Part shown: piece after piece, positions 1-64,000 of the stretch | Numbering within the stretch: position 1 is the first letter of the stretch | How the letters are laid out: the number at the start of each line of letters is the position of its first letter | Sequence record: NC_055712.1 | DNA: 64,000 bases | From: Escherichia phage phT4A | Reading direction: 5' to 3' (one strand) | Made by a program: the position numbers and the translations under genes | The notes under the pieces: generated by a model | Databases searched by the model: none | The model's input: the letters and a program-made list of their open reading frames with translations, nothing else | What the model was told of the DNA's origin: nothing

Positions 1-112
1 CGGTGAACGGGTTTAAACCCGTCTACCAGGTGCGGGATCGCACGTGAATAAATCGTGTAAAGGGCAAACGTTAGCCCTTCCACCTGTACAACATCTTTAA
101 TACTTCTTTCCA

Positions 113-2017
113 TTAGTCAACCTTAGAAAATTTGTGTTTTCCATTAACCCAATCTTTACGCGGATCAGATTCGTCGCCGAAGCATAGTTCTAACACTTCT
201 TTGTATTCGTCGTCAAGTACGATGACATCATACTTCAACTGATCACCCAGAACACGATCGTAATCTTCTTTGCGTAAAGAACCCAGCCCCTTGATATATC
301 GTACATCTTTTGCTTTATCGCGTAACGGTGCAAACTCATCAAGAGAATAGAACCATTTTTCTTCGCGTCCAACTTTAGCGATAACGATCGGGGTTCGAAT
401 ATATCGGATCCGTTTCTCAGTGAACAAAGAAGGCCAACGGCTAAAGAATGCAAGCAACAGAGTTAAAATGTCGCCGCCGTCAACGTCAGCATCGACCATG
501 ATGCCGATATTATCATAAGTCATTCCGGAAGTATCACCAGGATGAATATTGAGGATAGCCATTAGTTCAAACAGTTCTTTGTTTTTGATAATGTCTGTAA
601 AACTCATACCCCATGTATTCAGAGGCTTACCACGTAGCGGGAAAGCGCCTTGTGTTTCTTCATTACGGCATTCGATGAACTGACCAACAGCGGAATCACC
701 TTCTGTCAGAAACAATGTTGTTTCTACCCCAGGGGTATCAATACCGGAAGCCGGAACGTGTTTAGCAATTTTTGCCTTTTTTGCTTTCTTTTTCGCTTTG
801 GTGATCGCGGCGGCTTCTGCTGCTTGTTTACGAATCAATGCGGATTCAATGATCGGAGTAATGATTTCTGGAGTATCCATAATCATTTTTGCGATCTTTT
901 TGTAGTTCAAATTCGCATGATTGTTAAACTCACCTGCTGTATTTGCTAATCGCTCTTTTGTTTGGCTATCGAATGCAGGCGCATTAAAGTTATGCAAGAA
1001 TACCACAAGAGTTAAGCATTCTTTTACACGTGCTTTCGGGATCTCGATACTATGCTTTTTCTTGATCATTGGTTCAAGTTCAGAATAGATACCATCGATC
1101 ATACACTCAACATGAACACCGCCATTTTTCGTATCCAGACCGTTAACAAAGGATTTCTGTTTAAACCCGTCCTCAGTGCTCGCCAGAATGAAGCTGAGGC
1201 GATTATTTGTCTGGACAATGGTTTTATCCCCATACATGGAAGCGTACAGCGGGAAGCGATTAGAGAGCGTTTCGCCGTTATATGTGAATTTCACAGACGG
1301 GAAAGCAACGGCAAGGGCCATTAAGCGATCCTTAATCACTTCTTTGGTTTCTTCATCGATACCAGTTACACCAAACATAGAGAAGTCTGGAGTAAACTTA
1401 ACAGTAGTACCCTGTTCTTTACTGGGGCTGGTTCGGTAATCGATGTTCTGTGCGCCGTCCGTACAGTTAATGGTTACTTTGCGTTTCCCGTTTGCAGTCT
1501 CGCCAATAAAAATCGAGCTATAACAGTTTGTCAGGAAAGAACCAACACCATTCATACCCATCGTTACGCGGTTTTTATCATCGAAGTTAGAACCCGATTT
1601 TGCCATAGTCCATGCCGCAACTGGTTTAGGAACTATTTTCCCATCTGGGGTTTTTACATCATCCTGGGGAATACCGCGCCCGTTATCAGAGATTTTAACC
1701 AGATTATGATCAATGGTTACATCAATCTTATTAGCATGTTTGAATTCAGTTCGGATCGCTTCATCAATCGAGTTATCAAGGATTTCGTTGATGATTTTAA
1801 CCAACCCTTCCACGTACTCAACCTTGCGATATTGGCCCATTATGAAACGTTCATGCGCTTCTTTGTTAACCGATCCGACGTACATATTTGGACGCAACCG
1901 AATATGATCGCGATCGCTCATACAAAATGATTCGTCAACCTTTGCGCCCTTTTTGGCTGGTTGTGGTTTCTGTTCTGGTTCATCATCTGCCAGAAGAAAA
2001 TCTAAACTCATATTCAC
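113..2017 (-). CDS. 39: DNA topoisomerase II large subunit (unsplit equivalent of T4 gp39+gp60)
   Basis: 634 aa; GHKL ATPase-like N-terminus (DNSIDEA, DNGRGIP) and TOPRIM-like C-terminus, collinear with recalled T4 gp39/gp60. Confidence 0.9.
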   Translation of the reverse strand: MNMSLDFLLADDEPEQKPQPAKKGAKVDESFCMSDRDHIRLRPNMYVGSVNKEAHERFIMGQYRKVEYVEGLVKIINEILDNSIDEAIRTEFKHANKIDVTIDHNLVKISDNGRGIPQDDVKTPDGKIVPKPVAAWTMAKSGSNFDDKNRVTMGMNGVGSFLTNCYSSIFIGETANGKRKVTINCTDGAQNIDYRTSPSKEQGTTVKFTPDFSMFGVTGIDEETKEVIKDRLMALAVAFPSVKFTYNGETLSNRFPLYASMYGDKTIVQTNNRLSFILASTEDGFKQKSFVNGLDTKNGGVHVECMIDGIYSELEPMIKKKHSIEIPKARVKECLTLVVFLHNFNAPAFDSQTKERLANTAGEFNNHANLNYKKIAKMIMDTPEIITPIIESALIRKQAAEAAAITKAKKKAKKAKIAKHVPASGIDTPGVETTLFLTEGDSAVGQFIECRNEETQGAFPLRGKPLNTWGMSFTDIIKNKELFELMAILNIHPGDTSGMTYDNIGIMVDADVDGGDILTLLLAFFSRWPSLFTEKRIRYIRTPIVIAKVGREEKWFYSLDEFAPLRDKAKDVRYIKGLGSLRKEDYDRVLGDQLKYDVIVLDDEYKEVLELCFGDESDPRKDWVNGKHKFSKVD

Positions 2018-2050
2018 CTCTTTGTTTAATCACTGACATTATATAGGGTT

Positions 2051-2081
2051 CTATGAAAAAGAAAACCCCTTTCGGGGTTTA
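2051..2081 (-). terminator. Rho-independent-type terminator hairpin (AACCCCGAAAGGGGTT then U-run on minus strand)
   Basis: GC stem with GAAA loop followed by T-rich tract in the minus-strand sense, directly after stop of the small ORF. Confidence 0.5.
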
Positions 2082-2243
2082 CTTGTTATAAGGGAAACCA
2101 TCACGAACCATTTGAGGTTTATCAACCGTTCGTTTTGCTTCGCCTCCGCAATCACAATCTTTCGGTGCATCACGGGTAGCAATGCTTGCCATTTTTGGAA
2201 ATTCTTTATTACACTTGGTGCATTTATAGGTATAGGTAGGCAT
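2079..2243 (-). CDS. small zinc-ribbon protein (54 aa; CxxC...CxC), below the ORF-track size cutoff
   Basis: Hand translation MPTYTYKCTKCNKEF...DCDCGG...; start ATG overlaps upstream stop (TAATG). Confidence 0.45.
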   Translation of the reverse strand: MPTYTYKCTKCNKEFPKMASIATRDAPKDCDCGGEAKRTVDKPQMVRDGFPYNK

Positions 2244-2683
2244 TAATAAATCTCTTTTAAACTTAACATCTTAACTAAACGGGCTTTGTCTATGTCAAAA
2301 ACACATTGACGTGCGCCCGGATACAACTTTTCAACTTCGTATACCATGCAGACGAAACCAACATTGTGCATGTACTCGCGTTCATATGCATTGAACCAAC
2401 GAGAAAGGCGCTGTATTGACTGAAAACCAAAGTATAACCCAGCCGCTTGAAAGTCTATGTTATCTTTTTCAAGGTTGCGCATCAATCGATTATCGTCATC
2501 CGGCGCTGGATGTCGGTTATCATCCATATCAATATAGATATCAGGATTCATACAGAATTGATCCAGCCATTCAGCGGTATCCATTGACACATAACGATTG
2601 ACATATGGGCCGCTTTTTGTTTGCCATTTTTCTGTACAATCATTCCAGAAAGAACAAGAAAATTCCACACGATATACGAACAT
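2243..2683 (-). CDS. hypothetical protein
   Basis: 146 aa ORF co-directional with early genes, tight packing. Confidence 0.55.
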   Translation of the reverse strand: MFVYRVEFSCSFWNDCTEKWQTKSGPYVNRYVSMDTAEWLDQFCMNPDIYIDMDDNRHPAPDDDNRLMRNLEKDNIDFQAAGLYFGFQSIQRLSRWFNAYEREYMHNVGFVCMVYEVEKLYPGARQCVFDIDKARLVKMLSLKEIY

Positions 2684-2705
2684 AATATGATCCTCACAAG
2701 TAAAC

Positions 2706-3299
2706 TCAAGGTTTACAAGTACGATACCACTTATCTAATTTTTCTGCAAGCATTTCGTTGATAATTTTTGCAATTTCGTACCGTCCGTGAGTAGTACCCA
2801 GTTCCAGGTAAATCACATCAAGTGCGCACACAATCGCATCAATACTTTCTTCAACGATATTACCGCCGCGTTGAGGCTGAATGAGACATTCGCTGATCTC
2901 GCCAACTTCCGCTGATAGGTGATGAACCACATCACTCTTCGTGCGTTTCTTCACTTTATGAGCGATTTCAAAAAACTTATCAAGTACGATCGCCGTTTCT
3001 TCTCGCGTTGCGGTATTCTCGGATGTTGTTTCCATCGCATTTCGCAAAACAGTTTCCAAAGATGTAAAATAGTTTTCAAACACGTTGAAAGGGATCACAT
3101 GAGGAACACCATTCAAAAACACCCCTTCTTTACAAACATAATGGATTTTGCGCGGAATAGACAAACCGCCGCTGCATTCCAAATGTCGTTTAATGCTTGC
3201 TACAAAATCGAAATCTTTCCCGTATCCAGCCAACATACTGTGATAAGTGAGTTGACCAATTTCAGGAACATAGAGATCATTTTCTTTATACAGATTCAT
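2706..3299 (-). CDS. hypothetical protein with C-terminal MazG-like NTP pyrophosphohydrolase-type helical domain
   Basis: C-terminal SAEVGEISE...EESIDAIVCALDV...EKLDKW pattern resembles MazG/HisE EExxE helices. Confidence 0.45.
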   Translation of the reverse strand: MNLYKENDLYVPEIGQLTYHSMLAGYGKDFDFVASIKRHLECSGGLSIPRKIHYVCKEGVFLNGVPHVIPFNVFENYFTSLETVLRNAMETTSENTATREETAIVLDKFFEIAHKVKKRTKSDVVHHLSAEVGEISECLIQPQRGGNIVEESIDAIVCALDVIYLELGTTHGRYEIAKIINEMLAEKLDKWYRTCKP

Positions 3300-3564
3300 T
3301 TACAATACCTTTATGGTAGCCAAAAATATAACAATCAATTGAAGGACGTTCACCAGGGAAGTGAATGCATTGCATGATGCGTTCAGCCATTAGATCTTCT
3401 CCCATGTATACCGAAGTAGTTTCTTCGTTGTAATGGGTATCATACGACGTTTTAAGCGTCATGCCCGGAAGCCCTGCAATGTGCATGAATTTAGAATTGG
3501 TGCAAGGTTTTCCTACTTCACCGTTAATCATCAACACTGCATTAGTTTTACGTGCTTTTCTCAT
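3286..3564 (-). CDS. hypothetical protein
   Basis: ORF; start placed at internal ATG 3564 that forms ATGA overlap with upstream stop. Confidence 0.45.
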   Translation of the reverse strand: MRKARKTNAVLMINGEVGKPCTNSKFMHIAGLPGMTLKTSYDTHYNEETTSVYMGEDLMAERIMQCIHFPGERPSIDCYIFGYHKGIVNESV

Positions 3565-4157
3565 TTGAATTTCACCCCGATTTGCGATACGTTCCATTCT
3601 TTTACTTCATCAACAATATCATAATGGTTGATGTATGGTAAAGCAATTTTTAAATTACTCGCGTCTTGAATGTTGCGTAAGAAACGAGTAGGAGAAAGAA
3701 GACACAACCGCTCGGATCCGTTGTTTCCTTTAGCGGCAAATGATAGGGTTTCTCCCCCGTCAATCTTCATATCAACAGAAATCGTTTTGAATTCTGGTGC
3801 GTATGACGTGATTTTGCCGTTGTCTCTCGGCGTACTATAGAAACATACACTTTGTGGGACATTATAACGATCTGTTTCAATGTACATGTAATCGCCGTCA
3901 GTCATTCCCCACGCGGTATAAAGGGATCCGGTATAGTCACCAAAGGAATTTTTAAAATCTTCCTTCGTGGTATATCCCAGCGAGCGCAATTGCATAAGCT
4001 GGTTATGCTGTTCGATTGCGTCGGCTTTTTGTTGTTCCTGTACTTGCGCATCAATCGTTTCTTGCCAGGAATTATACGCATAGTAACCCACAACAGCGAT
4101 TACAGCCATAACCCCTACAGCTTTCCAGATTTTAGCGTCTTCGTTTTTGTTACTCAT
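3561..4157 (-). CDS. hypothetical membrane-anchored protein (N-terminal TM helix)
   Basis: 198 aa; hydrophobic AVGVMAVIAVVGYYAY near N-terminus. Confidence 0.55.
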   Translation of the reverse strand: MSNKNEDAKIWKAVGVMAVIAVVGYYAYNSWQETIDAQVQEQQKADAIEQHNQLMQLRSLGYTTKEDFKNSFGDYTGSLYTAWGMTDGDYMYIETDRYNVPQSVCFYSTPRDNGKITSYAPEFKTISVDMKIDGGETLSFAAKGNNGSERLCLLSPTRFLRNIQDASNLKIALPYINHYDIVDEVKEWNVSQIGVKFK

Positions 4158-4196
4158 GCTATATTCCTTTTAAGAAAAAGGGCCGAAGCCCCTTTG

Positions 4197-4526
4197 TTAA
4201 CGAAGATAAACCACATAACCGCTTTGGTCAATCGCGCGGTCTGCGTCATTGAAGATATTACCACGAATGCCTTTTGCTGGTGCTTTCCAGCTTGCAGGTT
4301 TCAGGATATTACCATCATTATCGATGAAAGCGGCAACAGAACGCTGATTGAACATTTCACCAGTTTCTTTGTTGCGAGTATCCTGAACAACGCGATGATA
4401 TTTGCGGCCTTTCTCCAGAAAGAAAACAGTTTCGAAAGGAGAATCTTGGAAACGAGCGTTACGCGCTTTGTACATTGCTTCCATGAAAGGGGCTGCTTTT
4501 TCTGCGAGGATTTCGAAAGTGTTCAT
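4197..4526 (-). CDS. hypothetical protein
   Basis: 109 aa; SD AGGAGA upstream; preceded by conserved ATCGAAACGAAAC leader. Confidence 0.55.
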   Translation of the reverse strand: MNTFEILAEKAAPFMEAMYKARNARFQDSPFETVFFLEKGRKYHRVVQDTRNKETGEMFNQRSVAAFIDNDGNILKPASWKAPAKGIRGNIFNDADRAIDQSGYVVYLR

Positions 4527-4585
4527 GGTATATCTCCTAAAGTGTGTTTCGTTTCGATGTAAGTACTATATCAAAGATGGTTATT

Positions 4586-4810
4586 CTATGCAAGGCTTTT
4601 TTCGTTATCCATCAAATATTTTAAGTGTTCTTTTAATGCAGGGAGTTCGTTCAAATGGCGTTGCTTAACTTTCTCGTACTCTTTGCGTTCCCAGTTTTCA
4701 AGATTGCTTGCCAACGCTTCATCACAATAAGCGATCCCGCGTTCTGCATCCTGAACTTTCTGTTTCCATTGTGCAACTGCTTGTTGATAAAGAGAACCGT
4801 TAACCATCAT
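4586..4810 (-). CDS. hypothetical protein
   Basis: 74 aa ORF with SD GGGAGG upstream. Confidence 0.5.
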   Translation of the reverse strand: MMVNGSLYQQAVAQWKQKVQDAERGIAYCDEALASNLENWERKEYEKVKQRHLNELPALKEHLKYLMDNEKSLA

Positions 4811-4883
4811 AATAATTTCCTCCCTTGTTTCGATGGGGTAACTATACCAAAGCTACCCCAGAATGTTTTAACAAAAAGTGCTA

Positions 4884-5147
4884 TTAGTAGGTATCCAGTT
4901 TATACATTTTGCACCAGTTCATGAATTCTTCGAAAGTCTGAGTATTAACACGTTTTTCCTTCTTCACTTTCTTAGTGATTACAGGACGGTTAGTAAAACG
5001 TTTTTGCATTTTCACAGTGATTGCTACTTTATCGCCCAGGTCTTCAACCTTTTCAACCAGCGCCCACTGAGAACCAATTTCAGCGCCGAAAGTCAAACCA
5101 ACAATCTCACCTGCTTTAACGTGTGCTGCATATTTTACTTTAACCAT
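4884..5147 (-). CDS. hypothetical protein
   Basis: Start moved to MVKVKYAAH (ATG 5147); longer track ORF runs into the upstream hairpin/promoter. Confidence 0.5.
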   Translation of the reverse strand: MVKVKYAAHVKAGEIVGLTFGAEIGSQWALVEKVEDLGDKVAITVKMQKRFTNRPVITKKVKKEKRVNTQTFEEFMNWCKMYKLDTY

Positions 5148-5228
5148 TTTCGTATTCCTTTCTCTGTTTCGTTTCGATGAATACAAGATACCAAAAAGCC
5201 TCCCGCAATGCAAGAGGCTTCTTTAACA
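5148..5228 (-). repeat. promoter-stem-loop cassette, family R (copy 2 of 2; partner at 50961-51046)
   Basis: About 85% identical over ~75 nt to 50961-51046 in reverse orientation: hairpin containing TTGCAT, -10-like TATCTT, ATCGAAACGAAAC leader. Confidence 0.6.
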
Positions 5229-5235
5229 AAAAATG

Positions 5236-5538
5236 CTATTTTATTTCTTTGAGTAATTTACGGATCCCGCCGCCCTGTGTCTTATCAAAGATTTTCTTTG
5301 CATCAATAACAGAAGTGATTATGTGGTAGTTGTTACCTTTTCCGTCAAACTCAAACTCGACCTTGTAGTCACTACGAAATTTCACAAAAACAAATTCACC
5401 TGCAAAGTGCTTACGAAACTGTTTTTCGTTAATGTCCAACCATTCCTGTGTATCATCTAACTGATACATGCGACAAAACAGGATCGAACCCATTACAGCA
5501 ATCACGACAAGGATAGCTAACGCGAATTCTGACATCAT
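5236..5538 (-). CDS. hypothetical membrane protein
   Basis: 100 aa, N-terminal TM (LAILVVIAVMGSILF). Confidence 0.5.
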   Translation of the reverse strand: MMSEFALAILVVIAVMGSILFCRMYQLDDTQEWLDINEKQFRKHFAGEFVFVKFRSDYKVEFEFDGKGNNYHIITSVIDAKKIFDKTQGGGIRKLLKEIK

Positions 5539-5759
5539 TTACCCCTGTTTACTGATTGACGGTGCAATGATTTAGGCACAACCGGATTTCGGTATGGTTT
5601 GACTTTATGGATCGTGGGTTCTTCCCCAACCAAATTAGGAAATTGGCTGTTCCATTCCATCGAAAATGGATAGGGTGATGACTTTAACTCTTCGATCATA
5701 CAGTTTACTAAACGGTCGCCGATTACACCCAAAGCCGCCCCAATAATCGCTATACGCAT
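5535..5759 (-). CDS. hypothetical protein
   Basis: 74 aa ORF, ATGA-type overlap with neighbour. Confidence 0.4.
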   Translation of the reverse strand: MRIAIIGAALGVIGDRLVNCMIEELKSSPYPFSMEWNSQFPNLVGEEPTIHKVKPYRNPVVPKSLHRQSVNRGK

Positions 5760-5762
5760 AAA

Positions 5763-5912
5763 TCACCCCTTAATTGTGTCAAGTACAGTAAACCAGTCAT
5801 GAAGCCATATCGTTGTTCTTACAGCGATATACGTTAACAAACTAATCAATGATACCGCTCCGCAAATAGCCAGCGTAATCAACAGCCGGATTTCAAATTT
5901 AGTAAAATTCAT
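5763..5912 (-). CDS. small membrane peptide (49 aa)
   Basis: MNFTKFEIRLLITLAICGAVSLISL...; SD AGGAG upstream of ATG 5912. Confidence 0.45.
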   Translation of the reverse strand: MNFTKFEIRLLITLAICGAVSLISLLTYIAVRTTIWLHDWFTVLDTIKG

Positions 5913-5929
5913 ATCAATCTCCTTTCTGA

Positions 5930-5975
5930 GAACCCAATATAACAAAAGCCCTCAACCGAAGTCAAGGGCTTTGTT
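5930..5975 (-). repeat. promoter-stem-loop cassette, family S (hairpin with TTGACT in loop, then TATATT)
   Basis: aaagcccTTGACTtcggttgagggcttttgtTATATT on minus strand; related copies at 20950-20995, 50311-50385, 60250-60302. Confidence 0.6.
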
Positions 5976-6257
5976 TTAAATTTTTACTAGTTTTGGCAAT
6001 CGAAGAACTATACCAGGATGGATCAGACGTGCATCCGGAATAGAATCACGGTTGATTTTAGCGATATCAGGCCAAAGTTCACCAACACCATACAGTTTCT
6101 TTGCTATAGAATATAGGCTATCGCCTGGTTGCACGACATAGCGATCAGATTCAATCTTAACCAGATCCTGGTTAATGATATCATCAAAGGCTTTTGCTTT
6201 CGCTTCGTTAATCGTGTTCCCGTAGTAATGGCGATCCATAATAGTTAATGTGATCAT
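5976..6257 (-). CDS. small LysM-domain protein
   Basis: YVVQPGDSLYSIAKKLYGVGELWPDIAKINRDSIPDARLIHPGIVLRLP matches LysM consensus pattern. Confidence 0.6.
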   Translation of the reverse strand: MITLTIMDRHYYGNTINEAKAKAFDDIINQDLVKIESDRYVVQPGDSLYSIAKKLYGVGELWPDIAKINRDSIPDARLIHPGIVLRLPKLVKI

Positions 6258-6925
6258 CGTTTCTTTCCTATGCTGTTTTCGTCTGTCTCTTCTAAGGATG
6301 GAGGTTCTTCCAGCCCCAGGGCATAACGTTTAGCATAGATTAGCATCAATGCATCTTTAGCGCAATCATGAATCGAATCATGCTGAATGAATCCATCTAA
6401 CATGCCTTTACGTAGTGGACACGTGGTCACTCCGCGAGTCAGTAAACGGTTTTCAATAGCTGTACGCACATCACGGCTATTCCAGAACACGGTCGGCATA
6501 TCTTCAAACGTGTCAAGTTTCCCTGTCATAGTTCGTACAACATCGGTTAGCATAGAACGATCGAATTCAGGGCCGCGCGTATAATCGTATGACTGCCAAC
6601 GACTCACACCGTCAGCCGCTAAATCAGCAAAGAATTGTCGATGACCTTCGTACAAATCCATGTCGATATCGGAAGGGAACAAAACCCTTTGCGCTTCTTT
6701 AGATTGCTGTTTCCACCATTCGATCGTTTTTTCATCTTTGATGCGTTCTGGTTGTTTCCGGATGTCAAATTTGTACTTTCTTCCTTTAGCAATCAGTTCC
6801 TGAAAGGTAGGCGGATCATAAGGATCATCAACAAACGGAACATAGCTAAGTTCAGCTAGTTTTCCTTTTGGAAACGGGCCAATACTTTCATAATCAAATA
6901 CGAAATCTACGGGTAAATGACTCAT
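6254..6925 (-). CDS. dexA: exonuclease A (DexA)
   Basis: 223 aa; collinear similarity to recalled T4 DexA (TIEWWKQQS, TTCPLRKGMLDGFIQHDSIHDCAKD). Confidence 0.85.
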   Translation of the reverse strand: MSHLPVDFVFDYESIGPFPKGKLAELSYVPFVDDPYDPPTFQELIAKGRKYKFDIRKQPERIKDEKTIEWWKQQSKEAQRVLFPSDIDMDLYEGHRQFFADLAADGVSRWQSYDYTRGPEFDRSMLTDVVRTMTGKLDTFEDMPTVFWNSRDVRTAIENRLLTRGVTTCPLRKGMLDGFIQHDSIHDCAKDALMLIYAKRYALGLEEPPSLEETDENSIGKKR

Positions 6926-7206
6926 TCGCGACCCCGCTTATACGATTCCATGAAATAGGCCAATGATAGCGCGACTTCCGGAGTAACATCAACGGATTCG
7001 ATCATGCCTGGAGTTACTGCCATCATCCCGAACTGACGAAGCCCACAACGAGCAATCGATTTTTCCAGTCGGATCATGTTTTCTACAGCCTCTGTAAAAT
7101 TGTCCAGATGTTCCCAATCGTGGTAATCTTCCATTGTAGAACGATCACTTTTCAAAATCAGATCGGCAACCAATTCAGCATAAAGGCGCGGAAGGTGAAT
7201 ATTCAT
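6922..7206 (-). CDS. hypothetical protein
   Basis: 94 aa ORF. Confidence 0.5.
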   Translation of the reverse strand: MNIHLPRLYAELVADLILKSDRSTMEDYHDWEHLDNFTEAVENMIRLEKSIARCGLRQFGMMAVTPGMIESVDVTPEVALSLAYFMESYKRGRE

Positions 7207-7515
7207 TTAAAATCCCTCAAGCATGTTTTTGTTTTCACGAATGTTACGACCCATTTTCAAAGTATCAATGATCACTGCATACTCTTCAAAAGTGAATTCG
7301 ATATCTTGTGAAATGTTTCCCCACGTGTAGGTCGGCCCGTTAGGACAGTATAACCCAACTTCTTTGTTTGCGTTGACAACGCAGCGCAATTTTGCAAACA
7401 ACAAATTGATATCGATAGAATTGAACCCTTCGAGATAATCAAGCCCCTCTCTACCAATACGGTCAACTTCTCGCAAAATCTTTTCTACATCTTTGACTTT
7501 AACAATAATTTTCAT
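7207..7515 (-). CDS. hypothetical protein
   Basis: 102 aa ORF; CUUCGG-type hairpin immediately upstream. Confidence 0.5.
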   Translation of the reverse strand: MKIIVKVKDVEKILREVDRIGREGLDYLEGFNSIDINLLFAKLRCVVNANKEVGLYCPNGPTYTWGNISQDIEFTFEEYAVIIDTLKMGRNIRENKNMLEGF

Positions 7516-7539
7516 AATAACCTCAAAGGGCCGAAGCCC

Positions 7540-8868
7540 TTAGACATAATCAACAGTGAATCGTGCGCGGGTAGTTCCTACATAAAGCAACTGCTTACAC
7601 AATTCATAATCGGCGTATGCGTATGCATCGCGCGTATACATGTATGAATGATCATACGTGCTTCCCTGACCTTTGTGATACGTACAAACCGGAAGCGCCT
7701 TAACCGTCTGGAACTTGTTTTTGATTTGCCAGAACGAATACCAGGGGGCTTTGTATCCGGTTTCCTGTTTCATCTTTTTATACTGAAACGCGACGTAGTT
7801 CAAATAATCGCCTAAACGTTCCTGCATAACCGGATCCGCGATAACCTGAATATCCGCTTTCGTATCCTCGAACATCGATTCTGTTTTCATCAAGAAATAA
7901 TCGATTTGTACCGGATCGCATCGGTCAGCTTTGATAGTATCAGAACGCGGTATGATTTCAAGGATTTTAATTTGCTCGTTGTTGTTATAGATAACTTCAA
8001 CAAACGAAACCCCATTCACACGGCCTTCTGTCACTAACGGTTCTTGCATCACAACCACTTCACCAACAATGAACGGCTGATCAGTTTTGTACAAGTGTTT
8101 ACGGATCACTGCGTTTAACTTGTCTACGTTTGCGTTAGTGTAAGCAAACATACGGTTATTGTTCAGGTCATCCGGAGTCTTAACACGGCTAAAATAACGT
8201 CTCAGGAAGTCACCAGCGTTTTCGTGCTTCATTACCCCTAGTTCACCATTCATGAGGGGCATTAACGGCTTACCGTCGCGTATAGCGCGTGATACCTGGA
8301 TGATTGGGTTTCCTTCTGCCTGACGCATAATCTTATCCATGCGAATGACATCAAAAATTTCCTCATCAAAGAACGGTGAAAGCTCGGTGATCCCTTCGGT
8401 ATTAACAGGACGGATCTGATCCTTATCACCCAATCCCAGGATCACCGCACAACTCGGAATAGTACGCTTGATGATACGGAATAGTTCTTTGTCAACCATC
8501 GATACTTCTTCAACCACAAACACACGACATTCAGACAGATCAGCGGCTTTTTTGCCTTTTTGCTGTTCAAATACTCGTAACTCTTCGTTGGTTACGGGGC
8601 TGATTTTCAGTGCTGAGTGAATGGTCGTTGCATCCATACCCACCGCCTCAGAGAGAACGTTTTTAGCCTGGTGCGTCGGTGCTGTCAACCAGATCCCACT
8701 AATACCCAGTTTTTTCAATGTTTCAAACACAAATTTTACCAGAGTAGTTTTACCAACACCCGGCCCACCTGTGATAGTAGTATGGATTTTGTTTCTGATA
8801 TTTTTAATCACTCGATCATGTGCATTTTTCTGGTCTTCGCTCAGATCGTCAAAAGTTAATTCGCTCAT
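7540..8868 (-). CDS. dda: Dda DNA helicase (SF1)
   Basis: 442 aa; Walker A GGPGVGKTT; collinear with recalled T4 Dda. Confidence 0.9.
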   Translation of the reverse strand: MSELTFDDLSEDQKNAHDRVIKNIRNKIHTTITGGPGVGKTTLVKFVFETLKKLGISGIWLTAPTHQAKNVLSEAVGMDATTIHSALKISPVTNEELRVFEQQKGKKAADLSECRVFVVEEVSMVDKELFRIIKRTIPSCAVILGLGDKDQIRPVNTEGITELSPFFDEEIFDVIRMDKIMRQAEGNPIIQVSRAIRDGKPLMPLMNGELGVMKHENAGDFLRRYFSRVKTPDDLNNNRMFAYTNANVDKLNAVIRKHLYKTDQPFIVGEVVVMQEPLVTEGRVNGVSFVEVIYNNNEQIKILEIIPRSDTIKADRCDPVQIDYFLMKTESMFEDTKADIQVIADPVMQERLGDYLNYVAFQYKKMKQETGYKAPWYSFWQIKNKFQTVKALPVCTYHKGQGSTYDHSYMYTRDAYAYADYELCKQLLYVGTTRARFTVDYV

Positions 8869-9155
8869 ACTTTAATCAATACCCCTTGAATACTTGCGTG
8901 TTCAATAAACCAACGCATATCTTTCTTTTTCTTTTCGGTTACGGTTTCAACTTCTTCCTTTCGAAAGAATCGGCTAAGACCACTTTGTTTAACTGGATTC
9001 ATCTTATCATGATATTCTTTGATAATCGAATTTTTATACTCGTTAGCATCGTCCGGAGATAGAAACAACAAAGGTGTTAACTCTCCTTCCTTAATGAAGG
9101 GAATTTTAAACCCGTCTTTATCCTTACTAACGACGATATAATATTTTGTAATCAT
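8865..9155 (-). CDS. hypothetical protein
   Basis: 96 aa ORF. Confidence 0.5.
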   Translation of the reverse strand: MITKYYIVVSKDKDGFKIPFIKEGELTPLLFLSPDDANEYKNSIIKEYHDKMNPVKQSGLSRFFRKEEVETVTEKKKKDMRWFIEHASIQGVLIKV

Positions 9156-9391
9156 TCTCGCCCCTCATAACAAACGTAGAATATTCCAACAAACCAAAAC
9201 ACTGATAGTATAATCAGTAAAAGTTTTCTTTCAACGCCATTTACGTGAAACACACACCAACCGAAAAGATATGTGATCATCGCGCAAACACCATAAGAAA
9301 GAACCCCAACAGCTACTAGCATCAAAAAGTGCCATTGATCGATACTATAAATATAATAAAGGAGATTATACATGATATCGACCGTAAGCAC
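9152..9391 (-). CDS. hypothetical membrane protein
   Basis: 79 aa, two hydrophobic segments; extended -10 (TGTATAAT) upstream. Confidence 0.4.
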   Translation of the reverse strand: MLTVDIMYNLLYYIYSIDQWHFLMLVAVGVLSYGVCAMITYLFGWCVFHVNGVERKLLLIILSVFWFVGIFYVCYEGRE

Positions 9392-9555
9392 AATAGTTGT
9401 TCATGCTCATTATACAACAACTCCCGTATTTGAAGGAGATATCTACACGTTCAAATACACTTTTCCTATCGAACAGATAGTTCAATTAATGAAAAATAGA
9501 CATCCTATCGGATGGATTACCCCAGCAACAAAACATCTACTAAGGAACACCATCG

Positions 9556-10215
9556 ATGGACTACCGTAAAATTTACACCAATCTTATAGAAAAAGCAAGA
9601 GATAGAACACTAAATTGTTACACAGAAAAGCATCATATCATCCCCCGATGTATGGGAGGTTGTGACGATCATGATAATTTAGTAGAACTTACCGCAGAAG
9701 AACATTATGTAGCCCATCAACTTCTTGTCAAGATGTATCCACACAATAATAAGTTGATATATGCTGCTAATATGATGTGCGTCAACGCAACACAGAGAAA
9801 TAATAAAGCATATGGATGGATCCGCAGAAAGTGGATATCTCAGATATCAAAAGACAGGACAGGGACAAAGGCAACAGAAGAACAACGCAAAAAGATGTCA
9901 GAATCCCATAGGGGAGACAAAAACTCTATGTATGGGTTACGCGGTGATAATCATCCTGCTTATGGTCAAAAACCCTGGAGAAATCAAATAACAATGAAAG
10001 GAAAGCATGAATGGAGGTATGCTGGGATTTTCTATGACTGGTATATTAACGATATTAAAGCTGGAATCTATAAAAGACAAGGACACAAGAGAATGCTACA
10101 AGAATTGCAAATTGCAACAATCTCCCGTGTTCCTAGAACATCAATCGAGTTATTCAAAAAGGGGTGGAACCCTTACGAAGATACCGATTGGGTTGAGTGG
10201 GCTAATAATCAATAG
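9556..10215 (+). CDS. freestanding HNH homing endonuclease (Mob-like), opposite to flanking genes
   Basis: HHIIPRCMGGCDDHDNLVELTAEEHYVAHQ HNH motif; paralog of 31484-32209. Confidence 0.8.
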   Translation: MDYRKIYTNLIEKARDRTLNCYTEKHHIIPRCMGGCDDHDNLVELTAEEHYVAHQLLVKMYPHNNKLIYAANMMCVNATQRNNKAYGWIRRKWISQISKDRTGTKATEEQRKKMSESHRGDKNSMYGLRGDNHPAYGQKPWRNQITMKGKHEWRYAGIFYDWYINDIKAGIYKRQGHKRMLQELQIATISRVPRTSIELFKKGWNPYEDTDWVEWANNQ

Positions 10216-10745
10216 CTGTTGGCCCAACGACGAAGATTTTCGGCTTGTTTAAGAGCGTACATCTTATAAATTGTTTCTGCATCCATACCCAATGCAATAA
10301 ACTTACATAGTACAAAGTGGAATTGGTCGATCATTTCAAACAGAACTTCTAAACGATCCTCTTCACTCAGATCCGCAAATTTAGTATTGCGCAATTCCTG
10401 GTGATTTGCTTTCCACGGTTTCCAAACACCGGATGCAGGTTTAACACCGCGAGACATTCCACCCAGAGCGGTATACAATTCGCGGGTTTCGTCGGCGATC
10501 GCGTCGTCTTGCAGTTTCAGCCAATCAAGGATTTCTCCGCAAGTTTCCAGATTATCAGGACGCGGAACCCAATGCAGGGTATCAGACAGGCTTTGTTGCG
10601 CATGGTTTTGTAAATCCAGCATGGATTGTAAAGGATCGCCATTACGGGCCAGAACCTTTTGATATTCGGAATCTACAAATTCCAGATCTTCCGGGTTAAC
10701 CAGGTGCGCACATGAATTAAATACAGGAGTTTTATCAGTAGTCAT
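10209..10745 (-). CDS. 56: dCTP pyrophosphatase (gp56, MazG-like)
   Basis: 178 aa; collinear with recalled T4 gp56 (CAHL, DPLQ.MLD.Q, FELVDIFHFVL-like). Confidence 0.85.
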   Translation of the reverse strand: MTTDKTPVFNSCAHLVNPEDLEFVDSEYQKVLARNGDPLQSMLDLQNHAQQSLSDTLHWVPRPDNLETCGEILDWLKLQDDAIADETRELYTALGGMSRGVKPASGVWKPWKANHQELRNTKFADLSEEDRLEVLFEMIDQFHFVLCKFIALGMDAETIYKMYALKQAENLRRWANSY

Positions 10746-10752
10746 ATCAATC

Positions 10753-11778
10753 TCATTTTTTCGGTGATTTGTCCCACGACTTAAATCGAAGTTTTGCCGT
10801 GAGTCCAGAAACAGTATTATCTTTCAAATACTGCATAATTTCAAGTTTAGTTGCGCCGTCCGTTTTTATCATTTCGTTGATATCTTTGGAAGGCCACGGG
10901 CATTTATCCCACATTACAACCTTTTCTCCAGCCTCAATCAATTTAAAGAGGCGGTGAGTAGTATCCGGATGACGTGCTTCATTGTCAAGAACCCAGACAC
11001 GCATATTTTTATACGGAACCTCAGAAAGTGCAAGCTGTCCACCAGTGATAGCGCCAGCATTATCAACAAACAGGCTATCTAATGGCCCCTCAAGAAGATA
11101 AACCGTTTTTAGCGGATCTATCGTATCCTGTCCGTAAATCTTGGTTGATTCTTCACAGGCTTTGATTGTGATATATTTCGACTTTGCCCCGTCGCGTAAA
11201 GCACGACCCTGGAAAGATTCAATTTTCCCTTTCTTATCGAAGATAGGGATCACTAATCTCGGTTCTGGTTTTGCGATCGGATAGGTATCCGGATTCACCG
11301 TATTAACCAGTTGTTGCCATTCGCGAGTAAACCACAACCGATCCCACTTGTCACGGGGGATACAACGATTCTGCACATATTTTATGATCGGATGTTCATC
11401 CGGCAAGGTATCTAACCTTTCGCAGAATTGAAGAGTAGGAATAAATTTCTTCTCTTCCTTCGGTTGTTCTGTATGCGTTGGCTTTAACGAATTGCGATCC
11501 TTAAACGATTCCATGAGATAATCACGGTAATCGTCTGGATAATATTCTTTCAGGAATACGCTAAACGGTACACCATAACCACAGTTAAAACAACCACAAT
11601 TCATATGATCACCCTTTTTAGAAGGGTAGATCCAAAATCGTTTTTTGTACTTGTCTTTCATTGAGTCGCCGCAAATAGGGCAACGCGCATTGATGCTTAA
11701 TGCCCCCGATTTACGAACGATTTCGCTTTGAGGCAGTGATCCCATGATTCGGGTTGCAAATTCTATATCAAGATACAT
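10753..11778 (-). CDS. 61: DNA primase (gp61)
   Basis: 341 aa; N-terminal zinc finger CPICGDS, TOPRIM-like core. Confidence 0.9.
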   Translation of the reverse strand: MYLDIEFATRIMGSLPQSEIVRKSGALSINARCPICGDSMKDKYKKRFWIYPSKKGDHMNCGCFNCGYGVPFSVFLKEYYPDDYRDYLMESFKDRNSLKPTHTEQPKEEKKFIPTLQFCERLDTLPDEHPIIKYVQNRCIPRDKWDRLWFTREWQQLVNTVNPDTYPIAKPEPRLVIPIFDKKGKIESFQGRALRDGAKSKYITIKACEESTKIYGQDTIDPLKTVYLLEGPLDSLFVDNAGAITGGQLALSEVPYKNMRVWVLDNEARHPDTTHRLFKLIEAGEKVVMWDKCPWPSKDINEMIKTDGATKLEIMQYLKDNTVSGLTAKLRFKSWDKSPKK

Positions 11779-11781
11779 TTC

Positions 11782-12042
11782 TTACCTCAGTTGACTATCT
11801 TTAGATCCTCGTCGATTATACCCCGCGCTGATCATTTCGTCATGTTCTTTTTGGCATTCAATACAATAACGGCAACCCTTCACGATAGCCCTACGTTTTT
11901 CGGGTATCGGATCCCCACAATCAAAACAATGCGTTAATGATTCTCCGTTTCTGATTTGAGAACGTGCAAAATCTATCGCATTGTCTATTGTTGCCTGAAT
12001 GGTATCTTGAACACCGTCAGCAGGGCCAAATCCAACCGCCAT
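11782..12042 (-). CDS. DksA/TraR-type C4 zinc-finger protein
   Basis: CFDCGDPIPEKRRAIVKGCRYCIECQ. Confidence 0.65.
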   Translation of the reverse strand: MAVGFGPADGVQDTIQATIDNAIDFARSQIRNGESLTHCFDCGDPIPEKRRAIVKGCRYCIECQKEHDEMISAGYNRRGSKDSQLR

Positions 12043-12097
12043 TGTAAATCCTCCTAATCAAATGATTTCAATATCATAGACTAAGAGGATTTTTCTG

Positions 12098-12316
12098 TCA
12101 AGAACTTACTTGCTTTTCTGTTCCGTCAAGCATTAACTTCCAACCACGAAATGCCTGTTTAAACGAATAATTTATTGCAATATCAATTTTATCAGAACCT
12201 TTTCGACGATTCTGATAAACGGTCGCGTTGTCACTCATATACATGATACAAATTGGAAACCATGTATAATCGTTAGCAGTAGCCCAGATAGTGATATTCA
12301 GCGGAGGAATTATCAT
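12098..12316 (-). CDS. hypothetical protein
   Basis: 72 aa ORF. Confidence 0.4.
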   Translation of the reverse strand: MIIPPLNITIWATANDYTWFPICIMYMSDNATVYQNRRKGSDKIDIAINYSFKQAFRGWKLMLDGTEKQVSS

Positions 12317-12801
12317 TTCTTTTTCCTTTTCCCTGCACGGGTAACGCCTAATACTTTCGGCCCGATGTTGGTTACTGCTCCAGTAGTCACACCAGAAGCA
12401 ATCTTTTCTGTATCGCCGCCAGAATCACCCGCGACCATATCCTCTAACATGCGCCCCTTATCATAATATTCTTTGAGGCGTGGAACGTTCAACATGATTT
12501 CTTCATGCTCTTGTTCTGTCAGATTGTAGCGATTGCGTAGGGTATCATATGAACTGGTTAAGTTCATAAACCCACTCATATACGGAACAGCATTCATTCT
12601 ACGCTTGATATGGCGTACTGAACGATGAAAAGGAGAATACGCTTCTAACTCTTCTTTTGTTTTGGGGTTGCGAATTACTTCGCCTTGTCCATCAAGGATC
12701 CCCAGCTTGTAAGCAGTCCATTCAGTCCAGGGCTTTTTGAGTAGCCGGATCATCCGGACGCTATATGTTAAATCCATATTTTTAACTAATTGATCACTCA
12801 T
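12313..12801 (-). CDS. hypothetical protein (basic C-terminus)
   Basis: 162 aa ORF. Confidence 0.5.
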   Translation of the reverse strand: MSDQLVKNMDLTYSVRMIRLLKKPWTEWTAYKLGILDGQGEVIRNPKTKEELEAYSPFHRSVRHIKRRMNAVPYMSGFMNLTSSYDTLRNRYNLTEQEHEEIMLNVPRLKEYYDKGRMLEDMVAGDSGGDTEKIASGVTTGAVTNIGPKVLGVTRAGKRKKK

Positions 12802-12806
12802 GATTA

Positions 12807-13583
12807 TTACTCTATTGTGAAAGTGAATAAATCAGATTTGGTTTCAGGTTCAAACTCCATACAAACAACCTCGCATAGTGGTTTAACCCCTTTCCAATCC
12901 TCCAGGTAATACCCAGTATCTATACCGCATCCAGGATTCATAACGAGGCCAGTTTCATCAAGAAACTTTTTGCATTTACTTGATGTGGTGCTGTCATCTT
13001 GTCGGAAACAGTGTGTTTTCGAATACCGGAAATTTGCAGACATTTGAGGGATTATGAAAGTTCCCTGACGTGCGATCTGTGATGCACGTTCGATTACTTT
13101 ATACTCAAATTCTGCCCCTGTATACTTACCCTTAAAATCAGAGGTTTTGATTTTACCAAAAGGCGGGTTACTGATCGCCATATCAAACACCTGATTAAAT
13201 TCAGTTGTTAAGGCGTCTCCATGCACCCAGGAGGCTTCTGGTACGATACGCTTACCTAACTCATAGTATGTGTGATTTAACTCAACACAGACGATTTCAC
13301 GCGGCGTATTGTACATCATGTAATGAACCATAGCGAAAGATAACCCACCGATACCAGCACACAGGTCAATAACACTTCCACCTGTGCAAGCATCGATTGT
13401 GAAATCGCGAGCAAGTCCAATAGGGGTAAAGAACGCCCCTAATTCAGAATTGTTTGTAAACGCGCCTTCATGAAAGTTTTCAATAATGAACAACTTCTCT
13501 TCGTAAGTTAGCGCTTTGTCAGAGTGAACCAGATCCATTATCTGATTGTGTTTCTTGGTTTCCGCTTTCGTTAACTTTGCCAT
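12807..13583 (-). CDS. putative N6-adenine-type (gamma-class-like) methyltransferase
   Basis: Motif order FFTP (X) -> VIDLCAGIGG (I) -> NPPFG (IV); start placed at MAKLTK (ATG 13583). Confidence 0.65.
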   Translation of the reverse strand: MAKLTKAETKKHNQIMDLVHSDKALTYEEKLFIIENFHEGAFTNNSELGAFFTPIGLARDFTIDACTGGSVIDLCAGIGGLSFAMVHYMMYNTPREIVCVELNHTYYELGKRIVPEASWVHGDALTTEFNQVFDMAISNPPFGKIKTSDFKGKYTGAEFEYKVIERASQIARQGTFIIPQMSANFRYSKTHCFRQDDSTTSSKCKKFLDETGLVMNPGCGIDTGYYLEDWKGVKPLCEVVCMEFEPETKSDLFTFTIE

Positions 13584-13911
13584 TTTCCCAGCTATACAAT
13601 AATGTTGATTCATTCGGATAGAATTCCCATCCGTCCACGTATCCGGTTTCCCAGTCAGTAGTTTGTTCAAAACCACAGATCCATTCATACACGCCAGGAG
13701 GCATTTCGACAGAATCAGGAAGCCCGATATCTTCCGCGCTCCGTCCACATTCAAAGAATGCATCATGAATGAATGGTCGAGATAATACCGTAACATAACC
13801 TTCATCGTCAACAGCTACGATCCAGCGGGAACTATGAGGACTATCGAACTTCGGTTCTTCTTCGTCTGCGTCAGCTTTTATTTCAGCCTTACAAAAATCT
13901 AAATTCATCAT
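13519..13911 (-). CDS. hypothetical acidic Trp-rich protein (overlaps methyltransferase 5' end)
   Basis: 130 aa ORF, protein-like composition. Confidence 0.5.
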   Translation of the reverse strand: MMNLDFCKAEIKADADEEEPKFDSPHSSRWIVAVDDEGYVTVLSRPFIHDAFFECGRSAEDIGLPDSVEMPPGVYEWICGFEQTTDWETGYVDGWEFYPNESTLLYSWENGKVNESGNQETQSDNGSGSL

Positions 13912-14195
13912 TTCAAACCCTCTTTAACACCCTCTTTCATAGCTTTCCAGGTAGAACCTGCTTCACCATTCAGGGCGGCAAATACAAATAATAAGATAGC
14001 AAGGACAAGATTCACGCCAGCAATCACCATGATTTTGCTATACACGAAAATGTAAGGCATTGCCACCACCCACCAACTAAAAGAATTACCAGTTACGATG
14101 TTGAGTGCTGCAAGTAAGAAAGTGATAACGAATGCGATTTTCATAATGTCCTCCTTTGTTATGATTAAGGTATCATCTTTTTTGAAAGAATGCAA
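13908..14195 (-). CDS. small membrane protein (2 TM)
   Basis: 95 aa, two hydrophobic helices. Confidence 0.5.
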   Translation of the reverse strand: MHSFKKDDTLIITKEDIMKIAFVITFLLAALNIVTGNSFSWWVVAMPYIFVYSKIMVIAGVNLVLAILLFVFAALNGEAGSTWKAMKEGVKEGLK

Positions 14196-14205
14196 TACCT
14201 ATAGA

Positions 14206-14232
14206 TACAAAAAAGCCCCGAAAGGGGCTTAA
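14206..14232 (-). terminator. terminator hairpin AAGCCCCTTTCGGGGCTT plus U-run (minus sense)
   Basis: GC stem followed by T-run downstream of gene 14237-14491. Confidence 0.5.
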
Positions 14233-14236
14233 TTTT

Positions 14237-14491
14237 TTATGCGTTATTGATGAGATACCGAAGAACGTTTTTCGCTTGTTCCTCATTACAACCAACTTTG
14301 AAACCAGGTTCGATAGGGAGGAAGTTCCAGAGGAAATCAACACTTCCTTCAACGTCATCTTTGCCTTTTTCCAGCATCGCTAACAGCAAACCTTTGTTTT
14401 TGATGCTGTTTACGATTGCGTCAAAATAACCATCGCTGAAATCAACATTCGGGTTCAGCATTTCGTTGTAAGGGTTGTTGAATACGTTCAT
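14237..14491 (-). CDS. hypothetical protein
   Basis: 84 aa; SD AGGAG. Confidence 0.55.
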   Translation of the reverse strand: MNVFNNPYNEMLNPNVDFSDGYFDAIVNSIKNKGLLLAMLEKGKDDVEGSVDFLWNFLPIEPGFKVGCNEEQAKNVLRYLINNA

Positions 14492-14535
14492 TTTGAATCT
14501 CCTTTGTTTAACTCAGTATCTTGTCTACGTGAGTT

Positions 14536-14563
14536 ATATTACCACAATGGAGATTCAGGTCAA
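14536..14563 (-). promoter_or_regulatory. sigma70-like early promoter (TTGACC -16- TAATAT)
   Basis: Canonical -35/-10 hexamers with 16-nt spacer upstream of gene 14237-14491. Confidence 0.5.
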
Positions 14564-14570
14564 TACCTTT

Positions 14571-14840
14571 TTACGATTTTTTGAAAAGTTTTTCGTATTT
14601 GGCTTTTACCCAGCGATACATATCTTCGGCCTTGTCACTGGCAAGCAGTGAGAACAGCAGATAGATCGCAGCACCCACCAACACAACGCCTACTACAATG
14701 TAGACGGGTAAGAGAACTGGGAAGAGAACCCAGAACCATGACATTTGCGAGAAGCCAAACACTTTAGCGGCTGCAAAAATCAGAGTTAGTCCAGTCAGCA
14801 GTTTGATAGCCGGAATAGGAATCGTTATAGTCTTAGTCAT
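14571..14840 (-). CDS. small membrane protein (2 TM)
   Basis: 89 aa, two TM segments. Confidence 0.5.
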   Translation of the reverse strand: MTKTITIPIPAIKLLTGLTLIFAAAKVFGFSQMSWFWVLFPVLLPVYIVVGVVLVGAAIYLLFSLLASDKAEDMYRWVKAKYEKLFKKS

Positions 14841-14883
14841 TTCATTACCTTACATTCTTTATGGGGCTATTCGCCCCAGTCAA

Positions 14884-16320
14884 TTAAAATTGAATGTCAG
14901 ATTTTGCAATCTGTGCCATTTTATCACGTCGGGTAGATTCAGCCTGTTTAATCATCGGGCCTTGTGTCTGTTCTACTGTTTTAGGCATAGTGTTGCCGTG
15001 GTAGTCAGATTTAAACCCGTATTCGCTGTTGTCGGTATCCATCCAGCGCTGATTACCCTTTCGAACTTCCAACTTGAACTTGTTGAAAGTGTTCTTATCG
15101 CCATAACGGGATTTGATTTGCTTGAACAGTTGCATACCCTGATCAGCTAACTCTTCCGTCTCGATTACAGCTAACATAAAATCAGCCGTAGCAGGTAAAC
15201 CAGCGGATTCCGCAACATCACCCATACTCACATCCGAACTATCCCATGCAGAACGCCCAACCTGTGCGCCTGTCCACATTACGGTATTAGTTTCAACAGC
15301 AAGACCGCGTAGTTCTTCGGCAATTGCTTTAACCAGAATATAGGTATTCTCAGCACCTTTAACACGGGTTGAAGTACAGATCCCCAGGTAATCGACAATG
15401 ATCACATCCGGAACAAACTGTTTCTTCAATTTAAGCTCTTTCACAAGCGCTCTAAAGTGGTTTGCACCTGCACCCGATGTAGGGTACTGCTTGACCACCA
15501 AACGCCCAACCTTACCCGCTTTAAGGCGCTCCATTTTGTTCTTATAGTCTGCGTATGTAATGTTCCCTTCGTCGATGTCATCCATAGTCACATCAAGAAG
15601 GTTAGCATCGATACGCTTAGAGCAAACATGCTCTGCCATTTCCATAGAAATGTAAAGAACGTTTTTACCCTGTTGCAGATAATCAGCCGCAAGAGAACAT
15701 AAGCCCAGTGATTTACCAACGTTAACACCAGCCATGATGATATTCAGTGTACCACGTTCCGCGCCGCCTTTGGTGATTGCGTTCAGGATCGGGATACCAA
15801 ACGGAATTTTCATCGCCTTCGATTGGTAAAGCATCCACCGTTTTTCATAATCTTCGAAATAGTCATGACCTACCGAACTATCGAATGAAATTGCTAATGC
15901 TTCCTCCATGATTTCAGGGATAGCCCCAACACCAGGAAGTTTCTTGTTCTGTTCTGCCAGTGGTTTTTCTGCGTTCGCCTGGATTTCGATTGCACGAGAA
16001 AGAGCACGATACATTGCTTTGTCTTTGCAATATGTTTCCGTTTCCTTCATTAGCCAATCTAAATCTTCTGGCGCATTTTTCAGCGACTGAATCGCCTTTT
16101 TCGTGTCTTCGTAGACTACATCACTTAGATTTCGTTTGTCAAGCGCAACCTCTAAAGCAGTTTTTGACGGAATGCCGTTGAATTCCTGTACATGTTTATC
16201 AATGAGGTCAAACAAAACTTGTGCATTGCCTTCAAAATATTCCTTTTTCAGATGAGGCCATGCTTGGACAAAATACGTCCCGTTATAAATCAGGTTAGAA
16301 AATATTGTATCAACGATCAT
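14884..16320 (-). CDS. 41: replicative DNA helicase (gp41, DnaB-like)
   Basis: 478 aa; Walker A GVNVGKS; RecA-like fold motifs. Confidence 0.9.
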   Translation of the reverse strand: MIVDTIFSNLIYNGTYFVQAWPHLKKEYFEGNAQVLFDLIDKHVQEFNGIPSKTALEVALDKRNLSDVVYEDTKKAIQSLKNAPEDLDWLMKETETYCKDKAMYRALSRAIEIQANAEKPLAEQNKKLPGVGAIPEIMEEALAISFDSSVGHDYFEDYEKRWMLYQSKAMKIPFGIPILNAITKGGAERGTLNIIMAGVNVGKSLGLCSLAADYLQQGKNVLYISMEMAEHVCSKRIDANLLDVTMDDIDEGNITYADYKNKMERLKAGKVGRLVVKQYPTSGAGANHFRALVKELKLKKQFVPDVIIVDYLGICTSTRVKGAENTYILVKAIAEELRGLAVETNTVMWTGAQVGRSAWDSSDVSMGDVAESAGLPATADFMLAVIETEELADQGMQLFKQIKSRYGDKNTFNKFKLEVRKGNQRWMDTDNSEYGFKSDYHGNTMPKTVEQTQGPMIKQAESTRRDKMAQIAKSDIQF

Positions 16321-16329
16321 TGTATTGCC

Positions 16330-16650
16330 TTATACCAGGTTGCTGAACATCATGAAAAAGTTGTAAACCTTTTGTTTGAATACATCCCATAATGTCAGCT
16401 TAGGCTTTGGGACAACTGAACCCTTTTCAAGCTCTTTAATCTGTGCATAAATTGCATCATGCACCAGCGGGATCAACGCTTCTTTGTCTTCGTCTGGGGT
16501 ACTGAATTCTACTTTCAGCCCATGATCCCAAAACACCTTATGAATATAAACCAGATGCGCAACACCTTTTTCATCGTTAATCAGAAGTTCCTGAATAACA
16601 TCTTTCATCGCTTCATCAATATAATTCTTTGCTTTGCTCTCGATATCCAT
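16330..16650 (-). CDS. hypothetical protein (occupies the T4 gene-40 position)
   Basis: 106 aa between gp41 and UvsX. Confidence 0.45.
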   Translation of the reverse strand: MDIESKAKNYIDEAMKDVIQELLINDEKGVAHLVYIHKVFWDHGLKVEFSTPDEDKEALIPLVHDAIYAQIKELEKGSVVPKPKLTLWDVFKQKVYNFFMMFSNLV

Positions 16651-16687
16651 ACATTGCCTCGGTTATGGGGCCGAAGCCCCATAGTTT

Positions 16688-17845
16688 TTATAAAATTTCG
16701 TCGTTTTCTTCGATATCATCAAATGATTCTGGGATATCGTCATCATCCAGATCAGGATCTGGGATGCTATCAGTGCTGTATAAATCTTCCAGCGCGGAAC
16801 CATCACTGATTTCACGATCTGGGATCTTATACTTTTCTTCGATAGCTTTCAAGAATGGTTGATGAGTAAACAGAGGACGCCAGAATTCAACGCTATTTGT
16901 TTCTGACTCACGCCATTTCTTTTCTTCAACTTCGAGTTCGCCAGTCTCGGTATTCAGGAAAGCGCGGTTGCGCCAGCCTTTGGTTACGGTCTGTACAAAG
17001 TTCATTTCCATTGCCAGATCCAAAAGGCCAGAATACATACTAATACCGCCTTCATAGGTAACATGCAGCGGGAATTTTGATTTCTCTTTCACGAATCGAG
17101 ATTTTTCGATATTCATGATGAAATCATAACCTACCACCTCAGTACCTTCTTTCACCTGTTGTTTACCCAGGATGATCGCAGTATCAGCGGAATACATTAA
17201 ACCAGTACCACCAGAAATAACTTTCTTGCTGTACATTTCTTGTGTGTCATAGGTATGACAGATACAAACCATCGGGATATCCAGGTCAGCCAGATAAGGC
17301 GTAACCATACGGAACATACCTTTTAATGCTTTTGCTCGCGTCATATCCTGTTTATCGTTATCAGAAAGCGCGTCAGCAAGTTCTTTTTTACTTGCCGTGT
17401 TGCCTACTGAGTCAACGAATACAATCACCTTATCACCGCGTTCAAGCGCGTTAAGCTGGCTTACAACGTCATTACGCAACTGCTCGACCGTCGTGATACG
17501 AGTATACACAACACGATCCGGATCAACACCCATTGATTTCAGATAGGATTTAGTAACACCTTTTTCTGAATCGTAGAACAGGCACACAGCATCTTCATAC
17601 GTTTTGAGATACGCCGCTACAGTAAGCAAACCTAAGTTGGATTTGAAGTGTTTGGACGGGCCAGCGAAAAGGGTAAGACCAGAAGTTAGGCCACCGTTAA
17701 ACGCACCGGACAACGCCAGATTCAGAATCGGCACACGGGTTCGCGTGATGGTAATATTGTTGAATACGTCGCTTTCAGAAAGTACAGATGCAGTTTGGCT
17801 ATTCGAGTTTTTGATCAGTTTTTTTAGTAGTGCTTTGTTTGACAT
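16688..17845 (-). CDS. uvsX: UvsX recombinase (RecA-like)
   Basis: 385 aa; GPSKHFKS Walker A; collinear with recalled T4 UvsX; acidic C-tail. Confidence 0.9.
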   Translation of the reverse strand: MSNKALLKKLIKNSNSQTASVLSESDVFNNITITRTRVPILNLALSGAFNGGLTSGLTLFAGPSKHFKSNLGLLTVAAYLKTYEDAVCLFYDSEKGVTKSYLKSMGVDPDRVVYTRITTVEQLRNDVVSQLNALERGDKVIVFVDSVGNTASKKELADALSDNDKQDMTRAKALKGMFRMVTPYLADLDIPMVCICHTYDTQEMYSKKVISGGTGLMYSADTAIILGKQQVKEGTEVVGYDFIMNIEKSRFVKEKSKFPLHVTYEGGISMYSGLLDLAMEMNFVQTVTKGWRNRAFLNTETGELEVEEKKWRESETNSVEFWRPLFTHQPFLKAIEEKYKIPDREISDGSALEDLYSTDSIPDPDLDDDDIPESFDDIEENDEIL

Positions 17846-17868
17846 TTAATTTTTCCGATTTATTCATT

Positions 17869-17968
17869 NNNNNNNNNNNNNNNNNNNNNNNNNNNNNNNN
17901 NNNNNNNNNNNNNNNNNNNNNNNNNNNNNNNNNNNNNNNNNNNNNNNNNNNNNNNNNNNNNNNNNNNN
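17869..17968. other. assembly gap (100 N), true length unknown
   Basis: Run of N; polymerase C-terminus (roughly 110 aa by comparison with T4 gp43) is missing. Confidence 0.9.
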
Positions 17969-20267
17969 CCTTATATTCTTCTTCGAACTTTTTATAATGT
18001 TCGTGCAAAGATAATTCACCTTCTTGCAGGATACGGCGGATCGCTTCTTTCAGGAATACTTTCACAGAGGTCGGAGTACTCGAACGCTGTGTTTCCATAC
18101 CCATGATTTTCAATTTCGGTTTTTCATAGCGAGTTCCTTCGGAGTCCCACACGTTAGCCGCATATCGTTTTTTAGCAGTCCAGAAACTTCCCAACCCTTC
18201 GGAACCCAACGGAGGCCCAGAAATGATTTCACGATCCATAAACATCAGGTGTTCCACGTTGTTCATGTATTCGCAAAGTTCACGATACCCTTTATCGATC
18301 ATTGGTTCCATTCTTTCTTTAGCAAAGCGATCCAGGAAGTCAACCCAATGGTTATTATCCTTAAATTTAGCCTCACCACCAACTTTTGCAATCACGTTAT
18401 CCATACAAACATAAATGGAGTCAGTATCACAGTATCGAACATATGCATGATCCGTAGTACCGCACAGGTCGTTAAGGTATTCGTTTACCTTACGTTCAAT
18501 CCACTGGATAGCCAACTGCCCGAACATGGTGATCGCGCTGGCGTTTCGTAGATCGAAGTATCGGAAGTGTTCGTTACCCAACGCACCATAAAGGGAGTTG
18601 ATAGAAATCTTACGGTTAAGCTGTGCGGTGTTAGCTTGTGCGATCTTCTTCTCACACACGCGCTTAACTGCTTTAAGCATTTGTTTTGTAAGAGTTTTCA
18701 GAACTGCTTTCGATTCATCACTGAAATCTGTATAGAAATCAAAGTCAGGATCAACCATTTGGTTATGCGCGTCTGTTAAGTGTTCGAGTTCGTGCTTGAT
18801 GAGTTCAAGATTTCGCTCACCCGCCATCATTCGTTTTTTCCACATCTTACGCTGATCAAATACTTTCTTGATCTCTACTGGGATCACGCCTTTGATATCA
18901 CGGCGGAACATCCACCCGTTAGGAGAACAGCTAAATTCATCGCTAGGGCGCGGCGCGGTCTTATTAATATACTCTTCAAGAGCACGTACCGCAAAACTTC
19001 CCATAATCGTTTCAGGGCTTATATTCACCTGTCGGATGATGGAAGGGTACAGGCTTGTTAAGTCAAACGATACCATGTATTTGTAAGGCCCAGGAACTGG
19101 ATCCTTCACAAATGCCCCAGGGTAAGGGGTTTTAGTATGGCGTCTGTTTTCCGGAATAACAACCTTATCTTCACGCAGAGAGTTATAAATGATCGCGTCC
19201 CACGTTTTCAGCGGAGACATAACCCCTGGGAAGTTAATTTTTGCATAGTACGCTACAGACAGAACCAGTTCAATAAAGTTTCGTTTACCGTCGATATCAA
19301 GTACGCGGATAACGTCAACAATGTTGTACGTGATGTACAGTTGGTGATCGCGCTGGCGTAGTTCAGACAGGGAACCTTCATACTCAACTTTATTTTTACC
19401 AGTTTCGTATTCCGCGATCGCGTCCAGACGGTAAGACGGTTGCGGGGTAAAGCTGAATTTCTTATACAGCGCCATACCATCCATTTGAGCAACGCCGAAA
19501 ATATCATATCCTAATTGTTCGTTGCCGTAAGCGTCAGTAGTGGTTCTGGCGGTTACTTTACCAAACGGGCTAAAATGCCTTACCACGTTTTGACCGAAAA
19601 TGTTCAGGTATCGCGTGATGATATATGCAATATCGAATTTGTCAGAGTTCCATCCGGTTACAATAACAGGGGTTCGCTCTTTCCAATCTTTGATATACGC
19701 AGACAATAACGACTTCTCGGTCTGGAAAGACCGATAAACAATTTTGTTTAAATCTTCTTCGCTAATGTCTTTGCGATCAACGTTTGCCGCGCACCATTCC
19801 GCAAGGCCACCCTCAACCAGATCGTATACATAGAATTTATCTTCAATGCTATCGTAATGGGTGATCGCATCGATTGGATATTTTGCTTCACGCGGATCCG
19901 GAAATTCTGGGGCGGTCACCTCGATATCGATAGAAGCAATGCGAATGTGTTCGCGGTTGTATTCGATTTCATTCCGGTACATGTCAGAAATGTAAGCCAG
20001 TCGATAATCGTCCATACCTAGCGCTTCCATCCCAACATCGCGCATACGCTGCATCCAGTTTTTAGCTTCTTTGATGCTGTCAAACTGTTTTTTGAGGCAA
20101 GGCTTGCCATAAATGTCTTTGTATGGGGTTTCTACGCCATTCATAGCGTGTTGATACATTACGGGCGCATATTTCGTCTTACGTACCTGTTCGGTGCCGT
20201 TAGAGTCAACGAAGCGCTCGTAAATGGTATCTCCCATTTGTTCAACTGATAGGTAAAATTCATTCAT
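17969..20267 (-). CDS. 43: DNA polymerase (gp43, family B), 3' end truncated by gap
   Basis: Collinear with recalled T4 gp43 from N-terminus through the polymerase motifs (YGG-like SLYGALG, DTDS); reading across the gap in the ORF track is artefactual. Confidence 0.9.
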
Positions 20268-20313
20268 TGGATCTTGTCTTCTCCATTAATATAATGTTCC
20301 ATTGTAACACCAC

Positions 20314-20643
20314 CTACAGCAAATTCAAGTTTACTCGATGTTCTAAAACCAACAACCCTTCTGCTAACAAGTCACGGATCTTTCTCAGTTGAACAAGCTG
20401 GCGTTCAAGTTTAAACCCGTCGAATAACATGCTAAAAATACTGGAATTTATACTATGATATTTTGCTTCTGCAATGCCCTGGTTAACCATCATGATAGCT
20501 TTGTTAACCAGTAGTTTCCTTTCCGTTACTGTATGTTCATCCAGTTGACAGGTTGCAAGGGAAACCAAATCATCATAAGCACGTTGGTCAATAACGTTAT
20601 CCATACGGGCCGCGAAAATTTTATTCATGTAAGTGCGGATCAT
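20314..20643 (-). CDS. hypothetical protein
   Basis: 109 aa ORF between regA and gene 43. Confidence 0.5.
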   Translation of the reverse strand: MIRTYMNKIFAARMDNVIDQRAYDDLVSLATCQLDEHTVTERKLLVNKAIMMVNQGIAEAKYHSINSSIFSMLFDGFKLERQLVQLRKIRDLLAEGLLVLEHRVNLNLL

Positions 20644-20927
20644 TGCGCGTCCTCCATTCTTTTCATAAAGACTTCTTTTGCTTGTTGGATCAAGTCCAGA
20701 GATTTTTTAATACGCTCATAGAAATGAGTGGTTTCAACTTGATTGCATAACAATGTGTACTCTGAAATGTTACGATCGTAAAATCCAGGAAAGTAGTGCT
20801 GTGCATAGCTGTAAGTGCGGGTATCTGACAGATTGCAAGTTAACGATAACAAGATGTCATCTTTTACAATCGGGATGATCAAAGTTTCGTTGGATTTGAT
20901 TGAATCCATGATTTCGTTAATAGTCAT
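20640..20927 (-). CDS. hypothetical protein
   Basis: 95 aa ORF, SD GAGGG. Confidence 0.5.
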   Translation of the reverse strand: MTINEIMDSIKSNETLIIPIVKDDILLSLTCNLSDTRTYSYAQHYFPGFYDRNISEYTLLCNQVETTHFYERIKKSLDLIQQAKEVFMKRMEDAQ

Positions 20928-20949
20928 AATATATCCCTCTCAATGGTGT

Positions 20950-20995
20950 ACACCCAATATAACAAAGCCCCTGCACGAATGCAAGGGCTTTTTGA
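20950..20995 (-). repeat. promoter-stem-loop cassette, family S (TTGCAT variant)
   Basis: aaaagcccTTGCATtcgtgcaggggctttgtTATATT on minus strand. Confidence 0.55.
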
Positions 20996-21358
20996 TTAGT
21001 GACCGATCCGGTACTTGTACTTGAGGATCCAATCTGCTTTTTGCGAGTGAGTCAGTACGCGGAAGTTGTTTTCTTCTGCAAACTTCAACCCAGGGGTTAC
21101 GATCTTAACCATGCCCCACTCTTCGAGAAGTCGCGCAATGTTGTTCCGGCGTAGTTCGTCTTCTTCCGTCATATCGACTTGACGACCATCGAGTTTCAAC
21201 AGTTCTTTAAAATGCACGATAAAATACTTACCTTGCTTTTTCAGAATGTGGCACGATTGCCAGAGCATTTTCTTTTTGTTATTTGCAATACCAATACGGG
21301 TTAGCGTTTCACGGATCTTTAAAAAAGAATCGTCGCTGATTAGTTGAATTTCTAACAT
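20996..21358 (-). CDS. regA: RegA translational repressor
   Basis: 120 aa; ETLTRIGIANNKKKMLWQSCHILKK...DGRQVDMTEEDE matches recalled T4 RegA. Confidence 0.85.
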   Translation of the reverse strand: MLEIQLISDDSFLKIRETLTRIGIANNKKKMLWQSCHILKKQGKYFIVHFKELLKLDGRQVDMTEEDELRRNNIARLLEEWGMVKIVTPGLKFAEENNFRVLTHSQKADWILKYKYRIGH

Positions 21359-21361
21359 ACA

Positions 21362-21925
21362 TCACCATTGTTTAATCAATTTTTCCAATTTCTTTTGTTC
21401 AGCTTTGTTTTTCACAATACCCAACAAAGACAGAGCGACCTTTGCGTGTTTTCTTTTCCAATCCTCGAACATTCCGAGATCTTTAAGTTCCTGCAAATAT
21501 TCCATCGCTGTACGTGTATTTACACTGTATTTTTCGCGAAGGATTTCGATAATAATTTTCTCTTCAAAATCTTCCGATAGTTTAGCCCATGCACCGAAGC
21601 GTTTAGCCTTCCTAACAGAGTTGAGATAATAGTTATAGTGCATTTGGTCAGAGATACTACCGCCTACCAGATTCATCACATACGCGTTATATATCGTGTC
21701 TATGTGCTGGCTCATTGCGTTGTCTACAAAGTACTTATCATACACTTCATCGATAACCAACGGAGTTTTACCGTTGTTGATTTCGTCTATAATGTTAAAC
21801 AAGGTGTTTTCTTTATCCTTGCCGTACTCTTTGATCAGTTCTTCAACCTTATCCCAATCTTTAGAAAGCCAAGCGGATTCATGCGGGGATAACTCTTCTT
21901 CATCCAGAAATTCCGCCAGGCTCAT
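21362..21925 (-). CDS. 62: clamp loader small subunit (gp62)
   Basis: 187 aa, position and length as T4 gp62. Confidence 0.8.
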   Translation of the reverse strand: MSLAEFLDEEELSPHESAWLSKDWDKVEELIKEYGKDKENTLFNIIDEINNGKTPLVIDEVYDKYFVDNAMSQHIDTIYNAYVMNLVGGSISDQMHYNYYLNSVRKAKRFGAWAKLSEDFEEKIIIEILREKYSVNTRTAMEYLQELKDLGMFEDWKRKHAKVALSLLGIVKNKAEQKKLEKLIKQW

Positions 21926-21927
21926 GA

Positions 21928-22926
21928 TTACGCCTCCCAGACCATAGAAAGCATCAGGTTCATCAACAGATATTGCAGATGAATTTCTTTATTCATCGCC
22001 AGCCCGTATTGCGCGTTGTTTTCGCCCACAATCTGGATCAGTGCGATTTTCGAATCCTGATTCACGATAGGGTAAATCGTATCAGTCAATTTTCCGATAA
22101 AGGTATCGTATTCTGACGCATATTTAATAACCTCAGAGCGCAACCCTTTATAGTTCTTTTCTTTCAACAGGGTAATGATATGAGACACATCAGAACCAAC
22201 GATCTCATTCAGGATCCCAGCATCAATTTCACCACGTTTCGAGTAGAACCCGATCGCTTTGATAATAGAACGCGCATCCGGATAATGCTCTTTAACAAAC
22301 GCTGCAATGACTTTAGGATCATACTTGATATTCTCGATTTCAAGGATACCGAAACAACGCTTGATTAACTGTTTCATCAGTTCGATACGTTCAGCATCAG
22401 ACGGAACACCGAATTTAACAGGAGGACAACGAGAAAGCAGAGCACTATGCACACCGTTAATGTTGTTCGCTGTTACAATAACAGAAACGTTTTTACTGTA
22501 TGCTTCGATAAAGCTACGCAAGTGTTTCTGTGCTTCCGCCATACCAGAACGATCGAATTCATCAATGATGATAATCTTTCCGCCTGGTTTCTGCGTCATT
22601 GATGAAGCAAAACGATCCAGTTCATTACGAATGAAGTTTACACCACAGTTCGAACCGTTGACAAAGAACACCTCAGCATCAACCTCACGGGCCAACACAA
22701 GCGCGAGTGTCGTTTTACCAGTGCCAGGGGAATCAGATACAAGGGTCATATTCTCAACGCGCCCAGATTTGATTATGCCCCGCATAGCGGCTTTGTCACC
22801 AGAAGGTAAAATACACTCTTCAATCGTTGTTGGGCGATAGCGCTGATCCCATGCAAATTCATCAGGAGATCGGGAGATTTTACCGTATTTGGTTTCGATG
22901 ATTTCAATATTTTCACTAAGTTCCAT
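21928..22926 (-). CDS. 44: clamp loader large subunit (gp44, AAA+)
   Basis: 332 aa; Walker A SPGTGKTT, DEFD Walker B. Confidence 0.9.
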   Translation of the reverse strand: MELSENIEIIETKYGKISRSPDEFAWDQRYRPTTIEECILPSGDKAAMRGIIKSGRVENMTLVSDSPGTGKTTLALVLAREVDAEVFFVNGSNCGVNFIRNELDRFASSMTQKPGGKIIIIDEFDRSGMAEAQKHLRSFIEAYSKNVSVIVTANNINGVHSALLSRCPPVKFGVPSDAERIELMKQLIKRCFGILEIENIKYDPKVIAAFVKEHYPDARSIIKAIGFYSKRGEIDAGILNEIVGSDVSHIITLLKEKNYKGLRSEVIKYASEYDTFIGKLTDTIYPIVNQDSKIALIQIVGENNAQYGLAMNKEIHLQYLLMNLMLSMVWEA

Positions 22927-22984
22927 AATATACCTTCAAAATAAATGGTGTAAAAGAAAGGGGCCGTAGCCCCTTAAAACTATC

Positions 22985-23650
22985 TTACTTGAATGTGCTA
23001 CTTGCTTCAAGTACGACGACGTAAGCAACGCCGTTATCAGAAGAGAATTTTGCGGCCCCTTTGGAGGAAATCTCTACTTTGTAATCGCTGTTGATGAACT
23101 GCATGTTATCAATCTTCATATCGAAATTGAAAACATTGTCGCCTTCATACTCACCTACTTCAACGGAGAAAGTTGATTGACTTTCTTTGCTTTTCGCGGT
23201 GATGACCAGTTTACCATCAATCGGTTCAACGGACAGGTCGGTCAGTTTCATCATGCGAGACGCTTTGATCAGTTTTTCGAAATCGTTAGCGGTAATCTGG
23301 AAAATCAGATCTGCTACTGGCATCACCAGACGTTTTTTCGGTTTCGGGATCGTTGTTGCGTCTGCTGAACGTTCGATGATCTTCATCTTGTCGCCGCGAA
23401 TCACGATTTCACCAGTGGAAATATCATGAGTGATTTCCGCGTCAGTGCCGACGATGTTCAGCATGTTCAGGAATGAGTTGAGATCGTAGATACCAACATC
23501 TTCATCAATCACATCAGCAATTTCAGCTTCTGCGTATACAACGCTGTTGATTGATTTCGTCATGATGAATGAACCTTTGGTCAACATGATCGAAGAGTTG
23601 ATTTGAGAAAAGTTTTTCAGGATATCAATAGTTTGTTTAGAGAATTTCAT
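22985..23650 (-). CDS. 45: sliding clamp (gp45)
   Basis: 221 aa; collinear with recalled T4 gp45. Confidence 0.85.
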   Translation of the reverse strand: MKFSKQTIDILKNFSQINSSIMLTKGSFIMTKSINSVVYAEAEIADVIDEDVGIYDLNSFLNMLNIVGTDAEITHDISTGEIVIRGDKMKIIERSADATTIPKPKKRLVMPVADLIFQITANDFEKLIKASRMMKLTDLSVEPIDGKLVITAKSKESQSTFSVEVGEYEGDNVFNFDMKIDNMQFINSDYKVEISSKGAAKFSSDNGVAYVVVLEASSTFK

Positions 23651-23676
23651 ATTCAGCCTTTAGTTTTCAATAAGTG

Positions 23677-23946
23677 TTACTTAATAAGTGATTTTACAAC
23701 GGTTTCCGCTGCTGTGTCAAGCATATCAGCCATTTCTTTAACGGTTGTACGCTTCGGATCTTCGCGGCGTTCGCTGGTAAGTTTACGATGTTCCGCAACC
23801 ACTTTTTCATCAATGTCACGATAGTGTTTAAAACGTTCCTCTTGAGGCATAGCTTTAAACAGTTCTTTTGTTTCGTCCGAGAGTTTAGCAACCCAGGATT
23901 TACGGACGCGGTTCATGTAGTCAACAAAAACATTACTTTCATTCAT
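23677..23946 (-). CDS. hypothetical protein
   Basis: 89 aa ORF between gp32 and gp45. Confidence 0.5.
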   Translation of the reverse strand: MNESNVFVDYMNRVRKSWVAKLSDETKELFKAMPQEERFKHYRDIDEKVVAEHRKLTSERREDPKRTTVKEMADMLDTAAETVVKSLIK

Positions 23947-24001
23947 ATATTTCTTCTCTAACTTAGAATTCTTTGAGTGGGGGCCGAAGCCCCCGCTTGT
24001 A

Positions 24002-24973
24002 TTACATGTCTAACAGTTTATCCAGGTCGTCATCACCGGAGCTATTAGAATCATCCAGATCGAACGGTACGCCGTCATCTTCGCCTACCGGAACCGATGC
24101 AACACCACCAGATGATTTCACATCAGATGTCTGATTGTCAAACTTAGCCATTTCATTATCGAAGTTGCTCAGTTCGCTATCAAGGTCAGCGGAAGCGCTG
24201 GAACCAGCAGAACCGATCGAACTACCCATAACTTTATTGAAGCGAGTGGTCAGGTCAGCCAGCGGTTTGAATTCGCTTTCGGCAGTAATCGGACGGAGAT
24301 CGCTCATACCTTCGAAAATTGCTTTCTGAACTTCTTCATCGTCGATGTTTTTGATCTTAGCCGGAACACCAAACGAACTATCGTCATAGTTAGGCCAATC
24401 ACCAACTTTTTTCGCTTTCAGGGTGAAGTTAGCACCATCAAACGGACAGGTTACAGCAATACCCGGTTCATCAAGTTCTGGATTACCGTTAATTGCGGCG
24501 GTGATCTTGTCCATGATTTTCTTACCGAAGCGGTATTTGAACACCTTACCTTCGTTTTCTGGAGCGCCTGGGTCTTTAACGATCAGGACGTTAGCCCAGA
24601 AACTTTGTTTACGACCGATCTGGCTCAGTAGCTTATCTTCTGGCCCGTTTTTGTTGGCTTTAGCCTTCTCATACAGATCGTTTTCGGAAATGTACTTACA
24701 TGCAGGACAGCCGTCATAATCGCCGTGGGTAGAGGAACAGTTCTCAATGTACCACTGGTTGTTTTTCTTGAAAGAGTGGCTCACGATACGGACGAACGCC
24801 AGTTCATCATCGGAACGTGCTGGGAGGAATCGAATAACGGCGGAACCGTTTTTCTGTGCGTCCAGGGTCAGTTTCCATTCTTTCTCATCTTTCTGGAAGC
24901 CGGAACCACCTTTCAGATTTGCTACCTGTGCCTGGAGTTTAGCGGGATCTTGACGTTTAAAAATGCTGCTCAT
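24002..24973 (-). CDS. 32: single-stranded DNA-binding protein (gp32)
   Basis: 323 aa; AVIRFLP, WYIE.CSSTHGDYD, NEGKVFKYRFGKKI as in T4 gp32; acidic C-tail; host-optimal codons. Confidence 0.9.
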   Translation of the reverse strand: MSSIFKRQDPAKLQAQVANLKGGSGFQKDEKEWKLTLDAQKNGSAVIRFLPARSDDELAFVRIVSHSFKKNNQWYIENCSSTHGDYDGCPACKYISENDLYEKAKANKNGPEDKLLSQIGRKQSFWANVLIVKDPGAPENEGKVFKYRFGKKIMDKITAAINGNPELDEPGIAVTCPFDGANFTLKAKKVGDWPNYDDSSFGVPAKIKNIDDEEVQKAIFEGMSDLRPITAESEFKPLADLTTRFNKVMGSSIGSAGSSASADLDSELSNFDNEMAKFDNQTSDVKSSGGVASVPVGEDDGVPFDLDDSNSSGDDDLDKLLDM

Positions 24974-24988
24974 ATTCTGTTTTCTCGT

Positions 24989-25648
24989 TTAGTTTAGTTT
25001 GATTAACGTTTGTTTCATTAAGTTTCGATATTTTATGATATCTTTTTCAGTAAGGTCAAATATTTTTCTGTATGCCTTTAACTTAATGCTAAAGTCAGAC
25101 CAAATAATATCATCAGCTACTTGATCGTGTTTATTTATGATACCTAAAAATGAGTCAAAAATCAAAAACGATTCGTAAGATATCACATTTGACAGGACAA
25201 GTTTGCTTATGTAGGACGTTGATGATTTTTCGCTGTACTTGAACACCAGAGACACGGGGATCTCTTTCATTTTGGCGAATTCGTACACGTTTTTAACGTC
25301 ATCCACAAACACGTTATCTAGTCTTTGTAACTTTCCTATGTACTGCCTGTAAAAGACAATACTATCTTCATCAACATCGCCTACCCAGAAATCCGGATTG
25401 GCTACGAAGTTGGAGAGGAATATAAAATAGATTTCTTTGAATGTAAAGCGTTGAGCTAATTTTACAAAGAAATATCTATCCTTTCGCTTGTTAAAGGCGT
25501 TTTCACTAACTTTGATCTGCCAGTTGTATTGAAGGACATCAAAACGCCCCTGGAAATGAGTTTTCATCGCCAGATATAACTTGTATACAGACAAAGGCAC
25601 AAGCCGTGAATTCGCCTCGCTATCAGCAAACGGAGCTTTGAATCTCAC
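24989..25648 (-). CDS. 59: helicase loader (gp59)
   Basis: 219 aa; collinear with recalled T4 gp59 (SVYKLYL, YNW, SIKLKAYRKI). Confidence 0.85.
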   Translation of the reverse strand: MRFKAPFADSEANSRLVPLSVYKLYLAMKTHFQGRFDVLQYNWQIKVSENAFNKRKDRYFFVKLAQRFTFKEIYFIFLSNFVANPDFWVGDVDEDSIVFYRQYIGKLQRLDNVFVDDVKNVYEFAKMKEIPVSLVFKYSEKSSTSYISKLVLSNVISYESFLIFDSFLGIINKHDQVADDIIWSDFSIKLKAYRKIFDLTEKDIIKYRNLMKQTLIKLN

Positions 25649-25890
25649 ATGAAGCCGTCCAGAGTGGTTGATGAACTATGTTCAAGCGCAACCGATGGGC
25701 GAAGCATGTTTCCTTTGATCGCTTCGTCGCTAATCTTATCAAGGATCGCGCGAGGAACCGTTTTATTCAGCATCGCATAATCAATAGAATTTTCATCCAT
25801 CCATTGTAGCGTTGCTTCCATGTAGGTTGCCCCCTCAGAGGCAACCAGATTTTCGATATACAAACCGACTTCGGTCTTATTTCCGATCAT
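25645..25890 (-). CDS. 33: late transcription co-activator (gp33-like)
   Basis: 81 aa; YMEATLQWMDENSI / LRPSV resemble T4 gp33. Confidence 0.55.
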   Translation of the reverse strand: MIGNKTEVGLYIENLVASEGATYMEATLQWMDENSIDYAMLNKTVPRAILDKISDEAIKGNMLRPSVALEHSSSTTLDGFM

Positions 25891-25893
25891 GCT

Positions 25894-26157
25894 TTACGCC
25901 TTATCGATCATATCATACAGTTCGATCAGTTCGTTGTTTTCTTCTTCGAAAGCGGTACGGGCCTGTTCGTGATACAGTTTGAACAGTTTCCCGAAGGTTT
26001 TTCCATCGATACCGAAATCAGTTTTTGCTTTGGATTTGATATCCTTGAACGTACCGTTGAAGATCTCAACTTGAGTTTTCACGTTGGATGCTTCTTTGAT
26101 CAGTTCTTTTACCTGTTTTGCTACATCAGGGTTTGTTTGTAAAAATTCTACACTCAT
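25894..26157 (-). CDS. dsbA: DsbA-like dsDNA-binding late-transcription protein
   Basis: 87 aa; IKEAS...GIDGKTFGKLFKLYHE...ELYD resembles T4 DsbA. Confidence 0.7.
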   Translation of the reverse strand: MSVEFLQTNPDVAKQVKELIKEASNVKTQVEIFNGTFKDIKSKAKTDFGIDGKTFGKLFKLYHEQARTAFEEENNELIELYDMIDKA

Positions 26158-26166
26158 TTTGTTACC

Positions 26167-27102
26167 TCAAAAATCACTCAGTTTTTCGAACATACGGGAA
26201 AGTTTGTTATCCATGAAGTAACGTTCCATTTTGGCTTTACTTCCGGATTTTGGAGTATTATACGCTTCAATAATCGAATTTTCAATATCTTTTGGTATAA
26301 ATTCGAAATCGCGTAGTTCCTCATTTTCTTTGTAACGTGCGGCCCATTCAGGGGTCATCAATGTTGTCGGATCGTCTGCCTCCAGCCATGCCTCTAACTC
26401 AGAGGATTTTACCGCTGGGGCGCGTTCACCTTCAACCTTCGTCACAATATAATCATTTCTAATTTTAATGCAAGCGATACTATCTTTTTTATCGCCTTTG
26501 ATATTTTTGTATCGCAGATCGTTACGTGGCGAACCGTACTTAGGCGTTACCCATTTTTTCTGGGGAGGCGACCATTGACGAACACCGTTATATTTCTGTA
26601 GTTGTGTAAAGTCGCTATCAGCAGAAACCACTAATACTCGTCTACCTTCACCAACAGCTTTTTTCGTAACAACAGCAATTATATCATCAGCTTCCGCGAA
26701 TTCAACCTTTAATCCAAGATAAGGCATATTCTGACGGATTTCTTCGAACACTGGGTTCAGGAAGTTGTTCAGACGATCCCAATCCCATTCTGATTCTTCA
26801 TGTTCGATCTGACGACGTTTTTTGTAGTACCAGGCTTTTTGCCTACGCCAGTAATTTCTGTCATCGAAGGCAATCACGATTTCTGGATACTCACCTTTAA
26901 ATTTTACAACGTTAAACCGTAAAGTGTCAAGCACCAGATGACGAATCATTTCGATCGTGATGGATGCTTGTTCCTTTGGTTTGAAGTTGTTCATCAGTGT
27001 AGCGATGGAAATGTTAGAGATATCGATGACCATAGTATCATCGGGTTCCCCTTCATCTTGCATCAGCTTGTTCAAGTTAAACATGCTTGCAAAACTGCTC
27101 AT
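26167..27102 (-). CDS. rnh: RNase H / 5'-3' flap exonuclease (Rnh, FEN-1 family)
   Basis: 311 aa; collinear with recalled T4 RNase H (WDW, EADD.IAV, SADSDFTQL, KGDKKD). Confidence 0.9.
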   Translation of the reverse strand: MSSFASMFNLNKLMQDEGEPDDTMVIDISNISIATLMNNFKPKEQASITIEMIRHLVLDTLRFNVVKFKGEYPEIVIAFDDRNYWRRQKAWYYKKRRQIEHEESEWDWDRLNNFLNPVFEEIRQNMPYLGLKVEFAEADDIIAVVTKKAVGEGRRVLVVSADSDFTQLQKYNGVRQWSPPQKKWVTPKYGSPRNDLRYKNIKGDKKDSIACIKIRNDYIVTKVEGERAPAVKSSELEAWLEADDPTTLMTPEWAARYKENEELRDFEFIPKDIENSIIEAYNTPKSGSKAKMERYFMDNKLSRMFEKLSDF

Positions 27103-27406
27103 ACATACCTCAATTTTTCAAAGAACGGGGTTATTGTAGTAACTTACGAAATGAAGTCAATACAAAAGACCATAAAAATTTTGATCAATAATACTTGATC
27201 TGATCAAATTTATGATCTATAATTTATTAATTAATAATTATTTTACTACAATGATCATTGTAGGTCAAGTACTAAAATCAATAAATTTTATATAATTTAG
27301 ATCTGATCTATAGATCATTAGATCTACTTTAACCTTAAATAATATAGAATGAAATTTGATTTTGTCTACAGTTATTATATAATATTCTTAACTTCAAAGA
27401 GGAAAT
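27103..27406. promoter_or_regulatory. AT-rich divergent intergenic region with a GATC-palindrome cluster (candidate origin/divergent promoters)
   Basis: 9 GATC in 27183-27324; perfect palindromes CAATGATCATTG (27249-27260) and GATCTATAGATC (27305-27316). Confidence 0.5.
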
Positions 27407-27934
27407 ATGAATACTATGACTAAAGAAACAACCAATATCTACGCAGACAATGAAAAATTATACCCTATCCTCTGTGCATGGAAAAAGCAAATCGCCGAAA
27501 CAGGTGATCGCAAAATGCCTAATGAGTTAGGTGCTGCTATTATGGATATTGCAAACGGGCTATCACGTCGTTACAACTTCAACCGTTATTCCGAAGATTG
27601 GAAAATGGATATGATTGATGACGGAATTTCCGCTGCAATCTCAGGACTACATAACTTCGATGAAACTCGTTATACCAACGTTTACGGTTACATTAACAAA
27701 GCATGTTGGCAAGCATTCGTAACACGTATTCTGTACGAGAAAAAAGAGAACGCGAAGAAATATAAATTCTTCCTTGAGCACGTTTACGACTGCGAAGATT
27801 CGGATATGGTTAGTATTGCAGACGAAGGTTTCATTCAAGATCTACATGACAAACTATCTCAGTACGAGGCTTCCGCCACCAAAACCAAAGACAAGGAAGC
27901 GGAAGTATTCCCAACATTGGAAGATTTTCTATGA
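27407..27934 (+). CDS. 55: late sigma factor (gp55)
   Basis: 175 aa; GLHNFDET, ACWQAFVTRI collinear with recalled T4 gp55. Confidence 0.85.
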   Translation: MNTMTKETTNIYADNEKLYPILCAWKKQIAETGDRKMPNELGAAIMDIANGLSRRYNFNRYSEDWKMDMIDDGISAAISGLHNFDETRYTNVYGYINKACWQAFVTRILYEKKENAKKYKFFLEHVYDCEDSDMVSIADEGFIQDLHDKLSQYEASATKTKDKEAEVFPTLEDFL

Positions 27935-28146
27935 AAGCAATAATTGACTTAAACAAAATATTAACTGATATCGATTACGAAATTGACTTGCTACCCTACT
28001 TCGTAAAATTAGAGTTGCAAAACGTGGGAATCCCGGTTATCATCGATCCAACTGACGTAAGAAACCCCGATTTCGAAGTAGAAGAAGGGGTTTTGTCTTA
28101 TATGATAAACGCCGAAACTATGATCATGGAGATCACTTATGATTGA
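27931..28146 (+). CDS. hypothetical protein
   Basis: 71 aa, ATGA overlap. Confidence 0.45.
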   Translation: MKAIIDLNKILTDIDYEIDLLPYFVKLELQNVGIPVIIDPTDVRNPDFEVEEGVLSYMINAETMIMEITYD

Positions 28147-28465
28147 TGAAGAGAAAGAAGTACTAACCAGTGTGGAAGAAGTGGATCCAGAAGAGGAAAT
28201 TCGACAAAAGATCCAGGCACGTGTAGAAGCCGACGCATTGAAGCGAGCACAAAAATTCATTAAGAAGAACCGGACTGAGATCAAACGCCTCCGTAGACAC
28301 GCAGAGGAAGCCCTATTCAGGGGTAATAAGGTTCAGTATGTGTATGCGGTTAAGAAACTTCGTGATATGCTCAAACAGCCGTATACAGAGGATTTCATTG
28401 ATACGATGTGGAACACTTCACTAGCATCAATTCGAAATATCGTAGCTTCACAACAGAAGCACTAA
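28139..28465 (+). CDS. hypothetical protein
   Basis: 108 aa ORF. Confidence 0.5.
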   Translation: MIDEEKEVLTSVEEVDPEEEIRQKIQARVEADALKRAQKFIKKNRTEIKRLRRHAEEALFRGNKVQYVYAVKKLRDMLKQPYTEDFIDTMWNTSLASIRNIVASQQKH

Positions 28466-28501
28466 CAAACAAGTAGCCCCGAAAGGGGCTATGAGGGTCT
28501 T

Positions 28502-29548
28502 ATGAGAAAGTACTTAATGATCGGGGATACACACGCTGGCTTGCGTCAGGACAACCCCTGGAATGAAGAAAACCTATACAATGTATTCGTGCAAATCGTA
28601 GAACACTGCAAAGCAAACGGCATTACCGAGGCTTTCCATGCTGGTGATTTCTTTGATGTGCGAAAGGCCACCACACAAACCACGATGAAATTCATTCGTG
28701 AACGTATTGTGCCATTACTGGAAGAAGCCGGATTACATATCTATGTTCTGGTTGGGAACCACGATTGCCAGTTTAAAGACAAGATCCGCCCTAACTCACC
28801 GCGAGAGATTCTTGATCAGTATGATTGCTTCACGGTTGTTGATGAACCGATGACAGTAAATCTTGATACTTCTCCGCTGCAATCAATCGATTTGATCCCG
28901 TGGATTTGTCAAGAAAATACACAGCAGATTTTTGATTTCATCAAAAAGTCAAAATCTCAATACTGCTTAGGACACTTTGAACTGTCCGGATACTATTTCT
29001 ATAAGAACAGTAAAGCGGATCATGGGCTTGAACCGGATTTCTTAAAGAAATATGATATCGTGTATTCAGGCCACTATCATCACGCTAACGAAGGCGCTAA
29101 CGTTTTCTATATCGGTACACCTCTTACCATGAGCGCGAACGATGAGGACGAAACCAGGGGCTTCTATGAGCTATCTTATGGCGACGGTAAACGTGAATTA
29201 ACTTTCATTGCTAACCCAGTATGCCACCATCGCCGGATCACCTATCCGGATCAAAAAGATGTTGATGTTGCCGATTACAAAAATTGCTCTGTTCGTTTGA
29301 TTGTTCGCGAAGTTGATAACGATTTGCCTAAGTTTCAAACAAAACTGGAAGAAACAGTTTATGAGTTGAACATTGTCGATCGTGTGATCACTGATTCAGA
29401 AGTTGATACTGATTTTGAAATCAAAAGTGTATCTGGATTGATTAGTGAGTACATCAACAACATGCAGATCACTCCAGAAGAAAAGACCGAAGTATCTGCA
29501 ATAATGAGTGCATTGTATGCAGAGGTTACGAGCAATGGAAATAGTTGA
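28502..29548 (+). CDS. 47: recombination endonuclease subunit (gp47, Mre11/SbcD-like)
   Basis: GDTHAG, GNHD phosphoesterase motifs; collinear with recalled T4 gp47. Confidence 0.85.
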   Translation: MRKYLMIGDTHAGLRQDNPWNEENLYNVFVQIVEHCKANGITEAFHAGDFFDVRKATTQTTMKFIRERIVPLLEEAGLHIYVLVGNHDCQFKDKIRPNSPREILDQYDCFTVVDEPMTVNLDTSPLQSIDLIPWICQENTQQIFDFIKKSKSQYCLGHFELSGYYFYKNSKADHGLEPDFLKKYDIVYSGHYHHANEGANVFYIGTPLTMSANDEDETRGFYELSYGDGKRELTFIANPVCHHRRITYPDQKDVDVADYKNCSVRLIVREVDNDLPKFQTKLEETVYELNIVDRVITDSEVDTDFEIKSVSGLISEYINNMQITPEEKTEVSAIMSALYAEVTSNGNS

Positions 29549-29822
29549 TTACGTTAATATTTTAAACGAAGAAGGGCGATATAAAGCCCTTTATAAAATG
29601 TTTGGATTTGATGTGATTGTTGCAGTACAGCAGGATTCCTATAACGAGTATGTGTCATTGGGGTTCACTCTGATTAAAGACAACTATCACGAAACAAAGG
29701 TTTGGACATTTACTGTCCTGAATAGCATGGATGAAGATTCCGTGATATACTGCTTTGATAGCACGATTACAAACATGATTAGTGATATATCCCAAAGGAT
29801 AATTGATGAAACTCAAATTTAA
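29534..29822 (+). CDS. hypothetical protein
   Basis: ORF between gp47 and gp46; start set at MEIVDY. Confidence 0.4.
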
Positions 29823-31497
29823 AACATTGACTTATCAAAATATCTTGTCGGTTGGTAACGTACCGATCGTCATTGATTTTGATTCAGCAAAGAAAACCCT
29901 CATTACGGGTAAAAACGGCGGTGGTAAATCCACCATGATCGAAGCGCTTACATATGCTCTCTTTGGTAAGTCATTTCGCGATCTGAAAGTCGGACAACTG
30001 GTGAACAGTATCAACAAGAAAAAATGTCTGGTTGAACTGTTGATCGAATACGGCAATGATGAATATAAAATCATCCGTGGACAAAAGCCGAAAGTATTTG
30101 AGATCTGGAAGAATGGCGAAAAACTGCCGGAAGATTCAGCCGCTGGTGATTATCAGTCACAGCTTGAATCAATGTTGAATATTAACCTGGTGGGCTTTAA
30201 ACAGGTTATCGTTCTGGGTACTGCTGGTTATGTACCTTTCATGGAACTAAAAACACCAGATCGCCGTAAACTGGTTGAAGATTTGTTGTCTTTGTCTATC
30301 ATCAGTGAAATGGACAAACTGAACAAATCATACATCCGTGGTGTTAACCGTGAACTGGATACGCTTTCAATGCAGATTGGACACGTACAACAGCAGATCA
30401 CAACACATCAAAAGTTCATTGACGAACAACGGGCAAAAGCAAATCAGAATACGGCGCGTTACCAGGATATCTACGATTCCCACGTAGAAACAGCAAAACA
30501 GATTAAAGCGCAATTAGTTGAACTTCAAACCCAGATCGCAGAATGTGTGATCAATGGTGAAGACCAAACAGCAAATATTCAAAAACTGCGTGATGGCTAT
30601 ACACGCCTCTCAATGAACGTAGAACAGTTGCAGCGTCTTGAGGTGATGTATCGCAAGGGTGGTGAATGTCCGGCCTGTAAACAGCCAATTAGCCCCACTC
30701 CTGAACGCATGGAAGAAATTGCCGAGAACATTAAAAACGGTACTCAGAAACTTACGCTGATTAAGAACAAGCAAGATCAGCTACAGAAAATCATGGATGA
30801 TTTACTAACACAACAACGTACACTAAATGGGCTGAAATCCAAATACGAATCACTACGCGGTACACTTCAAAATGAAGTTGCAGCGGCTAAACGTGTTCGG
30901 GCTGTCATGGATAAAGCACAGGAAGACGTGGTGATCGACGAATCCCCAGTTGAAAAACTCCGTGAAGATGAAAAGGAACTTGATTCTAAACGTTCTGGAT
31001 TTGTCAAGGAAAAATATTTTAGAGGTATTGTTACGGATCTGCTGAAAGATTCCGGCGTTAAAGCGAGCATCGTTAAACGTTATATTCCTTACTTCAATAA
31101 ACAGATTGCGTACTATCTGGATCTGTTGGGTGCTGATTATCAGTTCACTCTGGATGACGAATTTAACGAATCGATTAAATCGCTGGGTCGTAATGATTTT
31201 AGTTACGCATCGTTCAGTCAAGGCGAAAGAGCACGTATTAACCTTGCTTTATTGTTCACCTGGCGCGATGTAACCAGTAAAATTTCTGGTGTTGATTTAT
31301 CCCTTCTGATCCTGGATGAAGTGTACGATGGTGCAATTGATCGTGATGGTAGTTTTGCTGTAAAAGCACTATTGGATGGGATAAATGGTAACGTAATTGT
31401 TATCAGTCATCAGGATTTGGATCCGGAAGATTTCGACCGACATATTGTTATGTCAAAAGTCGGTCGATTCTCTAAAATGGAAGTTAAGAAGTCTTAA
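29803..31497 (+). CDS. 46: recombination endonuclease subunit (gp46, Rad50/SbcC-like ATPase)
   Basis: 564 aa; Walker A GKNGGGKST, coiled-coil middle, signature/Walker B at C-terminus. Confidence 0.9.
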   Translation: MMKLKFKTLTYQNILSVGNVPIVIDFDSAKKTLITGKNGGGKSTMIEALTYALFGKSFRDLKVGQLVNSINKKKCLVELLIEYGNDEYKIIRGQKPKVFEIWKNGEKLPEDSAAGDYQSQLESMLNINLVGFKQVIVLGTAGYVPFMELKTPDRRKLVEDLLSLSIISEMDKLNKSYIRGVNRELDTLSMQIGHVQQQITTHQKFIDEQRAKANQNTARYQDIYDSHVETAKQIKAQLVELQTQIAECVINGEDQTANIQKLRDGYTRLSMNVEQLQRLEVMYRKGGECPACKQPISPTPERMEEIAENIKNGTQKLTLIKNKQDQLQKIMDDLLTQQRTLNGLKSKYESLRGTLQNEVAAAKRVRAVMDKAQEDVVIDESPVEKLREDEKELDSKRSGFVKEKYFRGIVTDLLKDSGVKASIVKRYIPYFNKQIAYYLDLLGADYQFTLDDEFNESIKSLGRNDFSYASFSQGERARINLALLFTWRDVTSKISGVDLSLLILDEVYDGAIDRDGSFAVKALLDGINGNVIVISHQDLDPEDFDRHIVMSKVGRFSKMEVKKS

Positions 31498-32209
31498 ACT
31501 TGCAGTTATCAAAATGCCAGCGATTCATATTGCTGGCATCACCAGATTTATTGCAATATGGACAAATCAACTGCTTCCTTTTTGCTGGCGTCTTTCTATT
31601 TGGGTTATTTCTGCAATACGGTATATGTGAACGCAGATAATGTAATGACGATTCTGTTCCGCAATATGGACAATTGCCCCGTTCTTTAGGTACGTTTCCG
31701 TTCTTATGGGAACACGGGATACCCTCGAACTTATGTTTCAATCCTTCATTACCTGGTTTCAGTTTGCAGTTGTCGAAGTGCCAACGAGTCATATTTCCAA
31801 TTATACCTGATTTTCCGCAATGAGGACACACAACCCTTTCTTGTTGCTTTTTGGCTTTACTCATTCGCTGTCTGGTTTCTTCGGTGAACTCTCTATTCCT
31901 ATGTGCTTCTGACGCCTTTTTCTTTAACCATTCATAGCGGCGGTTAGCTGTTCTTTCCTTTGATCTATTGGAACCAACTGTTAACATATGTGCTGCAAAA
32001 ACAAGTTTGTTGTTTCCTGGGTACATCTTGACTAATAACAGATGCGCAATATAATGTTGACGCGCTGTAAGATTAACCAAATTATCATCAGAATCTGTTC
32101 CACCTATGCACTTAGGTATGATATGGTGTGATTCTGTATATCCATCATACTGCGTTTGTTTAGCATGTTCTATGATAGAGTTATAAATTTTGTTATAGTT
32201 CATAAACAT
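31484..32209 (-). CDS. freestanding HNH homing endonuclease with C-terminal zinc-finger repeats
   Basis: HHIIPKCIGGTDSDDNLVNLTARQHYIAH; repeated CP.CxKSG...RWHFDNCK modules; paralog of 9556-10215. Confidence 0.8.
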   Translation of the reverse strand: MFMNYNKIYNSIIEHAKQTQYDGYTESHHIIPKCIGGTDSDDNLVNLTARQHYIAHLLLVKMYPGNNKLVFAAHMLTVGSNRSKERTANRRYEWLKKKASEAHRNREFTEETRQRMSKAKKQQERVVCPHCGKSGIIGNMTRWHFDNCKLKPGNEGLKHKFEGIPCSHKNGNVPKERGNCPYCGTESSLHYLRSHIPYCRNNPNRKTPAKRKQLICPYCNKSGDASNMNRWHFDNCKFKTS

Positions 32210-32259
32210 ATCTCTTGTTTGATGGGCCGTTAGATACCCCTATTTAAGAGGATGAAATT

Positions 32260-32454
32260 ATGTTATTAGAAAAATCTTTTGAATTAGAAACCGCTCCGGA
32301 AATAGAGCGGTTTTATCTCCACAACAATTTTCTTGAAGAAAAACATATAGTTACTATGAAAGATGTTGAAGAAGCATTCAAAGATAACCCTATAGAGTTG
32401 ACGCGAATCAAGAACAACAAAAGTTCTGTTTGGTTCCTCGAAAAAATCTATTGA
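32260..32454 (+). CDS. hypothetical protein
   Basis: 64 aa; SD AAGAGGA. Confidence 0.4.
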   Translation: MLLEKSFELETAPEIERFYLHNNFLEEKHIVTMKDVEEAFKDNPIELTRIKNNKSSVWFLEKIY

Positions 32455-32527
32455 CCGAAATCCATAAATACAGTAAAGTAGCCCATGTAACGAAACGTGG
32501 GCTTTGTTTTTATTTGAGGAACAATAA

Positions 32528-34237
32528 ATGATCACCGAATCCAAAATGACTTATCAGGAAGCACTGAAAGTTTTGGGCGCAACTGGTAGCGAAACCAGCG
32601 CTGAAATGTCCAGACTCTTCAAACGTGCATCCTTACGCAATCACCCCGACCGTGGTGGTAGCAATGAATTAATGCAGAAAATCAACCAGGCTTACGATGT
32701 CGTTACAAAAACTGGGCCTAGTGGCGCACGTTCTGAGACTGCTGGTGATGTTCGAGCACGTTATGCCCGTCAAAAGAAAGAATGGGAAGAAAAAGTTGAT
32801 GCTTACTTTGTAGTGGCGAAAAACTATTTCAGCACCAAATTTAACGCACAGGAATTTGCGGATTACTTCACCAAATACACTGGATTGCCTACCACTTTCA
32901 AACAGGAAGTAACAAAAGGTAGTCACGGTGTTTATGCTTCGTTCCGTTTCACTTCTGGTGATGCTTACTTTGATTTCGGTTTCAACTGCACCCCTCCGAA
33001 TGGACAAGGGTTAGCCGCTCCGGATTCATCTGCACTGGGTAGCGTTTCTGTTAGTACCTTTGTACTGGTTGGAACTAAAAAACACAAAATGGCAAGCCGT
33101 GATTATCAATGGGGCAAAAACCCGGATAAGATCACTCCGGAAAGCCTGTTCCCGTCTAAAAAACTGGAAAGCATTTTCAGCCCTGTACAGAAAAATATCA
33201 AATACAAACGTGCTGACTACCTGGCATCATTCCGTAAGCTGTTAGGCGCTGACGTTAGCGGAAACGATATCTTTGTTGAAGTTGGTACACTGAAAGTTCG
33301 TTTCTATCGTCACGTATTCATGCGCAAAGGTGCTTATGTGTTTAGCGCGGTGTATGATCCTGCTGTATCGAAGTATCGTCCGGCTGCACAACTTCGCGGA
33401 ACCATGTTCGAAGACGAGGACGGCGCTTGCCTGGATATGATCGTTGATACGTTCAAAGAGTTGCAGAAACTGAAACCGAGTGTTCAAGGCGTTGTGAACG
33501 CGATCGATAAGATGAACGCAGAGTTTGCGGCGGGGCATCGTTCAGCATCTTTTGTTAAACGTGTAGCTGCTCAGGAAGCCGCACCGAAGCCAGAAGAGAA
33601 GCCAAAACGCACTGTTAATCGTATCGGTAAAGAGGAATATTTCGCAGCACTAAAAGATATTGGTGCTCGTGTAATGCCTACCAGCGGTTATGTTGAATTT
33701 GATAACGGCGCTGGTGTTACTATCAACTTCAAGCGTATTGTTGTAAACCGTAAAGCATACTACTCATTCAGTAGCTTTGATTTCACGTACTCTGGTCAGA
33801 AACACATTGAGTGGTTGAAAGGAATCGATATCGCAGAAGATACCAAAGGCGCAAGCATTAGCCTACTCACTGATACTCTGAAATCTTTACGTGGGATCTC
33901 TGACTGGAACACTGTTAAGAGCGCTTTAGATCAAATGAATTCTAACTTCAAGGCGGGTAAATTCTCCGCACCTCATGTGAAGAAGGAAGCAGAGCAAAAA
34001 GCACCGAAACAGAAAGACGAAATCGGCGCACAGCCTACCAAACCACAGGCGGCTAAGAAAGATACACCAGAAGTGGAAAAATCACAGGCTGTTCATGCAG
34101 CACGTGAGAAAGCGAATATGAACAACACTATTCGTAAAATGATGACTATGTTAGTCAAAGCACAGCGCAAAGACACTCCGGAAGATATCAAGAAGGAAGT
34201 TGATGCAGCAATTCAATTGTGGCGCTTGACTTATTAA
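32528..34237 (+). CDS. J-domain (DnaJ-like) protein with internally repeated C-terminal modules
   Basis: N-terminal J-domain with HPD motif (LRNHPDRGG...QKINQAYDVV); two or three related ~130-aa modules; host-optimal codons. Confidence 0.8.
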   Translation: MITESKMTYQEALKVLGATGSETSAEMSRLFKRASLRNHPDRGGSNELMQKINQAYDVVTKTGPSGARSETAGDVRARYARQKKEWEEKVDAYFVVAKNYFSTKFNAQEFADYFTKYTGLPTTFKQEVTKGSHGVYASFRFTSGDAYFDFGFNCTPPNGQGLAAPDSSALGSVSVSTFVLVGTKKHKMASRDYQWGKNPDKITPESLFPSKKLESIFSPVQKNIKYKRADYLASFRKLLGADVSGNDIFVEVGTLKVRFYRHVFMRKGAYVFSAVYDPAVSKYRPAAQLRGTMFEDEDGACLDMIVDTFKELQKLKPSVQGVVNAIDKMNAEFAAGHRSASFVKRVAAQEAAPKPEEKPKRTVNRIGKEEYFAALKDIGARVMPTSGYVEFDNGAGVTINFKRIVVNRKAYYSFSSFDFTYSGQKHIEWLKGIDIAEDTKGASISLLTDTLKSLRGISDWNTVKSALDQMNSNFKAGKFSAPHVKKEAEQKAPKQKDEIGAQPTKPQAAKKDTPEVEKSQAVHAAREKANMNNTIRKMMTMLVKAQRKDTPEDIKKEVDAAIQLWRLTY

Positions 34238-34253
34238 TCAAATGAACTATAAT

Positions 34254-34284
34254 GGGAACTGTTAACGCAGTTCCCTTTTTATTT
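34254..34284 (+). terminator. Rho-independent terminator (GGGAACTG-loop-CAGTTCCC then T-run)
   Basis: Perfect 8-bp stem followed by TTTTTATTT. Confidence 0.55.
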
Positions 34285-34296
34285 GAGGAAAATATT

Positions 34297-34587
34297 ATGA
34301 GTTGTCCAACATGGTTACGTTTGGAAAATCTGAAAGAAGGTACACAAAAACGGATTTATATTAATCTTGGTTGGGTTCCTCCTACCGATTTTCAAATGGC
34401 TGAGATTTTAATCAATGCTGTTAAAGAAGTAAGCGACACTTACGAATGGGAAAGGCTCTATTTTCCTTTGATTGGTTTGTATATGACGCGAAATAAATTT
34501 GAAGAAATGAAACTTGCTGTTATTCGCGCTACGATTATTAATTCCCAACAAAGATTTACTTTGAAAAATGCATGGAGTTCTGAATGA
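34297..34587 (+). CDS. hypothetical protein
   Basis: SD GAGGA; start at MSCPTWLR. Confidence 0.45.
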   Translation: MSCPTWLRLENLKEGTQKRIYINLGWVPPTDFQMAEILINAVKEVSDTYEWERLYFPLIGLYMTRNKFEEMKLAVIRATIINSQQRFTLKNAWSSE

Positions 34588-34814
34588 TTATTCAAGTATC
34601 TGTACAGGGTGACACTCTGACTGTCACCGAATCCATCAATACCGCTCTTGCTGTATGTCGTGACCATATCTCACAAAATCCTCCAGTGACTGAGATCCTG
34701 GAAATTGATGTTTGGGATCAGATTGGGATGATCGACGCATCATATGGATTTACCCCGCGAGATGAAGAACTATCTCGTATCGAATCATGGCTGAATGAAC
34801 AGGAAACGGAATGA
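34584..34814 (+). CDS. hypothetical protein
   Basis: 76 aa, ATGA overlap. Confidence 0.45.
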   Translation: MIIQVSVQGDTLTVTESINTALAVCRDHISQNPPVTEILEIDVWDQIGMIDASYGFTPRDEELSRIESWLNEQETE

Positions 34815-35068
34815 AACTCCCTAAGAACACAACACTACTAACCCGCGAAAAACTTCACTCTGTTGATTGGTGTCCTCTGGATATCATGATTTTTGATATT
34901 GAATCTCGCGTGATCAATGCAAAATATCAGGGGTGTAGTATTTTCTCTGTTGAATTCGAGAAGATTCGCGGGTATGATGAGAAGTACAAAGAAAAACTGA
35001 AAGTTATGATTGAAGCATTGGGCTATATTGTAACTGTTGAAGACAATAAAATGTGGATCGCAATATGA
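34811..35068 (+). CDS. hypothetical protein
   Basis: 85 aa, ATGA overlap. Confidence 0.45.
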   Translation: MKLPKNTTLLTREKLHSVDWCPLDIMIFDIESRVINAKYQGCSIFSVEFEKIRGYDEKYKEKLKVMIEALGYIVTVEDNKMWIAI

Positions 35069-35643
35069 GCATAGTAAAAGCGGTGTTTGCATTGGGGCAC
35101 GATATCTACCACGATGATTTCGCTTTTGGATATCAGCAAGGCTTGCCGTGGGGCCACTGTAAAGAAGATTTACAGAACTTCAAAGAAGAAACCGCCGATA
35201 GCGTTCTGATTATGGGTGCAAATACGTTTACCTCTCTTCCGGGTAAATTGCCTGGTAGAATTCATTGCGTTCTGTCTGGTTCCGGTAGTTTTTTGAAAAC
35301 CAAAAAAGGCGAGGTTGCTGATTACGTGATCCACGGTGGCGGGTTGTCTGCTGCTATTGGTACAATGCAAGCAACACACCCAGATAAAAATGTGTGTGTC
35401 ATTGGTGGTAAGGGGTTGCTTTTAGATTCAATCAATAATAAAATGGTTGATGAAGTAGTTTTGACACACATTTACGGACATCATGTATATAATGCCCCCG
35501 CATTTAAACGCGATGTTTCGTTTACTGCTTCTGAATTGGGTGATGCATTGTTAAAATATGAATTTTCTGATTTCGAAACTCAGTACATCAAAGAACATGA
35601 ACGCATTGAAAAAATCATAGTCGATCGATATAAAAAGGTATAA
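35065..35643 (+). CDS. frd: dihydrofolate reductase (Frd)
   Basis: GLPW motif, DHFR-like length; start at ATG 35065 overlapping upstream stop. Confidence 0.75.
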   Translation: MSIVKAVFALGHDIYHDDFAFGYQQGLPWGHCKEDLQNFKEETADSVLIMGANTFTSLPGKLPGRIHCVLSGSGSFLKTKKGEVADYVIHGGGLSAAIGTMQATHPDKNVCVIGGKGLLLDSINNKMVDEVVLTHIYGHHVYNAPAFKRDVSFTASELGDALLKYEFSDFETQYIKEHERIEKIIVDRYKKV

Positions 35644-35644
35644 A

Positions 35645-36520
35645 ATGAAACAATATCTGGATATTATTAAACTTGTACTTGATAACGGTGTTGAATCAAC
35701 TGATCGCACTGGTGTAGGTACTATTCGTATTTTCGGCGCACAAGCCCGATGGGATCTAAACAGAGGTTTCCCAGCAACTACCTGTAAAAAACTATTCTTC
35801 AAACCGTGCAAGCATGAATTGCAATGGTTCCTGTCCGGTTCAACCAACGTTGAAGAACTTCGCCGGATGACCTGGGGTGAAAATAGCGATAAGCGCACAA
35901 TCTGGGATGATAACTATGAAAAACAAGCTATTGATTTAGGATATGATTCTGGTTATCTGGGGCCAATCTACGGTCATCAATGGCGTTCGTTTGGTTCTCT
36001 TTATGGGGATGATGATAGTTATTATGGCGGTTGTGGTGTTGATCAGATTGCAAAAGTCATCGAACAACTGAAATCAACTCCAGACGATCGCGGGATCATC
36101 GTTTCTGCCTGGAACCCTGTTGATCTTGATGATATGGCTCTGCGTCCGTGTCACTGTTTCTTCCAGTTCGTTGTAATCAACGGTAAACTGTCTCTACAGT
36201 GGTATCAGCGTTCAGTTGATGTCTTCTTAGGGTTGCCGTTCAATATCGCCTCCTATGCTCTCCTGACGCATATTATCGCTGATATTTGCGGGTACGAAGT
36301 GGGCGATCTGGTTTGGACTGGTGGTGATGTCCATATCTATAAAAATGCGGTTGAACAGGCAAAAGAACTTTTACAGCCTAACCGTTCACCAATGCCATTA
36401 CCGATTCTAAAAATGCCGAAGGTAAATAGCTTACTTGATTTAGATCAAGAATTCTTTGACTCGATAACCTTAGAAGGGTATCATAATCACGGCTCTCTAA
36501 AAGCTGAAATGGCAGTATGA
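35645..36520 (+). CDS. td: thymidylate synthase (Td)
   Basis: 291 aa; collinear with recalled T4 Td incl. DRTGVGT, SAWNP, RPCH, WYQRSVDVFLGLPFNIASYALL. Confidence 0.9.
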   Translation: MKQYLDIIKLVLDNGVESTDRTGVGTIRIFGAQARWDLNRGFPATTCKKLFFKPCKHELQWFLSGSTNVEELRRMTWGENSDKRTIWDDNYEKQAIDLGYDSGYLGPIYGHQWRSFGSLYGDDDSYYGGCGVDQIAKVIEQLKSTPDDRGIIVSAWNPVDLDDMALRPCHCFFQFVVINGKLSLQWYQRSVDVFLGLPFNIASYALLTHIIADICGYEVGDLVWTGGDVHIYKNAVEQAKELLQPNRSPMPLPILKMPKVNSLLDLDQEFFDSITLEGYHNHGSLKAEMAV

Positions 36521-36559
36521 AAAATGGGGCTTCGGCCCCTTTCTTAACAAGGTAAGAGA

Positions 36560-38054
36560 ATGAATGACATTAAAGTAGTAGTAAAATCCTCTGGTGTACG
36601 CCAGCCGTTTGACAAAGAAAAAATATACAAAGTGCTCAAGTGGGCCTGTGATGGTCATAATATCGATGTTCGTGCATTCCTTGAAAATGTATTAGAACTG
36701 ATCCGCGATGGTATGACTACCAAACAAATTCAACGTATCGCTATCAAGTATGCAGCAGATCATATTTCTGTTAAAGAACCGGATTGGCAATACGTAGCAT
36801 CGAATCTTGAAATGTTTGCATTGCGTAAAGACGTTTACGGTCAGTTCGATCCTATCCCGTTCTACGATCACATCGTTAAAATGGTTGAAGCGGGGAAATA
36901 CGATAAAGAGATCCTGGAAAAATACAGCAAGCAAGATATTCAAGTTTTCGAACGTGCAATTGATCATGATAAGGATTTTGAATTTTCGTATGCTGGTTCC
37001 CAACAGTTAATCGGGAAATATCTGGTTCAGGATCGCGATACTGGCGAAATCTTTGAAACCCCTCAGTATGCGTTTATGCTTATTGCGATGTGTCTGCATC
37101 AGGAAGAAACTGGGTTAGCACAGGTTACGCATATCGTTGATTTTTATAACGCAATTTCCGATCGCAAACTGTCTCTACCGACTCCAATTATGGCGGGTGT
37201 ACGTACTCCTACGCGCCAGTTCTCCAGTTGTGTAGTAATTGAATCGGGTGATTCTCTTGGTTCTCTTAACGCTGTAACCTCTGCGATCGTGAAGTATATT
37301 TCACAACGTGCTGGTATTGGGGTTAACGCGGGACATATTCGCGCAATGGGTTCTAAAATCCGTGGTGGTGAAGCTGTTCATACTGGTGTGATTCCTTTCT
37401 GGAAACATATTCAAACCGCTGTTAAATCCTGTTCACAGGGTGGCGTTCGTGGTGGTGCTGCAACACTGTATTATCCTTTCTGGCATCTGGAAGTTGAAAA
37501 CCTTCTGGTGTTGAAGAACAACAAAGGCGTAGAAGAAAACCGCGTTCGTCATCTTGATTATGGTGTACAGCTTAACCAGTTGATGTATAAACGCTTAATG
37601 AATCGTGATTACATTACGCTGTTTAGTCCGGATGTTGCTAACGATCGTCTGTATGATCTGTTCTATGAAGCTGATCAGACTGCATTTGAAGAACTGTATG
37701 AAAGCCTGGAAAAAGATCCAACTGTTCGTAAGAAACGCATCAAAGCGGTTGACCTGTTCCAACTTTTAGCACAGGAACGCGCACAGACAGGACGCAAATA
37801 CATTTTCAACACTCATCACGTCAACCAACAGGGTAGTTTTACGGTTCCTGTCCGTATGTCTAACCTGTGTTGTGAGATTGCGATCCCAACGTCGCCGCTG
37901 GATGACGATGATAAAATGGCTGGTGAAATCGGATTGTGTACGCTAATGGCTATCGTTCTGGATAACGCTGATATCAGCGAATTCCCGAAACTCACGCGTA
38001 TTGCAGTACGTGCGCTTGTATAACCTGTTGGATTACCGTAACTACCCTGTAAAA
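36560..38054 (+). CDS. nrdA: ribonucleotide reductase alpha subunit (NrdA), interrupted by +1 frameshift at ~38018 and truncated by gap
   Basis: ATP-cone N-terminus, active-site NLCCEI; in-frame stop 38021-38023 but +1 frame continues YNLLDYRNYP as expected for NrdA. Confidence 0.85.
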
Positions 38055-38154
38055 NNNNNNNNNNNNNNNNNNNNNNNNNNNNNNNNNNNNNNNNNNNNNN
38101 NNNNNNNNNNNNNNNNNNNNNNNNNNNNNNNNNNNNNNNNNNNNNNNNNNNNNN
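38055..38154. other. assembly gap (100 N), true length unknown
   Basis: Run of N; roughly the C-terminal third of NrdA (and possibly further genes such as nrdB) is missing. Confidence 0.9.
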
Positions 38155-38284
38155 GCATGTGGTTAATGTTTTGTGTGGTAAGAAAAGATCACTTGACTTT
38201 TTGGATATATAAATGTATGAAAATCTGAATTCAACTTAACCCTTGATAAATGTGGTCGCATCGATCGAAGTTTTTGTTTAAAGT

Positions 38285-38591
38285 GTGGGTGAACTTAGGC
38301 ATTGTGTTTATTTTTATTGCAAATTAAACGATGAAATAGTATATGTTGGTAAATGTCGGGGATATGTGGAAGCGTTTAGACACATATCGCAATGCAAAGT
38401 ATTGGAGAGAAGCCAACCCCAGCAACATCTTAAAAACGTGTCGATTGGAAATGGCTATCAAAAAACGAAAAACTGTGAAACTTATCGTGACTACTCACGA
38501 TGAAAATACATATCATGATTATGAAATCAACATGATACGAAAATACAACCCTGAATGGAATAAACAGCACTATGACAAAGGCACAAACTAA
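38285..38591 (+). CDS. small GIY-YIG nuclease-domain protein, frameshifted at G-run 38358-38361
   Basis: VYFYCKLNDEIVYVGK (GIY...YVG) in one frame, continuing DMWKRLDTYRN...E...N in +1 frame. Confidence 0.5.
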
Positions 38592-39729
38592 AATTATCAA
38601 TACCCTTTACAAACAACTCATGCAGTTGTGTGGTGAATCCGAAACATTTTTCTTCGTTGATCAAGTAACCGTGATGGGTACACCTGTTCGAATCTTTAAC
38701 TATCGCATGGCCTCATATACAGACTGGCTAAAGCCTGGTGCTCTGGAATGTCGCGGTATCATGTTTGAAATGGATGGAGATACCCCCGTATCAATCATCA
38801 GCCGCCCTATGGAGAAGTTTTTTAACTATGCCGAGGTAAAGGCATGGGAAGCGCTTAACGAGTCTCCTATTGAATTAGGCGAAGTTTTAGACGTGATGAT
38901 TAAAGAAGATGGTTCCTTGATCTCAACTTTCCTTGACGGTGGATTTCTGGCGGTCAAGTCTAAAGGTTCGGTTAAATCAGAACAAGCTATGGATGCGCAC
39001 AGCGTGTTAATGGCAAATCGTGAATTGCTGACCCGCTTAACTGAGATCGCTAAAGAAAACTATACGGTGAACATGGAATACGTTTCCCCGAAAAACCGTA
39101 TTGTCGTTGGTTATGATTCTCCTGATCTGCGTATCCTGAACGTTCGTCACAACATCACGGGTGAATACATCCCTTATGATGAACTCTTTGCTGACGCGCT
39201 GTTACGTGCGTATCTGGTTAAGCGTGAGAATATCGAAGTACTGGATCTGGATGCATTCGCAAAAGAAGCATATCAGAATGAAGGATTCGAAGGCTATGTT
39301 GTTCTGACAACGAAAGGGTTTGTAAAAATCAAAACAAACTGGTATGTCAATCTGCATCGCACAAAAGATAGCATCACCAACAATAAGGATCTTTTCCTAA
39401 ATATTGTTGAGAATACGGTCGATGACCTGAAACAGCTATTCAGTTCGGATCTGGTCTCTCTGAAAAAGATTGACGATTTCGAAAAACTTTTCCTTGATAG
39501 TCTCAATCGTTTGAGTGCAAAAGCGTTCAAAGCTATTGAAGATAATAAAGGGAAATCGCGTAAAGATTTTGCTATCAGTCTAAGCGCGGATTTGTCAAAC
39601 GACGGTCGGATCATCTTCGGGCCTCTTATGAAGTACTTCGAAGAAACCGATCCACAAAAACTGGTCGATCGCATCATTGAAATGATGGTTAAAAATTACG
39701 ATCAGTTCATTCCTGGAGAGTACAAGTGA
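38572..39729 (+). CDS. rnlA: RNA ligase 1 (RnlA, gene 63 equivalent)
   Basis: 385 aa; collinear with recalled T4 Rnl1 (ALECRGIMFEMDG, IKEDGSL, FKSKGS). Confidence 0.85.
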   Translation: MTKAQTKIINTLYKQLMQLCGESETFFFVDQVTVMGTPVRIFNYRMASYTDWLKPGALECRGIMFEMDGDTPVSIISRPMEKFFNYAEVKAWEALNESPIELGEVLDVMIKEDGSLISTFLDGGFLAVKSKGSVKSEQAMDAHSVLMANRELLTRLTEIAKENYTVNMEYVSPKNRIVVGYDSPDLRILNVRHNITGEYIPYDELFADALLRAYLVKRENIEVLDLDAFAKEAYQNEGFEGYVVLTTKGFVKIKTNWYVNLHRTKDSITNNKDLFLNIVENTVDDLKQLFSSDLVSLKKIDDFEKLFLDSLNRLSAKAFKAIEDNKGKSRKDFAISLSADLSNDGRIIFGPLMKYFEETDPQKLVDRIIEMMVKNYDQFIPGEYK

Positions 39730-40262
39730 AATCATTTGGCGCATATAGCCGAACGATAGAACAAGAAAAAGCAGGGATTGATTCCCTGCTTTCTTTCGTT
39801 GATGTTTTCCCCGAAACTGGAAAAATTTACTGGAATGATAAAGCATATCATAAAAGTAAGAGAGGAAAAGAAGCGGGTTCTATTGTTTGTGAAGAATACC
39901 CTTATACGAAAATAAAGTATGCTGGGAAAAATTACATGAGGCATAGAATAATATTTTACTATGTTCATGGTTACTTACCAATCATAGTTGATCATAAAAA
40001 TGGTCTTGATTTTGGTGATTGTATTGATAATCTTCAAGAATCCGATCCCGTTCATAATATATTGAAGAAAAACAAAACCAGAAAATCTAAAACTACCACA
40101 TCAAAAGGGGTTGACTATCGTTCTTCTCGTGGAAAATATAGAGCACAAATACGGATTAATGGTAAAACGAAACATATAGGATATTATGATACAGAAGAAC
40201 AGGCGTCTATCGCATATGAGGAAACTTTGAATGAATATCAAAAGCATCTTGGGTATGATTAA
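39726..40262 (+). CDS. HNH endonuclease with AP2 DNA-binding domain (freestanding homing endonuclease)
   Basis: IVDHKNGLDFGDCIDNLQ HNH core; C-terminal YRSSRGKYRAQIRINGKTKHIGYYDTEEQASIAYEE AP2-like; paralog of 47175-47693. Confidence 0.8.
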   Translation: MKSFGAYSRTIEQEKAGIDSLLSFVDVFPETGKIYWNDKAYHKSKRGKEAGSIVCEEYPYTKIKYAGKNYMRHRIIFYYVHGYLPIIVDHKNGLDFGDCIDNLQESDPVHNILKKNKTRKSKTTTSKGVDYRSSRGKYRAQIRINGKTKHIGYYDTEEQASIAYEETLNEYQKHLGYD

Positions 40263-40566
40263 TATAAAATCGTGGATATGGCCTATTATTGTTGCTTGCT
40301 CCCTAATAGCCCTTTTTTACATTGCAGTCGATACCAAAATTGAAAATGCATCATTACGCAAGGATATAAAATCTTTGCAAGACGATGTGAAGAAAGTAAA
40401 AGAGACAAATACAAGCAATACTGTGATCTATGTCGAACAAAAAGGTAAGGATCAGCAGTTGGTCAAGGATGCCGGACGTAAAGATCTGCTGTTTAAAAAA
40501 CCAGGACTGATCGAAATCAAGATCAACAAATCCTTCGAAGAGTATATGGCGGAATACGACAAATGA
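40255..40566 (+). CDS. putative i-spanin (inner-membrane anchored, coiled-coil)
   Basis: N-terminal TM (WIWPIIVACSLIALFYIAV) then charged coiled-coil; followed by lipoprotein gene; upstream of pnk as T4 pseT.3/pseT.2. Confidence 0.55.
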   Translation: MINIKSWIWPIIVACSLIALFYIAVDTKIENASLRKDIKSLQDDVKKVKETNTSNTVIYVEQKGKDQQLVKDAGRKDLLFKKPGLIEIKINKSFEEYMAEYDK

Positions 40567-40880
40567 AAATTGCAACGTTAGCCCTTGTTCTGGGCGTTCT
40601 GTTGGTCGGGTGTGCTGAGAAGCCCCCAGAAAAGATTTTGCCTACGCTCCCCGCTAAGGTGAATCCGGTGAATGTGAAATGGAAAGTGGTTGCAGAAGTC
40701 CGAGAGATTGACGGTAAAAAATACCTTGTAATGCCCTATGACGGAAATCCTTATGTTGCATTATCATATCCAGATTCATTGATTTTTCGTAGCTGGATGA
40801 ACGACGTTAAAAGACAAAAGGATCAGACCGATAATGTTCTGTGTACTTTGGGATACCCTGAGAAATGCAAATCAAAATAA
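40563..40880 (+). CDS. putative o-spanin (outer-membrane lipoprotein)
   Basis: Signal peptide with lipobox LLVGC; ATGA overlap with preceding gene. Confidence 0.6.
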   Translation: MKIATLALVLGVLLVGCAEKPPEKILPTLPAKVNPVNVKWKVVAEVREIDGKKYLVMPYDGNPYVALSYPDSLIFRSWMNDVKRQKDQTDNVLCTLGYPEKCKSK

Positions 40881-41037
40881 CCAAAACATTTTTTCGTGAC
40901 ATAACAGAAGGAAAAGTTTATACTGCGAAAAAGGATAAAGAAGGTCTATGGATAGAAAACGATTGGAATCGTGATATATGGCTCAATCTGACGAATGAGT
41001 ATAACAAAGAACTAATTGAATATGAGATAGTGAAATG
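40865..41037 (+). CDS. small hypothetical ORF (56 aa)
   Basis: Hand-translated; overlaps o-spanin stop and pnk start. Confidence 0.3.
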
Positions 41038-41421
41038 AATCTGTTTATGACTATTGGCGTTCCGGGTAGTGGAAAAACTACCTGGGCGCATGAGAAAGCC
41101 CGTGAATTGGGTAATACTGTTACGATCTCTCGCGATGATCTGCGTAGCTCTTTGTATAATGCNNNNNNNNNNNNNNNNNNNNNNNNNNNNNNNNNNNNNN
41201 NNNNNNNNNNNNNNNNNNNNNNNNNNNNNNNNNNNNNNNNNNNNNNNNNNNNNNNNNNNNNNGATACCAGGACAGATTTTGAAGTAAAAGAAGAAATTTT
41301 GTTTGACAAGATTTTAGATAAGTATTATCCTGTTATTGCAGTGGACGATAGAGACACTCCGGTCGGGATGTGGCGAGCAAACGGGATTCCGTGCTTACAA
41401 GTCGATTATGGTGATTTCTGA
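41035..41421 (+). CDS. pseT: polynucleotide kinase/3'-phosphatase (Pnk), middle part lost in gap
   Basis: N-terminal kinase P-loop GVPGSGKTTWA; C-terminal DTRTDFEVKEEILF...AVDDRDTPVGMWRANGIPCLQVDYGDF matches T4 Pnk C-terminus. Confidence 0.8.
   Translation: MNLFMTIGVPGSGKTTWAHEKARELGNTVTISRDDLRSSLYNXXXXXXXXXXXXXXXXXXXXXXXXXXXXXXXXXXDTRTDFEVKEEILFDKILDKYYPVIAVDDRDTPVGMWRANGIPCLQVDYGDF
41163..41262. other. assembly gap (100 N), true length unknown
   Basis: Run of N; about 200 aa of Pnk missing by comparison with T4. Confidence 0.9.
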
Positions 41422-41473
41422 TTGACATCTAATGTGGGTATGTTAAAGTACCCACACAAAAGAGGATTACATT

Positions 41474-41761
41474 ATGAACGTTATTCGTGAAGATAAAGGC
41501 ATCATGGTTGAACTTGGCGATCGCATTCGCGTAGAAAATTTGGGCGATTTTAATCAAAAAGTTCGTTTGTTGTGCCAAAAAATTGCTAACAAAATCCAGG
41601 AACAGAGAAAAGCACCAGGCGGGTTTGAAGTTAGCGCCACTCCGGTTTCTCAGTACTCGTACATTGTGTATATTCATGACGTGGATACTAACAGCACCCA
41701 ATCTTTCGGGCTGGTGTTAAATCCTATTACTGGCTACGTTACATGGGCGGTTGTATTATGA
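41474..41761 (+). CDS. hypothetical protein
   Basis: 95 aa; SD AGAGGA. Confidence 0.5.
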   Translation: MNVIREDKGIMVELGDRIRVENLGDFNQKVRLLCQKIANKIQEQRKAPGGFEVSATPVSQYSYIVYIHDVDTNSTQSFGLVLNPITGYVTWAVVL

Positions 41762-42009
41762 ACGTAAAAATTATTGATAGAGCGATGATCACGGACGAAT
41801 CTGTATACCCGGATCCTCGTTATTATGGCGGCGTTTTCGGATACATCAAAGGAACTGATATTGATGTAGTAACAAGTCCGATCGCTGAATATGATATCAA
41901 CAAAAATCAAACAGAAGTTCGCGTTACTACAATCAACGGTTCAGAATATATCGTTGAAGCGACTCCTGATTTTATCAAACAGTTACTAAAGGTGATGAAA
42001 GATGCTTGA
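41758..42009 (+). CDS. hypothetical protein
   Basis: ATGA overlap; start at MNVKIID. Confidence 0.45.
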   Translation: MNVKIIDRAMITDESVYPDPRYYGGVFGYIKGTDIDVVTSPIAEYDINKNQTEVRVTTINGSEYIVEATPDFIKQLLKVMKDA

Positions 42010-42286
42010 TCATCCTGGCTCTATGAGCATGGTTCTCCTGGAAGCATTAAAGGCATATGATATCCCTTGTCATTTCGGTGAAGTAAATGTTAATACTATT
42101 GTTGACGAAATCGACAACCCAAATACTTTCATTGCTTGTCTTGTTCGAAAATTCACAAGTTGTTTTCGTCCGAGTCCAGAAAAAGTAGTGATTAGTTCTG
42201 TTTCTGCACATCATCGAGTGTTGGATGATAGAAAGATTCAAGTTTACTGGAAAGTTCTTTATCACGTGGTGTATCATGAAGATTGA
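42002..42286 (+). CDS. hypothetical protein
   Basis: 94 aa ORF. Confidence 0.4.
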   Translation: MLDHPGSMSMVLLEALKAYDIPCHFGEVNVNTIVDEIDNPNTFIACLVRKFTSCFRPSPEKVVISSVSAHHRVLDDRKIQVYWKVLYHVVYHED

Positions 42287-42782
42287 TGATATTATGTTTA
42301 TGCTTAGAGCGGTAAGCGCTTCTAAGTTCTCTCAATGTGTCTCTGTTAATGTCGGTGCTGCGTTGAGAAATGGTAACGGGCGTGTGTTTGTAGGCGCAAA
42401 TAATACGGTTGATCCTAGTCATCGTTGTACAGATCAGTGCAATCACTTATTAGATGATAACGGGAAACTGAGTGAAGAAAAGCGCCCTGAACATTCACAA
42501 TGGTCAGATCGCAACGAAGTACACGCAGAAATGCGCGTTATTATGCTGGCGGCGTCTCATGAACAAATCAAAGACGCAACTTTGTATACAACTCATTCCC
42601 CTTGCTCACAATGTGCGAAAAATATCGAATTTTGTGTTGCAACAGGTATGATTAAGCGTGTAGTATATCTACATAAATACGATCGTGGTGGCATCGAGTG
42701 GATATGGCGTCTACAGCAATACGGTGCCGAAGTAGTACAACTTGACCCCGAAGAAATGAATAAACATTTCCGGATCAAATAA
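42276..42782 (+). CDS. cd: dCMP deaminase (Cd)
   Basis: HAEMRVI and PCSQCAKNI zinc-binding motifs. Confidence 0.85.
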   Translation: MKIDDIMFMLRAVSASKFSQCVSVNVGAALRNGNGRVFVGANNTVDPSHRCTDQCNHLLDDNGKLSEEKRPEHSQWSDRNEVHAEMRVIMLAASHEQIKDATLYTTHSPCSQCAKNIEFCVATGMIKRVVYLHKYDRGGIEWIWRLQQYGAEVVQLDPEEMNKHFRIK

Positions 42783-42785
42783 CAA

Positions 42786-43139
42786 ATGAGTAAATGTATG
42801 TCTGAACTGAGTGTAAAAGCATCCTTTGAATATGTTTTGATTGAAACCAACGCTAAAGCGGCTGGAACTGAAATTGTATCACCTTCTGGTATTGTGACTG
42901 GTGTTCGTCAACACGGCGAGGAACCGATCTACGGCACAGTGTTATCATGTGGGCCGGATGTACCGGAAGAATATAAAACCCTGCTTATGGGTAAGCGAGT
43001 ACCGCTTCCTCATGCACAAATGGCAAACGTGCCGGATCCTGAACTGATTGCAGGAAAGGCAACAAAAGAAGAAGCTCGCAAGTATCCGGTTAAATATGTA
43101 ACCGCACACTATAAAGCGATTCAAGCAATTTACGAATAA
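42786..43139 (+). CDS. 31: co-chaperonin (gp31, GroES-like)
   Basis: Collinear with recalled T4 gp31 (SCGPDVPE, VTAHYKAIQAIYE). Confidence 0.8.
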   Translation: MSKCMSELSVKASFEYVLIETNAKAAGTEIVSPSGIVTGVRQHGEEPIYGTVLSCGPDVPEEYKTLLMGKRVPLPHAQMANVPDPELIAGKATKEEARKYPVKYVTAHYKAIQAIYE

Positions 43140-43149
43140 GAGATCCAAC

Positions 43150-43401
43150 ATGGCTAAACAAATTCAAGCAATCATCGCCGATACCGTCGCAAAATCCAAA
43201 AAACTTTTCGACAAAGGCGACATCCTCGAAGCACCGACCCGCATCGATGTAATGACTTCAATGATCATTGATGCTCACCAGGGAAAACTGAATTCCCGTG
43301 CTTCGGAAGTAATGGAATACATCGTACAGTTCGAGGATGTATGCAAATACGCCAAAGCTGTTGATCCGGCTGTTCGCGAAATCTACCGCAAACAGTTCTA
43401 A
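43150..43401 (+). CDS. hypothetical protein (position corresponds to rIII next to gene 31 in T4)
   Basis: 83 aa; synteny only. Confidence 0.4.
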   Translation: MAKQIQAIIADTVAKSKKLFDKGDILEAPTRIDVMTSMIIDAHQGKLNSRASEVMEYIVQFEDVCKYAKAVDPAVREIYRKQF

Positions 43402-43408
43402 AAATATT

Positions 43409-43485
43409 GGCCCCTTAGCTCAATAGGTAGAGCTAATCACTCATAATGGTTAGGTTCCCGGTTCAAGTCACGGGAGGGGCCACCA
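43409..43485 (+). tRNA. tRNA with CAU anticodon (Met, or Ile if lysidine-modified); T-stem imperfect
   Basis: Hand fold: 7-bp acceptor GGCCCCU/AGGGGCC, canonical D and anticodon arms, loop CUCAUAA, encoded CCA; T-stem has a mismatch. Confidence 0.6.
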
Positions 43486-43490
43486 AACAA

Positions 43491-43567
43491 GGCAAGGCAC
43501 TTAGAGAAGCGGGAGGAACAGAATCTGATTCTGTTGGTTGTAGGTGCAAATCCTACCCTTGCCACCA
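43491..43567 (+). tRNA. tRNA-Gln-like (anticodon CUG); weak D-stem
   Basis: Hand fold: 7-bp acceptor, 5-bp anticodon stem with loop AUCUGAU, 5-bp T-stem with loop UGCAAAU, encoded CCA. Confidence 0.5.
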
Positions 43568-43716
43568 AATTTGGGTGCGTAGCGCAATGCCGTTAAATGG
43601 TTCGGAATATGCAACCTTATCCACAGGAAAGGCTCTGTTGGTATCCGGTAATAGGTTCCCCGGAATGCGGGGTGAAGTAAAGAAACTTCCAGCCCACTAA
43701 TTTTAATGAGGTTTAT

Positions 43717-43998
43717 ATGAAATTTCGTGAAACTGTGAAATACCATAACGCGGTCGAATATACGCAGATTTTTGTTGATATGTCTCCTGCAAAATTCAAA
43801 GAACGCTATGGCATGACATTTAATGAATGGAAAGATGGATTGTCCGATGGGGATTACCGAAAAAACTTCAAATTCAGTGAATGTTATGTGGATGATGACC
43901 CTTACGATCTGGATGTTTGTAGTAAAACAACACCTCTCATTGAGAATTCACCAGAACAGCTTTACGAATCTTGTATTGATTCTGCATACGAAATTTAA
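43717..43998 (+). CDS. hypothetical protein
   Basis: 93 aa ORF. Confidence 0.5.
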   Translation: MKFRETVKYHNAVEYTQIFVDMSPAKFKERYGMTFNEWKDGLSDGDYRKNFKFSECYVDDDPYDLDVCSKTTPLIENSPEQLYESCIDSAYEI

Positions 43999-44007
43999 AG
44001 AGATAAC

Positions 44008-44427
44008 ATGAAAAATTTACAAAAACTGTTTAAAATGTCTCCGGCAATTAGAAAAATCATCGGAGAAAGCAATCCAACGAATCGCAATAAAAAGTTGATG
44101 GAACTTTTTGTAAAAGAGTTCGATGATTTTGATTCTGAACTTCGTAAAGCGCTTGAGGCATATTCCAAACAAGGGTTCTTTGCATCGCCGCAAGTGAATA
44201 GTAAGAAAGAGTATAGCGAACGATTCTTTGATTGGGAGATTGTCAACCTCGTTCGTAGAACAAATATATCTCCGAGCAATCACCAATTGATTTCTCTTGA
44301 TACTTCGGTATTCTTCATCCAGTATCTTATTAGTGGTGGTTTCAAAAATCCTGAAATTCCGTTTACAAATGAAGCGGTTAGCAGTGAATTTGATGAATCA
44401 TTTGTATACATCAACACAAACAAATAA
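44008..44427 (+). CDS. hypothetical protein
   Basis: 139 aa ORF. Confidence 0.5.
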   Translation: MKNLQKLFKMSPAIRKIIGESNPTNRNKKLMELFVKEFDDFDSELRKALEAYSKQGFFASPQVNSKKEYSERFFDWEIVNLVRRTNISPSNHQLISLDTSVFFIQYLISGGFKNPEIPFTNEAVSSEFDESFVYINTNK

Positions 44428-44462
44428 TCAAATGGCTATCTTCGGATAGCCTTATTTTTGGG

Positions 44463-45035
44463 GTGTCTATGCGCTTTTTAAAGTATGCAAGTTGGATCGT
44501 ACTCGTCCCTCTTGACATTATTACTGGAGTATTAGCAATTCTGTTTGCCCCGTTTGTTGTACCATTCTACAACGAGAAAACAGGGCATCTTCCTAAAGGC
44601 TTCCGGTGGATGGAAACCTTCGATAACCCTATTGATGGTGATGGTGGACATATCCGCCGTTGGGCGTCCATACGCTATCATCTGGGGGATTTTGGGGTGT
44701 ACATGCAACGTGTTGGCTGGTTGTGGAGAAACAAGGCTTATAACTTCGCATATCACGTTTTAGGACGTGAAGCGACAAGCAAATTCAACTGGAAAGGCAA
44801 CCCAAAAACAGAAGGTGGGCCGAACCCTGTAAATCATGGGTATCTGCTCATGTGGAACGAATCAGCATGGGGTTTGTACGTTTACAAACCGTGGCTACGG
44901 ATCCACAAAGTGCAATTCTGTTTGCGCGTTTATGCTGGATGGAAACTGAAACAAGAAGTTAGCGACCCAGTTAACCTGGATCGTGCAATGCTGGCGTTTC
45001 ATTTCAACCCGTTCAGGTATTATGTAATCAAGTAA
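44463..45035 (+). CDS. hypothetical Trp-rich membrane protein
   Basis: 190 aa; N-terminal TM segment. Confidence 0.5.
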
Positions 45036-45045
45036 AGGTAATACA

Positions 45046-45408
45046 ATGAAAGCATTTCAAATTTTAGAAGGTTTGCATACTGGTACGATCTATCTGGAAG
45101 AAGGTAACGACGTTCGGATCGTAGTATCAAAAACATTAACTATGGATTCTGTGATCGGTAAAGCTCGCGTTACTCCGTTTGAAAAGCGAGAGATTGAGAT
45201 CGAATATCAACCAACTGTTAAGGTGGAAGGTGGACAGCATTTAAACGTAAACGTGTTGCGCCGCGAAACTCTCCTGGATGCGGTTGAACATCCTGAAAAA
45301 TATCCACAATTGACGATCCGTGTATCTGGTTATGCAGTGCGTTTTAACTCACTGACCCCTGAACAGCAACGCGACGTTATCGCCCGAACCTTTACAGAGA
45401 GTCTATAA
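45046..45408 (+). CDS. grcA: autonomous glycyl-radical cofactor (GrcA/YfiD-like)
   Basis: C-terminal ~60 aa ([17 protein letters not shown]...[33 protein letters not shown]) near-identical to recalled E. coli GrcA incl. RVSGY glycyl-radical motif. Confidence 0.85.
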
Positions 45409-45677
45409 TGGCAATTGATGATATCAAGGGTTATAAACCCCATACTGATAAAAAAGTAGAAACGGTAAACCGTATCAAAGATGCTGAAAATGCATTAGGT
45501 GCAATCCTGGAAGATATCGAACAGCGACTATCAAATTCAGATATTGATTCACTGATAGAGGAAGAATTAGATGAGGTGCTTGAACGTATCCATCAAATTC
45601 AACTAGCGAAAGACCGACTGAAAGAAGCCTCTATGTGGGCGTGTCGTGCGGTGTTTCAGCCTGACGAAAAATATTAA
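45408..45677 (+). CDS. hypothetical protein
   Basis: 89 aa, ATGA overlap. Confidence 0.5.
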   Translation: MAIDDIKGYKPHTDKKVETVNRIKDAENALGAILEDIEQRLSNSDIDSLIEEELDEVLERIHQIQLAKDRLKEASMWACRAVFQPDEKY

Positions 45678-45682
45678 AAATC

Positions 45683-45718
45683 AAGCCGTTGCCGAAAGGT
45701 AGCGGCTTTTTCTTTTTT
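45683..45718 (+). terminator. Rho-independent terminator
   Basis: Hairpin AAGCCGTTGCC-GAAAGG-TAGCGGCTT followed by TTTTTCTTTTTT. Confidence 0.6.
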
Positions 45719-45723
45719 GGTGT

Positions 45724-45752
45724 AAAAAGTTGTTGACTCCCTTCTCACATTC
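45724..45752 (+). promoter_or_regulatory. sigma70-like promoter (TTGACT -17- TATAGT)
   Basis: Consensus-like hexamers, 17-nt spacer, upstream of gene 45803. Confidence 0.55.
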
Positions 45753-45802
45753 CCTTATAGTTAATCCCGTAGACAAGAAAACACTTTTATGAGGATGACA
45801 TT

Positions 45803-46096
45803 ATGAAACGCTCTTACAACATGAATGAACTGGTTTTCTTCAAAACTCGTCGTGAAGCACGTGCTTACGTTCTGGCGGCTGGTAAAAATACTTCTGCTGC
45901 TATCGATATGGGTACTGATAAAGCTGTTGGTGCTCGTTGGGCCGCTGTTATCGTTATCGCTGCTCCGGTTACTCCGGTTAAAACTCTGGTACTTGGTGCG
46001 CGTCACGCCGAAACTCTTAACACTGCTGCAAGCGGTAGGGGCCACGAAGTTAAAGTGTTCAAGAAGCGTTCTTATCTTTCATGTGCAAGGGGTTAA
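45803..46096 (+). CDS. hypothetical small basic protein (host-optimal codon usage)
   Basis: 97 aa; strong promoter upstream; CGT/CTG/GCT-rich codons. Confidence 0.5.
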   Translation: MKRSYNMNELVFFKTRREARAYVLAAGKNTSAAIDMGTDKAVGARWAAVIVIAAPVTPVKTLVLGARHAETLNTAASGRGHEVKVFKKRSYLSCARG

Positions 46097-46098
46097 CT

Positions 46099-46338
46099 AT
46101 GGCACGATTCATATATAAAGTGGAATACGAAAATACTGAGTTATCTGATACCTTTTTGAAGATGATTCGTGACCACGGGCAACGTCTGGAAAGAGTAACG
46201 ATTGATACTGCGTTTGATTGTCCTGTTGGGTTGGTTCTAACATTATCTTGCAGCCCTGCAAAAGAATCAGCCCGTGTTGAAATGTTACATAAACTAAATG
46301 CATTTTATGAAGGTGGTAGTGTATGGCGAGTATTGTAA
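46099..46338 (+). CDS. hypothetical protein
   Basis: Start at MARFIYK, SD AAGGGG. Confidence 0.45.
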   Translation: MARFIYKVEYENTELSDTFLKMIRDHGQRLERVTIDTAFDCPVGLVLTLSCSPAKESARVEMLHKLNAFYEGGSVWRVL

Positions 46339-46495
46339 AATTTTTCACCGACTCAGTGAAAGAAATTAACAGCGCTCTGGAACAATGGAACACTCGCTGT
46401 GATGTATCCATTAAATCAGAGTACGAAACAACTTATGATCGTTATGATCAGGCCCGTGGTTTGCACAATAACCCCCATGAGGTGGAAGTGTGAAA
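46325..46495 (+). CDS. small hypothetical ORF (56 aa)
   Basis: Hand-translated. Confidence 0.3.
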
Positions 46496-46640
46496 TACTA
46501 CGGATTCAAAACGAGTCATTTTGGTAAAGCGTATCGTACAGAAAACATCGATCGCAAACGTCCGTACTATGATTCTTTAGTACGCGCGGGACGCAAACGC
46601 GCTCGCCAGGAAGGGAAGAAGGAAGCAGAAAATGAACTTT
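46490..46640 (+). CDS. small basic hypothetical ORF (GTG start)
   Basis: Hand-translated; SD GAGG upstream. Confidence 0.25.
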
Positions 46641-46734
46641 GATCAACCCATTGCAATGATAATCGGTGCTGTCCTGGGAATGCTTCTTTTGTTTGGCGGA
46701 ATCCCATTAACTGCATATATCATGAGGTTATTCT
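46630..46734 (+). CDS. small membrane peptide (34 aa)
   Basis: MNFDQPIAMIIGAVLGMLLLFGGIPL... Confidence 0.25.
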
Positions 46735-46737
46735 AAA

Positions 46738-47178
46738 ATGGACATCGGATCAGGTAGTCAGTATCCCTCATGCGCTTTAAGCAACTTTGCCCCGCATCCG
46801 TTTACGTTCGACGGGGTAGAATGCGCATCGATGGAGGGGCTTTTACAAAGCCTGAAATTCAGCAATCCAGACATGCAAGCGCATGTATGTACGCTGGTTG
46901 GTAAAGCCGCCAAGTTCAAAGGCAAGAAAAAGAAATGGTATCGCGATCAGACCTTGTACTGGAAAGGTACACCGATCCATCGCGAATCCGAAGCGTACCA
47001 GATTCTTATTGAAAATGCGTACAATGCTCTTTTCCTGAATGACGGGTTCCGCCGTGCGCTGGCAGCAACCGGAAAAAGTACCTTGACACATTCAATGGGG
47101 AAATCTCGTATGAACGAAACTATTCTGACAGAACGAGAATTTATTAGAAATTTGAACAGGTTGAGAAATTTGTTATGA
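46738..47178 (+). CDS. NADAR / YbiA-like (DUF1768) domain protein
   Basis: ALSNFAPHPFTFDGVECASMEGLLQSLKF matches the YbiA/NADAR signature. Confidence 0.7.
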   Translation: MDIGSGSQYPSCALSNFAPHPFTFDGVECASMEGLLQSLKFSNPDMQAHVCTLVGKAAKFKGKKKKWYRDQTLYWKGTPIHRESEAYQILIENAYNALFLNDGFRRALAATGKSTLTHSMGKSRMNETILTEREFIRNLNRLRNLL

Positions 47179-47693
47179 AAAGCGCTGATAACCTAAAAAA
47201 AGAAATTGAAGGAATCAAGAAATTATTGCATTATATCGATGTTGATATAGAGACTGGAATATGTACTTGGAAAAGACCCAGAAAATCTATAAATGTTGGT
47301 GATGTTGCTGGATGTAAGAAAGAAAAATATCATGTTATTTGTTTCGATTATAGGTTGTATAGACGACACAGGATTGTGTTCTATTTTGCTAAAGGTTACT
47401 TACCTCAAGTAGTAGACCACATTCATGGTGTTGAACATGGCGACGGTATTGATAATTTACAAGAGGCATCGCAAAGACAAAACGTTATTAAAAAGAAAGG
47501 ACAGAAAAACAACAAAAGTGGTTATCGAGGGGTGTGTTGGTCGTCTCGTGCTGAAAAGTATCGAGCAACTATAGGTATTGATGGAAAACAAATACATTTA
47601 GGATATTTCGATACTCCAGAAGAAGCAAGTAAAGCATATCATCAAAAAGCGAAAGAAACTTTTGGTGATTTTTATAATCCATTGGTTAAATGA
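47175..47693 (+). CDS. HNH endonuclease with AP2 domain (freestanding homing endonuclease)
   Basis: VVDHIHGVEHGDGIDNLQ HNH core; YRGVCWSSRAEKYRATIGIDGKQIHLGYFDTPEEASKAY AP2-like. Confidence 0.8.
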   Translation: MKSADNLKKEIEGIKKLLHYIDVDIETGICTWKRPRKSINVGDVAGCKKEKYHVICFDYRLYRRHRIVFYFAKGYLPQVVDHIHGVEHGDGIDNLQEASQRQNVIKKKGQKNNKSGYRGVCWSSRAEKYRATIGIDGKQIHLGYFDTPEEASKAYHQKAKETFGDFYNPLVK

Positions 47694-47701
47694 GATCTGT
47701 T

Positions 47702-47965
47702 ATGAGTGAAAAAGAAAGAGTAGAATGCGTGTTCCTGTTCAAAGGCGCGATTAATCCATTAGCGTTACTGTATGCGCAACATGCATTACGTTCAACGTTG
47801 ATTCAGAGTGTTATCTATAAAGCAGGTGTGTATTATGTTACCATCGGCGCAAATAACATGGTTGTTATTGAATCCTATGTTAAGGAATGTGCATCAAACG
47901 GCGTTGTCTTTGATAAAGTCGATTTTGATGCAGGGGTAGATGCTGTTTATATGTATAAGGGTTGA
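47702..47965 (+). CDS. hypothetical protein
   Basis: ORF. Confidence 0.4.
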   Translation: MSEKERVECVFLFKGAINPLALLYAQHALRSTLIQSVIYKAGVYYVTIGANNMVVIESYVKECASNGVVFDKVDFDAGVDAVYMYKG

Positions 47966-47966
47966 T

Positions 47967-48188
47967 ATGAGTTACGTAGTTTATTTCGATTGTTCGGATC
48001 TCGATCCGTTCGTGCTTCAACAGGCAAAGAAATATCATCAAGATGTCGTTGGCATTGGTGTAACAAATGATGATATGTTGTGCATCGAATTTGAATATTA
48101 TCGGACATTTGAGCGTGAACAATTCCTGGGTGAATTGAATGCATTCAAAAGTACCCTTTTCTTTGATCGTTATGAGGTTATATCTTGA
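47967..48188 (+). CDS. hypothetical protein
   Basis: ORF. Confidence 0.4.
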   Translation: MSYVVYFDCSDLDPFVLQQAKKYHQDVVGIGVTNDDMLCIEFEYYRTFEREQFLGELNAFKSTLFFDRYEVIS

Positions 48189-48799
48189 AACCTGTTATTC
48201 TTACCGATATTGACGGGATCGCCGTAAAATGGCAGTCGGGGTTGCCTTTCTTTTTGTCTAAGCACAACATGCCTACTGATATTGCATTGGAAATGGTTAC
48301 GGATGAAAAATTTCGTGATATGACCGAAATCTTCGGATGTGATCAGCAGTTGGCTAAAATCCTTATGGAAGAATACAATAACAGTTCTTTCATTCGTTAT
48401 CTGAATGCGTATGATGATGCATTGATTGTGATCAACCGTCTGAAAACGCAGTATGATTTCGTTGCCGTTACCGCTCTGGGAACAACACCAACGGCAAGCC
48501 TTAACCGAATTGCTAACCTGAATACTCTTTTCCCGTCTGCGTTTAAAGAGGTGATGGTCGTGGGCCACGGTGAAACAAAAACTCATCGTTACCTGGAAGC
48601 AAAAGCAAAGTATGGTAATCGTCTGGTTTGCTTTGTTGATGATCTCGCGATAAACTTAAACGAATGTCATAACGTCATTAGTCAGTTGCCGTTATTCCAT
48701 ATGTTACGTGGTGAACGTGAAGAAACAAATGCACCTCACCAGTTAGTAAAATCGTGGTTTGAAATTGAAGAGAAACTAAATGATCTTGTCAATCCTTAA
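48185..48799 (+). CDS. HAD-superfamily hydrolase-like protein (putative nucleotidase/phosphatase)
   Basis: N-terminal ILTDIDGI (DxD HAD motif I); TTG start. Confidence 0.45.
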   Translation: MKPVILTDIDGIAVKWQSGLPFFLSKHNMPTDIALEMVTDEKFRDMTEIFGCDQQLAKILMEEYNNSSFIRYLNAYDDALIVINRLKTQYDFVAVTALGTTPTASLNRIANLNTLFPSAFKEVMVVGHGETKTHRYLEAKAKYGNRLVCFVDDLAINLNECHNVISQLPLFHMLRGEREETNAPHQLVKSWFEIEEKLNDLVNP

Positions 48800-50309
48800 T
48801 GAACTTGCGTCTACTCTGAAAACCAAAGAGAAAGAAGCAATTTTAAAACGTAATGCCGATAATGAATTATTGAAAGAAGTTTTCCGCATTACGTATACAA
48901 AACAGATTATGTTTTATGTGCGTCAATTTCCTCTGGTAGAAGGGAAACCAGGCACAACACCGCTTTCCGATGCAATCAAAGCATTGCTGGAAGATTTAGC
49001 AAGCCGGAAATATACAGGCAATGCAGCGCGTGATCGTTTACTGGATATTGTATCATCAGTGAACATTAACGATCGTGAAGTGCTACGCCGTATCATTAAC
49101 CGCGATCTGGAATGTGGTGCTGGCACAACCTTACCAAACAGGGTATGGAAGAAACTCATTCCTGAACAGCCTCAATGCCTCGCTACGCCGTTTAGTGAAA
49201 AGGCTTTACGTCGCATCATTTTCCCTGCTTACTCGCAGCTTAAAGCCGATGGTGCGCGTTGTATGGCTGATTTGTTGGAAGCATTAAACCGTAAAGTATC
49301 GAGGGCGGGTAACGAGTACGAAGGGTTAACCCAACTTGATATCGATCTGAAAAAGATTCGCGATTATCTGGGATATGATGTAGTTCTGGATGGAGAATTG
49401 ATTTATGTTCCTTCCGGAACCGTACCAACATTACCTGAACCTGAAACAGACATGCCTTTTTCTTTATCTGCTTTCATGGACGATGATGATAACGACATTG
49501 CGTTATTTGCGGAAGAAGTTCGCAAAGTATCGACCCCAGAAGAAGAACAGGCCGAAGCAAAACGCGAAGAAGGGAACGGGATCGTAAACAAATCTCTGAA
49601 AGGGACGATCACCGAAGAAGAACAGCGAAACATTGTTTATGTTGTTTGGGATATTATTCCATATGAGGTGTATTACGGCGAAGCTGAAAGTGTTCAGACT
49701 TATGATGAACGGTTTAGCCTGTTGCGTGATATCCTCCTGGATCTTTCTCTGCCTTCTGTTCGTTTGATTCAGTCTAAGCTGGTTAATAACATTGCAGAAG
49801 CGAAACAGGACTATAACAATTACCGCAATGACGGTAAAGAAGGTTCTATTCTCAAAAACAGAAACTTCAAATGGAAAGATTCGCGAGTAGCCGATCAGGT
49901 TAAGCTGAAAAACAAAACCCCGATTGAACTACGGATCATTGATATCTACGCGCACACTAAAGAAGACCATAAGGTCGGCGGGTTTGTGGTGGAAGATTTA
50001 TCCGGAATGGCTCGAACGAATACCGGATCTGGGTTAACTGATACCGATTATCGTTACGATGATGATGGTATTACCCGTGTATACATTCCATTAGATGAAC
50101 GTGGTGAACTGGATCGCGAATACATCATGGCGCATAAAGATGAATACATTGGGGCCATTGTAGAAATGGAAGTTGACGGCCTCCAGAAGTCGAAAACGCG
50201 TAAGAAAGGGGAACCGGAATACAGTTTCTTCCTTCCTATTATCAAGAAGATAAGACGCGATAAGACCGAACCCGACGATATTCATGTTGTCTTTGCAGAT
50301 CTATTTTGA
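48780..50309 (+). CDS. 30: ATP-dependent DNA ligase (gp30)
   Basis: 509 aa; adenylation motif KADGAR; collinear with recalled T4 ligase. Confidence 0.9.
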   Translation: MILSILNELASTLKTKEKEAILKRNADNELLKEVFRITYTKQIMFYVRQFPLVEGKPGTTPLSDAIKALLEDLASRKYTGNAARDRLLDIVSSVNINDREVLRRIINRDLECGAGTTLPNRVWKKLIPEQPQCLATPFSEKALRRIIFPAYSQLKADGARCMADLLEALNRKVSRAGNEYEGLTQLDIDLKKIRDYLGYDVVLDGELIYVPSGTVPTLPEPETDMPFSLSAFMDDDDNDIALFAEEVRKVSTPEEEQAEAKREEGNGIVNKSLKGTITEEEQRNIVYVVWDIIPYEVYYGEAESVQTYDERFSLLRDILLDLSLPSVRLIQSKLVNNIAEAKQDYNNYRNDGKEGSILKNRNFKWKDSRVADQVKLKNKTPIELRIIDIYAHTKEDHKVGGFVVEDLSGMARTNTGSGLTDTDYRYDDDGITRVYIPLDERGELDREYIMAHKDEYIGAIVEMEVDGLQKSKTRKKGEPEYSFFLPIIKKIRRDKTEPDDIHVVFADLF

Positions 50310-50310
50310 T

Positions 50311-50385
50311 AAAAAGCCCTTGACTCCGGTCGGGGGCTTTGTTATATTGGGCCTATCGAAACGTAAATCACTAAGAGAATATATT
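50311..50385 (+). repeat. promoter-stem-loop cassette, family S (hairpin with TTGACT, TATATT, ATCGAAACG)
   Basis: aaaagcccTTGACTccggtcgggggctttgtTATATTgggcctATCGAAACG. Confidence 0.6.
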
Positions 50386-50955
50386 ATGACTAGTAGTTAT
50401 CAGAAACACAAAACCCTTATGGCAAACCTGTCCGGTAAACATATCGACGAAGTAAAATCTCTGCTGACAGTAACCGAAGGTTCCCGTTTTGACACAAATC
50501 ACATTATCAAACCTTCTGTGAAGAAAGTACTGAAAGTGATTTACCGACATCCGGTGTATCAGTGCGTTCATATCATGAACAGCAACGCATTTATTTTCGT
50601 ATATAACGAATCCGATGATAAGTGTGTTGGTATTTTCCGAAAACCTAACTTTGAATGCATGAGCGAAGCGGCTGTTGCAACCCCGATCGTTGAAGAATAT
50701 CCGGATTATGTTCAACGCAACATGCGTTATGTGCAATCCCGACTTGATTATGCATACGATTTCAATTCTGACGCGGTAGAAGCGCTGGCGGATATCCTTT
50801 GCAAAAACCAGAAAGATCGTCAAATGACAAAATATCTGACTGACCCAACACCGTCAACAATCCGAATTTCTGTCGAAGTTCCGTTTGAAAATCATTTCAT
50901 GGCGGTTGAAGCACTTGCTAAACTTGGTTTAGAAGTGAAAACAGAAGCCGTTTAA
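50386..50955 (+). CDS. hypothetical protein
   Basis: Start at MTSSYQ with SD; 189 aa. Confidence 0.5.
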   Translation: MTSSYQKHKTLMANLSGKHIDEVKSLLTVTEGSRFDTNHIIKPSVKKVLKVIYRHPVYQCVHIMNSNAFIFVYNESDDKCVGIFRKPNFECMSEAAVATPIVEEYPDYVQRNMRYVQSRLDYAYDFNSDAVEALADILCKNQKDRQMTKYLTDPTPSTIRISVEVPFENHFMAVEALAKLGLEVKTEAV

Positions 50956-50960
50956 TAGCA

Positions 50961-51046
50961 CTTTTTGTTAAAGAAGCCTCTTGCAATGCAGGGGGCTTTT
51001 TTGTATAGTGTGTTCATCGAAACGAAACAGACAAAAGGAACATCAC
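50961..51046 (+). repeat. promoter-stem-loop cassette, family R (copy 1 of 2)
   Basis: Hairpin containing TTGCAA, TATAGT -10, ATCGAAACGAAAC leader, SD; ~85% identical to 5148-5228 reverse strand. Confidence 0.6.
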
Positions 51047-51337
51047 ATGAACTTCATCGATATCAACAAAGATTTGGAAGGTAAAAACATCAAACTCGTT
51101 AACCGTGAAATGTTAGAGAGTCTTGGTAACGGTGGCGAAAAATTCAGTGAAGAATTCTATAACAATTTATCGTTGATGACGGTCAAGCGCGTTGATGTTC
51201 AGGGTGGTTCTGGTTGGGTTTCTGCAATTCCGGTTTCCCTTGTAGATCAAGCAACATATGACCCAGTTGCGGATTCATGGGATCTGGAAATGCCGTTGGT
51301 ATTCGAAGAAGTCATGAAGTGTTACGAAATCGCATAA
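51047..51337 (+). CDS. hypothetical protein
   Basis: 96 aa; start at MNFIDINK. Confidence 0.5.
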   Translation: MNFIDINKDLEGKNIKLVNREMLESLGNGGEKFSEEFYNNLSLMTVKRVDVQGGSGWVSAIPVSLVDQATYDPVADSWDLEMPLVFEEVMKCYEIA

Positions 51338-51347
51338 GGGTATTATT

Positions 51348-51659
51348 ATGAATAGCGGAAAATTACAAATGAAAGTTAGCGAAGAAGAAGTTAAAGAGCG
51401 GTTATCGGTAGCAAGAAGATTCCTTGAATCTATCGACCCTGATAAACTTGGAAAATGCCCTGATACGATTTGCCTTAATTGTGGGCGTTCTGTTCTTGTT
51501 GGTAAGTGTTGCGATAATCCAAATATAGTTGTGATGGAAAAGGAACAAGTATCCCCCGAAACATGGGATCAGATCCAGGAAATCATTAAAAACCCTCCAG
51601 CGCCAACTAAGAAATTACGTGAATTGATGACAAGGAAAATGAAATATGAGCAAATTTAA
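51348..51659 (+). CDS. hypothetical Cys-rich protein
   Basis: CPDTICLNCG...CC. Confidence 0.5.
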   Translation: MNSGKLQMKVSEEEVKERLSVARRFLESIDPDKLGKCPDTICLNCGRSVLVGKCCDNPNIVVMEKEQVSPETWDQIQEIIKNPPAPTKKLRELMTRKMKYEQI

Positions 51660-52023
51660 ATTGAGTGCAACCGTTCGCCTTATTCGTTGGAATGGTGAAG
51701 AGATCCGTTATGATGACCCCGAATTCGCCCATGAAATTCTTTCGCATCGTTTGGGATTGAAAAACGCGTCATTGGTTCAAACTGTTAAAACATCAGCAGA
51801 GCCGGAAATTTGGCGTTGTGTTATTCTGGATCTCGATAACAACATTGATTATGATGATCCTAAGAACTATCCTCTTCTGGAAGCACAAGTTGAGAATGCT
51901 CCAGAAGACAGACAGTGTTTTTTGGTTGAGTTACCACGCGAACATTACGAAAACATCATAAAGGCCCGTAAAAAGGTCAATAACAATGTTTTCGATCTCC
52001 ACCTCGGATTGTTTGAGGATTAA
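51646..52023 (+). CDS. hypothetical protein
   Basis: 125 aa ORF. Confidence 0.5.
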   Translation: MSKFKLSATVRLIRWNGEEIRYDDPEFAHEILSHRLGLKNASLVQTVKTSAEPEIWRCVILDLDNNIDYDDPKNYPLLEAQVENAPEDRQCFLVELPREHYENIIKARKKVNNNVFDLHLGLFED

Positions 52024-53129
52024 GTACTGCTAGTTGTGTTCGTAGTAGCGGCGCTGGTAGGTTCCCCCACCTGTATACATTCAAGTGTTTGCAGGTGGAA
52101 ATCTTTTGATACGTCTCGAACACATTCAACGATCAGATATTTTCCTGCATACTCTTCCCCAAATACCTCAATGATTGCCCCTACCTTAACATCTAAACGA
52201 CCCTGCTTTATATCGAATCGGATCCGGCGTTCATAGCTGGATAACAATTGCATTTTAGACGCCTGGAAAGGTTTACCTTCTGAATCTGGGTTCTGAAAGT
52301 TGGTATCATAGATTGCATTACGGTTTGTGAAGATCCATGTATTTTCTGTGTCTGTATCAGCCAGTATGTCACCGTACATCTTTTTATCAGTCAATGACAG
52401 ACTAAAGAAACTGGCATCTTTAAACAGCGTTGTGTTATCCTTATGGGTAATATACTGGGCTTCTGTGAATATGACAGTATCACCAACAAACACGTTATCA
52501 ACGTTAAATTTGTATGCTGGGATCGGTGTCTGGGCCAGAATGTCAGTTGAACTTTTAAGGAAAATACCGGAACCATCTTCCCACAGATAACAGAAGTCAG
52601 AAGAAACTACACTTTGCCCGTTGTCCCTGATATAATCAAATATATCCTGATATGTACCATTTAGACATCCAGGAGGGATACGTATGTTACCGCCGTCAAC
52701 TTCGGGGGTAAGTAGTTTCATTTTGCTATACAGTGCCGTCATACACTCTGTAATCGTCTGTACGGCGTTGTTACTAAATGAACGGGCAAACTTACGTCTG
52801 AACGTTTTATGCAGCGGAGAGAGGTTCATACGCAGCACAGAACGGTTCTTATCGTCAGTATCTACGTTAGAGTAAAGCAATCCGTAATAATGTTGTTCCT
52901 GTGTACCGTTATACTGGAAAGATACCTGTATGATCGGCTGGATAAGTTGCTGATAGATTAACTGTGCGTCGTATATCTGCATCAGCGTTTCCGATGAGCC
53001 GTTAATCATCGTCTTTTCACTAAACGAGACAAGAGCGGGTAGCAATTCAGTATATGCGTTATCAATGTATTTTTCGTATGATGTATATAATTTAATCGAT
53101 GTGACTCGATTGACGATTTTTTCAGCCAT
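52020..53129 (-). CDS. hypothetical late-region protein (possibly baseplate hub, gp27-like)
   Basis: 369 aa; Ser/Thr-rich C-tail; adjacent to baseplate genes; identity not verified. Confidence 0.4.
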   Translation of the reverse strand: MAEKIVNRVTSIKLYTSYEKYIDNAYTELLPALVSFSEKTMINGSSETLMQIYDAQLIYQQLIQPIIQVSFQYNGTQEQHYYGLLYSNVDTDDKNRSVLRMNLSPLHKTFRRKFARSFSNNAVQTITECMTALYSKMKLLTPEVDGGNIRIPPGCLNGTYQDIFDYIRDNGQSVVSSDFCYLWEDGSGIFLKSSTDILAQTPIPAYKFNVDNVFVGDTVIFTEAQYITHKDNTTLFKDASFFSLSLTDKKMYGDILADTDTENTWIFTNRNAIYDTNFQNPDSEGKPFQASKMQLLSSYERRIRFDIKQGRLDVKVGAIIEVFGEEYAGKYLIVECVRDVSKDFHLQTLECIQVGEPTSAATTNTTSST

Positions 53130-53171
53130 AAAAATCCCTCCTAATATATCCTATTTACTAAATAGTAAATA

Positions 53172-53774
53172 ATGACCCAGGTTCAATTTGAGGCAATAAT
53201 GAAAAATAAAACTCTTGATAAATTTATGACTACACGGCTTGAAATCAAGAAGACTAACGTTAAAACCGTTCATCTTCCGGATGGAACAGCCATTGAGATC
53301 CCTAAGATGTCGTATCGTCATTTTGTAAAGATTAAGACTCTGAAAGATGACCCAGTTGCGATCATGCGATTCATCATTGATGACATCAAACCGCGTGAAC
53401 TAACAGCAGCGGAAATTGAATTTGTGTTGATCCATATGTATGCACACAATAACGCTGATTATGCCAATACGCTTAAAGAAATTGGGCTAAATCTTGATGA
53501 CCTCAAAATCTCCGAACCTTGCTATGATTTTACGTTTGACAATGTGCGGTTAGTCTTTGACAAACCCAGCCTGTTAAATGCTCACCTTCCGTTCCTCATC
53601 AAAGAGGCATATGTTGACGGTAAGCCAGTAGAATTAACTGAGGATAAACGAGACGAATTAATTAATTGCCTGTACCGATTCGAATATGATCAGGTATCGC
53701 GTGGTGTCCTCCAGGAAGTATACATTATTCATGAGGGGAAAACCATCAAAGGGCTTAACATCATTGGTGAATGA
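53172..53774 (+). CDS. hypothetical protein preceding gp29-like gene (baseplate hub candidate)
   Basis: 200 aa; synteny with T4 27-28-29-48-54 cluster. Confidence 0.4.
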   Translation: MTQVQFEAIMKNKTLDKFMTTRLEIKKTNVKTVHLPDGTAIEIPKMSYRHFVKIKTLKDDPVAIMRFIIDDIKPRELTAAEIEFVLIHMYAHNNADYANTLKEIGLNLDDLKISEPCYDFTFDNVRLVFDKPSLLNAHLPFLIKEAYVDGKPVELTEDKRDELINCLYRFEYDQVSRGVLQEVYIIHEGKTIKGLNIIGE

Positions 53775-55551
53775 TAATGGCTAACTCTTATTTCAACGAA
53801 GAACAAAAGAAAAAGTTCTGAACAGAAACAGCAACAAACAACCAGCGGTCACCAAAGTAACAGCCTCCCTTGATGCTGAAAGCGCCCGTGACCTAAAGGA
53901 AATCAACGATAACACCCTTGAAAGTGCAATCAATACTCTTGATATCAAAGAAGGGTTGAAATCGTTCGAAGAAAAATTCCGTGACAAATTCGCGGGGTTC
54001 AAAGAACAATACGAAGAGGATAAAAAGGAATCATTAGCCGAACAACTACCTGATTTCGTCGGCCCGATCCGTCCTATATCCTTAACCGATGATAACTCAA
54101 AAACTGTTGACAATACAGTAAACGTTAACCAAAATGGTCAGTTCGGTAAACTGGAAGAAAACACCGAATCTATTTTTCATGCTATTAACAAACTTGTTGA
54201 TTTATATGAAAATACTGATAAGCATAAGCCGCTTCCTGAACCAGTGGAAGAACCTGATCCGTATGTAGACACTAAGAAAAAACGCATCAATGATGATGAT
54301 GACAAAAGAAGCAAAACTCTGGATAGTATTGCTAAAAGTCTGGTTTCTATTAAAGGTTTTACATCGCAGATCCTTAGCCGTTTCATTGGTTACTCTCTGG
54401 AAGCAATGGCAAAGTTTGCTAAATGGACGCTCCTTATTGGTTCGTTAATCTTTACATTCGATGTGTTGCGCGTCACAATACGCAAATGGTTCGAAGATAT
54501 CCTGAAAGAAGGGGAATCCTCAAAGAAACTATTTGGTACATATCTGGGTAACGTAAAGGCTATCGTAACAAAGATCGAAGAAGGTTTGAACAACTTCAAT
54601 ATGAACAACTTAGGCGAATCACTTCGTGATTTGTTCGTTGAGCCTATGAAGTTGTTGGGGCAAACTGTACAAACGGCAATCACTGAGGGTATCGGTCGTC
54701 TTATTCAATCATTGGGTGAATCAACTGGCATAGACAGCATTACCAATGCCGGACGCGGAATGCAGATCACCGCTTTACGTGATAAACAGAAATTTGGTCT
54801 TGAATTGACTAAAGAAGATATTCTTATGATCAAGAAACAGGAACTAGAAGACCAAAAAGCGGCATTAGAAAAAGAAGATAAAGCTATTGCAGCACGTCAT
54901 GCATTAACAATAACTCCTTCTCAAATTCCTAATGGTTCTATCTATAAAGTTGCTCCTACTGATTATCAAGAAAGAAATCAGAAAACCGTAGATGCTGATA
55001 AAGAACGGCTTGATAATATGAAGAAAGCAACGGAAGAAATGCAGAAACAATACGATTTAGCTAAAAGCAGCGAAGAGGAAGCACAAAAATTAGCCGATGA
55101 GGAAAACAAACGCAACCGCGCACGTATAGAAGAAGCAAAAAGGTTAGAACAAGCGAGGAAGGAAGGAAAACAGCCGCCAGAAGGTGAAGAGAAAAAGGGT
55201 GATGATCTGTTGGGTAAAGCAACCAACTATGCTAACTCTGAAAATCTGGATGCAGCCGATATCAAATACATTAACGATGAACTGTTGGATCAGCTTGAAA
55301 AACGTCGTAATGAAGGCAATCTGGACGATGTACAGAAGGATAGAATCTCTGACCTTATCGAGAAATTGCAAAACAAGATTGCAGCCCGTACAGAATCCAG
55401 CGCCCCGATCGACGCACAGCCACCGTTAGCAGCAAATAAACCGGATGCTGATAAAGCAAGCAACATTCAGGTTAACAACAAAACTGTTAACAACAACGTA
55501 ACTCATTCAGTACAACGCACAGAGCATAAACCGCTCGTAGCGCTGGCATAA
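53771..55551 (+). CDS. 29: baseplate hub / tail-length protein (gp29-like), apparent frameshift near the 5' end
   Basis: ATG 53771 opens a 16-codon frame ending 53819-53821; long frame (open from 53785, first start TTG 53956) encodes a coiled-coil-rich protein; junction in A-runs 53805-53814. Confidence 0.55.
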
Positions 55552-55561
55552 GGAACATATA

Positions 55562-56635
55562 ATGAAGTTTTCTATTATTGATGACAGTATAAACACTCTC
55601 AAAAATATTAAAAATCGCGGTATCCCCTCTGGGGGTGCCGCAATCACAGAATCAGTATTAAAGCAAACTATCGTTACCGCCGAATTTCCGGCCCAACGTG
55701 CAGCAGGTATCGATAACGCTTATAATGCTTCGAGTCTGTATAATAACGGCCTTCTGTTCACTGCATATGATTTTAATGGTGTTGGTAGTAAAGACAACTA
55801 TCGTTCATTACGTCAGGCAGCACAGAACCCAAAACAAATACTATCATCTGCGACGGGTAATGTTAAGTACAAACAAGTGTTGAATAGTTCTATTGGTACT
55901 ATGGAACCTGTTTGCCAGATCCTGCTACCGCGAAGCCTGAACGATAACGAAGTAAACAGCCACCGCTATCAAGATGCAAACGATAGTTTCTTAACCAAAG
56001 GGTTGAGCCGTGTTGTTTCAAACATGGTATGGGGCGCTGTAGAATCCGTTTCAGGCGGTATTATGGCAGACCGAAGAGAAGCCCTTGATGTTGGTACTAA
56101 AGCCGCTTTCCAGGGTTCTGACAAGCGAACAAAGATGTATTACAATACATTCGTGATTGAAAGCCGTAATGATTTGCTGGAACTGATTAAAATCTACTAT
56201 CTGTTTACTGTTCTGGGATATGGCACAACTTCTGGCGGTACTGCTAAAGAGGTTGCTGCATTGGTTAAACAGTATTACGGTGTTCTGGGTGCTAAAACCG
56301 CTAACGCAATTAGCCCTTCCAGTAACCCAGTAACAGCGTCAGATTTTGATAATAGTCTGGGTAATGACGTGGTTGATTTCATTTCAAACGTAGAGGTTAT
56401 TAAATCGCCTCCTGTCTGGTTTATTCGTGATTTCCAGTCTGGGGATTCCTTGCGTTTACCTCATTCAACCTTTGGGCCAGCAGGTATTACCAGTGTTCGC
56501 TTTGGTCGTTCTATTGATAATATTGTAAATACATTAAGAGAATCACCAAATACCCCGATCTCACTTGAGGTCGAAATTCAATTTATGGAACTGATCGATA
56601 TGCGTCAGGATTCTATTTTTGATACAAATTACTAA
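55562..56635 (+). CDS. 48: baseplate tail-tube junction protein (gp48-like)
   Basis: 357 aa; position between gp29-like and gp54. Confidence 0.6.
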   Translation: MKFSIIDDSINTLKNIKNRGIPSGGAAITESVLKQTIVTAEFPAQRAAGIDNAYNASSLYNNGLLFTAYDFNGVGSKDNYRSLRQAAQNPKQILSSATGNVKYKQVLNSSIGTMEPVCQILLPRSLNDNEVNSHRYQDANDSFLTKGLSRVVSNMVWGAVESVSGGIMADRREALDVGTKAAFQGSDKRTKMYYNTFVIESRNDLLELIKIYYLFTVLGYGTTSGGTAKEVAALVKQYYGVLGAKTANAISPSSNPVTASDFDNSLGNDVVDFISNVEVIKSPPVWFIRDFQSGDSLRLPHSTFGPAGITSVRFGRSIDNIVNTLRESPNTPISLEVEIQFMELIDMRQDSIFDTNY

Positions 56636-56641
56636 GGAGAT

Positions 56642-57508
56642 ATGATGTTTTACAACGTAGATGAATTTTTATCAGGTATGGCTAATCGCGATTTTCAGCG
56701 TAGCAACCTGTTTAGCGTTGTATTTGCAACCAGCCCTGCATCACGTATCCTTGACAACACGATCGGTAGTATTCGAGATACTTTGATTGATGGATCTATT
56801 AGTTCTATCAACGCGAACAACCCGAACGAATTCATTAATGCTATCACTGGCGGTGTGAGTAAATTGTTTAGTTACACCGTTGATAAGGCGATTATGTCGC
56901 TGAACAAAACAGGATTTAGCAAAATCATCGGGGCAATTAGCCCCCGTTTGATTACTTCCCTGTTTGGTGATAGCATGTATGGACAACTGCTATCTGAATT
57001 CCGTGATGAAATGATGTATAATATGGGTTTAAGCATTATGGGAGTTAACCTCCCTGGTAAATCCATTGGGTACGAATACGTTTATAATGGTGGCGTACCT
57101 CAAATCAGATTCACTCGCCCTGAGAATGGGGAATTGTCATTGACGTTCCGCACCGATTCAGAAGCCCGTAACCTGAAAATCTTTAACGAATGGATTTCCG
57201 CTATTCGCGATGATGTAACAGGACAATACGCCTTCATTGATGAAGTGACAAGTACTATTCAGGTTAACTTACACGATCGTGATGGTTCACCGCATACAAC
57301 ATACGTATTTCAGAAGTGCTTGCCCGTCAAAATCAGTAACAGTGAATTGAGCTATGAGAACAACAACGAAATCTGGACATTTACTGTTGATTTTGCCTAT
57401 AAAACATCATGGGTTGTCGAGGCTGATAAAGAAGGCTGGGAAGGGTTCAAACAATCCGTAGAGGAAGGTTTAGCCATTGCAGCACGTACCGCAATTACAG
57501 GACAATAA
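56642..57508 (+). CDS. 54: baseplate tail-tube initiator (gp54)
   Basis: RDFQRSNLFSVVFAT, IQVNLHDRDGSPHT, FTVDFAYK resemble T4 gp54. Confidence 0.75.
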   Translation: MMFYNVDEFLSGMANRDFQRSNLFSVVFATSPASRILDNTIGSIRDTLIDGSISSINANNPNEFINAITGGVSKLFSYTVDKAIMSLNKTGFSKIIGAISPRLITSLFGDSMYGQLLSEFRDEMMYNMGLSIMGVNLPGKSIGYEYVYNGGVPQIRFTRPENGELSLTFRTDSEARNLKIFNEWISAIRDDVTGQYAFIDEVTSTIQVNLHDRDGSPHTTYVFQKCLPVKISNSELSYENNNEIWTFTVDFAYKTSWVVEADKEGWEGFKQSVEEGLAIAARTAITGQ

Positions 57509-57531
57509 AGGGGCTACGGCCCCTTTTGAGG
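57507..57531 (+). terminator. hairpin GGGGCUACGGCCCC followed by short U-run
   Basis: Stable tetraloop hairpin after gp54 stop. Confidence 0.4.
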
Positions 57532-57536
57532 ATCTT

Positions 57537-58280
57537 ATGTTTGATATTATTCGAGTAACATTACCATCAGGGATCAAACGATTCCCTATGTTTACAGTTA
57601 AAGACCAGTTTAAATTAATGCTGACCCGTATTGATATGGAAGGTCGGCCCCTTAAAGAGCAACAGGAAATACTGGATGAAGTGTTGGATCTGCTTTACCC
57701 TGGGTATTCCAAAACAGAACAGGAATACATTTTCAGCCGGGTGTATTGTGGTTCGTTCGGTAAAAACGTTATCAAGGTTGTGATAGGTGGTAAAGGTGGG
57801 GGCCACTCCGAAGCCTTCATGGTGATTAATGATATTCAACTGGAAAATGAATACAAGCTGAATGATGAAATCACATTAGGGTTTAACTTCCCCCGTACAC
57901 GCAATACAAGCGAAGAGTTGTTTCTTGAATGTATTAGTTATGTAATATACAACGAACAGCGCTATGAATGGACATCACTAACCGAAGAAACGAAAGAAAA
58001 TATTCTTGATATCGTCGAACTTGATGATGTCGAAAAAATCGTTACTATGCTAACGAAATCGGTTGATGTGTCTATGCGCGGTAAATCATTTAGTGGTATG
58101 TTAACCCTGTTCAAGATCCTGTTTAGTCGTGGGGATCTGGATGAATTTGTGAAGACCAACTATCTGCTAAATAAAAACGGCCTGAACCTGGAACCTATCA
58201 TGAATAGTAGCCCGATGGAAAGGCAAATTTATACTGCATTGCTTGCAGAAGACTTGAAAAAACAAGGTGCTGTTAAATGA
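57537..58280 (+). CDS. hypothetical protein
   Basis: Start set to MFDIIRV after the hairpin. Confidence 0.45.
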   Translation: MFDIIRVTLPSGIKRFPMFTVKDQFKLMLTRIDMEGRPLKEQQEILDEVLDLLYPGYSKTEQEYIFSRVYCGSFGKNVIKVVIGGKGGGHSEAFMVINDIQLENEYKLNDEITLGFNFPRTRNTSEELFLECISYVIYNEQRYEWTSLTEETKENILDIVELDDVEKIVTMLTKSVDVSMRGKSFSGMLTLFKILFSRGDLDEFVKTNYLLNKNGLNLEPIMNSSPMERQIYTALLAEDLKKQGAVK

Positions 58281-58831
58281 GAAAGCATGAATATAAACAC
58301 GTTGAGAAATATAATGTTGATTATCGTCCTCTGACACATACAGAGTTTACCCCCGACGCAGATTTTATCAAAGGGGATGTTTACCTGTATCAAAGAGAAT
58401 ATCTTTTCATTCTGGCACTTCTGGAAAGTAAAAATATTGATACCCGTCAACTGTTCATCAACTGTGAAGAATGTCAGGAAAGAATTGAATTCCAGCTTAA
58501 ACGCAATCAAATAATGGTTGAAGATTTCGACGATAAGCTATACGGCAATGACGGGATCGCGTTATCTGTTCACCCTCGTAAGACTGGTGATGAAGAAATC
58601 CCCGATCTTATCGATTACGTAATGATAGACGGCGAACAGATCATGTGGAGTGATTGCAGCGACAAAGATAAAGAAATGGTGTTGGATGCAATCGACTATG
58701 CAACCTATAAATCGATTTCTACCGCCCTGGATAAGCCAGCAGTGGTCGCAAACATTCCGGTAAGGTGTTCGTGTGGACATAGCCATATCGTCTCTCTGAG
58801 AGGCTTACAGCAATTTTTAAAGGTGGTCTAA
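58277..58831 (+). CDS. hypothetical protein (Cys-containing)
   Basis: 184 aa; CEECQ...CSCGHSH. Confidence 0.5.
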   Translation: MRKHEYKHVEKYNVDYRPLTHTEFTPDADFIKGDVYLYQREYLFILALLESKNIDTRQLFINCEECQERIEFQLKRNQIMVEDFDDKLYGNDGIALSVHPRKTGDEEIPDLIDYVMIDGEQIMWSDCSDKDKEMVLDAIDYATYKSISTALDKPAVVANIPVRCSCGHSHIVSLRGLQQFLKVV

Positions 58832-59224
58832 ATGGGTGTAAATCTGAGGTTGCTATATAGCGATATAGAACCTAACATGCAACGAGATTGGAATAATGAC
58901 GTAGCGGCCTCAAAAGGGGCCGCAGCAGTAAGAAATAGTTTGATTGGTATCGTAACCACGATCAAGGGTACACGTCCATTTGATAGTAACTTTGGTTGTG
59001 CAATTAGTGATATGCTGTTTGAGAACATGAACCCTCTGACAGCGGAATCAATTAGAACTTCTATCGTATCTGCGATCCGGACATATGAGCCTAGAGTATA
59101 TAATCTTTCTGTTGAAGTCATTCCACAGTATGATGATAACTCAGTAACAGTAACTATCTATTACAGCATCATTGATGACCCGGATGACGTAGAGCAAATC
59201 AAACTACAGCTTTCCGCATCATAA
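58832..59224 (+). CDS. 25: baseplate wedge protein (gp25, GPW family)
   Basis: LYSDIEPNMQRDWNNDV, TIKGTRPFD, NFGC, IDDPDDVEQIKLQLSAS match recalled T4 gp25. Confidence 0.85.
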   Translation: MGVNLRLLYSDIEPNMQRDWNNDVAASKGAAAVRNSLIGIVTTIKGTRPFDSNFGCAISDMLFENMNPLTAESIRTSIVSAIRTYEPRVYNLSVEVIPQYDDNSVTVTIYYSIIDDPDDVEQIKLQLSAS

Positions 59225-59225
59225 C

Positions 59226-59260
59226 AAAAAGCCCCTTCCTTTCGGTTGGGGCTTTCTTTT
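59226..59260. terminator. bidirectional terminator hairpin between convergent genes
   Basis: AAAAAGCCCC-loop-GGGGCTTTCTTTT. Confidence 0.5.
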
Positions 59261-59714
59261 AGAATTCAATGAATCCCATTAGTGTTTGATATCGCAATTC
59301 AAACGGGGAGATATAACTTTGCATCTGGTTTTGATCGGATACGATGTAATAATACACCTCATCATTATCATCGTATAGTGCTTCTTTGATGATGCAATAT
59401 CGATCGGTTTCCACGTTCACATAAAGAGTATCCATGTACTTTGTAACTTTGGAACCCTGTGAACTGATTTCACGAATAGCGTTATCTATGAAAAGCGACA
59501 ATGCTTGCATGAAGTTATCAAACTCACCATATTCACAGCCCATAATAGAAATTGCAGTGTATTGGTGCCAGCCTTTGATTGTGTCTCCACGGCGGATCCA
59601 TCCAATTTGTCTACCCCCGATAGATACACACCACACTTTACCAACGGGACTATAGAACCGCACAACTTCTTTTAATAACAGGGACATGATCCCACATTTT
59701 GTATAAGGATTCAT
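59259..59714 (-). CDS. hypothetical protein
   Basis: 151 aa ORF. Confidence 0.5.
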   Translation of the reverse strand: MNPYTKCGIMSLLLKEVVRFYSPVGKVWCVSIGGRQIGWIRRGDTIKGWHQYTAISIMGCEYGEFDNFMQALSLFIDNAIREISSQGSKVTKYMDTLYVNVETDRYCIIKEALYDDNDEVYYYIVSDQNQMQSYISPFELRYQTLMGFIEF

Positions 59715-59721
59715 TTCAACC

Positions 59722-59973
59722 TCATTTCATATCAAGTAGCCAGGAAGGGCTAGTTTCAAGCGAAATTGCAGTATATTCGTATTTTACAGTATAACCTTTG
59801 AAACCGAAAGGAATGACTGCATTTTCATTGAGATATTTTACTTTATGCTTTGCTTCTTCTTCATTCAGAGCAGCACAGACTGTTGTTTGTTCAACGTTAC
59901 CAGCAGGAGAAGTAAATTTTTCAATGATAATGTATACGCAGTTCATCCTATTGCCCTCTTTCCATTTTTTCAA
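59722..59973 (-). CDS. hypothetical protein
   Basis: ORF. Confidence 0.4.
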   Translation of the reverse strand: MKKWKEGNRMNCVYIIIEKFTSPAGNVEQTTVCAALNEEEAKHKVKYLNENAVIPFGFKGYTVKYEYTAISLETSPSWLLDMK

Positions 59974-60232
59974 GTTTCAGTGTATCCACTTGTAGTTGAA
60001 GTTTAAGAATACAACCTTTCGATATGTTATACAAGTAGTCACTAACGATTTTTGACTTTACCTGATCGTAATCAGAAGATAACGTAATCCAATCATACAT
60101 CGTTTGGTATGATGGAAGATACGTACATTGTTCTTCTTTTGATAACGCTTTAAATGATTGGTAATCGGTTGGAGGTTCCGAAGCAATTGCGGTTGTGGTC
60201 ATAAGACTAAGTGCAAGTAGTAGATATTTCAT
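59948..60232 (-). CDS. secreted/periplasmic small protein (signal peptide)
   Basis: Start at MKYLLLALSLMTTTAIASEP; family-S cassette upstream. Confidence 0.5.
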   Translation of the reverse strand: MKYLLLALSLMTTTAIASEPPTDYQSFKALSKEEQCTYLPSYQTMYDWITLSSDYDQVKSKIVSDYLYNISKGCILKLQLQVDTLKLEKMERGQ

Positions 60233-60249
60233 AATGTATTCCTCATTGT

Positions 60250-60302
60250 TTTCGATAGAACCAATATAGCAAAAAGCCCCGACCGAAGTCAAGGGCTTTT
60301 TC
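60250..60302 (-). repeat. promoter-stem-loop cassette, family S
   Basis: aaaagcccTTGACTtcggtcggggctttttgcTATATTggttctATCGAAAAC on minus strand. Confidence 0.6.
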
Positions 60303-60303
60303 A

Positions 60304-60588
60304 TCAATGCAAGAAAGATTTCACGTACTGTTCGATCTTTTCACGACATGTATCAACTGAGGTGCTTTCCGCAATTACGGCATGACATAACGCCTCGCCT
60401 CCGACCCAGAAACTCATCATGTACTGAATATCACGACCTTCCATTTCTTTTTGATGCGCTTTGATTCGATCGAAAGCGTTTTCGATTGTTTCAGTAGCAG
60501 TAAGCATTTCGGATTCCCCGTCAACCTCCGCCAGTTCCCCATCGATCATTTCGCTTTCGACTTCTTCCCAGTATACTATCGTTATCAT
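60304..60588 (-). CDS. hypothetical acidic protein
   Basis: 94 aa, Glu/Asp-rich. Confidence 0.5.
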   Translation of the reverse strand: MITIVYWEEVESEMIDGELAEVDGESEMLTATETIENAFDRIKAHQKEMEGRDIQYMMSFWVGGEALCHAVIAESTSVDTCREKIEQYVKSFLH

Positions 60589-60603
60589 GCATTACCCCAG
60601 TGG

Positions 60604-61074
60604 TTAACCGTCGTAATCCCCGCCACAATTCACATCGCCTTCAATGAACAGTTCGCGGTTATCACGTAATAAATTATACTTTCTTTCGAGTTCAGGCCCG
60701 AACGCGTCGGCGTCTTCATACCAGCTATAATTGTATCTTCCGCATTCATCATCATATTCTGGTTCATCACCGCGCTCGTTGAAGTGAACAATTTTAATAT
60801 CGTCCATCCCCAGTTCTTTCAGCTTATCCCAGATATACGAAATCTCAACGCTATGGGAACCGAACGCTTCCAGTGAGATCGTACCGTCGCTATCGACTTG
60901 AGGAACACCCCACTTCGAACGAGTATCATCGGTGATCATATCTATTAATGACTCAATATTATTCTCACCGTAGATATCAGCAACTTCCTTTTCTTTACCA
61001 GGGCGAACAAGTCCGATCCCGATAATAAAGCTACTGCTTGAGCTATTGCTCACAAACCCAGAACGAATTTTCAT
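60604..61074 (-). CDS. hypothetical protein
   Basis: 156 aa ORF. Confidence 0.5.
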   Translation of the reverse strand: MKIRSGFVSNSSSSSFIIGIGLVRPGKEKEVADIYGENNIESLIDMITDDTRSKWGVPQVDSDGTISLEAFGSHSVEISYIWDKLKELGMDDIKIVHFNERGDEPEYDDECGRYNYSWYEDADAFGPELERKYNLLRDNRELFIEGDVNCGGDYDG

Positions 61075-61229
61075 CGCATCACCATATTACCAATCATGAA
61101 TAGAGGGATTAGCGCGAAGACGATACCCCATAGAATGACCTTATCTTCACGACGGTCACACCCATAATAGATAACACCTCCAGCGAAAATCAATACAACA
61201 ACTGAAACGAACGCGAATAAATAAATCAT
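61071..61229 (-). CDS. small membrane peptide (52 aa)
   Basis: Hand-translated MIYLFAFVSVVVLIFAGGVIYYG...; ATGA overlaps both neighbours. Confidence 0.35.
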   Translation of the reverse strand: MIYLFAFVSVVVLIFAGGVIYYGCDRREDKVILWGIVFALIPLFMIGNMVMR

Positions 61230-61876
61230 TTGCAGGTATCCATTCTCATAGAAACTTCTTTCAGGATCTTATTCAGATCGTGAAGCGCATCTTTTACGTT
61301 ACCTTCGTTATAGGTAAGCATATCCTGGTACAGCCCTTTCAAGCAACGATTGATTACATATGCTTTTTCAGAAGGTAACATTGTACCAGAGCGATTATAA
61401 TCTCTGAAAATGTCCATCATCGTGCCGTTGTTACCAGGTAATGACGGGTTGAAGTTAACCATACCGGACATCAAACTATCAACATACACAACTGTTGTGT
61501 TATCAGAACGATACGCGCCACCAACTTTAAACCAGTTGCTGAACACATACGGAGATTCCCGCACTTCGCTCAAATCGGTTCCGATTTCATCGATGTTTAC
61601 ACGAATGTTGTTAAAATACACCGATTCATCAATAGAACCATGACGCCATAAGATAGCACCATTGTTATTTTTGAATCCGACTACATCAACCTGCCAGCCG
61701 TTATCTGTTAACCGGACATCATCAACGACAATGAAATCAGGTAGCTGTGAATGAAAGCCGATGTTTTCAGGACGGGAATTACGAAACCCATCACGATTGG
61801 AGAAATAAAGGATGTCGCCTTGATTCAGTTCGCATATATTCATAAGATTTTTAAAGTCCAATTCAAGTAATTCCAC
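61226..61876 (-). CDS. hypothetical protein
   Basis: 216 aa ORF. Confidence 0.5.
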   Translation of the reverse strand: MELLELDFKNLMNICELNQGDILYFSNRDGFRNSRPENIGFHSQLPDFIVVDDVRLTDNGWQVDVVGFKNNNGAILWRHGSIDESVYFNNIRVNIDEIGTDLSEVRESPYVFSNWFKVGGAYRSDNTTVVYVDSLMSGMVNFNPSLPGNNGTMMDIFRDYNRSGTMLPSEKAYVINRCLKGLYQDMLTYNEGNVKDALHDLNKILKEVSMRMDTCK

Positions 61877-61912
61877 AAGTCACCTCAAAGCCCCCTTTCG
61901 GGGGCAAATTCA

Positions 61913-64000
61913 TTAGAGTTTGACTTCTTTTTCTTCCAGAACGATTGTGCAATCAAATTTCACATCTTTCCAGAATTCCGCTGCAACGATATCTGTTGCG
62001 GTAACGCTTACGCTGGTTTCTTCGAAATCCAGATCCGCAAACCATGCGTGTCCGACGACAATACCGTACATTACACGACTCAGGCGATTATTAAGGGCGC
62101 GAACCTCTTTAATAGTTTCCTTTGTCTGTTTATCAAGATACTCGATCAGGTCATTCTTGTCAAGCGCTTCGATCTCTTTAGATACGGTATCGTAAGCCCA
62201 CAGAATGATCAGGTCACCATTGTTGAGTTTCTTCTTACCTTCGGCGCGTTTTGCAACGGTAGCCGCAACAGCCGGAAGTGATGAAACGCCTTTGATTTTC
62301 ACGTTCAGTTCTTTCGACATGTAAACATCAGTCGATTCTGTGCGCTCAACCTTCGGAGAGAAGCCGTAATCACGGATCCCTTGCTCAGACAACCATTCAC
62401 CAGCCGCCTCGCCAAAACGCTGTTTAAGCCCTTCTGCGTTGCGTAAACCAATCGCGTTATCACGGAAGAACTTCATTACCTTCTGACGGCCTTTCAGGAT
62501 TTCCAGACGGACGTTATCAGCAACAAATTCCTTACCAGAAATACCGCGAGTCATCGAACGGTTAACCAGAGGCAGAGAGGTAAAGTCAACCAGTACAGAC
62601 ATACGGTCTTCACCAATTTTAGCCAGCGGTTTGATAGTCAGACCAGAAGCACGTAAGTTTTTCAGAGTCGGAATATCGGTTTCCAGCGGAAGTACCTTAA
62701 CGTTCACGATACCATCTTTAACAATGGTAAAGTTACGCACTTGTTTGGTTTCTACTTTTTCCGGTAATCCAAACTCTTTTTGTTTGCTTTCCGGAATGGT
62801 TACATAACCTTGCAGATCCGTATTGATGGAAATGTTCGGACGGGAACTGTTACCCACCAGGTGTTTCACTGCAACTTTCGTTGTGGTTTGGGTAAATTCC
62901 GGTTTCCATACTTCATGCGCTACCAGTTGCGCCGCCAGTGCTTTACGTTCTTCCGGAGTAGAAGCGTTTGCAATCTGTTCTGACAGTTTATCCAGAGTAT
63001 CATCATCTTTCTGGACAGTCTGACGGCCTGTACGATTGTACGCCCAGTGTTCAGAAGACAGGTCGATCACTGTGTCGGTTTCTGCCAGCAGTTCGAGAGC
63101 ATCAACCAGAGTAAACGCGTTTTCATCAGGAACCATGTTGTAATCAACACCATCCATCAGACGTTTAGCCGGATCAACAACCGCTTCGGAGATCATATCT
63201 TTAGCGTTGGAATAATCCTGTTTGGTAAAGCAGTTATCGTATGCTTTAATCAGACGCACATCACCCAGCTTTTTCAGAACTTTCCATGCCAGATCTGGAT
63301 TCATGGTATGAAGCGCATGATACAGAACCACATACAGAACCTGTTCACCTTCTGCTGTTGCCGGATCGAAGCCGTCAACGTCATTGATCGCGTTTTCACC
63401 CAGCGCCCAAATGTTTTTGATATGTTCCGGAACCAGAACAACACCATTTGCAGCATTCAGGACATACACACGGCCTTCATCCAGGTAGATCGCATGGGTT
63501 GCATCGCCAACTTTGACTTCAACACGTGCGGAGGTTTGCGCGGTAATGATTTCATCAAATGCAGGTACATACGCATCAAACCCTTCAACGAATTTGTGTA
63601 ATGCGTTGGTTGCTTCCGCCATTTTTTCCAGCAGAGGACGGTTTACATAATAACCATATTCCAGGAAAGCAATGTTGTTAAACGTCAACGGCAGAGTAGA
63701 ACACGCTTTCAGGATATCATCAGTACGCCAGCAGTTATCATAACCATCAGTCAGGAAGATCAGACTGTTCAGATTGCCATTATCCGCTTGCAGATCGGTA
63801 GCGACTTCAACCGCCAGTTGCAGAGGTTCAACGAAGCCAGTACATCCGGTCGGACGCAGATAACGATCGATAGCATCATTGATTTTGCTCAGGTCGGATA
63901 CAGAGCTAACCTTTTCGCCAACGAATACAGAACCGAACTGACCACGGCTGGAGAAATACAGAATAGATACGGTATCATCCTGTTTAACCAGCGTTGCCAG
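61913..64000 (-). CDS. large VWA-domain-containing protein, 5' end outside window
   Basis: Frame stays open upstream of the track start (TTG 63688) to the window edge; 63689-64000 encodes a VWA-like segment (...TGCTGF...LIFLTDGYDN); host-optimal codons. Confidence 0.65.
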   Translation of the reverse strand: MATLVKQDDTVSILYFSSRGQFGSVFVGEKVSSVSDLSKINDAIDRYLRPTGCTGFVEPLQLAVEVATDLQADNGNLNSLIFLTDGYDNCWRTDDILKACSTLPLTFNNIAFLEYGYYVNRPLLEKMAEATNALHKFVEGFDAYVPAFDEIITAQTSARVEVKVGDATHAIYLDEGRVYVLNAANGVVLVPEHIKNIWALGENAINDVDGFDPATAEGEQVLYVVLYHALHTMNPDLAWKVLKKLGDVRLIKAYDNCFTKQDYSNAKDMISEAVVDPAKRLMDGVDYNMVPDENAFTLVDALELLAETDTVIDLSSEHWAYNRTGRQTVQKDDDTLDKLSEQIANASTPEERKALAAQLVAHEVWKPEFTQTTTKVAVKHLVGNSSRPNISINTDLQGYVTIPESKQKEFGLPEKVETKQVRNFTIVKDGIVNVKVLPLETDIPTLKNLRASGLTIKPLAKIGEDRMSVLVDFTSLPLVNRSMTRGISGKEFVADNVRLEILKGRQKVMKFFRDNAIGLRNAEGLKQRFGEAAGEWLSEQGIRDYGFSPKVERTESTDVYMSKELNVKIKGVSSLPAVAATVAKRAEGKKKLNNGDLIILWAYDTVSKEIEALDKNDLIEYLDKQTKETIKEVRALNNRLSRVMYGIVVGHAWFADLDFEETSVSVTATDIVAAEFWKDVKFDCTIVLEEKEVKL

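Follow-up and report, generated by a model that had tools for sequence, protein, structure and literature searches.

Location of a conserved 13 bp motif

The DNA analysed here, to which we refer as the window (64,000 nt in all), is 99.8% identical across its bases 3000-8000 to Klebsiella phage vB_KM5a1_KLB10 (Straboviridae, Slopekvirus; hereafter KLB10), and more than 100 related phages also match; by these similarities we assign the window to a T4-like phage of the Slopekvirus group. An annotated relative has a T4-like early/replication region with topoisomerase, dexA, dda, primase, gp41, uvsX, gp43, gp45 and gp32, as well as many small hypothetical genes. Within the window the 13-mer ATCGAAACGAAAC, in which CGAAA is tandemly repeated, has three exact matches where only 0.03 are expected, and three or more were reached by none of 100 shuffles, so that the repeat on which the original prediction was based, with copies upstream of three unrelated genes, is real. 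In addition to the exact copies there are three shorter versions of the form ATCGAAA(C/A), giving the following sites.

Site A, 4546-4558, minus strand: 13-mer ATCGAAACGAAAC, exact match; predicted +1 is the A at 4558
Site B, 5166-5178, minus strand: 13-mer ATCGAAACGAAAC, exact match; predicted +1 at 5178
Site C, 51016-51028, plus strand: 13-mer ATCGAAACGAAAC, exact match
Site D, 4827-4834, minus strand: shorter version ATCGAAAC; predicted +1 at 4834
Site E, 50355-50363, plus strand: shorter version ATCGAAACG, 6 nt past TATATT
Site F, 60247-60256, minus strand: shorter version ATCGAAAACA, 6 nt past TATATT; predicted +1 at 60256

Sites E and F are the two shorter versions in 'family S' cassettes that had been noticed before, the second of them about 4 nt away from its correct position (at 60251-60260), while site D, upstream of ORF 4586-4810, had been missed. 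The exact copies lie 29-31 nt ahead of the ATG codons of ORFs 4197-4526 (minus strand), 4884-5147 (minus strand) and 51047-51337 (plus strand), and the -10-like hexamers that precede them are TATAGT, TATCTT and TATAGT, respectively. When each site is read on its own strand, the gap between the -10 hexamer and the motif is exactly 6 nt in all six cases, a fixed offset that had been proposed earlier with the looser value of 6-7 nt; the distance from the motif to the start codon varies from about 19 to 37 nt. All of the six downstream genes are small (74-189 aa), the best similarity among their products is not significant (E = 0.016), and the five that are covered by the annotation table of the relative are all labelled hypothetical proteins.

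The degenerate scans give a different picture from the exact one, with variants of the 13-mer carrying three mismatches occurring at chance level (38 versus 34 expected). The 8-mer ATCGAAAC taken on its own likewise shows no significant excess in the window (8 matches versus 4.0 expected); five of these eight copies are at the same offset from a -10, and the signal in the shorter form is one of position, not of over-representation. No enrichment of the motif away from promoters is seen in counts from the window and from KLB10, and the concern raised with the original prediction, that the motif could be equally frequent inside genes, is not borne out. The whole KLB10 genome contains 11 ATCGAAA sites exactly 6 nt past a -10, with the ATG 19-33 nt away, and in both the window and KLB10 the motif is thus anchored to the promoter, the distance to the -10 being constant and that to the ATG variable. 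There are other promoter-like sites in KLB10 that do not have the motif, as is also true of two of the four 'family S' cassettes, and a close relative has ATTGAAAC at the ortholog of site C, showing that the motif is not indispensable.

Organization of the promoter cassettes

The sequences upstream of the motif are organized as compact intergenic cassettes, with the components listed below.

Site A, 4565-4593, minus strand: core promoter; -10 TATAGT (4565-4570) after TGa, 17-nt spacer, -35 TTGCAT (4588-4593)
Site B, 5185-5238, minus strand: cassette; -10 TATCTT (5185-5190) with TGg before it
Site B, 5193-5223, minus strand: terminator-like stem-loop, enclosing -35 TTGCAT (5208-5213)
Site B, 5222-5238, minus strand: upstream repeat TAGCATTTTTTGTTAAA
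Site C, 50956-51009, plus strand: cassette of upstream repeat, stem-loop, T-run and -10 TATAGT (51004-51009)
Site C, 50956-50972, plus strand: upstream repeat TAGCACTTTTTGTTAAA
Site C, 50977-50994, plus strand: stem-loop with -35 TTGCAA (50981-50986)
Site D, 4827-4883, minus strand: cassette; -10 TATAGT (4841-4846), discriminator TACCCC, ORF 4586-4810 downstream
Site D, 4867-4883, minus strand: upstream repeat TAGCACTTTTTGTTAAA, starting 49 nt before +1, the T1-like geometry
Site E, 50313-50363, plus strand: 'family S' cassette; TGt and -10 TATATT (50343-50348), gggcct, ATCGAAACG
Site E, 50313-50340, plus strand: terminator-like stem-loop, enclosing -35 TTGACT (50320-50325)
Site F, 60247-60294, minus strand: 'family S' cassette; TGc and -10 TATATT (60263-60268), ggttct, ATCGAAAACA
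Site F, 60277-60294, minus strand: stem-loop with -35 TTGACT (60287-60292)

Four promoter types precede the motif within the window. Site A reads TTGCAT-17-TATAGT-acttac-ATCGAAACGAAAC..AGGAG..ATG, with the ATG at 4526, and as read from the sequence it has neither a stem-loop nor the upstream repeat. Site B (TTGCAT-17-TATCTT-gtattc-ATCGAAACGAAAC..AAAGGA..ATG; leader ATCGAAACGAAACAGAGAAAGGAATACGAAA, then ATG at 5147) and site C (TTGCAA-17-TATAGT-gtgttc-ATCGAAACGAAAC..AAAGGA..ATG; leader ATCGAAACGAAACAGACAAAAGGAACATCAC, then ATG at 51047) form the two arms of an 82-nt inverted repeat with 89% identity, of which the site C arm is at 50954-51035. Site D has an extended -10 only, with no -35 hexamer, and an inverted repeat (GGGGTA..TACCCC) spans its -10, whereas sites E and F, ahead of ORFs starting at 50386 and 60232, have the 'family S' arrangement. 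A promoter scan recovers TTGACT-17/18-TATATT at sites E and F and TTGCAA-17-TATAGT at site C, each ending 6 nt before the motif. A stem-loop is combined with the promoter at all of the sites except A, and in the hairpin cassettes the -35 hexamer is within the hairpin, while the terminator T-run and a G supply the TG of an extended -10. The motif itself is independent of both the type of promoter upstream and the gene downstream.

This anatomy, present at five of the six sites, is that of the promoter-early stem-loop (PeSL) elements of T4-type phages, which pair a strong sigma-70 promoter with a terminator and occur in hyperplastic regions, ahead of ORFans (Arbiol et al. 2010, PMC2839356; Comeau et al. 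2014, PMC4122927). The cassettes resemble PeSLs in being compact intergenic modules in hyperplastic regions, upstream of small ORFan genes (here small hypothetical genes), in having a sigma-70-like promoter with a GC-rich stem-loop terminator in or near it, between or over the -35 and -10, and in their AT-rich upstream part and terminal Shine-Dalgarno sequence and start codon. They differ in that a conserved initial-transcribed sequence is not mentioned in the two PeSL reports (PMC2839356, PMC4122927) and is here the best-conserved part, in that site A has the motif but no stem-loop, and in that the cassettes are common to phage families other than the T4 group. At sites E and C only point changes separate the window from KLB10, the two being collinear there with no PeSL-type indel; indels between these genomes do occur elsewhere. 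We conclude from the sequence comparisons that the motif forms the 3′ portion of compact cassettes made up of terminator, promoter and leader, which appear to be of the known PeSL kind and are not phage-specific.

In phage KP27 the same cassettes are annotated as a 'putative middle promoter' overlapping a 'putative terminator', and the annotation ends at the -10. In T4 middle promoters the -35 is replaced by a MotA box, whose centre is near -30 and whose sequence is (a/t)(a/t)(a/t)TGCTT(t/c)A. By eye there is no TGCTTtA at any of the six sites, where the -35 region reads TTGCAT, TTGCAA, TTGACT or AAAAC, and we have set aside a MotA-dependent middle promoter as an explanation.

The motif at T1-like promoters

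A 17 bp sequence upstream of some of the cassettes, discussed below, provides a means of collecting promoters without regard to the region that is transcribed. Scanning viral contigs for the 17-mer TAGCA(C/T)TTTTTGTTAAA yields at least 157 distinct repeat-containing stretches, several copies per ~50-kb contig, and in 91 of the 157 stretches listed the best -10 is at one fixed position. From these we obtained a sample of 94 distinct T1-like promoters at 54 loci, chosen only by the upstream 21-nt repeat and the -10 at the fixed position.

The consensus of the 94 from +1 to +13 is A-T-C-G-A-A-A-C-G-A-A-A-C, exactly the 13-mer, with the following counts for the consensus base: +1 A 85, +2 T 56, +3 C 61, +4 G 68, +5 A 72, +6 A 70, +7 A 77, +8 C 55, +9 G 49, +10 A 70, +11 A 76, +12 A 48 and +13 C 40. 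Mean identity to the 13-mer is 8.8/13 in register, as compared to 2.9-6.8 out of register, and 43 promoters match it at 10 or more of the 13 positions. The information content per position is 0.5-1.4 bits in the motif and 0.1-0.6 in the discriminator. Position -1 is C in 72 of the 94 and a pyrimidine in 90, position -14 is G in 82 (an extended -10), and the sample shows no -35 hexamer at normal spacing. The composition of the motif is strand-asymmetric and T-depleted, T being almost absent from +4 to +11 (0-3 occurrences at each of +4 to +7 and +9 to +11), and the depletion relaxes from +13, with T reaching about 20% from +19. Because the sample was assembled independently of the transcribed region, the 13-mer is the consensus start of a whole promoter class and not simply a sequence repeated within the window, and the degenerate, position-specific nature of the consensus points to selection at many independent promoters rather than to recent copying.

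Distribution in other phages

A search with a 93-nt cassette matched 366 phage records, and the leader ATCGAAACGAAACAGA(C/G)AAAAGG is found at the same distance from a -10 in phages of several families.

Pectobacterium phage POP12 (Straboviridae): leader carrier
Cronobacter phage PBES02 (Vequintavirinae): leader carrier
Salmonella phage 19: leader carrier
Klebsiella phage P1 (Drexlerviridae, Webervirus): leader carrier
Escherichia phage vB_EcoS-26046III (Drexlerviridae): leader carrier
Cronobacter phage leB (Pseudotevenvirus): leader carrier

All 29 nt of the leader are unchanged in leB, a phage of another genus, while divergence is evident by eye between the orthologous proteins encoded downstream. 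A Webervirus has kept the leader and the upstream repeat and differs in the hairpin, -10 and discriminator, and whole cassettes, including the upstream repeat, are 72-76% identical over 92 nt between Slopekvirus and Drexlerviridae. POP12 has an inverted copy of the motif, GTTCGTTTCGAT, 19 nt upstream, so that two copies bracket its -10.

We also scanned viral contigs for exact occurrences of the 14-mer ATCGAAACGAAACA, obtaining at least 121 that were usable, and took as a control (n=120) its occurrences in genomes of bacteria and archaea that represent single species and cover all bacterial phyla. A -10-like hexamer is at offset 6 in 83 of the 121 viral matches listed, with 0-6 at any other offset, and at offset 6 in only five of the 120 control matches, one of which is again a pL leader of the kind described next. 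Among the viral matches listed, 68 continue as ATCGAAACGAAACATCGA...., downstream of about 20 different operator/promoter clusters, and from their sequences these are the pL leaders of phi80-type lambdoid phages; the loci match phi80 and HK225, they contain boxA-like sequences, and one example has an N-like gene encoding an arginine-rich N-terminus. In the phi80 record the annotated pL -10 occupies locus positions 889-894 and is followed by the motif from 901 onwards, again leaving a 6-nt gap. The phi80-type leader is present as a prophage in 125 of 5,426 E. coli genomes, including DH5alpha and DH10B, and the T4-type combination of -10 and leader has no match in the same 5,426 genomes, which leads us to reject the motif as a copy of a host sequence.

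Host RNA polymerase reads phi80 pL (GenBank JX871397, M11919) as a strong early promoter, in which it resembles the promoters described here, and its predicted transcript start is the identical 14 nt ATCGAAACGAAACA, 6 nt past the annotated -10. The context is different, in that pL has CI operators upstream, while downstream of it come boxA/nutL, in a long leader that is not translated, and the N gene; pL has no terminator hairpin or adjacent Shine-Dalgarno sequence. The window leaders are not of this pL/nutL type, since only the first 13-14 nt are common to both and a Shine-Dalgarno sequence and ORF follow within 23-31 nt; in the lytic phages the motif fills the entire space from +1 to the Shine-Dalgarno sequence. 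In the minimum-energy fold the phi80 5′ end pairs long-range with the N start region, a weak interaction (z = -1.9).

The 13-mer is, by sequence, a widespread promoter-proximal element of T4-like, T1-like, rV5-like and phi80-like phages, with a function that is predicted only. The proposal that it marks a shared transcript start, with an initial-transcribed or leader signal common to several genes, is supported by the fixed 6-nt offset, by the contrast between viral and bacterial genomes and by the phi80 pL annotation; there is no specific support for the processing signal that was suggested along with it. Beyond what had been proposed, the motif is the downstream end of larger repeated terminator-promoter cassettes that are common to unrelated phage families. 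In the literature we found no start-site mapping for Slopekvirus, and searches by sequence string found neither the 13-mer nor the upstream repeat.

Possible roles of the motif

With a pyrimidine at -1 and A at +1, the motif sites have the usual start-site preference, and we infer that transcription starts at the A of the motif, and that the motif improves start-site choice and promoter escape. Stated more fully, ATCGAAACGAAAC may be the consensus initial-transcribed sequence (+1 to +13) of modular, strong sigma-70-type phage promoter cassettes, where it would fix the start and speed escape, a reading to which we would give an even chance of being correct. The cassettes are ordered with the stop codon of the upstream gene followed in some copies by the 17-21-nt repeat, usually by a terminator-like hairpin, whose T-run supplies the TG of the extended -10 and whose stem or loop may contain the -35, and then by the -10, a discriminator of 6 nt that varies in sequence but has a pyrimidine as its last base, the motif, the Shine-Dalgarno sequence and the start codon. 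The motif would act in cis on host RNA polymerase: the pyrimidine at -1 and A at +1 would set the start 7 nt after the -10, and the T-free stretch with its purine runs (GAAA at +4 to +7 and +9 to +12) would keep the region near +6 clear of T-rich and pyrimidine-G patterns, which slow escape, thereby, we propose, allowing quick clearance by polymerase of promoters to which it is tightly bound. The same bases would also give a U-free and unstructured 5′ UTR.

Slowly escaping initial transcribed sequences have two or three T's in the first ~7 bp and TG, TA, CG or CA near +6, pyrimidine-G steps can induce pausing that is strongest near +6, GG or GA near +6 and strong purine stacking favour escape, and changes in the initial-transcribed region can alter promoter output more than 10-fold (PMC5961368). 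The composition of the motif, which is T-free from +4 with purine runs and no TG or TA near +6, is consistent with these rules, and the range of T depletion matches the escape window. On the other hand, it contains CG at +3/+4 and +8/+9, even if the bases near +6 are AAA, and many promoters of the same genome, including the two 'family S' cassettes mentioned above, manage without it. Nor is it obvious why 13 specific bases should be needed where composition alone might suffice, and the conservation at the level of sequence therefore hints at something more specific.

The avoidance of T is explained equally well at the RNA level, and the main rival to an effect on escape is selection on the 5′ end of the mRNA, where a single-stranded, A-rich, U-free leader would load ribosomes efficiently and lack RNase E sites, since cleavage by RNase E requires a U at +2 from the cut (PMC5222698); it may also be a poor substrate for 5′-end-dependent decay. 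The 90-nt mRNA 5′ regions at the six window sites do fold less stably than shuffled versions, of which 160-194 out of 200 equal or surpass them (z = +0.8 to +1.7), and the motif is mostly unpaired; the depletion of T/U is specific to one strand and continues in weaker form as far as the Shine-Dalgarno sequence, and the motif occupies the whole of the space before that sequence in lytic phages. We nonetheless hold this to be a rather tentative alternative, as it is the start-codon distance that varies and the -10 distance that does not, the avoidance of U peaks at +4 to +11 and is not uniform along the leader, and the best duplex of the motif with 16S rRNA is weak (-5.9 kcal/mol versus a shuffle mean of -9.8). 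Moreover, the 14-mer at phi80-type pL heads a ~400-nt untranslated nutL leader with no start codon nearby, so that a ribosome-loading role cannot be general. Because the motif is tied to the -10 rather than to the start codon, and heads both short translated and long untranslated leaders, a role at the transcription start or the RNA 5′ end fits better than one in ribosome binding. Two further RNA-level candidates were rejected, a translational enhancer pairing with 16S rRNA, for which the 13-mer pairs worse than 199 of 200 shuffles, and a structured RNA element, the window leaders being less structured than their shuffles.

Conservation of the 13-mer could also be passive, if it rides in mobile terminator-promoter cassettes that are copied, pass between phages during co-infection and are homogenised through recombination, and only supplies homology. 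The 82-nt repeat formed by sites B and C, the whole cassettes common to Slopekvirus and Drexlerviridae, and the documented role of PeSLs as recombination substrates (PMC2839356, PMC4122927) are all in keeping with such a process. The motif is, though, better conserved than the discriminator and hairpin upstream of it, and it follows otherwise dissimilar promoters (site A, 'family S' and the ~20 pL operator types), which makes pure hitch-hiking less likely; given also the degenerate, position-specific consensus of the 94-promoter sample, we think this improbable. Slightly less probable still is a specific recognition site, on the DNA or at the 5′ end of the nascent RNA, whose ligand, from host or phage, might be an RNA-binding protein, a processing enzyme or a regulator that times early promoters or shuts them off. 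It would account for conservation that is sequence-level, not merely compositional, over 11-13 positions across unrelated Enterobacterales phage families, and is in line with the tandem CGAAA repeat and the inverted copy in POP12 with its bracketing of the -10. Against this, no candidate factor is known, there is generally no dyad symmetry, the 5-nt repeat period is unsuited to helix-turn-helix dimers, no Rfam family matches the six leader and cassette loci named below, and the motif is not enriched away from promoters; with so few proteins in common among T4-like, T1-like, rV5-like and lambdoid phages, only a host-encoded factor would do.

A known RNA family was rejected after three lambdoid leader loci (L113, L032 and L083) and the cassette loci of Klebsiella phage P1, POP12 and PBES02 gave no Rfam match at the gathering threshold. 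Several resemblances to other systems, namely the lambda N-leader AUACGAAACGAAGCA, LacI-family half-sites (CGAAAC|G), the IHF consensus, the sigma-32 -10 (CCCCAT), the Hfq ARN motif and the NAD-capping consensus, were set aside as being mostly poor fits.

A role as initial-transcribed sequence invites comparison with T5 PN25 and T7 A1, in which a strong sigma-70 promoter is likewise followed at once by a purine-rich transcribed region with AU as its first bases. In T7 A1 the transcript begins AUCGAGAGGG, having AUCGA in common with the motif, and the initial-transcribed ('downstream') regions of strong coliphage promoters were reportedly treated by Kammerer et al. in 1986 (cited in PMC5961368). 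Those are, however, single promoters with no consensus across phage families, whereas here there is a 13-nt consensus at tens of promoters in several families, with an effect on transcription that is predicted only.

The upstream repeat and its resemblance to a marbox

The upstream repeat has three copies in the window with zero or one mismatch, at 4867-4883, 5222-5238 and 50956-50972, all co-oriented with the downstream gene, and with up to two mismatches there are 8 matches versus 2.2 expected. A 21-nt direct repeat, aaATAGCACnnnTTGnTAAAA, has been described in phage TLS, where 18 intergenic copies are about 76 nt upstream of start codons; its function was left as an open question, a stoperator, enhancer site or UP element being suggested, and only three sigma-70 promoters were found in the TLS genome (PMC11447400). 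The window copies have the same sequence in the same orientation relative to transcription, upstream of three of the motif sites (B, C and D), in a T4-like phage, whereas TLS is T1-like. At site D the repeat-to-start-codon distance is also alike, at about 76 nt (4886 to 4810), while at sites B and C it is 94 nt, owing to an extra 11 nt and a longer leader, with the repeat shifted by +11 bp and a true -35 hexamer in between. The TLS account deals with the repeat alone, the -10 at fixed distance and the conserved transcribed motif being absent from it (PMC11447400).

The marbox has the asymmetric definition gcannwwntgnnaaa, and in class II promoters it is in forward orientation, overlaps the -35 and is centred between -36 and -55 (PMC12052159); that of E. 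coli micF is at about -41, with CACT-N7-AAA (PMC8811837). The repeat, GCACTTTTTGTTAAA, matches the marbox consensus at 10/10 specified positions in all three window copies, compared with 9/10 for the micF marbox. It is in forward orientation, with its centre at about -40 from the predicted +1 at site D and in the 94 T1-like promoters, and at about -51 at sites B and C. In an ungapped alignment on the -10, micF (AGCACTGAATGTCAAAAC-18 nt-TAGAAT) and site D (AGCACTTTTTGTTAAAAC-18 nt-TATAGT) have the marbox in the same register, with 14 of 20 bases identical over it. There are also differences from class II marbox promoters, the start of the micF transcript not being the motif and two of the three window copies lying one helical turn further upstream. 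By sequence and geometry, then, the repeat fits a class II marbox and is a candidate site, and a role as an UP element is possible.

A tblastn search with E. coli MarA gave 126 matching records, with no Klebsiella phage among them and no Drexlerviridae (T1-like) or Slopekvirus record in the best 25 of the 126; we have accordingly discarded a phage-encoded MarA-like activator, and any activator is most likely that of the host. Literature searches found no paper linking marboxes to phage promoters. An extended interpretation is that the motif and repeat together define a host-switched promoter class of Enterobacterales phages, in which Rob, MarA, SoxS or RamA, activators that are abundant in the host, would recognize the repeat as a true class II marbox, and a further host factor would recognize the AUCGAAACGAAAC start by its specific sequence and not simply by a favourable composition; we regard this as unlikely. 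If it is true, phage gene expression would be tied to the stress, bile or antibiotic-response state of the host, and a sequence-specific role of AUCGAAACGAAAC would explain why the same 13 bases occur in T1-like, T4-like, rV5-like and lambdoid phages.

Implications

Promoters are usually defined only up to the -10, and here the best-conserved part of the cassette is on the transcribed side, with the same 13 bases where transcripts are predicted to begin in four or more unrelated lineages of phages that infect enteric bacteria. What is new is a conserved, putatively functional transcribed region on a known type of promoter cassette, and its unexpectedly wide distribution across phage families. 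The upstream repeat of the motif cassettes is a testable lead, as its fit to a marbox makes the question posed for the T1-like repeat one that can be addressed through the dependence of the phages on the host Mar/Sox/Rob/RamA activators, which are also controllers of antibiotic resistance. If the motif is functional, it would be a natural, portable 'start module' for strong expression, and it would serve as a marker of early promoters in the annotation of phage genomes such as that of TLS, with its three recognized sigma-70 promoters.

Conserved leaders and their promoters

A second conserved promoter-proximal leader, CGTAGACAAGA, is present in the window, with two matches where 0.01 is expected:

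14519-14529, minus strand: CGTAGACAAGA leader, beginning 6 nt after the -10
45768-45778, plus strand: CGTAGACAAGA leader, beginning 6 nt after the -10

The -10 hexamers are TAATAT and TATAGT, the -35 regions upstream read aaaaaGGTA/GTTG-TTGAC(C/T), and the genome of KLB10, a 99.8%-identical Klebsiella phage, carries a third copy at another place. This phage therefore has at least one conserved predicted transcript start besides the ATCGAAAC motif. One copy of that motif lies within the gene annotated as a DNA helicase loader; it may serve there as an internal promoter or simply occur by chance:

25022-25029, minus strand: ATCGAAAC, beginning 5 nt after TATCAT; TTGACC precedes that hexamer by 17 nt

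The repeated 'family S' cassette has the sequence AAAAAGCCCTTGACTnCGGTyrGGGGCTTT(T)TGyTATATT and forms a terminator hairpin with its own -35 inside, the T-run of the hairpin supplying the TG of an extended -10:

5934-5981, minus strand: 'family S' cassette
20954-21001, minus strand: 'family S' cassette
50311-50351, plus strand: 'family S' cassette
60261-60308, minus strand: 'family S' cassette

ATCGAAA follows in only two of these four copies; the rV5-like Cronobacter phage PBES02 (L007) has a near-identical cassette, there with the full motif.

Three sites in the window match an upstream repeat, which is displaced by +11 bp at two of them:

4867-4883, minus strand: TAGCA(C/T)TTTTTGTTAAA
5222-5238, minus strand: TAGCA(C/T)TTTTTGTTAAA
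50956-50972, plus strand: TAGCA(C/T)TTTTTGTTAAA

The same sequence constitutes the 21-nt direct repeat of the T1-like phage TLS, whose function its authors termed an open question (PMC11447400). The repeat is a perfect fit to the MarA/SoxS/Rob marbox definition and, save for the +11 bp displacement at two sites, is placed relative to the -10 just as the E. coli micF promoter places its class II marbox.

Variation among relatives

In KLB10, the closest relative, the motif at the ortholog of window position 51016 (L002, ~18905; record 93625) reads ATTGAAACGAAAC, and this C-to-T change at +3 is the sole difference from the window in an otherwise identical cassette. Landmarks common to the two genomes are shifted by about +860 nt relative to KLB10 between window positions ~8000 and 14500, and subsequently by about -350 nt between 14500 and 45800; several indels therefore separate these near-identical phages.

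Pectobacterium phage POP12 (L006, ~365-425) is the only phage in which we see an inverted-plus-direct arrangement, with an inverted copy, GTTCGTTTCGAT, 19 nt upstream of ATCGAAACGAAAC and the two bracketing the -10 TAATAT; the paired copies could form a hairpin or a symmetric site.

The phi80-type pL leaders, present in phi80 (L131, 901-970) and among the viral contigs (L011-L130), have their first 18 nt, ATCGAAACGAAACATCGA, in common, and then diverge into two unrelated continuations, CAGCTGAGCGAAG or TGCGGCAGACGG, both running to a boxA-like sequence. This common start is thus either a unit conserved on its own or the edge of a mosaic segment.

Follow-up and report, generated by a model that had tools for sequence, protein, structure and literature searches.

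Two predicted Mob-type HNH homing endonuclease cassettes, at gene 56 and gene 46 of a phage related to the Klebsiella slopekviruses

The two HNH genes and their surroundings

The window, by which we mean the whole 64-kb stretch of DNA analysed here, carries two genes for HNH proteins, referred to below as HNH1 and HNH2. By megablast it falls within the Klebsiella slopekviruses of the KP15/Matisse/PMBT1 group in the family Straboviridae. The features around HNH1 are:

7540–8868, minus strand: dda
9152–9391, minus strand: small membrane ORF (PHROG 12667), which takes a new N-terminus, MYNLLYYIYSIDQWHFLM, from the left end of the HNH1 cassette
9556–10215, plus strand: HNH1, 219 aa
9631–9717, plus strand: HNH motif of HNH1 (aa 26–54)
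9862–9936, plus strand: NUMOD3 of HNH1 (aa 103–127), above the Pfam threshold
9943–10212, plus strand: helical C-terminal domain of HNH1 (aa 130–219)
10209–10745, minus strand: gene 56 (dCTPase / NTP pyrophosphohydrolase; PHROG 173), the presumed target of HNH1
10753–11778, minus strand: primase gene 61, beyond gene 56

Those around HNH2 are:

29803–31497, plus strand: gene 46 (SbcC-like), convergent with HNH2
31484–32209, minus strand: HNH2, 241 aa, with a second ATG at 32203 as the likely start
31766–31828, 31613–31672 and 31502–31564, minus strand: three CCHC modules of HNH2, C-terminal to its Mob-like HNH domain

An earlier sequence-only reading had placed HNH1 between the Dda-region genes and gene 56, and HNH2 antisense just after gene 46. 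The ORF list agrees with it to the base for both genes and puts each on the strand opposite to its neighbours. HNH1 has the small membrane ORF and dda on one side, where a 96-aa ORF also lies on the minus strand, and gene 56 on the other; HNH1 and gene 56 are convergent, and their 3' ends overlap by 7 bp. HNH2 and gene 46 converge, with a 14-bp overlap at the 3' end of gene 46, and plus-strand genes lie on the other side of HNH2. Both genes are free-standing: they sit at former stop/start junctions of intact neighbour genes, with no intron or intein.

The best T4 match of HNH1 was MobB (46% over 133 aa, E 9e-31). A tblastn search of T4 matched five places, and HNH2 also aligns with MobB. Both proteins matched PHROG 655, annotated 'homing endonuclease' (E 1.5e-70 for HNH1 and 9.3e-63 for HNH2). 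Residues H26, H27, N41, H50 and H54 are invariant among 28 homologues and recur in HNH2, and the motif can be aligned with the corresponding ones of McrA and a group II intron maturase. Scores against the Pfam HNH family (PF01844) fell below its 21.4-bit gathering threshold (14.7 bits for HNH1, 18.6 bits for HNH2), yet the motif is clear by alignment. Neither a profile match nor an I-HmuI fold match linked the proteins to the I-HmuI-like HNH_3 group. Between the window and the L011 allele described below, HNH1 has a dN/dS of 0.14 at a dS of 0.84, which shows that the protein is maintained by selection. The MobB homology and the intact HNH motif uphold the free-standing Mob-like HNH type proposed earlier. 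This basic call as a Mob-like homing endonuclease is routine, and several GenBank relatives are already annotated so.

The same reading had described the two genes as a paralog pair, a description that stands for the N-terminal nuclease domain and fails for the C-terminal halves, which are unrelated. BLASTP aligned aa 1–121 only (58/121 identities, 48%, E 9e-36), and the block HHIIP(R/K)C.GG.D..DNLV.LTA..HY.AH.LLVKMYP.NNKL, noted earlier as shared, was found in both proteins. The repeated zinc modules reported for HNH2 are also there: modules 1 and 3 are near-identical (CPHCGKSGIIGNMTRWHFDNC, aa 128–148, and CPYCNKSGDASNMNRWHFDNC, aa 216–236), and we found between them a divergent middle module that had been missed (CPYCGTESSLHYLRSHIPYC, aa 180–199), all three following the pattern CxxC...HxxxC. 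Because no relationship links the C-terminal halves, and the positional counterparts in other phage genera are separate for the two genes, we take HNH1 and HNH2 to be two independently acquired family members, with no duplication within the genome. An origin as duplicated paralogs is not borne out, the likeness being confined to the N-terminal nuclease domain.

Allelic states of the two sites

We compared the window with a close-relative set of ~113 GenBank records, at least 90% identical across the flanking genes, using phi1_146007 (L001) as the empty-allele reference for the HNH1 site and KP15 and Miro for the HNH2 site. The wider family was sampled through 80 further family loci from IMG/VR, and the closest full-length homologues of HNH1 came from metagenomes. 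Two features define the HNH1 site:

9321–10212: HNH1 cassette, 892 bp replacing 20 bp (L001 2322–2341), from blastn break points
10210–10334, minus strand: foreign 3' end of gene 56 (codons 136–178), co-converted and presumably cleavage-immune

By blastn, homology to phi1_146007 stops at window position 9320 and restarts at 10213. Where the cassette is missing, the stop of gene 56 and the start of the small membrane ORF overlap. This native start was lost with the insertion, and in the window the ORF takes its start from cassette sequence. Within the ~113 records, HNH1 cassette DNA occurs as 20 complete copies, one truncated copy and one copy at a contig end, all in Klebsiella slopekviruses. 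The remnant in KLB1 has lost 700 bp between imperfect direct repeats of 13–14 nt (ACAACAACTCCCGT and GCAACAATCTCCCGT; window 9415–9427 and 10115–10127). A second cassette allele, found in the metagenomic slopekvirus L011 and also in L010, has ~80% DNA and 82% protein identity; the divergence of the L011 allele spans ~9300 to ~10290, and its flanks are 100% identical to the window. KM2 and Lychee_ER51 are without the cassette and have the native junction, yet they carry the foreign gene 56 tract, with two different crossover points, and are presumably resistant.

The foreign tract itself is sharply bounded. Window and empty allele differ at 33 positions in 10210–10334 and at ~10 across the other 5 kb. 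Codons 136–178 of gene 56 hold 23 synonymous and 10 non-synonymous changes, with synonymous sites essentially saturated, while codons 1–135 hold no differences. This stretch of ~125–128 bp is 74–75% identical to cassette-free slopekviruses and 79% identical to the Pseudotevenvirus RB43; being closer to the gene 56 of RB43, it is foreign DNA. The window-type tract was found at 95% identity or more in 24 records, KM2 and Lychee_ER51 included. These ~113 near-identical phages therefore display every stage of a homing cycle at one site: sensitive empty alleles, occupied alleles of two diverged kinds, a deletion remnant, and cassette-free alleles with the foreign tract.

At the gene 46 site, the features are:

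31446–32265: HNH2 cassette, 820 bp replacing 60 bp, by comparison with the empty alleles of KP15 and Miro
31446–31497, plus strand: gene 46 tail supplied by the cassette, the last 17 codons being replaced and ending in IVMSKVGRFSKMEVKKS before the stop
32227–32248, minus strand: CTTAAATAGGGGTATCTAACGG, a conserved block ahead of HNH2 that comes close to the late-promoter consensus (6/8)
L005 1625–2200, gene 46 strand: alternative HNH gene, at the equivalent of window 31477–32265

The junction is of the same type as at the HNH1 site: in empty alleles, the stop of gene 46 and the start of a 63-aa gene overlap. HNH2 is present in 48 of the ~113 records, an unrelated HNH gene in 21, and the rest are empty, KP15 and Miro among them. 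The alternative gene encodes 184 aa on the gene 46 strand, and its 21 records, all from Klebsiella phages, include Matisse, ER54 and KLB1. Two endonucleases thus compete for the gene 46 site. The gene 46 tail varies with the state of the site: the empty tail of KP15 ends in ITMQKVGRFTKCTINDRGA before the stop; the window tail (ending in SKMEVKKS) is that of Cronobacter phage leB and is unlike those of KP15 and ER54; and the alternative HNH gene comes with a third version, the last 678 bp of gene 46 being 92.6% identical. Co-conversion of flanking sequence, a mark of homing-endonuclease genes, was accordingly found both at gene 56 and at the gene 46 tail.

HNH2 has a positional counterpart in leB, a Pseudotevenvirus, with 67% identity and the same 14-bp overlap with gene 46. 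At the DNA level this counterpart is 65–78% identical to HNH2, as diverged as the flanks, which suggests that the element is old. HNH2 may have been inherited mostly vertically within genera, with losses, rather than being in active homing now, and its recent history in slopekviruses may consist of loss or replacement as much as gain. A counterpart in the Jiaodavirus Roth78 has 43% identity and the same arrangement of three zinc modules. A 20-nt core of the conserved upstream block is identical in the window and leB, where the flanks are only ~70% identical, and contains CTTAAATA or CCTAAATA; Roth78 has an exact TATAAATA, the late-promoter octamer, at the equivalent upstream position.

Presence and absence of the cassettes, base-precise empty alleles, bounded foreign tracts, a decayed copy and cassette-free recombinants together bear out the intronless-homing arrangement that had been suggested for these genes. 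Genes at identical positions in all relatives, the outcome that would have spoken against it, were not what the comparison returned, both cassettes being polymorphic among the ~113 genomes.

Two observations concern the DNA beyond HNH2. A strong terminator-like hairpin (32480–32503, plus strand; 9-bp stem and T-run) follows a 64-aa gene downstream of HNH2, at a position annotated as a terminator in KP15 and Miro. Farther on, a 569-aa protein is encoded at 32528–34237 (plus strand), with a DnaJ domain in the Miro annotation. In ER54 it appears as two called genes (1047 bp and 564 bp) although the DNA is ~98% identical, and the split is either a frameshift or nonsense difference or a difference of annotation or sequencing.

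Gene 56 as the likely target and the interior of the HNH1 cassette

Having established the states of the site, we turned to the association of HNH1 with gene 56. Six homologues of HNH1 were compared (P0002, 82%; P0003, 54%; P0007, 52%; P0009, 51%; P0012, 49%; P0014, 49%), and each is antisense and convergent to an ORF of 172–191 aa. These ORFs are 99% (L010), 53% (L012) and 39% (L013) identical to the window gp56; those of L012 and L013 belong, as gp56 does, to PHROG 173, and those of L020, L021 and L022 have the gp56 motif in their C-terminal sequences. The HNH1 subfamily is thereby found beside gene 56 in four other T4-like lineages (49–54% identity), with a varying neighbour on the opposite side. 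In the wider sample, adjacency to gene 56 was seen at only 2 of the 80 loci, both of the HNH1 subfamily, and at none of the 78 more distant ones. The recurrent convergence in four other lineages points to gene 56 as the likely target. The assignment of the target site is indirect, in that the promoter-side element described below has no significant similarity to the resident gene 56 copies and that cassette-free relatives of L013, L020 and L022 are absent from the comparison. We infer that the C-terminal domain of the HNH1 subfamily is specific for gene 56.

The T4 endonuclease SegF, a GIY-YIG enzyme, lies at the soc/56 junction and targets gene 56 (PMC2988022, Table 1). With SegF and the HNH1 subfamily both at gene 56, nucleases of two unrelated families would have come to target it. 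The resident segment 10308–10332, on the inner border of the foreign tract, has 10 differences from the empty allele in its 25 positions. On either reading of the promoter-side element given below, HNH1 would recognise or cleave gene 56 at about codons 139–146, ~95–120 bp from the insertion point, a distance within the known range for free-standing endonucleases (PMC2988022).

Upstream of HNH1, the cassette holds three further features:

9320–9344, plus strand: gene-56-like element CATCAAAAAGTGCCATTGATCGATA, ending one base before TATAAATA
9346–9353, plus strand: T4-type late promoter TATAAATA, followed by AAGGAG and the start codon of orf65
9372–9569, plus strand: orf65, an orphan gene of 65 aa whose end runs 14 nt into HNH1

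Both strands of the 64-kb window were scanned for the late-promoter octamer, and this is its one exact occurrence, where shuffled sequences had a mean of 3.9. A single copy fits a region of early and middle genes that avoids late promoters. The octamer stands 25–45 nt ahead of the start codon in ~25 of the 80 wider family loci, which suggests that late expression from an own promoter is common in the family. An AAGGA also precedes HNH1 by nine nucleotides. Compared with the ~80%-identical L011 allele, orf65 has a dN/dS of 0.08–0.11 with dS above 1.2, which shows that it is a real gene; searches gave it no relative outside the HNH1 cassette and no family assignment. A near-perfect sigma-70-like promoter candidate lies antisense within HNH1 (9704–9731, minus strand; TTGACA, 16 nt, CATAAT; 11/12) and points to the small ORF and dda. 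Since the L011 cassette does not share it, we set it aside as a probable chance match.

The element next to the promoter resembles the part of gene 56 in which the HNH1 target presumably lies. Read on the minus strand it gives I-D-Q-W-H-F-L-M, and it agrees with the empty-allele gene 56 (L001 2437–2461, coding for IDQWHFFM) at 22 of 25 positions with a 15-nt exact core, a match reached by none of 300 shuffles. Its similarity to the resident, presumably immune, gene 56 copies was not above chance. It occurs in five cassettes (window, L011, L013, L020 and L022) in the form AAAAGTGCCA, 3 nt, R-T-S-R-A and then 0–3 nt to TATAAATA; it was not found in the L012 cassette or in the 78 family loci away from gene 56.

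We consider the element to be either an autorepression operator in the style of I-TevI or a scar left at the break when the cassette first inserted. The chance that it is a non-regulatory leftover of the recipient's gene 56, later serving as an N-terminal extension or translation start of the downstream gene, falls somewhat short of even. Such an origin would explain why the element matches native empty-allele slopekvirus sequence, down to a lineage-specific CAA codon. It would also suit the coding character of the copies, all of which read I-D-x-W-H-F on the minus strand and differ only at third codon positions or at codon x, and whose minus frame continues, in frame and stop-free, into the next gene at four of the five loci (window, L011, L013 and L020). 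Against it, the downstream genes of L013 and L020 keep their own ATG with the element upstream of it, the element in these two loci is 18/21 identical to the window copy where the endonucleases are only ~50% identical, and the spacing between element and TATAAATA is fixed within 0–3 nt across five cassettes. Building on the operator alternative, the HNH1 cassette might be a mobile unit of two genes, with a copy of the homing site guarding the late promoter and with orf65 acting in homing; we hold this composite picture to be doubtful. If true, it would amount to I-TevI-style autorepression in a free-standing HNH/Mob endonuclease, and orf65 could possibly serve second-strand cleavage, target choice or self-protection.

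Proposed homing, rival explanations and known systems

HNH1 and HNH2 display the sequence-level and population-level traits by which Mob-type free-standing homing endonucleases are recognised, the C-terminal DNA-binding region being a putative one. We put the probability that both genes are free-standing T4 Mob-type homing-endonuclease genes, as predicted here, at roughly 85%. Late in a mixed infection, the endonuclease would be made from its own TATAAATA promoter and would nick or cut the neighbouring gene in a genome that lacks the cassette. With HNH1 this would most likely happen in the IDQWHFFM-coding stretch of gene 56, ~95–120 bp from the insertion point, and the nick or cut is predicted to be strand-specific, within or beside ATCGATCAATGGCATTTCTTTATG of the KP15-type gene 56 only. 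The break would be resected and then repaired off the cassette-bearing genome by the phage recombination machinery, and this repair would copy the cassette together with the immune 3' gene end into the recipient. Each cassette is placed antisense where the stop of one gene meets the start of the next, and it converges on a conserved gene whose 3' end it overlaps, gene 56 in the case of HNH1 and gene 46 in that of HNH2.

The genes could instead be kept because they benefit the phage, and so not be purely selfish, through marker exclusion of co-infecting relatives or by stimulating recombination or amplification close to replication genes. They would still act by site-specific nicking, but it would be the phage on which selection works. 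Such a benefit agrees with the purifying selection seen for HNH1 and orf65, with the long association of the HNH1 subfamily with gene 56 across genera and with HNH2 counterparts as old as the genus split. There are precedents as well: T4 SegF and SegG cause marker exclusion (PMC2330249), and SegB is reported to aid anti-defence amplification (PMC13096335). HNH1 is, however, missing from most slopekviruses, a decayed copy and clean losses occur, and unrelated HNH genes compete for the same sites. Given this rarity, decay and competition, a cycle of gain, decay and loss fits better than a fixed benefit, and we regard retention for the good of the phage as unlikely. It is very improbable that the endonucleases are catalytically dead relics, like T4 I-TevIII, with a polymorphism that arose from ordinary recombination and hitch-hiking. 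The sub-threshold Pfam HNH scores would suit relics, KLB1 shows that decay happens, and the activity of both proteins is a predicted one. Yet the catalytic residues are invariant over the 28 homologues, and between the two cassette alleles HNH1 has a dN/dS of 0.14 with a dS of 0.84. Moreover, the foreign tract has a single sharp end, codon 136 of gene 56, as break-initiated repair predicts and random crossovers do not.

As Mob-type homing endonucleases, HNH1 and HNH2 would resemble T4 MobA–MobE, which are likewise free-standing intergenic genes with an N-terminal HNH and a variable C-terminal half, a putative DNA-binding region in HNH1 and HNH2, sited beside nucleotide-metabolism or replication genes. 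MobE nicks the neighbour gene of a cassette-free phage and is inherited with its flanks via double-strand-break repair (PMC2790892; PMC2988022). Insertion sites and targets differ: MobE belongs to nrdB and MobA to gene 39, where the window has gene 56 and gene 46. The cassettes here are antisense with a late-type promoter of their own, whereas T4 mobE is promoterless and co-transcribed (PMC2790892). The second gene in the HNH1 cassette, orf65, is a further difference from T4 Mob.

HNH1 is also comparable to T4 SegF, which occupies the same niche just downstream of gene 56 and has, by inference, the same target gene. SegF reportedly cuts ~210 bp from its own insertion site. It excludes T2 gene 56 markers (PMC2330249), and HNH1 is similarly linked to a replaced gene 56 3' end. 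The two differ in nuclease type (GIY-YIG versus HNH) and in arrangement: HNH1 lies antisense and has a late promoter, whereas segF shares the orientation of its neighbours and is promoterless. A third parallel is with I-TevI, since a look-alike of the presumed homing site (22/25) stands against HNH1's own late promoter; I-TevI represses its own late promoter, and its operator and homing site agree at 15 of 20 positions (PMC2988022). I-TevI is an intron-encoded GIY-YIG enzyme, though, while the homing site of HNH1 is a presumed one and the operator role only a candidate.

Homing endonucleases have been recorded in this group before. The leB counterpart of HNH2 is annotated 'putative Mob-like HNH homing endonuclease', the slopekviruses vB_KmiM-2Di and vB_KmiM-4Dii also carry homing endonucleases, and a related paper describes a MobE-like gene beside the dCTPase gene of a Jiaodavirus. 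The relevant passages of a preprint report that homing-endonuclease content varies among slopekviruses, with one gene beside the SbcC-like gene 46, and are silent on boundaries, co-converted tracts, promoter, orf65, decay states and any inference of a target (10.1101/2022.04.06.486684). In the literature consulted, we likewise found no mention of the cassette boundaries, the foreign gene 56 tract, the full set of life-cycle states or the convergence with SegF on gene 56, nor of the co-mobile orf65, the only exact late promoter or the homing-site-like element at that promoter. A review of T4 treats gene conversion driven by HNH nicking endonucleases as an open question (PMC2988022), and the gene 56 site offers a ready natural system for HNH (nicking) endonuclease-driven gene conversion. 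For phage-therapy genomics, the cassettes explain part of the small differences among slopekvirus isolates.

A third and different HNH gene, missing from the window, lies at the junction of genes 56 and 61 in KLB1 and R2_1. It encodes 165 aa on the same strand as its neighbours (L002 3039–3536 and L003 3740–4237), at the equivalent of window 10746–10752. A diverged tract of its own goes with this gene; it takes in gene 56 at its 5' end and gene 61 at its 3' end (window equivalent 10713–10990).

Follow-up and report, generated by a model that had tools for sequence, protein, structure and literature searches.

A gamma-type methyltransferase of a Slopekvirus genome segment with a candidate clamp-binding C-terminal tail

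The methyltransferase gene analysed here encodes a 258-aa protein that, judged from its profile matches and genomic contexts, is most likely a DNA adenine methylase producing N6-methyladenine in the phage's own DNA. It lies in the window, the whole 64,000-nucleotide stretch of the Escherichia phage phT4A record NC_055712.1, which is a Slopekvirus segment of the KP27/KP15-like Klebsiella phage type. The best overall explanation, an orphan gamma-type DNA m6A methylase that is docked on a clamp and serves against host defences, has in our estimate a probability of about 0.5. The protein would be an orphan, mobile-element-borne, SAM-dependent amino-methyltransferase of gamma architecture, expressed within the cluster of replication genes, between those for primase gp61 and helicase gp41. 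Its short C-terminal tail would attach it to the sliding clamp used by the replisome copying the element, namely gp45 in this T4-like phage and the beta clamp of the host in relatives carried by prophages and plasmids. Such docking would stand in for the DNA-binding domain that the protein lacks and would link methylation with replication, and newly made phage DNA would carry the mark before host defences that sense methylation (R-M, BREX, MADS-like) act. We infer the DNA substrate, the adenine N6 target atom, the clamp binding and the anti-defence role; observed directly are the gene with its start, motifs, fold and family, and the enrichment of clamp-type peptides at the C-termini of that family. 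The clamp-peptide pattern across the family is new here, and as a pattern of sequences it suggests a testable lead rather than a demonstrated mechanism.

Results

Location and start of the methyltransferase gene

The region from 12300 to 14200 shares 99.8% identity with Klebsiella phage KP1LMA and 99.3% with KP27. All the genes around the methyltransferase gene are on the minus strand, in a hyperplastic stretch between gp61 and gp41 (Table 1). A tightly packed gene run from 14195 to 12098 holds the methyltransferase gene and an acidic gene, both of which are already annotated in KP27 (KP27_035 and KP27_036). The terminator-like hairpin just upstream of the run is a terminator in the KP27 annotation too. 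A sigma-70 and terminator scan returned consensus-level sites only. Both open reading frames of the first-pass annotation are in the ORF listing exactly as described there, and the motifs are at the places it gave.

The methyltransferase frame is contained in a long ORF with a TTG start. Met77 of this ORF, encoded by the ATG at 13583..13581, gives the 258-aa product, the N-terminus of which is of the MAKLTK type. An N-terminus of this type ([MV][AST]K[LI][ST]K) opens most of the 43 aligned homologues, which are found in unrelated genomic contexts, and Lys3 and Lys6 are nearly invariant in the alignment. The KP27 annotation agrees on the start, with KP27_035 given as a "DNA methyltransferase" of 777 nt. 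Thus, the conserved N-terminus and the KP27 annotation identify Met77, which had been proposed as the most plausible start, as the true one. The 76 codons upstream of Met77 had been described as non-protein-like, and they look so because they are an alternative reading frame of the acidic gene. The ATG at 13538, which gives a 20-nt overlap and is used in the annotation of Margaery, and the 334-aa TTG-start ORF as a gene product were both rejected, since the conserved N-terminus of the family begins at 13583.

Table 1. Positions of the methyltransferase gene, its motifs and neighbouring features in the window
Feature	Position	Strand	Remarks
Primase gp61	10753..11778	minus	
Methyltransferase CDS	12807..13583	minus	258 aa and stop; KP27_035 equivalent; PHROG 3820 member
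Long ORF, TTG start	12807..13811	minus	334 aa; contains the methyltransferase frame (ORF listing)
C-terminal tail EPETKSDLFTFTIE, residues 245-258	12810..12851	minus	Acidic/Pro linker and terminal [FL]-[TD]-F-x-I-E; candidate gp45-binding epitope
Motif IV, NPPFG, residues 139-143	13155..13169	minus	Catalytic amino-methyltransferase motif; invariant S138 N139 P140 P141 F142 G143
Motif I, DLCAGIGG, residues 73-80	13344..13367	minus	AdoMet-binding loop; invariant D73 C75 A76 G77 I78 G79
Motif X, FFTP, residues 51-54	13422..13433	minus	Invariant family stretch GAFFTP (G49 A50 F51 F52 T53 P54)
Out-of-frame overlap, 65 nt	13519..13583	minus	Methyltransferase MAKLTKAETKKHNQIMDLVHS; other frame, acidic tail ENGKVNESGNQETQSDNGSGSL
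Acidic 130-aa gene (DUF8046/phrog_4953)	13519..13911	minus	KP27_036 equivalent
Terminator-like hairpin	14213..14230	minus	Just upstream of the gene run; terminator in the KP27 annotation too
Helicase gp41	14884..16320	minus	
gp45 sliding clamp	22985..23650	minus	Proposed (inferred) docking partner; Pfam gp45-slide_C E 1.7e-22, DNA_PPF E 1.3e-11

Motifs, fold and enzyme class

The linear order of motifs claimed for the protein is that of the gamma class, X, I (FxGxG-like) and IV ((N/D/S)PP(Y/F)), and it is present with NPPF as the core of motif IV. The invariance of the motif residues (Table 1) was judged on the alignment of 43 homologues. The AlphaFold2 model of the methyltransferase (pLDDT 89.7) shows a single Rossmann-type domain, and its longest fold alignments are those with gamma-class DNA methylases. 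Neither a separate target-recognition domain in the fold model nor a specificity subunit among the nearby genes was found. Thus, the protein lacks one of the features that define classical gamma enzymes, and the gamma-class reading stands, qualified by the absence of a recognition domain. The first-pass annotation had further set the enzyme against the Dam usual in T4-like phages. This part stands in so far as Pfam MethyltransfD12 (alpha-class Dam) gave no match at E<=0.1 and the motif is NPPF, not the DPPY that goes with the motif order I, TRD, IV. However, the enzyme does not replace Dam, as phages of the KP15/KP27 type carry Dam and Dcm too.

Family and genomic contexts

The METHYLTRANSFERASE is a member of a large, sharply delimited family (PHROG 3820) that occurs in phages, prophages and plasmid-like islands. 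A total of 960 homologues were found, and clustering at 50% gave 1214 cluster representatives at E<=1e-3 and 406 at E<=1e-30. The GTDB species genomes contained 248 matches, and most of the 80 that were retained are from Alpha-, Beta- and Gammaproteobacteria; several are from Bacteroidota and a few from other phyla. Identity is ~50% across hosts as different as Klebsiella, Pseudomonas and Rhizobium. The gene is labelled 'DNA methyltransferase' in more than 100 phage records, and some depositors call homologues 'RNA methylase' or 'release factor glutamine methyltransferase'.

The homologues have several kinds of neighbours. In Pseudomonas lambdoid prophages, the gene adjoins an ERF recombinase gene within the repressor-to-integrase operon; elsewhere it adjoins other DNA methylase genes in islands, and in Krischvirus it is located between the baseplate genes gp8 and gp9. 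The replication-cluster, ERF-adjacent and methylase-neighbour contexts agree with a DNA methylase. No experiment on any member of PHROG 3820 was found in the literature searched, and the homologue phiOC_p393 is absent from the enzymes tested in the phage methylase papers of the Radlinska group. Phi2LM21_p66, which may or may not belong to the family, was reported to be inactive in E. coli.

C-terminal tails and the sliding clamp

The catalytic core of the methyltransferase stops at about residue 243, and the part that follows varies with the type of element. Over the last two blocks of the model the pLDDT drops to 78 and then to 60, and the window protein ends in ...SDLFTFTIE. Comparison of the homologues P0001-P0015 showed that the terminal peptide is kept, while the linker before it differs in both length and sequence. 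Ends of the form [FL]-[TD]-F-x-I-E occur in the Slopekvirus/Pseudotevenvirus group, Pectobacterium phage POP12 and Pantoea phage Phynn, and the homologue of the Krischvirus ECD7 ends in ...TLSDLFDI.

Clamp-type peptides are enriched at the C-termini of the family. The pattern Q-phi-x-phi-phi, in which phi is a hydrophobic residue, is found in the last 12 residues of 64 of the 269 family members, typically as QLSLF, QLDLF, QLTLF or QLALF. The rest of those proteins contains only five internal matches, from which ~0.0006 would be expected per tail. The linkers before the motif range from ~16 to ~150 residues and show no sequence conservation. The homologue in a 52-kb Rhizobium phage, for example, contains GQLSLFGDAA. 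The motif is missing in the T4-superfamily and jumbo phages phiM12, vB_OspM_OC, Variovorax V45v66 and the Aeromonas phages, and several large-phage homologues have no tail at all. QL[SD]LF, which is said to have been described by Dalrymple et al. in 2001 as the canonical bacterial beta-clamp-binding pentapeptide, is absent from the window protein.

The proposed partner of the window protein is the phage's own clamp, gp45, the gene of which is also in the window (Table 1). Ligands of gp45 have been described as hydrophobic-acidic C-termini on variable linkers (PMC2988020). The known gp45 ligands of this phage type have the ends SLNDLFGDW for gp43 (read from KP27, as the window is masked at that gene), TLEDFL for the window gp55 and TLDGFM for the window gp33. 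The window tail EPETKSDLFTFTIE fits the hydrophobic-acidic description, but it does not fit the [ST]-L-x-[DG]-phi-phi of gp43, gp55 and gp33, and the likeness is loose. The ECD7 tail, by comparison, is a good fit to the gp45-ligand pattern. From these tails we lean somewhat towards putative clamp binding for the family, whereas for the window protein itself clamp binding is a possibility that we place a little below even odds. It may be, as a tentative generalization that we would sooner doubt than adopt, that the family consists of minimal DNA adenine methyltransferases with a swappable C-terminal peptide docking on the replicating clamp of the element, QL[SD]LF for beta and a hydrophobic-acidic end for gp45.

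The same peptides could instead be degradation tags (ssrA-like, read by ClpXP) that keep the methylase short-lived, or fold-back elements, which we regard as rather unlikely. The tails of 71 of the 269 family members end in AA, including 35 of the 64 motif-bearing tails, so part of the tail signal could be a ClpXP-type degron. Several Rhizobiales homologues (L027, L028, L031, L043, L050, L057, L070, L082, L088) also have ANDN a few residues before ...LFGEAA, and ANDN...AA recalls alphaproteobacterial ssrA tags. However, QLSLF and QLDLF are the canonical beta-clamp pentapeptide, and many tails end directly in QLSLF, QLTLF or QLALF without AA. The tails of the T4-like phages have neither AA nor ANDN, yet they keep the L/F-rich acidic end. 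Degron and clamp functions are compatible and not mutually exclusive.

Profile matches and likely substrate

The methyltransferase matches phrog_3820 ('DNA methyltransferase') over nearly its full length (E 4.1e-129; residues 1-257 align with positions 1-254 of the 255-position profile). Among the named profiles that match, PADLOC Mad2 scores best (E 2.3e-14, 51 bits), covering residues 34-182, from motif X through motif VIII; several type II MTase profiles also match. In Pseudomonas, Mad2 is needed for m6A at TCAGNNNNTCC (bioRxiv 10.1101/2023.03.30.534895). Outside motifs I-IV, the Pfam matches are to DNA-methylase families only. N6_Mtase matches at threshold (20.7 bits vs. a cut-off of 20.4, residues 41-145) and Eco57I below it (18.3 bits vs. 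25.3, residues 127-188); among the 43 family members, the two profiles match 20 and 13, respectively (E<=0.01). The Mad2 match, together with these DNA-methylase-only matches outside the generic core, thus favours a DNA methylase.

It is unlikely that the protein is instead an enzyme of the MTS/METTL5/PrmC type that methylates RNA (m6A or m2G in rRNA/tRNA) or protein glutamine and serves to modify the host translation apparatus rather than DNA. The best Pfam, NCBIfam and PDB sequence matches are indeed generic or RNA/protein methyltransferases (MTS, PrmC, PH1948, RsmC), and the first-pass annotation had regarded best matches to rRNA or protein methyltransferases as speaking against its own reading. 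MTS, the PH1948/METTL5-like proteins and RsmC formally touch on this point, but the matches are weak and lie within motifs I-IV only. Pfam MTS (PF05175) reaches 24.5 bits vs. a cut-off of 23 on residues 65-146 only, and although 43 of 43 family members match it, the match says little about the substrate because MTS is a generic core domain. For PH1948 in the PDB, a single-sequence search gives E 0.013 and a search with the family profile 7.5e-5, and METTL5 gives E 0.03, again over residues 65-146 only. The RsmC and HemK matches are likewise weak and confined to motifs I-IV, and the NCBIfam PrmC match is far below its cut-off. In contrast, the Mad2 profile scores much better.

The acidic gene and the overlap

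The acidic Trp-rich ORF of 130 aa is present as the first-pass annotation described it, and it is a real gene (phrog_4953, E 6.6e-67). Its product has a pI of 4.05, 28 Asp and Glu vs. 7 Lys and Arg, a net charge of about -21 and 5 Trp. The precomputed domain PF26219.1 is found in 13 of 13 homologues of the acidic protein, and one UniRef name is DUF8046 domain-containing protein; the local Pfam copy gave no match for the window acidic protein. The overlap with the methyltransferase gene, estimated earlier at 20-65 nt, measures 65 nt if counted from the ATG at 13583 and 20 nt if counted from the following ATG, at 13538. It is conserved in other genera: Citrobacter phage Margaery has 65 nt and Pantoea phage Phynn 38 nt. 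The conserved core of the acidic protein comprises residues ~20-108 and is followed by a polar tail (~110-130), in which residues 117-130 are predicted to be disordered (pLDDT below 50). This tail exists only in phages where the ORF enters the methyltransferase gene and is missing in phiTE, Phapecoctavirus and CWW26. In our reading, the overlap is an overprinted read-through: constraint acts on the frame of the methyltransferase N-terminus, and the last ~21 acidic codons are a by-product of reading into the methyltransferase gene.

The two genes might form one module, in which the DUF8046 protein is a DNA-mimic anti-restriction partner or a specificity or regulatory subunit and the overlap enforces co-expression; we hold this to be very unlikely. 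Adjacency and overlap are kept in Slopekvirus, Pseudotevenvirus (RB43, Margaery), Cronobacter phage vB_CsaM_leB and Pantoea phage Phynn, even though the DUF8046 proteins are only ~52-57% identical, and the strong acidity of the protein would suit such a partner. However, Krischvirus, Aeromonas phages, Pseudomonas prophages and plasmid-like islands carry the methyltransferase but no DUF8046 gene with it. Conversely, DUF8046 is found without the methyltransferase in phiTE, where its neighbour is a DNA ligase gene, in Phapecoctavirus, where it adjoins RNA-ligase-like genes, and in CWW26, where an exonuclease gene is close by, and the overlap tail that is missing in these phages is the part predicted to be disordered in the window protein. 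A fold search of the acidic protein gave no match pointing to a DNA mimic. No functional tie between the two genes was found, each being widespread without the other; the acidic gene is a separate, independent DUF8046 module.

Constraints from published KP15 and KP27 data

KP15 and KP27 both carry the methyltransferase gene, the KP15 homologue being KP-KP15_gp027. EcoRI, EcoRV and NsiI are blocked by m6A within their sites. The KP15/KP27 genome paper gives only Dam and Dcm and states that none besides these were found (PMC5219037). Thus, the present gene was overlooked there, and since Dam and Dcm are encoded elsewhere in phages of this type, its product is a third methyltransferase. The virion DNA of KP15 is reported to be resistant only to HindIII, NcoI and PaeI, for which it has no sites, and to EcoRII (Dcm), and is almost completely degraded by DpnI (PMC3620542). 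This list implies cleavage by EcoRI, EcoRV, NsiI and SnaBI, so adenine methylation, if any, is site-restricted or partial; a blanket modification is excluded and a defined site is possible. KP27 DNA, in comparison, shows an unexplained resistance to EcoRI, NsiI, SnaBI and DpnI (PMC3620542). As the gene is common to both phages, its presence alone does not explain the difference in resistance.

A non-specific adenine methylase of the Hia5 or EcoGII kind, blanketing the phage DNA with m6A, would agree with the missing target-recognition domain and with the unusually high identity between hosts, which suggests a host-independent target, but it is largely rejected as highly improbable because EcoRI, EcoRV and NsiI are implied to cut the virion DNA of KP15, which has a homologue (PMC3620542).

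Discussion

The window protein resembles several known methyltransferases in part. Compared with the gamma N6-adenine enzymes of the HsdM, M.TaqI and Eco57I kinds, it has only 258 aa, no HsdS gene is nearby, and a C-terminal short linear motif takes the place of the DNA-reading domain. The resemblance to Mad2 of the MADS defence of Pseudomonas aeruginosa spans only positions 258-397 of the 492 in the profile. Near the methyltransferase gene there is no other gene of the mad1-8 operon; its neighbours are phage replication genes. As it is on a phage and not in a host defence island, it would counter MADS-like systems rather than belong to one. The alignment with the METTL5/PH1948 (COG2263) rRNA m6A enzymes comprises ~170 residues (the core of motifs I-VIII), whereas the phage family has an additional 45 conserved N-terminal residues and insertions after motif IV, and no Trm112-like partner is evident for the phage enzyme. 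Like T4 Dam and the Dam and Dcm of KP15/KP27, it is a phage-encoded orphan methylase of a kind thought to protect phage DNA, but it differs from T4 Dam (alpha-class, DPPY) in class, motif order and Pfam family.

With respect to the tail, some family members have exactly the QLSLF or QLDLF C-terminus of beta-clamp clients such as Pol II/IV/V, MutS and Hda, whereas the window protein has LFTFTIE, not QLxLF. In concept, the proposed arrangement would be like that of eukaryotic DNMT1 and PCNA, in which a DNA-modifying enzyme is tethered to the sliding clamp via a short terminal peptide. Judged by title and abstract, none of the papers that the literature searches returned describes a clamp-binding DNA methylase of a bacterium or phage.

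As a gene, the methyltransferase is ordinary and widely annotated, and apparently no member of its family has been characterised. If the tails do bind clamps, a methylase can manage without a DNA-binding domain, and mobile elements would keep their protective methylation in step with replication. In that case the family would represent a compact m6A writer addressable through the clamp and a prokaryotic and viral counterpart of DNMT1-PCNA coupling, providing a replication-coupled escape from methylation-sensing defences. The enzyme would also be a third candidate for the unexplained restriction resistance of the KP27 type, although the resistant and the sensitive phage alike carry the gene.

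Restriction resistance of KP27 and KP15

The virion DNA of Klebsiella phage KP27 is resistant to EcoRI, NsiI, SnaBI and even DpnI, whereas that of the near-identical KP15 is not (PMC3620542, PMC5219037). The methyltransferase gene is common to both phages, and thus its presence alone cannot explain the difference in resistance between them.

Neighboring and other genes

The acidic protein encoded by the gene that overlaps the methyltransferase gene received no family from the local Pfam copy, but the precomputed family PF26219.1 (DUF8046) is assigned to all its database homologues, a mismatch that may reflect a difference of version or threshold. The promoter-like match lies within this DUF8046 gene, and the methyltransferase start follows ~200 nt downstream of it. 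On the other side of the methyltransferase gene, the gp61.1 homologue is listed by several GenBank records as a "capsid protein" or "major capsid protein", which is probably a propagated annotation error.

The Pfam DnaJ match of the 569-aa protein scores 20.8 bits, under threshold. The homing endonuclease gene is located downstream of a 564-aa ORF, which by its position is a candidate gp46-like gene. Three runs of N, each of exactly 100 nt, mask parts of the window. The first of these falls within the 3' portion of the DNA polymerase gp43 gene, and the C-terminal clamp-binding peptide of gp43 was therefore taken from KP27.

Coordinates of features in the window
Feature	Coordinates	Strand	Remarks
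gp61.1 homologue, phrog_2086	12313-12801	-	Immediately downstream of methyltransferase gene
Acidic protein (DUF8046)	13519-13911	-	
Sigma-70-like promoter match	13782-13811	-	TTGACG-18-TATTAT, 10/12; consensus match only
N run	17869-17968		
564-aa ORF	29803-31497		
Homing endonuclease gene, phrog_655	31484-32209	-	Repeated Cys-rich zinc-ribbon-like segments
569-aa protein, phrog_7739	32528-34237	+	N-terminal J-domain-like segment with HPDRGG
N run	38055-38154		
N run	41163-41262		

Unusual homologues and C-terminal tails

The methyltransferase of Dickeya phage JA29 (locus L100, 1501-2670) is a version of 389 aa with ~150 additional C-terminal residues, and its gene stands in a row with two more annotated methyltransferase genes. 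A homologue with 84% identity and the LFTFTIE tail is found on a 178,077-bp contig (L011, NZ_JBHSCL010000010.1) in the assembly of Flagellimonas marina, a marine member of the Bacteroidota. From the size of the contig and the identity, the gene appears to belong to a contaminating phage genome of Pseudotevenvirus/Karamvirus-like type and not to Flagellimonas itself.

A third class of tails has a basic terminal peptide (...RRQRLDRKAAVERKARMAL) in place of the clamp-like motif, and comprises the homologues P0033, P0051, P0080, P0089, P0107, P0108 and L013. In Rhizobiales homologues (L027, L028, L031, L043, L050, L057, L070, L082 and L088), ANDN occurs a few residues upstream of the end ...LF[GD][ED]AA. 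Taken together, these two elements are similar to the alphaproteobacterial ssrA tag, with its SspB site and the AA end for ClpX. In the Rhizobiales methyltransferase tails, such an ssrA-like tag would overlie the clamp motif, the peptide proposed to dock on the sliding clamp.

Follow-up and report, generated by a model that had tools for sequence, protein, structure and literature searches.

A GATC-dense spacer between rnh and gene 55 of a Slopekvirus is one of three AT-rich promoter islands and a candidate replication origin

We analyzed a 64-kb stretch of DNA (the window) from a Slopekvirus (family Straboviridae), in the KP15/KP27/PMBT1 group of T4-like Klebsiella phages. The window contains a cluster of GATC sites in the non-coding spacer between rnh and gene 55. 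A 3-kb query around this cluster matched 107 phage records at 99% identity or above. The genes and features of the locus are as follows; those given without a strand have none assigned.

26167–27102, minus strand: coding sequence of rnh (RNase H / FEN-like), the left flank; open reading frame of 311 aa, annotated as RNase H in PMBT1, KP27, and others
27103–27406: non-coding spacer between rnh and gp55 (island R1); 304 bp, GC 22%, 9 GATC
27133–27160, minus strand: rnh-proximal predicted sigma-70-type promoter, TTGACT-16-TACAAT; consensus scan and KP27 annotation
27181–27188: palindrome TTGATCAA, with GATC no. 1; read directly from the sequence
27195–27223, plus strand: rightward inner predicted promoter cassette, TTGATC-N13-GATC-TATAAT (17-bp spacer); KP27 record and consensus scan
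27218–27245: pure A/T run of 28 bp, a candidate DNA unwinding element; between the −10 elements of the facing promoters
27240–27268, minus strand: leftward inner predicted promoter, TTGACC-17-TAAAAT, which faces the rightward cassette; KP27 record and consensus scan
27246–27263: 18-bp perfect palindrome CTACAATGATCATTGTAG, centred on GATC no. 5; occupies the whole spacer of the leftward promoter
27280–27299: second pure A/T run, 20 bp; from the genome scan for A/T runs
27299–27325: right GATC array, AGATCT-GATCTATAGATC-ATT-AGATCT, with GATC nos. 6–9; direct reading
27335–27348: block TTAAATAATATAGA, conserved between genera; alignment with Pseudotevenvirus-type spacers
27356–27383, plus strand: gp55-proximal predicted sigma-70-type promoter, TTGATT-16-TATAAT; KP27 record, consensus scan, and alignment
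27407–27934, plus strand: coding sequence of gp55 (late sigma factor, gene 55), the right flank; open reading frame and KP27-type annotation

In KP27, all of the genes from position 1 to rnh are on the minus strand, and all of the genes from gene 55 to beyond 50 kb are on the plus strand, so the rnh/gp55 spacer is a major point of divergent transcription. For genome-wide scans, we used mtp7 (OX335407.1, 177.7 kb), which is a complete and near-identical phage.

GATC begins at nine positions in the spacer (27183, 27197, 27202, 27214, 27253, 27300, 27305, 27313, and 27321). The original prediction described nine sites within 142 bp of AT-rich non-coding DNA, at a density far above chance, and direct counting confirms this: the nine sites span 27183–27324, which is 142 bp. 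Base composition predicts 0.55 sites in the spacer, and dinucleotide-preserving shuffles predict 1.08. The most that any of 20,000 shuffles gave was six, and the Poisson probability of nine is 8e-9. In the 166-bp core, 9 of the 13 G residues sit in GATC. The window as a whole contains 407 GATC, versus 279 ± 15 expected, and the local excess is far above this window-wide excess, in DNA that is poor in G and C. Other intergenic DNA, which had been proposed as the comparison, does not share the density: nowhere else in the 64-kb window are there six or more GATC per 142 bp, and the rnh/gp55 spacer has the highest GATC density in the 177.7-kb genome of mtp7.

The nine sites are laid out as 4 + 1 + 4, with flanks of the form TGATC(A/T) or AGATC(A/T), and their spacings (5, 8, 8, 12, and 14 bp) are irregular. 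Three perfect palindromes had been reported among them. CAATGATCATTG (27249–27260) and GATCTATAGATC (27305–27316) are where they were placed, but TTGATCAA lies one base further left, at 27181–27188. The central palindrome CAATGATCATTG extends to the 18-bp perfect palindrome CTACAATGATCATTGTAG, which is unique in the window and in the genome at up to two mismatches. Its arms (CTACAAT) share ACTACA with an inner inverted repeat from phage RB43 that is described below.

The spacer has four predicted sigma-70-type promoters: the outer two point outward and the inner two face each other. (The promoters were called by a consensus scan, in agreement with the KP27 record, and are matches to the hexamers only.) The −10 element of the rnh-proximal promoter overlaps ATTGTAGTAA, which is an inverted copy of the half-site of the 18-bp palindrome; a 10-nt inverted repeat pairs 27133–27142 with 27243–27252. 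The rightward cassette contains GATC nos. 2–4, which are located in the −35 hexamer, in the spacer, and at −16 to −13, respectively. The 28-bp A/T run begins at the −10 element of this promoter. Judging from the positions of the hexamers, the start sites of the two facing promoters would be about 3 bp apart. In the right array, GATCTGATC is a direct repeat of 27197–27205. The consensus scan found no good promoter hexamers over the right array or over TTGATCAA at 27181. This layout suggests that the spacer is a compound control island, with outer, outward promoters for rnh and gp55 and a module of ~190 bp between them. The module consists of a left array of four GATC, the facing promoters that share an A/T run, the palindrome, and four further GATC arrayed on the right.

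Several other kinds of element can be set aside. A structured RNA is rejected: Rfam covariance models gave no match at E ≤ 1 for the KP27 spacer locus or for two loci of the RB43 module (see below), and the predicted single-strand fold is only slightly more stable than those of shuffles (z = −3.3) and is made of local palindromes. We also reject a PeSL cassette, as no terminator-like hairpin was found in the island, and a late promoter, as TATAAATA is absent from the islands. PeSL (promoter early stem-loop) elements are a promoter plus a GC-rich hairpin and are found in T4-type phages (PMC2839356, PMC4122927).

Across eight Slopekvirus genomes, we found 58 variable sites in 3,525 bp around the cluster. 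The spacer has just one variable site, versus 5.4 expected from the flanks (P = 0.03), so constraint on it is no weaker than on the flanking genes. The sole variant, G27300A, is found in PMBT1 and in one metagenomic genome. It destroys one GATC of the right array; not all of the GATC sites are essential. The variants in the two similar islands described next (R2 and R3) hit no GATC, but they are too few for significance. Purifying selection on the GATC sites specifically is not demonstrable from these data: the Slopekvirus genomes are too alike, one GATC is polymorphic, and R2 and R3 contain too few variants.

In the mtp7 genome, only three regions have under 28% GC per 300 bp, and every one of them is GATC-dense, with 10, 7, and 10 GATC per 300 bp in R1, R2, and R3, respectively. 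The three islands are as follows.

R1: the rnh/gp55 spacer
R2: between the terminator of gene 24 and uvsY, at the uvsY promoter (KP27 annotation)
R3: between gene 3 (minus strand) and an open reading frame of unassigned function (plus strand), near genes 2, 4, 53, and 5 (KP27 annotation)

The mtp7 genome has seven pure A/T runs of at least 20 nt, and these islands contain all of them. A promoter cassette of the form TTGAnn-N13-GATC-TATAAT is common to the three islands and absent from the rest of the genome. For instance, all five genomic copies of the 11-mer TGATCTATAAT are in islands, and four of the five have TTGAnn exactly 17 bp upstream. The 13 spacer bases before the GATC vary, while the GATC at −16 to −13 is invariant in all five cassettes. 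The cassettes in R2 are directed away from uvsY and are antisense to the late gene 24. Counting both strands, each island has 10–11 promoter-like sites, versus 3–4 in shuffles. The ordinary promoters that are dispersed through the genome are of another type: they are linked to hairpins, like PeSLs, and none of the six that we checked contains GATC. Dense GATC is thus confined to three special loci in this phage and is not typical of its intergenic DNA.

R2 and R3 do not have the two-cluster GATC geometry that is seen in R1. The reading frame that R3 would drive (KP27_206, or ORF200w in RB43) has no match in Pfam, and its only family is a PHROG without an assigned function. As a side observation, metagenomic assemblies of these phages break at the islands, which are repeats.

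The same three locations are occupied by a different element in the sister genus Pseudotevenvirus. RB43, RB16, GAP161, CfP1, Pantoea phage Phynn, and relatives from soil metagenomes keep the synteny of rnh and gene 55 and have spacers of similar length. Pseudotevenvirus-type rnh/55 spacers contain only 2–3 GATC and instead hold a dyad-symmetric module of ~190 bp. This module has an AT-rich core, TATTTTATATATAGAGAAAA, which is absent from Slopekvirus; an inner inverted repeat of 7–11 nt around the core; and outer arms in which CGAAG is repeated to the left and CTTCG to the right. Each of the 15 copies that we examined has the inner repeat, with four types of arm (AACTACA, ATGTACTG, ATGTCC, and TGGGTAT). 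Because the repeat is kept in every copy despite four different arm sequences, it must be maintained by compensatory change.

Scanning IMG/VR for the pattern gave exactly three copies of the module per complete genome, apart from CfP1, which has two matches. All copies share one orientation. In RB43, the modules are in the rnh/55, gp3/ORF200w, and gene 24–uvsY spacers, which are the same three slots as in Slopekvirus. The module in the uvsY slot lies between back-to-back, outward consensus promoters that both have a spacer GATC, as do several of the other promoters that flank modules in this clade.

When the rnh/55 spacers of the two genera are aligned, the shared anchors are the two outer promoters and TTAAATAATATAGA. 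The rnh-proximal promoter is kept as TTGACT-16-TATAAT in RB43, GAP161, and Phynn, and TTAAATAATATAGA is kept in all three of the aligned Pseudotevenvirus-type spacers, although its last positions differ in Phynn. Between these anchors, the GATC module of Slopekvirus (~27170–27335) stands in place of the RB43 module, and the arrays of CGAAG and CTTCG pentamers occupy the positions of the GATC arrays. When IMG/VR and metagenomes were scanned for intermediate relatives, every genome recovered was either a near-identical Slopekvirus or a relative that carries the RB43-type module. That two genera fill three equivalent slots with genus-specific dyad modules, AT-rich at the centre, argues for a specialised function at the level of DNA, rather than for ordinary promoters.

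To our knowledge, T4 is the only T4-like phage whose replication origins have been experimentally defined, so we compared the islands to these. The T4 record locates oriG within gene 34, oriE within gene 5 (3.4 kb from gene 3), and oriF at the 5' end of uvsY. The position of R2 is exactly syntenic with oriF, while R1 and R3 match the neighbourhoods of oriG and oriE only to within 2–3.5 kb. The original prediction had placed a T4 origin in the equivalent neighbourhood next to rnh. However, oriG is not in a spacer adjoining rnh: it is within a gene, at a distance of 2.2 kb from where rnh starts.

In T4, oriE, oriF, and oriG are among the more active origins and are near switches in the transcribed strand (Kreuzer and Brister, PMC3016281). 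Both oriF and oriG consist of a promoter plus an A+T-rich unwinding element, and the origin transcript forms an R-loop, which is probably cut into a primer by the viral RNase H (PMC3016281). All three islands show this promoter-plus-unwinding-element build; in R1, the A+T-rich element (27218–27245) is directly downstream of a predicted promoter. R1 and R3 are at divergent strand switches, and R2 is at the uvsY promoter.

In contrast, an origin of the T4 middle-promoter type is rejected. We did not find MotA or AsiA in the genome using tblastn, and there is no Mot box in any of the three islands. Also, T4 origins have 0–1 GATC per 400 bp, so the GATC array is not a trait of T4 origins. If R1 is an origin, then the absence of MotA would imply that it is built on sigma-70-type promoters.

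GC skew, which had been proposed as a check, adds little. The genome has four large strand blocks, with divergent switches only at R1 and R3. Cumulative GC skew has minima at both of these but shows no inflection at R2. Because the skew tracks gene orientation, it is not independent evidence of an origin.

The phage encodes an enzyme that could modify these sites. A full-length orthologue of T4 Dam, which is a GATC-specific adenine methylase, is at 112914–113765 in mtp7, outside of the window (PF02086 at E = 6e-37; PDB 1YFJ at E = 2e-85). Dam and Dcm genes are listed in all members of the group (PMC5219037), and the in vivo role of T4 Dam is still called unclear (PMC12707154). We found no homologue of SeqA in the phage, so any protein that reads the GATC sites is hypothetical.

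R1 matches the E. coli origin in GATC density: oriC has at most 9 GATC per 142 bp (and 11 in 232 bp), and R1 has 9 in 142 bp. But oriC-like anatomy is rejected. None of the islands contains a DnaA box (TTWTNCACA, with up to one mismatch) or an oriC 13-mer (GATCTnTTnTTTT) with up to one mismatch; two matches to the 13-mers appear only at two mismatches. We also found no iterons in the islands. As far as we know, T4-type replication works without DnaA.

We tentatively propose that R1 is one of three T4-like origins, each with a promoter plus an unwinding element, and that these origins are decorated with Dam sites. The case is circumstantial; of the explanations considered we rate this one highest, as a serious possibility rather than a probable one. 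The suggestion that the cluster marks an origin thus survives in part. On the positive side, R1 is one of three AT-rich, GATC-dense islands; it is at a divergent switch and has near-consensus predicted promoters that abut an A/T run; and the islands are in or near the neighbourhoods of oriG, oriE, and oriF, in a phage with a Dam orthologue, with GATC density like that of oriC. On the negative side, T4 origins do not have a GATC cluster, DnaA boxes and 13-mers are absent, and the skew is not independent evidence. Several of the GATCs belong to promoter hexamers or to the spacers between them, so a role in transcription alone is roughly as defensible.

If the islands are origins, we infer that they would work as follows. 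Host RNA polymerase would start at a strong island promoter, and the transcript would invade the neighbouring, easily melted A/T stretch as an R-loop. The RNase H that is encoded next door would trim the R-loop RNA into a leading-strand primer, and the outer promoters, by transcribing divergently, would contribute negative supercoiling. Both the phage's T4-type Dam and the host's Dam would methylate the GATC sites, which may tie the activity of the promoter or the origin to its methylation state. Specifically, the infecting DNA, if fully methylated, would fire, while new hemimethylated DNA would be shut off, perhaps by the host's SeqA. This shut-off would stand in for the shut-off of MotA promoters in T4, given that the phage lacks MotA.

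A bolder version is that the three origins fire only from fully Dam-methylated DNA; that hemimethylation stops them, via SeqA or the loss of promoter activity; that this forms a methylation-clocked switch from origin-dependent to recombination-dependent replication; and that the three slots hold interchangeable, genus-specific modules, with GATC arrays for Slopekvirus and, for Pseudotevenvirus, CGAAG/CTTCG arrays plus an inverted repeat that co-evolves. We think that this full scheme is unlikely to be correct as stated.

The main rival to the origin proposal is that R1 is purely a cluster of promoters, which heads two divergent early units of ~30 kb each and has no origin function, and that the cassette was copied to three sites. 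This explanation is also plausible, although we lean towards doubting it. Here the GATCs would be by-products or parts of promoter elements: TTGATC would be a −35 element, and a GATC just before TATAAT would give a C at −13, which would favour sigma-S and help against H-NS on AT-rich DNA. (A C at −13 does favour the sigma-S holoenzyme; PMC3141248.) The spacer's four consensus-like promoters fit this explanation, as does the placement of three of the nine GATCs in the rightward cassette and of another in the spacer of the leftward promoter. The invariant GATC at −16 to −13 of all five cassettes and the spacer GATCs of the sister genus's flanking promoters also fit. Furthermore, rnh, gp55, and uvsY are pre-replicative genes, each requiring a promoter of its own, and strong early promoters would be needed at all three island sites anyway. 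But promoters would not explain the right array of four GATC or TTGATCAA at 27181, where there is no good promoter. Nor would they explain why there are exactly three islands, when the other early promoters are of another type and lack GATC; why the cassettes in R2 point away from uvsY and are antisense to a late gene; or why the sister genus has three untranscribed dyad modules between back-to-back promoters.

Another explanation is that R1 serves as an operator or binding array to which a phage-encoded and probably dimeric protein would bind. This protein would co-evolve with its sites and switch the facing promoters. It might recognize the 18-bp palindrome, or repeats such as GATCTGATC and GATCTATAGATC, or both. 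Binding by a dimeric protein was part of the original prediction, and the perfect 18-bp palindrome suits it, since it exactly fills a promoter spacer and has its half-site repeated at the −10 element of the rnh promoter; but we did not find a candidate protein. In the sister module, the inner repeat varies by compensatory substitutions among four arm types, as would be expected if a protein and its site co-evolved, and CGAAG/CTTCG arrays flank the module where Slopekvirus has GATC arrays. On the other hand, the palindrome is in R1 only and is absent from R2 and R3, and the GATC spacings are irregular. We consider an operator improbable as the explanation for the islands, though it is compatible with both the origin and the promoter readings and does not exclude either. 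Much less likely still is a packaging site like the pac site of phage P1, in which two clusters of Dam sites flank the cleavage region and the start of packaging depends on methylation. The arrangement in R1 (4 GATC, ~80 bp, and 4 GATC over 145 bp, mostly as TGATC(A/T)) does resemble P1 pac, which has 4 + 3 TGATCA/G hexamers in ~160 bp. But there are three islands instead of one, two of them lack the two-cluster geometry, and they are not adjacent to the terminase genes, from which R1 is distant. As far as we know, headful packaging by T4-type terminases does not use a pac site, and the deposited Slopekvirus records begin at arbitrary positions, as permuted genomes would. Finally, the cluster might be an artefact of chance or composition in a GATC-rich genome, as GATC is 1.75-fold over-represented genome-wide. 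We reject this explanation and give it almost no weight: none of the shuffles reached nine, the cluster is in the most G+C-poor DNA, and R2 and R3 are GATC-dense as well.

In the searchable literature, we found no description of the GATC cluster, of the three islands, or of the three-copy module of Pseudotevenvirus, and we found no transcriptome, replication profile, or usable data on termini for Slopekvirus. Our analysis turns an odd spacer into a precise and testable set of three islands per genome at conserved positions. This is relevant to when and where replication starts in the many T4-like phages that are now used against Klebsiella. If the islands are origins, then they offer a handle on how origins evolve by the replacement of modules, as well as a possible methylation-based timing switch in a phage without T4's MotA system. 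If that methylation-clocked switch were real, it would give a T4-type phage Dam its first in vivo role. And if the islands are promoters only, then they form a distinct class of GATC-bearing promoters, which may be sensitive to Dam.

The islands are not a new category of element: they combine two known kinds, which are promoter-driven phage origins and control regions that are rich in Dam sites. Among the latter, E. coli oriC has the same GATC density as R1, a similarly AT-rich setting, and outward transcription on both flanks, as is predicted for R1. It is under the control of Dam and SeqA, which includes its flanking, GATC-bearing gidA and mioC promoters. Unlike oriC, R1 lacks DnaA boxes and the GATCTnTTnTTTT 13-mers, and binding by SeqA is hypothetical. 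In phage P1, clusters of Dam sites at pac, and the GATC heptamers of the plasmid origin oriR, act as methylation-dependent switches. P1 packaging requires Dam methylation at pac (PMC12707154). The islands differ from the P1 elements in that there are three of them, away from the packaging genes, in a phage with a headful T4-type terminase, and in having no initiator iterons.

Dam-sensitive promoters include dnaA p2, pIN of IS10, and P1 cre. Like the predicted promoters of R1, these sigma-70 promoters have GATC in the −35 hexamer, in the spacer, or beside the −10 element. Unlike them, R1 has up to three GATC per promoter and has arrays outside of the promoters. PeSLs resemble the islands in being repeated, promoter-bearing cassettes at which assemblies or recombination can break, but they have a GC-rich hairpin, are scattered in hyperplastic regions, and are present in dozens of copies.

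The Pseudotevenvirus module is in the same three spacers as the islands and has shared anchors, an AT-rich centre, and an ACTACA inverted repeat; it differs in having inverted CGAAG/CTTCG arrays in place of the GATC arrays and in its core (TATTTTATATATAGAGAAAA). The oriF and oriG of T4 depend on MotA-dependent middle promoters and lack a GATC cluster, unlike the islands. Yet they have a strong promoter that abuts an easily melted A+T stretch, at or near a strand switch, much as R1 has predicted promoters beside its A/T run at such a switch, and R1 has RNase H encoded next door.

In the sister genus Pseudotevenvirus, the three spacers that are occupied here by the AT-rich, GATC-dense promoter islands R1 (between rnh and gp55), R2 (upstream of uvsY), and R3 (between gp3 and an ORF) hold a different module of ~190 bp, with three copies per genome. 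We aligned the three copies from RB43 with 12 further copies (alignment A3). In each module, an inner inverted repeat and outer inverted CGAAG/CTTCG arrays surround an AT-rich core. The inner repeat has four arm types and is maintained via compensatory changes. We found no description of this three-copy module in the searchable literature.

Module copies in RB43, by locus
L038:5625-5849, module copy
L041:1992-2216, module copy
L044:1263-1487, module copy

Metagenomic contigs of these phages start or stop at R1, R2, and R3, within an island or module. Evidently, the repeats in the islands and modules break the assemblies.

Contigs that break within islands or modules
IMGVR_UViG_3300045988_041714 (loci L026, L036)
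IMGVR_UViG_3300045988_015308 (loci L029, L043)
ERZ1026872.38 (locus L058)
ERZ1035001.86 (locus L060)

GATC is also abundant genome-wide. In the near-identical complete genome mtp7 (L007-L010), it is the commonest 4-bp palindrome (1,151 sites, or 6.5 per kb, versus ~3.7 expected), and CTAG is scarce (90 sites). The window contains 407 GATC sites, compared to 279 ± 15 expected. Pseudotevenvirus loci (RB43 and RB16) are equally enriched, at 6.6-7.4 per kb; the sampled T4 loci have 1.5 per kb. As for the 18-bp palindrome within R1, its sole other near match in the window is CTTCAATGATCATTGATG (43256-43273), which lies outside the islands and has 3 mismatches; the similarity is probably due to chance. 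A putative second adenine methylase, annotated as "DNA methyltransferase" in the relative KP27 (KP27_035), has only weak matches in Pfam (MTS, 2e-5; N6_Mtase, 3e-4):
Window 12807-13583, minus strand, ORF

Using tblastn against the mtp7 genome, we detected no homologs of T4 MotA or AsiA, and the sole match to repEA (E = 1e-4) was in an antisense frame within gene 5. Only 14 copies of the T4 late-promoter octamer TATAAATA are present in mtp7. Most of the "middle promoters" annotated in KP27 resemble the promoter-early stem-loop (PeSL) cassettes of T4-type phages: a GC-rich hairpin, with TTGCA in or beside the loop, is followed by TATATT or TATAGT. These look like composite terminator-promoter cassettes.

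KP27 "middle promoters" (window coordinates are approximate because of at least one indel between KP27 and the window upstream of rnh)
Before the window start, KP27 3098-3126
Window ~4826-4854, KP27 8868-8896
Window ~5102-5136, KP27 9144-9178
Window ~5708-5736, KP27 9750-9778
Window ~6459-6488, KP27 10501-10530
Window ~20956-20984, KP27 24998-25026

Directly downstream of the promoters in R3, which presumably drive it, is a conserved ORF that belongs to phrog_7322 (a family with no assigned function) and has no match in Pfam:
KP27 100806-101594 (L011:6807-7595), plus strand, ORF flanked by genes 3 and 2 but oriented oppositely to them
L065:2405-3013, RB43 counterpart (ORF200w)

R2 (mtp7 128252-128440) contains five GATCTA(A/T)(A/T)(A/T)T motifs, and one of these overlaps, on the other strand, the -10 element of the uvsY promoter. 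All five are directed away from uvsY, antisense to the late gene 24. This orientation is reminiscent of T4, where oriG and oriE have annotated antisense primer RNAs.
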